A DNA stretch of 16,520 bases from Promethearchaeati archaeon. Its GTDB lineage: Archaea; Asgardarchaeota; Heimdallarchaeia; JABLTI01. This document shows, one piece after another, positions 1 to 16,520 of this stretch. The stretch lies in NCBI GenBank assembly GCA_013166835.1, contig JABLTI010000062.1:1-16520 (forward strand). The letters are read 5' to 3'. The notes beneath the pieces were generated by a model that was not told where the DNA came from, did not search any database, and saw only the letters and a program-made list of their open reading frames with translations. A program made the position numbers and the translations under genes. How positions within the stretch are numbered: the first letter of the stretch is position 1; each line of letters begins with the position of its first letter.

Positions 1-2
1 CA

Positions 3-950
3 GATGAATTCGTTGATCTTCTAATGCTTTGTTTTGGTGATGGATTGGAACGTGATCGAGTCAATCTTGCTGAAGTTGGAAAATTAATGAAAAAGATTAA
101 CAAACCAATTTATCGTTTAATTATGAAATTAATGAATGTTAAAATGATAAATTATGGCATCAAACGTGATGGTAAGCTTATTAGTGCTTTAACTTTATCC
201 ATTGATAGGGATGCAGCTACAATTGGTAATGTAATGACACATCCAGACTACCGTCGACAAGGATTAGCTAAGAGATTATTCCAAAAAGCTGTTTTTGATG
301 GTGAAAAATTCGGTTTAGATAAAATATCTTTAGATGTGCATGCTCAAAATGCTGGAGCAATAAAATTATATGAAAATGAAGGATTTACGGAATTTTATCA
401 CACTGGAAAATTAAAACTTGATATTTCACAAAATAAAATTTCAGCTGATGATTCTGTGGTTTTAAATGAAGTTAGTGAAATTGATTTCGAATTTTTTGAT
501 AATCTCTTGGATGTTTGCTATCCTCAAAAGATGCTTGAAAATCGTAATAGAAACAAGATGGCAAAAGATTATATTCCTAATCGATTTATACGATTCTTCA
601 TTGAGAAAGCTGCAGGACAAAAAATGTATTTTTACTCAATCAGTAGAAAGGATGATACCAAAACAAGAGGATATCTTAGTGCATCAACTTCTAGGTTAGA
701 GAATGGATTGAGGATCGCATCACCCCTTGTTAGGAATGAGGATATTGATTTAGTATTACCAGCTCTTTCGGAATTAATTACACGAATAAAAATGGATACA
801 AACTATTTGAATTTTAATTTGTCTATGCACAGAAAAGATCTTATTGATAAATTACTTGAAGTTGGCTTCGAGTTATCTGAGGAATCCCTATACATGAATA
901 TTAAATTTGATGAAGAAAATACTAGACATGGAGAAACTAAAAATGAATGA
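3..950 (+). CDS. GNAT family N-acetyltransferase, probably tandem-GNAT (5' end likely outside the window)
   Basis: Acetyl-CoA motif A VMTHPDYRRQGLAKRL and motif B NAGAIKLYENEGF. A degenerate second domain ends in LLEVGF. The frame is open from position 3 (DEFVDLL-M24), so the start probably lies upstream of the window. Confidence 0.85.
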   Translation, partial: DEFVDLLMLCFGDGLERDRVNLAEVGKLMKKINKPIYRLIMKLMNVKMINYGIKRDGKLISALTLSIDRDAATIGNVMTHPDYRRQGLAKRLFQKAVFDGEKFGLDKISLDVHAQNAGAIKLYENEGFTEFYHTGKLKLDISQNKISADDSVVLNEVSEIDFEFFDNLLDVCYPQKMLENRNRNKMAKDYIPNRFIRFFIEKAAGQKMYFYSISRKDDTKTRGYLSASTSRLENGLRIASPLVRNEDIDLVLPALSELITRIKMDTNYLNFNLSMHRKDLIDKLLEVGFELSEESLYMNIKFDEENTRHGETKNE

Positions 951-1521
951 TATACCAGATGAAGAAAAAATGCAAATAGCTGAAGCTCATAAACCAATAT
1001 TAGAACCAATAGAAGAAAAAGGATTTATTCTCGATATTGGTGGAGGAGGAGAAGGAATAATTGGTCAATTAATGGGAAATCAAGTAATTTCTATTGATAA
1101 GAATAAGAGAGAACTTGAAGAAGCACCAAGCGATAATCTAAAAATCGTTATGGATGCGACAGATCTACAGTTTTTAGATGAAACTTTTGGAACTGCTGCT
1201 TCTTTTTATACACTTATGTATATGGATAGCGAAACAAAACAGAAAACAATAAACGAAGTTTATCGTGTACTGAAAACCGGTGGTAAATTCTTGGTTTGGG
1301 ATTCTGAGATTCCAGGTGAGAAACCTAATGATAAAGTAGAATTTTTTGTGGTTCCCCTTCAAGTCAAATTACCAGAAAAAGAAATTGGAACTGGGTATGG
1401 TGTTCGATTTATTTTTCAAGATAAGAAATTGATTTCTGAGATGTGCAAGAAAGCAGGTTTTGAATTACATCTAAAATCAGAAAAAGATTCCATGTTATAT
1501 TTTGAATTTATTAAAAAATAA
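943..1521 (+). CDS. Class I SAM-dependent methyltransferase (Methyltransf_11-like)
   Basis: Motif I ILDIGGGGEG, ISID, MDATDLQFLDETF and EVYRVLKTGGKF. ATG 943 is preceded by GGAG (930-933) and overlaps the GNAT stop. Alternative starts are 907, 910 and 928. Confidence 0.85.
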   Translation: MNDIPDEEKMQIAEAHKPILEPIEEKGFILDIGGGGEGIIGQLMGNQVISIDKNKRELEEAPSDNLKIVMDATDLQFLDETFGTAASFYTLMYMDSETKQKTINEVYRVLKTGGKFLVWDSEIPGEKPNDKVEFFVVPLQVKLPEKEIGTGYGVRFIFQDKKLISEMCKKAGFELHLKSEKDSMLYFEFIKK

Positions 1522-1557
1522 AGAGAAAAATTATCCTTTTGGATAATTCTTTTTCTT
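1522..1557. terminator. Putative bidirectional terminator hairpin between convergent genes
   Basis: AATTATCC (1529-1536), TTTT loop, GGATAATT (1541-1548), flanked by an A-rich run on the left and a T-rich run on the right. Confidence 0.6.
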
Positions 1558-2298
1558 TTATTCTATTTTTTTGCCCATAGAAGCCATGTATATTACGAAT
1601 TGTTCTTCTCCATCTATTCCGAGTATTTCATTCATTTGCTCATCATAGAAAGCTGCTATTGCACAACAACCAGAGTCAATGTTTTCAACTGCGAGGTACA
1701 GATTCTGTGCTACATGACCAATATCTAAGTGAAGATAGCGATAACTCCTTTGTCCATAACGCCAAGCAATTCTGTAGGGAATAGCAACCCAAATGAATGT
1801 AACAGCTGCTGCTTTAACCATTTTCTGACCATAAGCACCTTCTATTACTCGATCACCAATATCTTCAGCAAGATCGATTTCTACAAGTTTATGCTTGAGT
1901 GATAAATACCGATAAATCCCTGGTTTCAAACCTTCAACATTGTTAATTAAAAGATAGGTTTCAAATGCATGTCTTGCTCCAGCAGAGGGTACGGTTCTTT
2001 TGGTGTATATTTCGCTGATTTCTTTAACGCCTTGTGTTGCCCATAAAAGCCAGGCTAATTCATTTAGAGTTAATGCTTTTTCACTATATTTTCGAACACT
2101 TACTCTATCTTCTATTGCTTTTCTTAAATCCAAACTAGGGACATCAATTTTATCAGGAATAGGTAAATCGATTATTTTCTTTTTCTCGTCATATGCTGTT
2201 TGCAGTGGAGGTTTTTCAATTCCTTTTCTCTGATCAGATTCTTCCAAATACTTGTATTTGGTTTTTTCCATAAATTCTTGACCAATACCTTTTTTCAT
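1558..2298 (-). CDS. SagB/ThcOx-family FMN-dependent dehydrogenase (nitroreductase fold)
   Basis: AIEDRVSVRKYS, KRTVPSAGARHAFETY, RYGQRSYRYLHLDIGHVAQNLYL and GCCAIAAF. ATG 2298 chosen; TTG 2307 is an alternative start. Confidence 0.88.
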   Translation of the reverse strand: MKKGIGQEFMEKTKYKYLEESDQRKGIEKPPLQTAYDEKKKIIDLPIPDKIDVPSLDLRKAIEDRVSVRKYSEKALTLNELAWLLWATQGVKEISEIYTKRTVPSAGARHAFETYLLINNVEGLKPGIYRYLSLKHKLVEIDLAEDIGDRVIEGAYGQKMVKAAAVTFIWVAIPYRIAWRYGQRSYRYLHLDIGHVAQNLYLAVENIDSGCCAIAAFYDEQMNEILGIDGEEQFVIYMASMGKKIE

Positions 2299-2412
2299 CT
2301 TCAACAACTCATTATTATTTAGTTACTTCTAATATTCTATTAAATATAAGTTCTAATCTTAAGTTTCTAAATTCTAGAGTAAATTTAAGTATTTATCATC
2401 TAATTATTATCT

Positions 2413-2949
2413 ATGCCTGAAAAAGTTCGTATAGTTGAATATAATCCTAATTGGCCAAAAATCTTTGAAAACGAAAAAGGCAAAATTAAGAGTAAAATCA
2501 GCAAGTATATTGCATCCATTGAACACATCGGAAGTACCGCTGTCAAGGGATTAGTTGCTAAACCAATTATTGATATTTTAATCGGCTTGAACACATTAGA
2601 TGATGCACAATTTTGCATTCCAAAATTAGAAGAATTAAACTATGAATATGTTCCTGAATTTGAGGATGTTCTCCCAGAGAGAAGGTATTTCCGCAAACCC
2701 CCTTTGGGGCAAGGACCAAGAGATTACCACATACACATGGTTGAGATAAAGAGCTATTTCTGGAAAAGGCAATTGATTTTTAGAGATTATTTGAGAAAGT
2801 TCCCAAATGTTGCAAATGAATATGGTAAATTGAAATTAAGATTAGCTGCTGAATTACAAGATGATCGTGAAGCCTACTCTGATGGGAAAACTGATTTCAT
2901 AATGGGTATTCTTAAGAAAGTCGAGAAAGAAACAGAAAATGATCAATAA
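2413..2949 (+). CDS. GrpB/UPF0157 family protein (nucleotidyltransferase fold)
   Basis: YNPNWPKIFENE, IEHIGSTAVKGLVAKPIIDI, HIH, FRDYLR and YSDGKTDFI are the GrpB-family signature. Confidence 0.9.
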   Translation: MPEKVRIVEYNPNWPKIFENEKGKIKSKISKYIASIEHIGSTAVKGLVAKPIIDILIGLNTLDDAQFCIPKLEELNYEYVPEFEDVLPERRYFRKPPLGQGPRDYHIHMVEIKSYFWKRQLIFRDYLRKFPNVANEYGKLKLRLAAELQDDREAYSDGKTDFIMGILKKVEKETENDQ

Positions 2950-2958
2950 AAATAGCAA

Positions 2959-3801
2959 TTATTCCCCATATGCTAAATCTTCATATTCAGCTGCTTTATC
3001 ATAATCTTCGGCTTCTTCGTATGCTGAAGCTAAATTATGTAACGCTTCAAAATATTTTGGTTCAATTTCTACTGCAGTTTTGAAGCACTCAATTGCTGCG
3101 GAGAGGTCTCCTATCATTGCATAAACCACTCCCAGATTATTATATGCTAATTGATAGAATGGATTTAACTCAATTGATCTTTCGAAATGCTCTATTGCTT
3201 CTTCGAATTCCTTCTTATCTACATGGATTAATCCTAGAAAATTATATGGTTCATAATAAAGTGAATCAATATCAAGTGCTTCTCTGAAGAAATCTGCTGC
3301 CTTATCTTGCTCGTTTAATTGCATATAGGCTCTTCCTAAGGTATTATACGCTATTTGATATCTTGAGTTGATAACTAAAGCTCTTTGACAAACGTCAATT
3401 GCTTCTTCTATATCTCCTCTTTCGAGATAGCTGATTCCAAGATTAACCATTGCTTCGTAGTAATCTGGTTTAATATCAAGGACTTCAAGAAAACAAGCTA
3501 TAGCCATAGTGTTGTCGCCAATTTTTGTGTAATTGGTACCTAAATTGACTAACGCTTCCATATAGTCGGGATTCAATTCTAAAGCTCTCTTATAACAAGC
3601 AATTCCTTTATCCAATTGATTTTGATAATCATAAGCAACTCCTAGGAGAAACCAAGCACGTGGATTGTCTATTTGCAGATCAGTTGCTTTTTGGAAGAAT
3701 TCTATCGCGTTTTCAAATTTCCCACTTTGTATACCTGCAACTAGTCCCATCTCGAGTAATTCTTCAGGATTATCTATTTCTCTGATACCCCGTTCTGCCA
3801 T
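2959..3801 (-). CDS. Tetratricopeptide repeat protein (about 8 TPRs), acidic
   Basis: 34-aa periodic repeats of the form A(W/Y/L)xxLGxxY...A...(Y/F)xxAL.(L/I).P run through the whole protein, with no other domain visible. Confidence 0.92.
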   Translation of the reverse strand: MAERGIREIDNPEELLEMGLVAGIQSGKFENAIEFFQKATDLQIDNPRAWFLLGVAYDYQNQLDKGIACYKRALELNPDYMEALVNLGTNYTKIGDNTMAIACFLEVLDIKPDYYEAMVNLGISYLERGDIEEAIDVCQRALVINSRYQIAYNTLGRAYMQLNEQDKAADFFREALDIDSLYYEPYNFLGLIHVDKKEFEEAIEHFERSIELNPFYQLAYNNLGVVYAMIGDLSAAIECFKTAVEIEPKYFEALHNLASAYEEAEDYDKAAEYEDLAYGE

Positions 3802-4007
3802 AACCTTCGAGTCCTATTTGTTTAGTTGTGGGAAATCGTAATCTTTTAAGCTTCTACCATTTAGTTTTGACAAGATTTTTATCAGTCACTAATGTAATTT
3901 GCCTTTTAGTTTCACGTTACAGTAACAAAGCGATTTCTAAATTATGACTCTGAAGTAAATATAAACCACTTTCGAATAGTGCAAATTAGCGATAAAAATC
4001 AGAAAAA

Positions 4008-4418
4008 TTAGTGTATATGGAACAATCTCATGTGTTCTATTTTCATGCATTTATCCATTACAAAAGGGATTCCATGCTTTTCTGCAATTTCCTTTGCTTT
4101 TTCATTTACTATTCCTAATTGTAACCAGATAAGTTTCGGTTTGAGTTTGACAGCTTCTTCTACAACTTTCGGAGTATCTTCACTAGGTCTAAAGATATCC
4201 ACGATATCGACTTGCGCTGGAATTTTATCCAGGCTTGGATAGACTTCTTCTTCTAGAATAGTTTCCGCCATAGGATTAACAGGAATTATTGTATAACCAT
4301 GTTCTTTCAGATATTTTGGTATTGAATGTGCCGCTTTGCTTGGATTTCTAGAAGCCCCAACAACAGCGATGACTTTGCTTTTCTCGAGTATCTTGACTAT
4401 CTCTGAAGTAATTGACAT
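4008..4418 (-). CDS. CoA-binding protein (YccU/CoA_binding_2 family)
   Basis: IAVVGASRNPSK, GYTIIPVNP, VDIVDIFRPS, IWLQLGI and VMDKCMKIEH. Confidence 0.92.
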   Translation of the reverse strand: MSITSEIVKILEKSKVIAVVGASRNPSKAAHSIPKYLKEHGYTIIPVNPMAETILEEEVYPSLDKIPAQVDIVDIFRPSEDTPKVVEEAVKLKPKLIWLQLGIVNEKAKEIAEKHGIPFVMDKCMKIEHMRLFHIH

Positions 4419-4493
4419 AACTTAAACCACGCTAATTATACAATATGTAGTATATTATTTTTATTAATTACAATTTAACAAATAGTTCTTTTT

Positions 4494-5636
4494 TCAAAGA
4501 AATATTTCATATTCACCGATGCCAAAATCCTCATTTGTTTGCCAATAGTCATCGATAGAATCCAACATTGCTAATTTTGAAGCACCCACATAGGGCATTA
4601 AATCAGTTTGTGCTGTGGATAGGATCCTAATATCGTTTTTACATTCCGGAAGTAAAATTACTAATTCATCCTCAAGTCTCTTCTTTAATCCCAAGAATTT
4701 TGCTCCCCCACCTGTTAGGCAAATGTTGTTACTAAATTCCTTCCATAATCTTATGTTCAAACTTTTGATAACATTTGCAATCGCTTGGGATAAGTTAATC
4801 TCTTTCATATTGTATTTGTTACCTTCGCAATCACTTCTTGGACATAAGGTAACTTTCTCTGAGAAGAATTTTTTGTAAAAGAAAAGCTCAGGTAGTTTCC
4901 ACCTTTCTGAACCAAGATTGAATGTATATTTATCAATATAGTATGTTATTGGTCTCTCATCAATTTCTTTCATGTTCTGATTATATGACCTTACAAAACA
5001 ATGGTTTTCTTTTATGTCACGAATAAACATGGAGTCTATTGGTCCTTCGAAGCCTTGTTTCTGTAACCAAGACCCTAATTGTAATGTTAACTCGAGGCCA
5101 CCAAATGATATTTGAGCTATTTGTTCTTCTAGTATTGCTGCTTGATAAATTGGAACGATTCTAATTTGTGAAAATCCAATATCTACCACAATTGCAGTTA
5201 ATTTCCTCATCACTGGTAAATAGGCCACTAATGAAAGGAAAGGGTCTGAGATAACAGCAACCTTTTCTGCTAATAATTCCTCATGAAAATACTCGAGAAC
5301 GAGATCTCTAAATGGACTATCAGTTAGTACTGCTGTTGGTAAACTAATGAGTATAGGATTAACGATAGGATCAATCTTTAATTTCTTAACACTTGCTAGC
5401 CAGTATGCTTTAATGAGTTCTTCATTTGTAGTTTGACTACCCTCAATTGGGAATCGTCTTATCCTCACATTCAAATCAGTGCTTTGTTCCGGGAAAACAA
5501 ATCGAGGATATTTCTCTCCCCCAAAACCAATTTTCGTGCTTGAAGCTCCATGAATAATAAGAGCAGGAGTTAAATCTAGTTCTTCAACTTCTGATTCAGC
5601 TTCAACTGCTATCTTACTTTTATCCAGTTTTTTCAT
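4494..5636 (-). CDS. Divergent actin-related protein (eukaryotic actin/ARP family)
   Basis: Colinear actin motifs: KIGFGGEKYPRFVFP (actin KAGFAGDDAPRAVFP), FPIE (YPIE), IVVDIG..IVPIY (IVMDSG..TVPIY), GGLELT (AGRDLT), IRDIKENHCFV (VRDIKEKLCYV), LGSERWKLPELFF (IGNERFRCPEALF), LTGGGAKFLGLKKRLEDEL (LSGGTTMYPGIADRMQKEI) and YVGASKLAML (WIGGSILASL). Start is ATG 5636 or TTG 5651. Confidence 0.9.
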   Translation of the reverse strand: MKKLDKSKIAVEAESEVEELDLTPALIIHGASSTKIGFGGEKYPRFVFPEQSTDLNVRIRRFPIEGSQTTNEELIKAYWLASVKKLKIDPIVNPILISLPTAVLTDSPFRDLVLEYFHEELLAEKVAVISDPFLSLVAYLPVMRKLTAIVVDIGFSQIRIVPIYQAAILEEQIAQISFGGLELTLQLGSWLQKQGFEGPIDSMFIRDIKENHCFVRSYNQNMKEIDERPITYYIDKYTFNLGSERWKLPELFFYKKFFSEKVTLCPRSDCEGNKYNMKEINLSQAIANVIKSLNIRLWKEFSNNICLTGGGAKFLGLKKRLEDELVILLPECKNDIRILSTAQTDLMPYVGASKLAMLDSIDDYWQTNEDFGIGEYEIFL

Positions 5637-5679
5637 CCTTTTGGTTAACAAATGAGACGACCTTAATCAAACGATAATA

Positions 5680-5691
5680 TAGTAATTACTA
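5680..5691. promoter_or_regulatory. Perfect 12-bp palindrome, candidate operator upstream of the ARP gene
   Basis: TAGTAATTACTA is its own reverse complement and lies about 30-45 bp upstream of the ARP start codon. Confidence 0.4.
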
Positions 5692-5902
5692 CTTTTTCAA
5701 TATTATAATGATGCGGTTTGAATAAACTCTCACAGTCATATGGATTTTACATTGGAAAATATATGGATTATATTTCATCAATCGAAATAAAGTTTTTTAA
5801 TCGCTTAATTTATCAATGGTTTTGATTGAAACATCATCATACAATCCTAGAAACAGGTCGTATCATTATCGTGGTAGTTAGTATTTCAAGCTGTGAGAAT
5901 TA

Positions 5903-7888
5903 ATGCTAGAACTAGAGAAAATTGACTTTAAGAAAATGGGTTTTCGTGCAGGCATAGAAGTGCATCACCAAATAAAAACAAAGAGAAAACTCTTCTGTAA
6001 TTGCTCTCCTATCCTTTGTGATGGAGAACCAGATTATTTATTTGAACGATACTTCAGACCAGTGTTAGGGGAAATGGGCGATTTTGACGCAGGCATGCTT
6101 ATTGAGTTTGAGAAAGGATATCGGGTAATTTATCATGCATATGAGGCTTCTGTTTGCAATTATGAACAAGATGAGCAACCCCCTTTCTGGCCCGATTATG
6201 AAGGAATTTATATGGGGTATGAGTTAGCTCATTGGCTTAATTTTTCATCATTAGTAGATGAAGTTGTTGTCTCAAGAAAGCAATATCTAGATGGATCAAT
6301 CACAACAGGTTTCCAAAGAACAATGATTGTTGCTCGAGATGGATGGGTACCTGTTAATGGGAAGAAAATTAAAATCACAAATCTTACAGTTGAGGAAGAC
6401 GCTGCAAGAAAAATCAAAACTGAAAATTTCGGACGAACAGTCTATTACAATCTTGACCGTTTAGGGATACCATTAGTTGAGGTAATATCTGATCACGAAG
6501 ATTGTGATAATCCTGATGACTTTAAGAAGTTGGCAGAATATATAGGGTTAACTTTACGATTATGCGGTATTGCTCAAAGAGGTCTTGGCTCTGTTCGACA
6601 AGACATTAATTTTAGTATCAAAGGTGGAGATAGAGTTGAGATTAAAGGAGTACAAGATCTCGACACCTTTGTTGATCTTGCTCGTAGAGAAGTAGCTCGA
6701 CAAGATATGCTCATAAAGATTGCAGGGATGTTAAAGGAAAAGGGATTAACAAAAGAAGACTTAGAACATACTTATATTGATTTAACAGAGAACTTTGATC
6801 CAAAAATCATTCCTAAAAACTACATCCTGATGGGAATTCGCATCCCTAAACTTGGCGGAATTTATGGGATTGAAATACAACCTGGCAAAGATTTCGGTCA
6901 AGATATCATCGAAAAAACAGAACTGATTTCAGGAATTCCTAGAAGCTATCTTTTCCATTCTGATGAAATAAACCAGAAAGCACTAAGGAGAGTCCAAGAA
7001 AAGAAGATGAGTTTAAAGAGTGAGGATTATCAGAAGAATTTCTTTTTCCAAAATTTGACGATTGATTTAAACAAGAAAATTAGAAAAATACTAAATCTGA
7101 AGAAAGATGATGCATACTTTTTAGCTCTTGGTCCACAAAAGTGGGTTATCCATGCATTAAAGAAAATAATTGAAAGAACAAAAATGGCATTTGATGGCGT
7201 TCCACAAGAGACCAGAAGATTTCTACCTGATAATAATACAGAATTTTTACGAGTAATTCATGGTCAAGATCGTCTTTATCCTGACACTGATACACCACCG
7301 ATTGATATGGATATGGAAAAAATACAAAAACTAAAAGAAAAGGTTGGAGCAAGACCTTGGGAGATTGTAAGCGAATTTGATGAAAAGTATGGATTCTCTT
7401 ATGAACAAACTGTTAAGCTAATTCGACATAATAGAATTAATGATATTAGAAAATTAATTGAAGAACATAATTTTGATCCAAATCGTTGCTATGTTTTATT
7501 GGAAGAAACAATTCTAGCATTAACTCGAGAAGGACTAATGACAAAATCACTTTCTATGAAAAAACTAATCGAAGTTCTAAAAGGTGCACATTCAGGTGAT
7601 TTTGATTTTAATCAAATCCAAGCGATTTTACGATTAATCATTAGTAATCCAAAGAAGAATCTGAAGCAAATCCTCTCTGATCTAAAAATCAAAAAAATAA
7701 CAGATAAAGATATTGAGCAACTTTATGATGAATCACTAAATGAACTAGATAAGCATCCAAGAAAAAATGATTTCACAAAAGAAGAACTTGCTGAAAAGGT
7801 TACTGGAAATATTATGAGAAGAATAAATGGAGGATTTTCTGGCAAGAGGATCTTTGAAATTGTTCTTTCAAAGTTGGAGGGTAAATAA
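5903..7888 (+). CDS. gatE: Glu-tRNA(Gln) amidotransferase subunit E
   Basis: GIEVHHQ..KLFCNC, RKQYLDGSITTGFQRT, EEDAAR, LDRLGIPLVE, RGLGSVRQDINFSIKGGDRVEIKGVQ, the HSDE insertion domain, GVPQETR and RLYPDTD. Adjacent to gatD. Confidence 0.95.
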   Translation: MLELEKIDFKKMGFRAGIEVHHQIKTKRKLFCNCSPILCDGEPDYLFERYFRPVLGEMGDFDAGMLIEFEKGYRVIYHAYEASVCNYEQDEQPPFWPDYEGIYMGYELAHWLNFSSLVDEVVVSRKQYLDGSITTGFQRTMIVARDGWVPVNGKKIKITNLTVEEDAARKIKTENFGRTVYYNLDRLGIPLVEVISDHEDCDNPDDFKKLAEYIGLTLRLCGIAQRGLGSVRQDINFSIKGGDRVEIKGVQDLDTFVDLARREVARQDMLIKIAGMLKEKGLTKEDLEHTYIDLTENFDPKIIPKNYILMGIRIPKLGGIYGIEIQPGKDFGQDIIEKTELISGIPRSYLFHSDEINQKALRRVQEKKMSLKSEDYQKNFFFQNLTIDLNKKIRKILNLKKDDAYFLALGPQKWVIHALKKIIERTKMAFDGVPQETRRFLPDNNTEFLRVIHGQDRLYPDTDTPPIDMDMEKIQKLKEKVGARPWEIVSEFDEKYGFSYEQTVKLIRHNRINDIRKLIEEHNFDPNRCYVLLEETILALTREGLMTKSLSMKKLIEVLKGAHSGDFDFNQIQAILRLIISNPKKNLKQILSDLKIKKITDKDIEQLYDESLNELDKHPRKNDFTKEELAEKVTGNIMRRINGGFSGKRIFEIVLSKLEGK

Positions 7889-7907
7889 CTCTAGGGATGT
7901 GTGCAAT

Positions 7908-9356
7908 ATGAGTAAGAAGAAAACACCTAAGGAAACAACCAAACAAAAAAGAGATCCTATTGGTTACAAAGGAGAACTCCGGAAACGACTCGAGACAGAA
8001 GGAATCGGTGTTTGGAGTGAAGTAACTGTAAAGAAGGGAGATGCCGTTTATGAAGGCGTTATACTCCCAAGAAGTGATCACACATCCGAAGGATACTTGG
8101 TGCTTAAAGTTGATACTGGTTACAACATTGGTGTGAAAATCACCCCAGATACTACCATTGAGGAATATGGCTACAAAGAAGGAAAATACAAACTTCCTGA
8201 TATTAGTGTAAAATTCAAGGATGATTTACCCAATGTTACTCTTCTAGGAACAGGTGGTACTGTTGCTTCAAGATTAGATTATCGTACTGGAGCTGTTTTA
8301 CCAGCTTTTACACCAGAAGAATTATTCAGCGCAGTTCCTGAATTAATTGATATTTGTAATCTCACACCTAAGAAGATTTATTCATTATTATCTGAAAACT
8401 TCCAACCTGAATACTGGGCAAAAACAGCTGAAGCTGTTATGAAAGAATTCGAAAGTGGAGCTGAAGGGGTAATTATTGGCCACGGTACAGACACCATGAG
8501 TTTTACTGGTTCCGCTTTATCCTTCATGTTCCAGAATCAAGCTGCACCTATTGTTATTGTAGGTTCACAGAGAAGTAGTGATAGACCTTCAAGTGATGGT
8601 CCTCTTAACATAATTAATGCCAGCACTATTGCAGGTTACGTTGATCTTGCTGAAACAGTTATCTGTATGCATGGTGGAACAAGTGATTCCTATAATTTAA
8701 TTCATAGAGGAACTCGAGTTAGAAAGATGCATTCCAGCAGAAGAGATGCTTTCAGAACTATAAGTGATATACCTTTGGGGATAATTGATGCTAATCAAAA
8801 AGTGACTTTCTTGAAGGATGATGTTAAGAGAAGAGGAGATATGGCTGATATGTGGGTTGACACAAAAATCGATCCTAAAGTCGCTATGCTTTACTTTTAT
8901 CCCGGAATGGATGAGGATATGCTTCACTCTGTAATTGACAATAAATATCATGGAGTAGTTTTCATAAGCACTGGATTAGGTCATGTAAATACCGATATGT
9001 ACCCTGCTCTAGAGCGTGCACAAGAAGAAGAGATACCAATCTGCATTGTTGTAGAACCTTTGTGGGGTTTTACTAATCTACGAGTTTATGAAACTGGAAG
9101 AGATATGCTTGCTCGAGGTATTTTTGAAGGAGCAAATATGTTGCCATGTGCTGCATATGCAAAAATGATTTGGACTCTTGGTCATACGCGAGATGTTAAA
9201 GAAGTGGAGAAAATAATGACCACTAATATTGCTGGAGAGATAACTGATAGAGAGTTAAACAGGGCTTATATGATCATGCAAGGTGTTGAACCTGGTTTAG
9301 ATGAAATGCTCAAACAAGTTGATAAAAATCCCAGAGAACATCGATGGGGTATTTGA
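7908..9356 (+). CDS. gatD: Glu-tRNA(Gln) amidotransferase subunit D (asparaginase-like glutaminase)
   Basis: N-terminal GYNIG domain, GTGGTVASRLDYRTGAV, HGTDTM, GSQRSSDRPSSD, RKMHSSRRDAF and GLGHV. ATG 7908 follows the gatE stop; the ORF-track start at 7827 overlaps gatE. Confidence 0.96.
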   Translation: MSKKKTPKETTKQKRDPIGYKGELRKRLETEGIGVWSEVTVKKGDAVYEGVILPRSDHTSEGYLVLKVDTGYNIGVKITPDTTIEEYGYKEGKYKLPDISVKFKDDLPNVTLLGTGGTVASRLDYRTGAVLPAFTPEELFSAVPELIDICNLTPKKIYSLLSENFQPEYWAKTAEAVMKEFESGAEGVIIGHGTDTMSFTGSALSFMFQNQAAPIVIVGSQRSSDRPSSDGPLNIINASTIAGYVDLAETVICMHGGTSDSYNLIHRGTRVRKMHSSRRDAFRTISDIPLGIIDANQKVTFLKDDVKRRGDMADMWVDTKIDPKVAMLYFYPGMDEDMLHSVIDNKYHGVVFISTGLGHVNTDMYPALERAQEEEIPICIVVEPLWGFTNLRVYETGRDMLARGIFEGANMLPCAAYAKMIWTLGHTRDVKEVEKIMTTNIAGEITDRELNRAYMIMQGVEPGLDEMLKQVDKNPREHRWGI

Positions 9357-9394
9357 TTAACAGAATTAATCTTTAAAATAAAGAAATGTTGATA

Positions 9395-10072
9395 CTATTC
9401 CAAATAAGGTCTAGCATCAGCATCTTCACCATTTTCTTTAGCAACTTTACGCCAATGATTTGTGTTTATTTTTGCAAATGGTTTCTTTAGAATCTTCCAA
9501 TAAAACATTCCAGGAAAAGTTCTCGGAGCCATATCTGGTAAATCTGTTCCTGATATAATAGCATCTGCTAAATTATCCAAGATACCTCTCATGATATTTG
9601 CTGTTTTTCCAAGTTCAGGCATTAGTTTCCCATATCTTCCTTGGAACATTTCGCCTACTTCGACAGCAAGACTTCCTGCCCAATTGAAACCAACAGTCTT
9701 TGCAAATTTATGATATAGTGGAATTGATACGGCAGTAATTTGAACTACTTCCCCAAAACCACTATTAACTATTGGTAAGAATTTTATTTCTTCCAAATTC
9801 ATTTTTTTTGCAGCAATAAGTTCCATTAGCTTGATAACAATATACGGTTGGCAATCATCATAAAGTGGAGCTATTAAAACAACCATATTGGTTTCTTCAA
9901 TTTCTTTGAGCATCTGTGAAGTTTTTTCTTCACTAGCGAGTTGACTTCTTACAATGAGAGTAGTAGTTTCAAGACCTTTTTCCTTTAACTTTTCTTCTAT
10001 ATATTTTCCAAAACTAAATGAAGTGCTCTTCTTACCTCTTGGGCTTCCAATTAAAAACAAAACTTTAGTCAT
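9395..10072 (-). CDS. NAD(P)H-dependent FMN reductase / flavodoxin-fold protein
   Basis: FLIGSPRGKKSTS FMN-phosphate loop, APLYDD and IVNSGFGE. The start overlaps the upstream gene's stop (ATGA). Confidence 0.8.
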   Translation of the reverse strand: MTKVLFLIGSPRGKKSTSFSFGKYIEEKLKEKGLETTTLIVRSQLASEEKTSQMLKEIEETNMVVLIAPLYDDCQPYIVIKLMELIAAKKMNLEEIKFLPIVNSGFGEVVQITAVSIPLYHKFAKTVGFNWAGSLAVEVGEMFQGRYGKLMPELGKTANIMRGILDNLADAIISGTDLPDMAPRTFPGMFYWKILKKPFAKINTNHWRKVAKENGEDADARPYLE

Positions 10073-10644
10073 TTTTTCAACTCCATTTCATTTATTATTT
10101 GTTTTATTTTCTCTTGCTTTATCGTTTCATCTTTTTGAAAAATATGAGTTTTATAAACGGGAGGATAAAAATTCAAACTATGACGATAAATGAGTGTCTT
10201 AAACAATTGTTCTTCCTCTTCATCCGAATTCTCAGAAATTCCTATAGCAAGAAGAGATGGATATTTTTCATATCTTTTAATGTGATGCGATTCTCCATCT
10301 ATTATTTGAACACCAGGATGCAAAGTGCCAATAAGACGTTCAATAATCTTCTTTAATTCAGAAGAATACCCACCAAAGGTTATTGGTGTTAAAAATACTA
10401 ATAGATCACAATTAACAATCTTCTTCTTAATCGCTTCACCTTCGTCACCTTTTACTCCGGTACATATTCCAGGGGTAGTATCCCAGCATTTGAAACAACC
10501 TGTACAACTAATTATTTTGATTTCATTCATAACAAAAGAATCAGTTTTCATATTTCGATATTTTAATTCTTGTTCCAAAGCTGCTTGGATTGGCGCTAAT
10601 TTTTGTTGATGTTTTAGACTTCCATTTAGAATGACAACATTCAA
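10069..10644 (-). CDS. Iron-sulfur flavoprotein-like flavodoxin family protein
   Basis: VILNGS, a Cx2Cx2Cx7C cluster (CTGCFKCWDTTPGIC) and TPITFGGYSSELKKIIERL. TTG start. Confidence 0.82.
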   Translation of the reverse strand: MNVVILNGSLKHQQKLAPIQAALEQELKYRNMKTDSFVMNEIKIISCTGCFKCWDTTPGICTGVKGDEGEAIKKKIVNCDLLVFLTPITFGGYSSELKKIIERLIGTLHPGVQIIDGESHHIKRYEKYPSLLAIGISENSDEEEEQLFKTLIYRHSLNFYPPVYKTHIFQKDETIKQEKIKQIINEMELKK

Positions 10645-10683
10645 TTAAATCACAGCAAGTAATTGATATTTAAATTTAAGAGT

Positions 10684-10709
10684 TTTTTCTCACAAAAAAA
10701 TGAGAAAAA
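10684..10709. promoter_or_regulatory. 9-8-9 perfect inverted repeat in the flavoprotein/ferritin divergent promoter region
   Basis: TTTTTCTCA-caaaaaaa-TGAGAAAAA. Confidence 0.45.
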
Positions 10710-10775
10710 TAAATCTGTTTTTAAAATAACAGTTTAAGAAGTTATTAATTAAGACCAATTTTTAGAAGAAAGTAA

Positions 10776-10796
10776 GAAAGAATGCTTTTAAGAGCA
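10776..10796 (+). promoter_or_regulatory. Candidate BRE/TATA promoter for ferritin
   Basis: Purine-rich GAAAGAA followed by TTTTAAGA (10786-10793), embedded in the near-palindrome TGCTTTTAAGAGCA. An alternative TATA, TTTAAATG, lies at 10808-10815. Confidence 0.35.
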
Positions 10797-10881
10797 ACTC
10801 ATCTATGTTTAAATGAAAATAGCGAGGATAATTTTTGTCCTGCTGAATTCCTAAAACTAAATTATGGGATGATTTCAAAAA

Positions 10882-11364
10882 ATGGCATTAATAAGTGAAG
10901 AAATGAATAAAGCCCTCAATAATCAAATTAAAGAGGAACTAGAATCCGGATACCTTTATCTAGGTATGTCTTATTGGTTTGAAGAACGTTCATTCCACAA
11001 CCTCGCACATTGGTATTATGCGCAAGCACAAGAAGAATATGTCCATGCAAAGAAATTCATGGATTACATTATTGAAACTGGTGGAACTGTGGAATTACAA
11101 GCTCTTAAAAAACCAAAAGCTGATTGGAAGAATTTCAAGGAAATTTTAGAAGCTGGGTTAGCTCACGAGAAATTCATTACAAGTAAAATCGAAGAGTTAT
11201 GGAAACTTATGGAGAAATTGGGAGAATTACAACCACGATCATTACTAACTTGGTTCATTGACGAACAAATCGAAGAAGAAGCAAACGCACAAGAACTCAT
11301 TGATACTCATGAAGGTTACAAGAACGATCAATTATTCGATCATCATACTCACAGAGCAGAATAA
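10882..11364 (+). CDS. ftnA: Non-heme ferritin (FtnA type)
   Basis: LNNQIKEELESGYLYLGM, QAQEEYVHAKKF, AHEKFIT and LTWFIDEQIEEE. The ferroxidase-centre Glu/His/Tyr/Gln residues are present. Confidence 0.93.
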   Translation: MALISEEMNKALNNQIKEELESGYLYLGMSYWFEERSFHNLAHWYYAQAQEEYVHAKKFMDYIIETGGTVELQALKKPKADWKNFKEILEAGLAHEKFITSKIEELWKLMEKLGELQPRSLLTWFIDEQIEEEANAQELIDTHEGYKNDQLFDHHTHRAE

Positions 11365-11379
11365 TAAATTAAAATAATA

Positions 11380-11435
11380 AATGGAATTTGACTTACTCAA
11401 ATTTCATTGATTTCTTTTCTTTTTTCTTTCTTTTC
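11380..11435 (+). terminator. Putative terminator after ferritin
   Basis: 12-bp stem AATGGAATTTGA / TCAAATTTCATT (one G-U pair) with a CTTAC loop, followed by a long T-rich pyrimidine tract. Confidence 0.65.
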
Positions 11436-11469
11436 AAAGAAAGATTTATCTTTGGATACTTGTTTGTTT

Positions 11470-14388
11470 ATGACTATGAAGATCTCTAATGACTTTACAT
11501 TTGAATTCTACAAAGAATACTCCAACATTAGAGAGCTCCTTATTGATTCATTCAACGATAAAATCTCACATTATCAGAAGCTAGTTTACTCACAACAGAT
11601 TGTTTTCAGTCTGTTTGTAATTGGTTTTCTTGTGGATAAAAAAATAATAAGAAAAGAGAATGGTTCTAGCTTAAACCGAGATGAATTTTTTTCTGAATTG
11701 CAAAAAAGTAATTCCTTCCTTATTGAATTACTTGAAGTATCCACTTTTTGTAGAACGTTTGCATCAGATAGGATTTTCACTATTTCAAATCAGAAGTACT
11801 TCATTCCTTTCTTCAATGCAGATTTCTTTATTCTTCTATCAGAAGTAGATAGTAGAACAATCTCTATCTCGAGTAATTCTTTAGAACATGTGCTTAGTTT
11901 TATTTCGAAAATCTCAAAAAATCCCGAGTTTAGCTTTGATATCTTTGGTAGTATATTCGAACAAGATTTAGTACTTCTTGAAACTCTAAGAAAAGATGAA
12001 GAATCTGTTGATCAACAAATCAAAATACTTTCTACACTCAGTGAAAGAAGAAAGAAAGGAATTTTCTATACTCCAAAAACAGTTACAGAGTATATCTGTA
12101 GAAAAGCTGTTCATTCATATCTCTTAGAGCATTTTAATTTAGTTGATGTGAAACTTGAAGTAGCTATTTCAAAAATGAATGAATCTGAACTCATAGCATT
12201 CTACGAATTTATTTGTGAGATTAAAATCCTTGATCCTGCTTGTGGTGCAGGGAATTTCTTACTTGAAACTTGTGAATTACTTCTAAATCTTAGAAAGATG
12301 GTCTTACAGAAATTATCTGGAAAAATAGATCCTCTTAAGTTAAAGTATGAAATTTTAAGGTCAAATATATTTGGCGTAGATATACAAGAAATTGCCATAA
12401 ATATAACAACACTTCGATTATGGTTATGGCTACTAGAAGATTATGAAGTAATTCCAAATAAAACAAAAAAGAATCTTCTACCTGATTTAATTCCAAATCT
12501 ACAAATTGGAAATACTCTGATTGGTTTTAGCTCTGAAAAAATCATACCAATAGATTCTGATTATAAAATTAAGCCGGAAATACAGGACATAATTATTGAA
12601 GCTCAAAAGGTATTATTGGAAATACCTCGAGAGGATGAAAGCAACGATATTCTAGATGCATTTTCCAATATTGTTGAAACACTAAAAACCAGTTCTGTTA
12701 AGCAAAAGATTTTTACAAATCAAGATTTACTCGAGGCAAATTTTGGGAATCTTCAAACACAATTAATAGCAAACAATGTTGATTTTAATGTTTATTCTAA
12801 GCTTAAGACCCTCTACAATCAAATTAGAAAATTGCTTTATAACATCATCAACGAAAAATACTTGACCTTTTTACAAAACAAAATCAAAAAATCTTCAATA
12901 AAACTACGGGATTTGGAGCTTCTAAATCCATTTCATTGGAGAGTTGATTTTGCTGAAATAATTTATGAGGGAGGATTTGATGTTATCATTGGGAATCCTC
13001 CTTATCTTGAGAATAAGAAAATAAGGAATTTAGTTGAAAAAGAATTGTTGAAAGCGCAATATAATACAGCTTACAAATTGTATGATCTCTCTATTCTCTT
13101 TATTGAGCGTTCACATATGTTACTCAAGGAGAAAGGTTACTTTTCTTTCATAATTACAAATAAATTCATCTCAACTGACTATGGAATTAAAATAAGAAAA
13201 AAGATTTTGAAAGAAACAAGATTAAAAGAAATCATAGATGTTTCTTATCTTCCAATATTCAAAGACGCAGCAACATATCCGATTATTATAACTTTCAGTA
13301 AAGCTTCAACAACTCTAGATGTAAAAAACTTAGAGAATGAATTTCTGATTATCCCAAAATTGGATAAATTAAAACTTCTGAAAACTGAAAGGTTCAAGAA
13401 AACTAAAGCAAAACAAAGCAATTACTACAACTTACCAAAACATATTTTTGATCTCACAGGTAATTTTCCCATAATTAATGAAATTATTAATTCTCCAAAA
13501 TCTGTTAAATTATCAGATCTTGGAAGATTCGCTTATCGTATTTTAGGTTTCACTGATTGGGAGAAATCTCTTGAATTAATTTCCACAAAAAGGATATCAA
13601 AAGATGATTTGAAATTTATAGGGACAACCAATGTATTTCAGTATTCAATAGATTGGAAAAAAATCATCAAACTTAGCGGTAAAAGATTAGAGAGAACTTA
13701 TTTACTTTATACTAAGAAACACGAAGCTGCTTGGGAGACTTTCCAAAAACAAAAGATCCTGATAAAAGAGATAAGTAAAAAATTGACAGCCAGCTTCGAT
13801 CCAGGCATATTTGCTAATGCAACTGGTATCTATATGTTTTTGCCGAAAGACGAGTGTAATCTGAAATTACTTACAATATTGCTGAATTCTAAATTACTGG
13901 ATTTCATTTTTTCAACCTTGTTTGGTTCAACACACATGGCAGGAGGATATCTACGTTTTAATGGAAGCTATTTGAAAGAACTTCCCATTATAATTCCAAA
14001 AGATGATTGGCTACAAGATCTCATAGCAAATCTTTGTGACTATTTATCATTTTTACAACAGCTAGTTATAGATAATGACATCAGAATCAAGCTACTTGAG
14101 TTCTTTTCTAAAATTACTAATTATTTAGTTTTGGAAGTTTATTTCGAGAGTGAATTTAAGAAATCAATTTTTAGTGAAATTAGGAATCTAATAAAGCCTA
14201 TTGATTTTGATAAATGGTTCAAACTCTACTTTAACAATAAGAAGAAGAATGATTTAGAGCATCTTACAAGAGAAATACTACAGGTTATAACTTCAGTAAA
14301 TAAAATAATTGTAGAAAAAACTAATGTTGAAGAAATTATAGATAATCTCCACAAGAATAAAAAATTAGCTCTCATTTTTCATTCATAG
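11470..14388 (+). CDS. N6-adenine DNA methyltransferase, gamma class (Eco57I/TaqI-like) with C-terminal target-recognition domain
   Basis: Motif X GIFYTP, motif I ILDPACGAGNFL, FGVDI, FHWRVDFAEI, motif IV GFDVIIGNPPY, DLSILFIE, IFKDAATYP and a TaqI_C-like LLNSKLL...YLKELPI. ATG 11470 or 11476 is preferred because the 11407 extension translates the terminator T-tract. Confidence 0.9.
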   Translation: MTMKISNDFTFEFYKEYSNIRELLIDSFNDKISHYQKLVYSQQIVFSLFVIGFLVDKKIIRKENGSSLNRDEFFSELQKSNSFLIELLEVSTFCRTFASDRIFTISNQKYFIPFFNADFFILLSEVDSRTISISSNSLEHVLSFISKISKNPEFSFDIFGSIFEQDLVLLETLRKDEESVDQQIKILSTLSERRKKGIFYTPKTVTEYICRKAVHSYLLEHFNLVDVKLEVAISKMNESELIAFYEFICEIKILDPACGAGNFLLETCELLLNLRKMVLQKLSGKIDPLKLKYEILRSNIFGVDIQEIAINITTLRLWLWLLEDYEVIPNKTKKNLLPDLIPNLQIGNTLIGFSSEKIIPIDSDYKIKPEIQDIIIEAQKVLLEIPREDESNDILDAFSNIVETLKTSSVKQKIFTNQDLLEANFGNLQTQLIANNVDFNVYSKLKTLYNQIRKLLYNIINEKYLTFLQNKIKKSSIKLRDLELLNPFHWRVDFAEIIYEGGFDVIIGNPPYLENKKIRNLVEKELLKAQYNTAYKLYDLSILFIERSHMLLKEKGYFSFIITNKFISTDYGIKIRKKILKETRLKEIIDVSYLPIFKDAATYPIIITFSKASTTLDVKNLENEFLIIPKLDKLKLLKTERFKKTKAKQSNYYNLPKHIFDLTGNFPIINEIINSPKSVKLSDLGRFAYRILGFTDWEKSLELISTKRISKDDLKFIGTTNVFQYSIDWKKIIKLSGKRLERTYLLYTKKHEAAWETFQKQKILIKEISKKLTASFDPGIFANATGIYMFLPKDECNLKLLTILLNSKLLDFIFSTLFGSTHMAGGYLRFNGSYLKELPIIIPKDDWLQDLIANLCDYLSFLQQLVIDNDIRIKLLEFFSKITNYLVLEVYFESEFKKSIFSEIRNLIKPIDFDKWFKLYFNNKKKNDLEHLTREILQVITSVNKIIVEKTNVEEIIDNLHKNKKLALIFHS

Positions 14389-15067
14389 CATAATCTAGAA
14401 CTGAGAGAGCATGGATTGTTGTTGTGTCAAACACAGGTATTTTACAATCTTCTTGTTTAATTAGCAAAGGAATTTCTGTACAACCTAAAATTACCCCTTC
14501 AGCTCCTTTTTCATGTAATCGATAAATGATTTCGAGGTATTTCTCTTGAGAGGTGTCATTTAAGATATGAAAAGTTAATTCTTTGTAAATAATTCTAGAG
14601 ATTGTTTCTTGATCTTCTGGAGTTGGAGTAATTACTTCGAGGTCATATTTCTCAAATGCTTTCTGATAATAATCACCCTGCATAGTAAATTTAGTACCAA
14701 TCAAACCAACTTTTTTCAAATTGTGCTTCTTAATTTCCTTTGCTACTGCATCCATTATGCTAATCATTGGTTTGGATACTTTTACTTCTAATTCATTAAA
14801 TACTATATGAGGAGTGTTTGTAGCCATAATAATTACTTCTGCTTTTGCAGCAATTAAATTGGTAGCGGATAAATAGAGTTCTTCCAAAACTTTATCCCAT
14901 TCATCTGCTGCAAACCAATCCGTTAATTTCTGTAAATCTAAACTATCAATAACGAGATTCGGTGACGATGAATCACCAATGATTTTATTGTAACTTCTTG
15001 CAATGATTTTATAATATTCAAAAGTGGATTCAACACTTAAGCCACCGATAATTCCAATCTTCTTCAT
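14372..15067 (-). CDS. Aspartate/glutamate racemase family (RacX/YgeA-like)
   Basis: IGIIGGLSVESTFEYY, ATNTPH, VGLIGTKFTM, VILGCTEIPLL and FDTT.IHA. ATG 15067 chosen; GTG 15076 is an alternative start. Confidence 0.9.
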   Translation of the reverse strand: MKKIGIIGGLSVESTFEYYKIIARSYNKIIGDSSSPNLVIDSLDLQKLTDWFAADEWDKVLEELYLSATNLIAAKAEVIIMATNTPHIVFNELEVKVSKPMISIMDAVAKEIKKHNLKKVGLIGTKFTMQGDYYQKAFEKYDLEVITPTPEDQETISRIIYKELTFHILNDTSQEKYLEIIYRLHEKGAEGVILGCTEIPLLIKQEDCKIPVFDTTTIHALSVLDYAMNEK

Positions 15068-15076
15068 TTTAATCAC

Positions 15077-15685
15077 TTATTGAATCTCTTCACCGTTATA
15101 TTTAACGAGTGTCCATTTTTTATCTTTCTGAGATTGAATTATCTCATTTACTGCACAGTTAATGAACCAAGCTTGATTTTTTGGTAAAATATTCAATGTT
15201 GATTGCAAAATATGATAGAGAGACCCACCGTGAGCAACAACTAAAATTGTGGAATCATTTTCTCCTGAAGCGATTATTTCATTAAAAATATCTTTTATTC
15301 TATGCTTGAATTCATTAGTTGTTTCTCCATTAGGAACTCTAATATCGTGATCATCCCAACAAGAATTCAGAAAGGCATTTTCTTCTTCGGTTAGCTCCTT
15401 AGAATTCTTTCCTTCAAAATCACCTAAATACATCTCTCTTAAACGCTCATCAAAAACAATATCTTTTACTCCTAGAACTTTTGTGATTATTTTTGCTGTC
15501 TCTTTTGCTCGAGATAAATCCGATGAATATACAGAATCAAAGACTATTTTGCTTTCCAAGAGTTTTTCTCCAGTAGTTTTTGCTTGTTCTCTTCCAATAT
15601 CAGAGAGAGAAGAGTTCATGTGCCCCTGAATTATATTTTCCTTATTCGCTTCGCTTTGTCCGTGTCTTATTAGAAAAATTCTCAT
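15077..15685 (-). CDS. Histidine phosphatase superfamily protein (PGM/CobC-like), copy 2
   Basis: LIRHGQSEAN, SSDLSRAKETA, LREMYLGDFEG, PNGET and VVAHGG. Confidence 0.92.
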   Translation of the reverse strand: MRIFLIRHGQSEANKENIIQGHMNSSLSDIGREQAKTTGEKLLESKIVFDSVYSSDLSRAKETAKIITKVLGVKDIVFDERLREMYLGDFEGKNSKELTEEENAFLNSCWDDHDIRVPNGETTNEFKHRIKDIFNEIIASGENDSTILVVAHGGSLYHILQSTLNILPKNQAWFINCAVNEIIQSQKDKKWTLVKYNGEEIQ

Positions 15686-15699
15686 ATTGTATTCTCCAT

Positions 15700-16311
15700 T
15701 TAGATTTTTTTATTGTTAAACATAGTAATTTTCCAAGTATCTTCTGCAGATTCTCTTTCTATAATATTCAGCATACAACTCCCAAACCATTCCTCAAGTT
15801 TCTCTGGTAGAAGATTCAGAACTCTAATCAATATATGATATAATGTCCCACCATGTCCTACGATAAGAATAATGGAATTTTCTTGGTTATTTTCTATTAT
15901 TTCTAGGAATGCTTCCTTCATTCTTTTTGTCATATCTATATTACTTTCACCATCTGGGACTTTTACTTCTTTAGCATCTCGAATTGTAGAGTCAAGGAAT
16001 TCACTCTCTTCTTCTGTTAAGTCATCCGAGTATTTCCCTTCGAAAACTCCTGCGTCTCCTTCTCTTAATCGTTTATCGAAAACAATATTCTTAAAACCAA
16101 TTTCACTGCAAATGATTTTTACTGTTTCAGCTGCTCTAACTATATCAGATGCATAAACAACATCAAACTTTATCCCTTTATTCAGAAATTCTTGTCCTAA
16201 GGATTTGGCTTGCTCCTTACCTAAATCAGTTAGAGGGTAATCTCCGTGACCTGCAATAATTCTATGAAGGTTAGCTTCACTTTGTCCATGTCTGACAAGA
16301 TAAAATTTCAT
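15700..16311 (-). CDS. Histidine phosphatase superfamily protein (PGM/CobC-like), copy 1
   Basis: LVRHGQSEAN, ASDIVRAAETV, LREGDAGVFEG, PDGES and IVGHGG. SD-like GAGG upstream of the ATG. Confidence 0.92.
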   Translation of the reverse strand: MKFYLVRHGQSEANLHRIIAGHGDYPLTDLGKEQAKSLGQEFLNKGIKFDVVYASDIVRAAETVKIICSEIGFKNIVFDKRLREGDAGVFEGKYSDDLTEEESEFLDSTIRDAKEVKVPDGESNIDMTKRMKEAFLEIIENNQENSIILIVGHGGTLYHILIRVLNLLPEKLEEWFGSCMLNIIERESAEDTWKITMFNNKKI

Positions 16312-16324
16312 AAGATATCCTCTT

Positions 16325-16519
16325 TCAAGTAACTTCTTTCTTCACGTCTATTTTTTCTTCAAGAATTTCCATTTGCTTAAACTCTTCTATCCCTTTCTTT
16401 ATTCTTTGAATACTACTAACAAAGTAATTTGGAAGTTTATTCGTTTCTAACATCGTATCAAGAATTAAGAGATATTTTAGCAAGTAACCAGAAATATAGG
16501 ATAGATAGTGTGAAGCGTT
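16325..16519 (-). CDS. 3' end of a hypothetical protein running off the window (not in the ORF track)
   Basis: Open frame NASHYLSYISGYLLKYLLILDTMLETNKLPNYFVSSIQRIKKGIEEFKQMEILEEKIDVKKEVT* ends 13 bp before the phosphatase start, on the same strand. Confidence 0.6.
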   Translation of the reverse strand, partial: NASHYLSYISGYLLKYLLILDTMLETNKLPNYFVSSIQRIKKGIEEFKQMEILEEKIDVKKEVT

Positions 16520-16520
16520 T

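Follow-up and report, generated by a model that had tools for sequence, protein, structure and literature searches.

The window, as the whole 16,520-nucleotide stretch of DNA analysed here is called, carries a minus-strand gene for a lineage-specific actin-related protein (ARP) that, judging from its residues, probably neither hydrolyses ATP nor builds F-actin-type filaments. Its function, which we infer with some hesitation, would be that of an accessory factor; this is our leading reading, and the alternatives are weighed where the evidence on them is given. An Asgard actin paralogue has here been remade to the point of no longer resembling an ATP-hydrolysing polymer subunit. The non-lokiactin ARPs of Asgard archaea are widely taken to speak for a regulated, eukaryote-like cytoskeleton, and the literature found on them assigns a function to none. 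The present family offers a clean, well-sampled case, with 32 sequences, fixed derived residues and a constant genomic position.

Gene and reading frame

The frame is open, with a TTG start, 385 codons and a stop codon (Table 1). All of the motifs quoted in the preliminary description (YPRFVFP, IVPIYQ, RDIKENHCFV, GSERWKLPE, GGGAKFLGLKKRLEDEL and GASKLA) occur in its translation, as does the basic-then-acidic N-terminal stretch KKLDKSK...EAESEVEELD. The TTG start is plausible since the M-L-x-x N-termini of close homologues (P0002-P0004) align with it and an AAGGT lies about 10 nt on its 5' side; residue numbers of the ARP count from the alternative ATG. The N-terminal extension varies in sequence within the family and is predicted to be disordered (pLDDT about 40 for residues 1-19).

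The open reading frame is a real gene, far beyond chance, with 32 database homologues (48-91% identity) and a dN/dS of 0.05-0.07 between close orthologues (dS 0.26-0.47). The frame is intact at all complete loci of the genus, the GC content matches that of the remaining window, and the gene is under purifying selection in every examined genome of the genus.

Table 1. Coordinates of the ARP gene, its derived segments and the neighbouring genes in the window
Feature	Position	Strand	Detail and basis
ARP coding sequence	4494..5651	-	TTG 5651 (385 aa) or ATG 5636 (380 aa); stop 4494-4496
Basic-then-acidic N-terminal extension	5568..5651	-	about 23-28 residues ahead of P24; alignment and pLDDT
Phosphate-1 loop IIHGASSTK (aa 27-35)	5532..5558	-	actin xDNGSGxxK; alignment and residue census
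Truncated subdomain 2	5451..5492	-	13 residues between FP and FPIEG; census, low pLDDT at residues 31-53
SDPFLSL (aa 130-136)	5229..5249	-	actin Q137 site is an invariant Asp; alignment and residue census
Phosphate-2 loop VDIGFSQIR (aa 151-159)	5160..5186	-	actin LDSGDGVTH; alignment and residue census
Enlarged "plug" (aa 262-280)	4797..4853	-	about 8-9 residues more than actin; alignment
Adenosine motif LTGGGAKF (aa 307-314)	4695..4718	-	conserved; alignment and census
Divergent intergenic spacer	5652..5902	.	251 bp, AT-rich, between ARP and gatE
gatE	5903-7888	+	NF003107, 491 bits against a cut-off of 456
gatD	7827-9356	+	NF003217, 498 bits against a cut-off of 310
CoA_binding_2 protein gene	4008-4418	-	downstream of ARP, same strand
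TPR protein gene	2959-3801	-	downstream of ARP, same strand

Membership of the actin family

The protein had been described as of the eukaryotic actin type rather than akin to MreB or FtsA, and both profile and structural comparisons bear this out. The Pfam Actin profile PF00022, proposed beforehand as a check, matches at 120.1 bits (E 1.1e-34, cut-off 27), with residues 63-371 aligned to profile positions 64-397 of 410, and a precomputed table assigns the same domain to all 32 homologues. MreB_Mbl (PF06723) remains under its cut-off, at 20.8 bits against 27, as do the family models for crenactin (24.2 against 630), MamK (37.8 against 400), BeeR (18.9 against 530) and MreB (15.6 against 293). 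The best profile match in the PDB is an Asgard "HC1 actin" (9wc4, 138 bits), followed by eukaryotic actins (122) and Arp1 (118); identity to eukaryotic actins is 22-25%.

The AlphaFold2 model (pTM 0.80), least confident at the P1 hairpin and subdomain 2 (residues 31-53, pLDDT below 50), shows a full four-subdomain actin fold for the protein as predicted. The best Foldseek matches of this model are all actins (TM 0.73-0.76), and VIA-align superposes it on actin with a Z-score of 31.3 (rmsd 2.8, 325 aligned residues), ahead of Arp3 (30.1), Arp4 (29.5) and the nuclear Arps of the Arp4, Arp7 and Arp6 types (27-29.5). The Z-score is 26.3 for the dynactin chain 5adx_J, which we take to be Arp11, 25.4 for crenactin, 21.1-19.5 for MreB, 18.7 for both Hsp70 and MamK, about 15 for ParM and 13.5 for hexokinases. 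A protein-language-model search pointed to an "Actin-related protein 10" cluster at 0.96, which we treat as a lead only. The ARP is thus nearest to actin and lokiactin, and not to MreB, Hsp70 or sugar kinases. The preliminary description had named in advance what would overturn its assignment, namely a best match to those three groups, a chimeric contig or a position inside a characterised clade; none of these was found among the profiles, structures, genomes and trees compared.

Extent and evolutionary rate of the family

Among 301 Asgard genomes of 70 genera, only the genus of the window itself (g1) yields scores at the level of the family (624-674 bits), with nine full-length copies and two cut at contig ends; all other proteins of these genomes score at most 130 bits. 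One fragment (G009) was considered as a pseudogene and this was rejected, the gene merely ending at the contig edge. A search of 1.84 billion representatives recovered the family as one full-length representative at 50% identity plus one fragment, and the next match, at 187 bits, is inflated by tandem-actin gene models. Anaeramoeba and other high-scoring eukaryotes were likewise rejected as relatives since their gene models are tandem actins in which two domain scores are summed; they are no evidence of horizontal transfer. The single cluster, together with a literature search that returned no description of the family, agrees with the earlier suggestion of an uncharacterised subfamily.

The gene evolves much faster than the actin of the genus, and faster than GatE: across the same genome pairs, identity is 49-95% for the ARP, 97.6-100% for actin and 76-96% for GatE. 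Even so, 127 columns of the family alignment reach a conservation of 90% or more, and these take in much of subdomains 3 and 4. As DNA, the window stretch was detected in marine and other sediment metagenomes, where seven runs, one of which may be the source sample, contain at least half of its words; no RNA run was among the matches of this search of sequencing runs.

Genomic neighbourhood

The head-to-head placement with gatE-gatD noted earlier is confirmed by GatE and GatD models above their cut-offs and by divergent transcription across the spacer, within which both promoters presumably lie. The arrangement is conserved, as had been asked, in all nine complete loci, from nine genomes of the genus (the window's and eight others), and gatE-gatD is the sole neighbour constant across the whole family. 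Outside the genus, the region upstream of gatE lacks an ARP in the two genomes G012 and G016, while in G011 the contig begins too close to gatE to be informative. The adjacency implies no functional link. Homologues labelled Candidatus Heimdallarchaeota or Asgard group, together with the GatE/GatD synteny in the eight congeneric genomes, also bear out the attribution of the DNA to an Asgard archaeon, here of the Heimdallarchaeia.

Downstream, the CoA_binding_2 and TPR genes accompany the ARP in its closer orthologues only. The AT-rich 75-bp gap behind the ARP suggests a separate promoter for the CoA_binding_2 gene. The two genes were considered as functional partners of the ARP and rejected because convergent ABC ATPase genes take their place in G008 and G010. 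A resemblance to the MamK/MamA pair was judged generic, with sub-threshold scores for both members (38 bits against 400 for ARP and MamK; 167 against 200 for the TPR protein and MamA). No cytoskeletal gene is conserved beside the ARP in the loci of the genus that were compared.

These data also bear on whether the gene is an artefact, be it of contig chimerism, of contamination with a piece of eukaryotic actin or of a pseudogene in decay. The estimated contamination of the genome bin (6.8%) would allow for this; however, the recurrence of the ARP-gatE layout in nine genomes, the TPR-CoA-binding-ARP gene order in a tenth genome of the genus, the intact and selected frame, the matching GC content and an identity of only 23% to the closest eukaryotic sequence effectively refute it.

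Relation to lokiactin and origin

The genome encodes a separate, canonical lokiactin (contig C176, 448 bits), to which the ARP is 26% identical. The ARP is therefore a paralogue distinct from it, in keeping with the earlier proposal of a derived paralogue rather than the conserved lokiactin.

The phylogeny that the preliminary description called for was carried out in part: trees were built from Asgard actins and ARPs with unnamed actin-family representatives, supplemented by the structural rankings, and gave a long, isolated branch. The unconstrained trees place the family outside the clade of lokiactin and eukaryotic actin (SH-aLRT 89-93), and under PMSF it falls, together with further clades of Asgard ARPs, in a basal polytomy. 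Its stem measures 1.26-1.42 substitutions per site, so that long-branch artefacts are to be expected. A FastTree sister relationship with P0073 (SH-like 94) was dismissed as long-branch attraction, as P0073 separates from the family under a mixture model; unlike the ARP family, it retains DNGG and DSGY as well as a long subdomain 2. When the family was constrained to group with Heimdall-class lokiactins, an equally good tree resulted (lnL +0.07, p-AU 0.505). The AU test thus does not reject the view that the family arose through duplication of the lokiactin of its own lineage, which falls short of a demonstration given the placement in the unconstrained trees.

The same trees can be read in another way, with the ARP as the vertically inherited remnant of an ancient group of Asgard ARPs, such as the Arp10-linked asgardactin 04-05, that was lost nearly everywhere. 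Both the basal polytomy outside lokiactin and actin and the language-model lead to Arp10 fit this reading, as does the grouping of asgardactins 04-05 with ARP10 reported in PMC8850707 and its preprint. We nevertheless regard it as unlikely, since presence in one of 70 sampled genera would require very many losses, the long stem invites artefactual placement, a lokiactin-derived origin is not rejected by the AU test, and the structural match to 5adx_J falls below that to actin. If true, it would be relevant to how the eukaryotic Arps arose. With a recent origin from the genus's own lokiactin possible, the ARP says little on that question; confined to one genus and possibly a recent duplicate, the family alone is uninformative on the ancestry of Arp1-10.

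Residue changes in the nucleotide site and in subdomain 2

A residue census compared the 32 family members with 178 other actin-family sequences, using actin position numbers. The phosphate-1 Asp holds Mg-ATP in ASKHA ATPases; at this position (D11) all 32 members carry I, V or A, whereas of the others 153 have D, 7 have E and 12 are gapped. H29, G30, T34 and K35 of the ARP loop (ARP numbering) are invariant in the family, and H29, which adjoins the lost Asp, could serve as its substitute. The Q137 position is Asp in 32 of 32 members, against 11 of the 178 others, and a four-residue insertion follows in the loop lining the barbed-end cleft. In several other ASKHA ATPases, catalysis depends on an acidic residue at this site, so that the exchange of Q137 need not be inactivating. 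In the phosphate-2 loop, D157 is replaced by F or L, G158 by S and H161 by R or K (H161 is changed in all 32), although 35 of the other sequences likewise have S for G158, and 20 have R for H161.

The subdomain-2 segment comprises 13 residues in every member, against a median of 36 in the other sequences, and the D-loop is absent; short segments are also found in 15 of the 178. P266-R267-S268 and G272 of the ARP plug (ARP numbering) are invariant in the family. What is retained of the nucleotide pocket is LTGGGAKF and RDIKE (aa 206-210), and the equivalents of K18, D154, G156, K213, E214, G301, G302 and F306 are unchanged in all 32 members. The hydrophobic residues of the barbed-end cleft are partly conserved.

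By sequence, the ARP thus appears to lack the features of a competent actin ATPase (D11, the phosphate-2 D-x-G-x-G and the water-activating Q137/H161 pair), as well as the D-loop and full subdomain 2 that provide the longitudinal contacts of F-actin. Nevertheless, MreB and ParM polymerise without a eukaryote-type D-loop, and its deletion alone therefore leaves filaments possible. The ARP could be a new type of cytomotive filament protein that polymerises by itself, forming a second, divergent archaeal actin system comparable to crenactin, ParM or MreB, with remodelled nucleotide chemistry in which Asp131 and His29 would substitute for the lost residues. We hold this to be a minority possibility, though a substantial one. 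Retention of the whole fold, the many conserved columns in subdomains 3 and 4 and the short subdomain-2 segments elsewhere in the actin family would agree with it, and ATP might still be bound with the help of the acidic Q137 site, D154/G156, K18 and the adenosine motif. However, the phosphate-1 Asp is gone from every member, whereas 160 of the other 166 sequences without a gap have an acidic residue there, the phosphate-2 loop has a bulky Phe or Leu for Asp and misses its second Gly, a canonical actin conserved at 98-100% exists alongside, and the rapid divergence of the ARP is atypical for a filament former with many self-contacts.

Proposed function

The accessory role that we tentatively prefer starts from changes that are fixed in the family: loss of the phosphate-1 Asp and replacements at the water-activating Gln and His positions and in the second phosphate loop. 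With these phosphate-site residues gone and both K18 and the adenosine pocket still in place, the ARP probably binds nucleotide weakly or statically, without actin-like hydrolysis. Likewise, as the D-loop is absent along with most of subdomain 2, an insertion lies beside the barbed-end cleft and the plug is enlarged, it is probably incapable of F-actin-type longitudinal contacts. Most likely, then, it would be a non-polymerising accessory subunit, which, like eukaryotic Arps, may use its partly conserved hydrophobic barbed-end cleft to bind lokiactin (as monomer or at the end of a filament) or some other partner. Its most economical origin would be a lokiactin duplication in the ancestor of the genus, followed by rapid divergence.

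A sharper version of this proposal, which we consider rather improbable, holds that the genus made a non-catalytic ARP from its lokiactin that binds the ends of lokiactin filaments through the barbed-end cleft, as a pointed-end cap or nucleation template. It would then be the first ARP-type regulator of actin filaments in a prokaryote, and archaea would have repeated, independently, the step that gave eukaryotic Arp2/3 and Arp11. Should the ARP bind lokiactin in any manner, the making of ARPs from actin would be an ongoing archaeal habit and not solely a eukaryotic invention, and the ARP and the highly conserved actin of one genome would form a tractable pair for biochemistry.

Alternatively, the protein may act outside the cytoskeleton and not on lokiactin, as a scaffold or regulatory subunit of another complex, in the manner of nuclear Arps in chromatin remodellers. 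Its degenerate ATPase motifs, its strong structural likeness to Arp4, Arp7 and Arp6-type proteins and the absence of a conserved cytoskeletal neighbour are consistent with such a role; however, the gene context points to no partner complex, with housekeeping gatE as sole conserved neighbour, and the barbed-end cleft fits actin-type ligands equally well. We judge this reading to be quite unlikely.

Comparison with known systems

Crenactin, MreB, MamK and archaeal ALPs (Ta0583-like) share the ASKHA actin-like fold with the ARP, which however falls far under the cut-offs of the crenactin, MamK and MreB profiles and resembles these proteins less in structure than it does actin. The window's genome also encodes three ALP_N/MreB-like_C paralogues.

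Among eukaryotic Arps, Arp10/Arp11 of dynactin, Arp7/Arp9 and Arp4 are non-polymerising actin-fold subunits with altered ATP-site residues and subdomain 2. The ARP approaches them in structure (Z 26-29.5) and through the language-model lead; however, a sequence affinity is seen at the family level only, the structural match is weaker than that to actin, and the ARP is archaeal, restricted to one genus and surrounded by no dynactin-like or remodeller-like partner genes.

Lokiactin is present across all Asgard lineages, whereas the ARP occurs in one of the 70 sampled genera. Like the ARP, lokiactin ("asgardactin 01") has PF00022, the four-subdomain fold, RDIKE, the GG adenosine motif, VPIY, K18 and D154/G156, and the two coexist in one genome; the ARP differs in lacking the phosphate-1 Asp, the Q137/H161 equivalents and the D-loop, and in its within-genus identity of 49-95% against 98-100%. 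Lokiactin is further marked by high identity to eukaryotic actin, given as 58% for LokiActin in PMC12050087, which the 22-25% of the ARP does not approach.

The other Asgard ARPs include three in L. ossiferum (PMC9834061) and the clades "asgardactin 02-05" named by Da Cunha et al. 2022. These non-lokiactin ARPs share with the present family their divergence, patchy occurrence and company of lokiactin. In our trees, the family joins none of the Asgard ARP groups L042-44/47, L048/49/52, L050/51 and L053, apart from a weak join with L053 (SH-aLRT 86) that unites two long branches and is absent from the second tree. A generic actin HMM scores the other Asgard ARPs at 207-403 bits and the present family at 199-227. 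The family appears to be a new subfamily of a kind of protein already known.

Identity and predicted fold of the actin-related protein

Within the window (16.5 kb, GC ~0.30–0.38), the actin-related protein (ARP) was found to contain every motif that the preliminary description had quoted for it, and the Pfam Actin HMM, proposed there as a check, recognises it at 120.1 bits against a cut-off of 27. MreB_Mbl reaches only 20.8 bits, under its cut-off of 27, and the NCBIfam crenactin, MamK, BeeR and MreB models all score far under their own cut-offs. In a phmmer search of PDB sequences, the entry 'HC1 actin' (E 1.2e-24) ranks ahead of eukaryotic actins (~1e-21) and Arp1 (3e-19), and the profile of the ARP family gives the same ranking (138, 122 and 118 bits, respectively). 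From its name, this entry appears to be the actin of strain HC1, a cultured member of the Hodarchaeales with a lokiactin cytoskeleton, as outlined in bioRxiv 10.1101/2025.02.26.640444. The M-L-x-x start of close homologues aligns in the family alignment to the TTG at 5651, and AAGGT lies ~10 nt upstream of it; thus, the ORF boundaries of the preliminary description are reasonable. Residues are numbered here on the 380-aa form from the in-frame ATG.

The AlphaFold2 model, built from a 32-sequence alignment, has a pLDDT of 75.5 and a pTM of 0.80 and is weak at residues 1–19, 31–53 and 346–351. Its top Foldseek matches are actins only (TM 0.73–0.76, identity 22–24%). A second search, independent of Foldseek, covered 48,161 chains ranked by Z, in which the ARP proved to be of actin type rather than closest to MreB, Hsp70 or a kinase: actin leads (Z 31.3), followed by an axonemal actin-like protein (30.9), Arp3 (30.1), Arp4 (29.5), other nuclear Arps (27–29), the dynactin chain 5adx_J (26.3), crenactin (25.4), Arp8 (24.1), MreB (21.1–19.5), Hsp70 (18.7), FtsA (18.0), ParM (about 15) and sugar kinases (about 13.5).

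The genome of the window (3.56 Mb, 260 contigs, 85% complete) holds five PF00022 matches. The canonical actin (448 bits, 379 aa) lies on a separate contig and is 26% identical to the ARP, which scores 99 bits in the six-frame search; the ARP is thus a derived paralogue and not the conserved lokiactin, as had been proposed. The other three are archaeal actin-like proteins (ALPs) of the Ta0583 type, with ALP_N and MreB-like_C domains. G008, a sister genome in this genus, encodes a further very divergent actin-family protein of 435 aa (L053; Pfam Actin 169 bits), which tblastn did not detect in the genome of the window.

Coordinates of the ARP gene, other genes of the window and further actin-family genes
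Feature	Location	Strand	Remarks
ARP	5651 (TTG) to 4494	minus	in-frame ATG at 5636
gatE	5903–7888	plus	
gatD	7827–9356	plus	overlaps gatE by 62 bp (7827–7888)
TPR protein	2959–3801	minus	two genes downstream of ARP; MamA model 167 bits, cut-off 200
Nitroreductase-fold protein	1558–2307	minus	SagB-family peptide dehydrogenase model TIGR03605, 135.5 bits, cut-off 78.4
Flavodoxin-fold/FMN-reductase-like	9395–10072	minus	overlaps next ORF
Flavodoxin-fold/FMN-reductase-like	10069–10644	minus	
Ferritin	10882–11364		strand opposite to flavodoxin-fold pair
Restriction-modification methyltransferase	11407–14388	plus	993 aa
Asp/Glu racemase	14372–15076		adjoins histidine-phosphatase pair
Histidine phosphatase	15077–15685	minus	His_Phos_1, CobC/GpmB-like
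Histidine phosphatase	15700–16311	minus	tandem paralogue of preceding
ALP	L003:955–2019		contig C11
ALP	L004:964–2037		contig C200
ALP	L005:1231–2298		contig C138
435-aa protein (L053)	270–1577	plus	within G008:C82:36500–38700

Gene neighbourhood

The head-to-head arrangement with gatE noted in the preliminary description is divergent in all nine complete loci; this synteny removes the concern, also raised there, that the contig might be chimeric. In two genomes from beyond the genus (G012, G016), the 1.5 kb upstream of gatE yielded no ARP. Downstream, the CoA_binding_2 and TPR genes are common to the closer orthologues and G009 only, and convergent ABC ATPase genes replace them in the two most distant genomes. 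An AT-rich gap of 75 bp past the ARP stop codon suggests a promoter of its own for the next gene, which, together with the varying downstream genes, leaves the ARP without a reliable operon partner.

The match of the TPR protein to the magnetosome MamA model and the best NCBIfam match of the ARP, to MamK (38 bits, cut-off 400), are both below cut-off; the pairing was judged a generic TPR/actin-fold coincidence. GatD models match only from residue 64–74 of 509; thus, the true gatD start may be further downstream and the overlap with gatE an ORF-calling artefact. Elsewhere in the window, the methyltransferase is a single-chain Eco57I/MmeI-type (type IIG-like) protein that combines Eco57I, MmeI_Mtase, N6_Mtase and TaqI_C specificity domains and weakly resembles BREX PglX, and the profile match of the nitroreductase-fold protein hints at a candidate peptide-maturation enzyme.

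Distribution and evolutionary rate

A search of 5.8 billion proteins returned 32 ARP homologues with 48–91% identity and lengths of ~369–392 aa, one being a fragment of 271 aa. Those that carry a name are assigned to Candidatus Heimdallarchaeota or Asgard group and annotated as 'hypothetical protein' or 'actin-related protein'. The first match beyond them is a fungal actin (23% identity). Among 1.84 billion representatives at 50% identity, the family profile recovered one full-length member (649 bits) and one fragment, the next score being 187 bits. The top non-family matches were rejected as relatives, since they are tandem-actin gene models in which two domain scores are summed, inflating their rank; P0037, P0039, P0042, P0043 and P0056 are such eukaryotic double-actin models of 740–820 aa (Anaeramoeba species, EukProt entry).

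Whole-genome searching with the ARP protein gave family-level matches confined to the genus of the window (41 relatives). Furthermore, across 301 Asgard genomes from 70 genera and 30 families, the family profile scores 624–674 bits in this genus only, and at most 130 bits elsewhere. Within the genus, 9 of 11 genomes carry the full gene; in G001 and G009, a contig end cuts it. The sister genus is represented by G011 alone (75% complete), from which only the canonical actin was recovered; absence here means 'not found' among the genomes searched, many of which are incomplete.

Close orthologues show dN/dS of 0.048–0.067 at dS 0.26–0.47 (Nei–Gojobori), calculated on stop-to-stop frames that include a few upstream codons. 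The ARP gene is under constraint, yet its rate of change far exceeds that of actin and is also clearly above that of its housekeeping neighbour GatE.

Identity of proteins from related genomes to those of the window's genome (GatE over its first about 410 aa)
Genome	ARP	Canonical actin	GatE
G007	95%	100%	95.6%
G004	70%	98.4%	83.7%
G005	68%	97.9%	84.4%
G006	58%	97.6%	76.5%
G010	49%	98.2%	78.1%

Phylogenetic position

The trees sample Asgard actins and ARPs, with unnamed actin-family representatives in place of named eukaryotic Arp1–10. The FastTree phylogeny comprised 165 rows: 147 of 148 representatives (P0171 has no full-length domain and was left out), 12 sequences from the family, the canonical actin of the genome, two actins that are named or near, and three ALPs as the outgroup. 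All family members form one clade (support 100), whose stem measures 1.33 substitutions per site; the apparent sister of this clade, P0073, was dismissed as a join of long branches, as it lacks any derived family feature. Asgard proteins were added from 28 of 30 fetched loci, excluding L016 (internal stop) and L046 (rearranged 582-aa frame). PMSF mixture trees were computed on 87 rows, with 43 hand-picked representative ids of the 147 (one duplicating the separately named P0034 row), and on 51 rows. Both recover the family (support 99–100, stem 1.26–1.42) outside the clade of lokiactins and eukaryotic actin-likes (SH-aLRT 93 and 89), within an unresolved basal comb that also holds other groups of Asgard ARPs. 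L053 joins the family in one tree, at a support of 86, and not in the other.

In an AU test on the 51 rows, holding the family with Heimdall-class lokiactins was not rejected (lnL 0.07 above the free tree, p-AU 0.505). Taken with the basal placement, the data thus fit both an ancient ARP clade and a recent lokiactin duplicate that evolves fast; the recent duplicate is preferred as more economical because the distribution is one genus.

Nucleotide site and D-loop

An alignment placed the family alongside lokiactins and one eukaryotic actin, and a census set its 32 members against 178 further sequences of the actin family (147 representatives, 28 Asgard actins or ARPs, the canonical actin of the genome, P0034 and P0035), with positions named by conventional actin numbering.

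Residue census of the ARP family
Position	ARP family	Others (n = 178)
D11	I, V or A, 32/32	D 153, E 7, gap 12
N12	H, 32/32	
S14	A, 31/32	
K18	kept	
Q137	D, 32/32	D 11
D154, G156	kept	
D157	F or L	F outside six commonest residues
G158	S	S 35
H161	R or K	R 20
K213, E214, G301, G302, F306	kept, 32/32	
R335, K336	lost	

Between 'FP' and 'YPIEHG', each of the 32 members has 13 residues; the median among the other sequences is 36, and 15 of these have at most 15 residues, several being truncated rows. The family also carries a 4-residue insertion next to the barbed-end cleft, past the hinge helix, and 8–9 extra residues with an invariant P-R-S in the plug region. Of its 127 columns conserved at ≥90%, 50 share their residue with actin-conserved columns.

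Of all these features, the lost phosphate-1 Asp is the hardest to reconcile with an active ASKHA ATPase, and the D-loop is the F-actin element that makes the main longitudinal contact. The retained adenosine pocket suggests that the nucleotide site has been remodelled, not erased. Read from sequence alone, the lost Asp and missing D-loop favour an accessory ARP that would neither hydrolyse ATP nor form F-actin. As a caveat, the ARP may have an active nucleotide site or polymers of its own despite the lost motifs: MreB and ParM lack such a loop and still polymerise, other members of the superfamily use an acidic residue at the Q137 position for catalysis, and the invariant His29 might make up for the lost Asp. 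Additionally, model confidence is lowest in exactly these loops.

Comparison with known Asgard actins

In a full-text literature search covering main texts, neither this family nor any Asgard ARP without the phosphate-1 Asp was found described, and PMC12395588, PMC13716822, PMC13247210 and PMC12050087 add nothing specific to the family, which may already sit, unnamed, inside a published tree. The observation of a divergent actin-related paralogue is confirmed, and its proposed derived status supported. According to PMC9834061, Asgard genomes encode lokiactin together with ARPs whose history of gain and loss is complex; PMC8850707 and its preprint divide Asgard actins into five 'asgardactin' clades, of which 01 alone is universal and 04–05 are placed with ARP10. 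The present family is a new, well-defined subfamily of this known kind of protein, set apart by its one-genus range, its rapid evolution and a nucleotide site that is degenerate and fixed in that state, without a D-loop.
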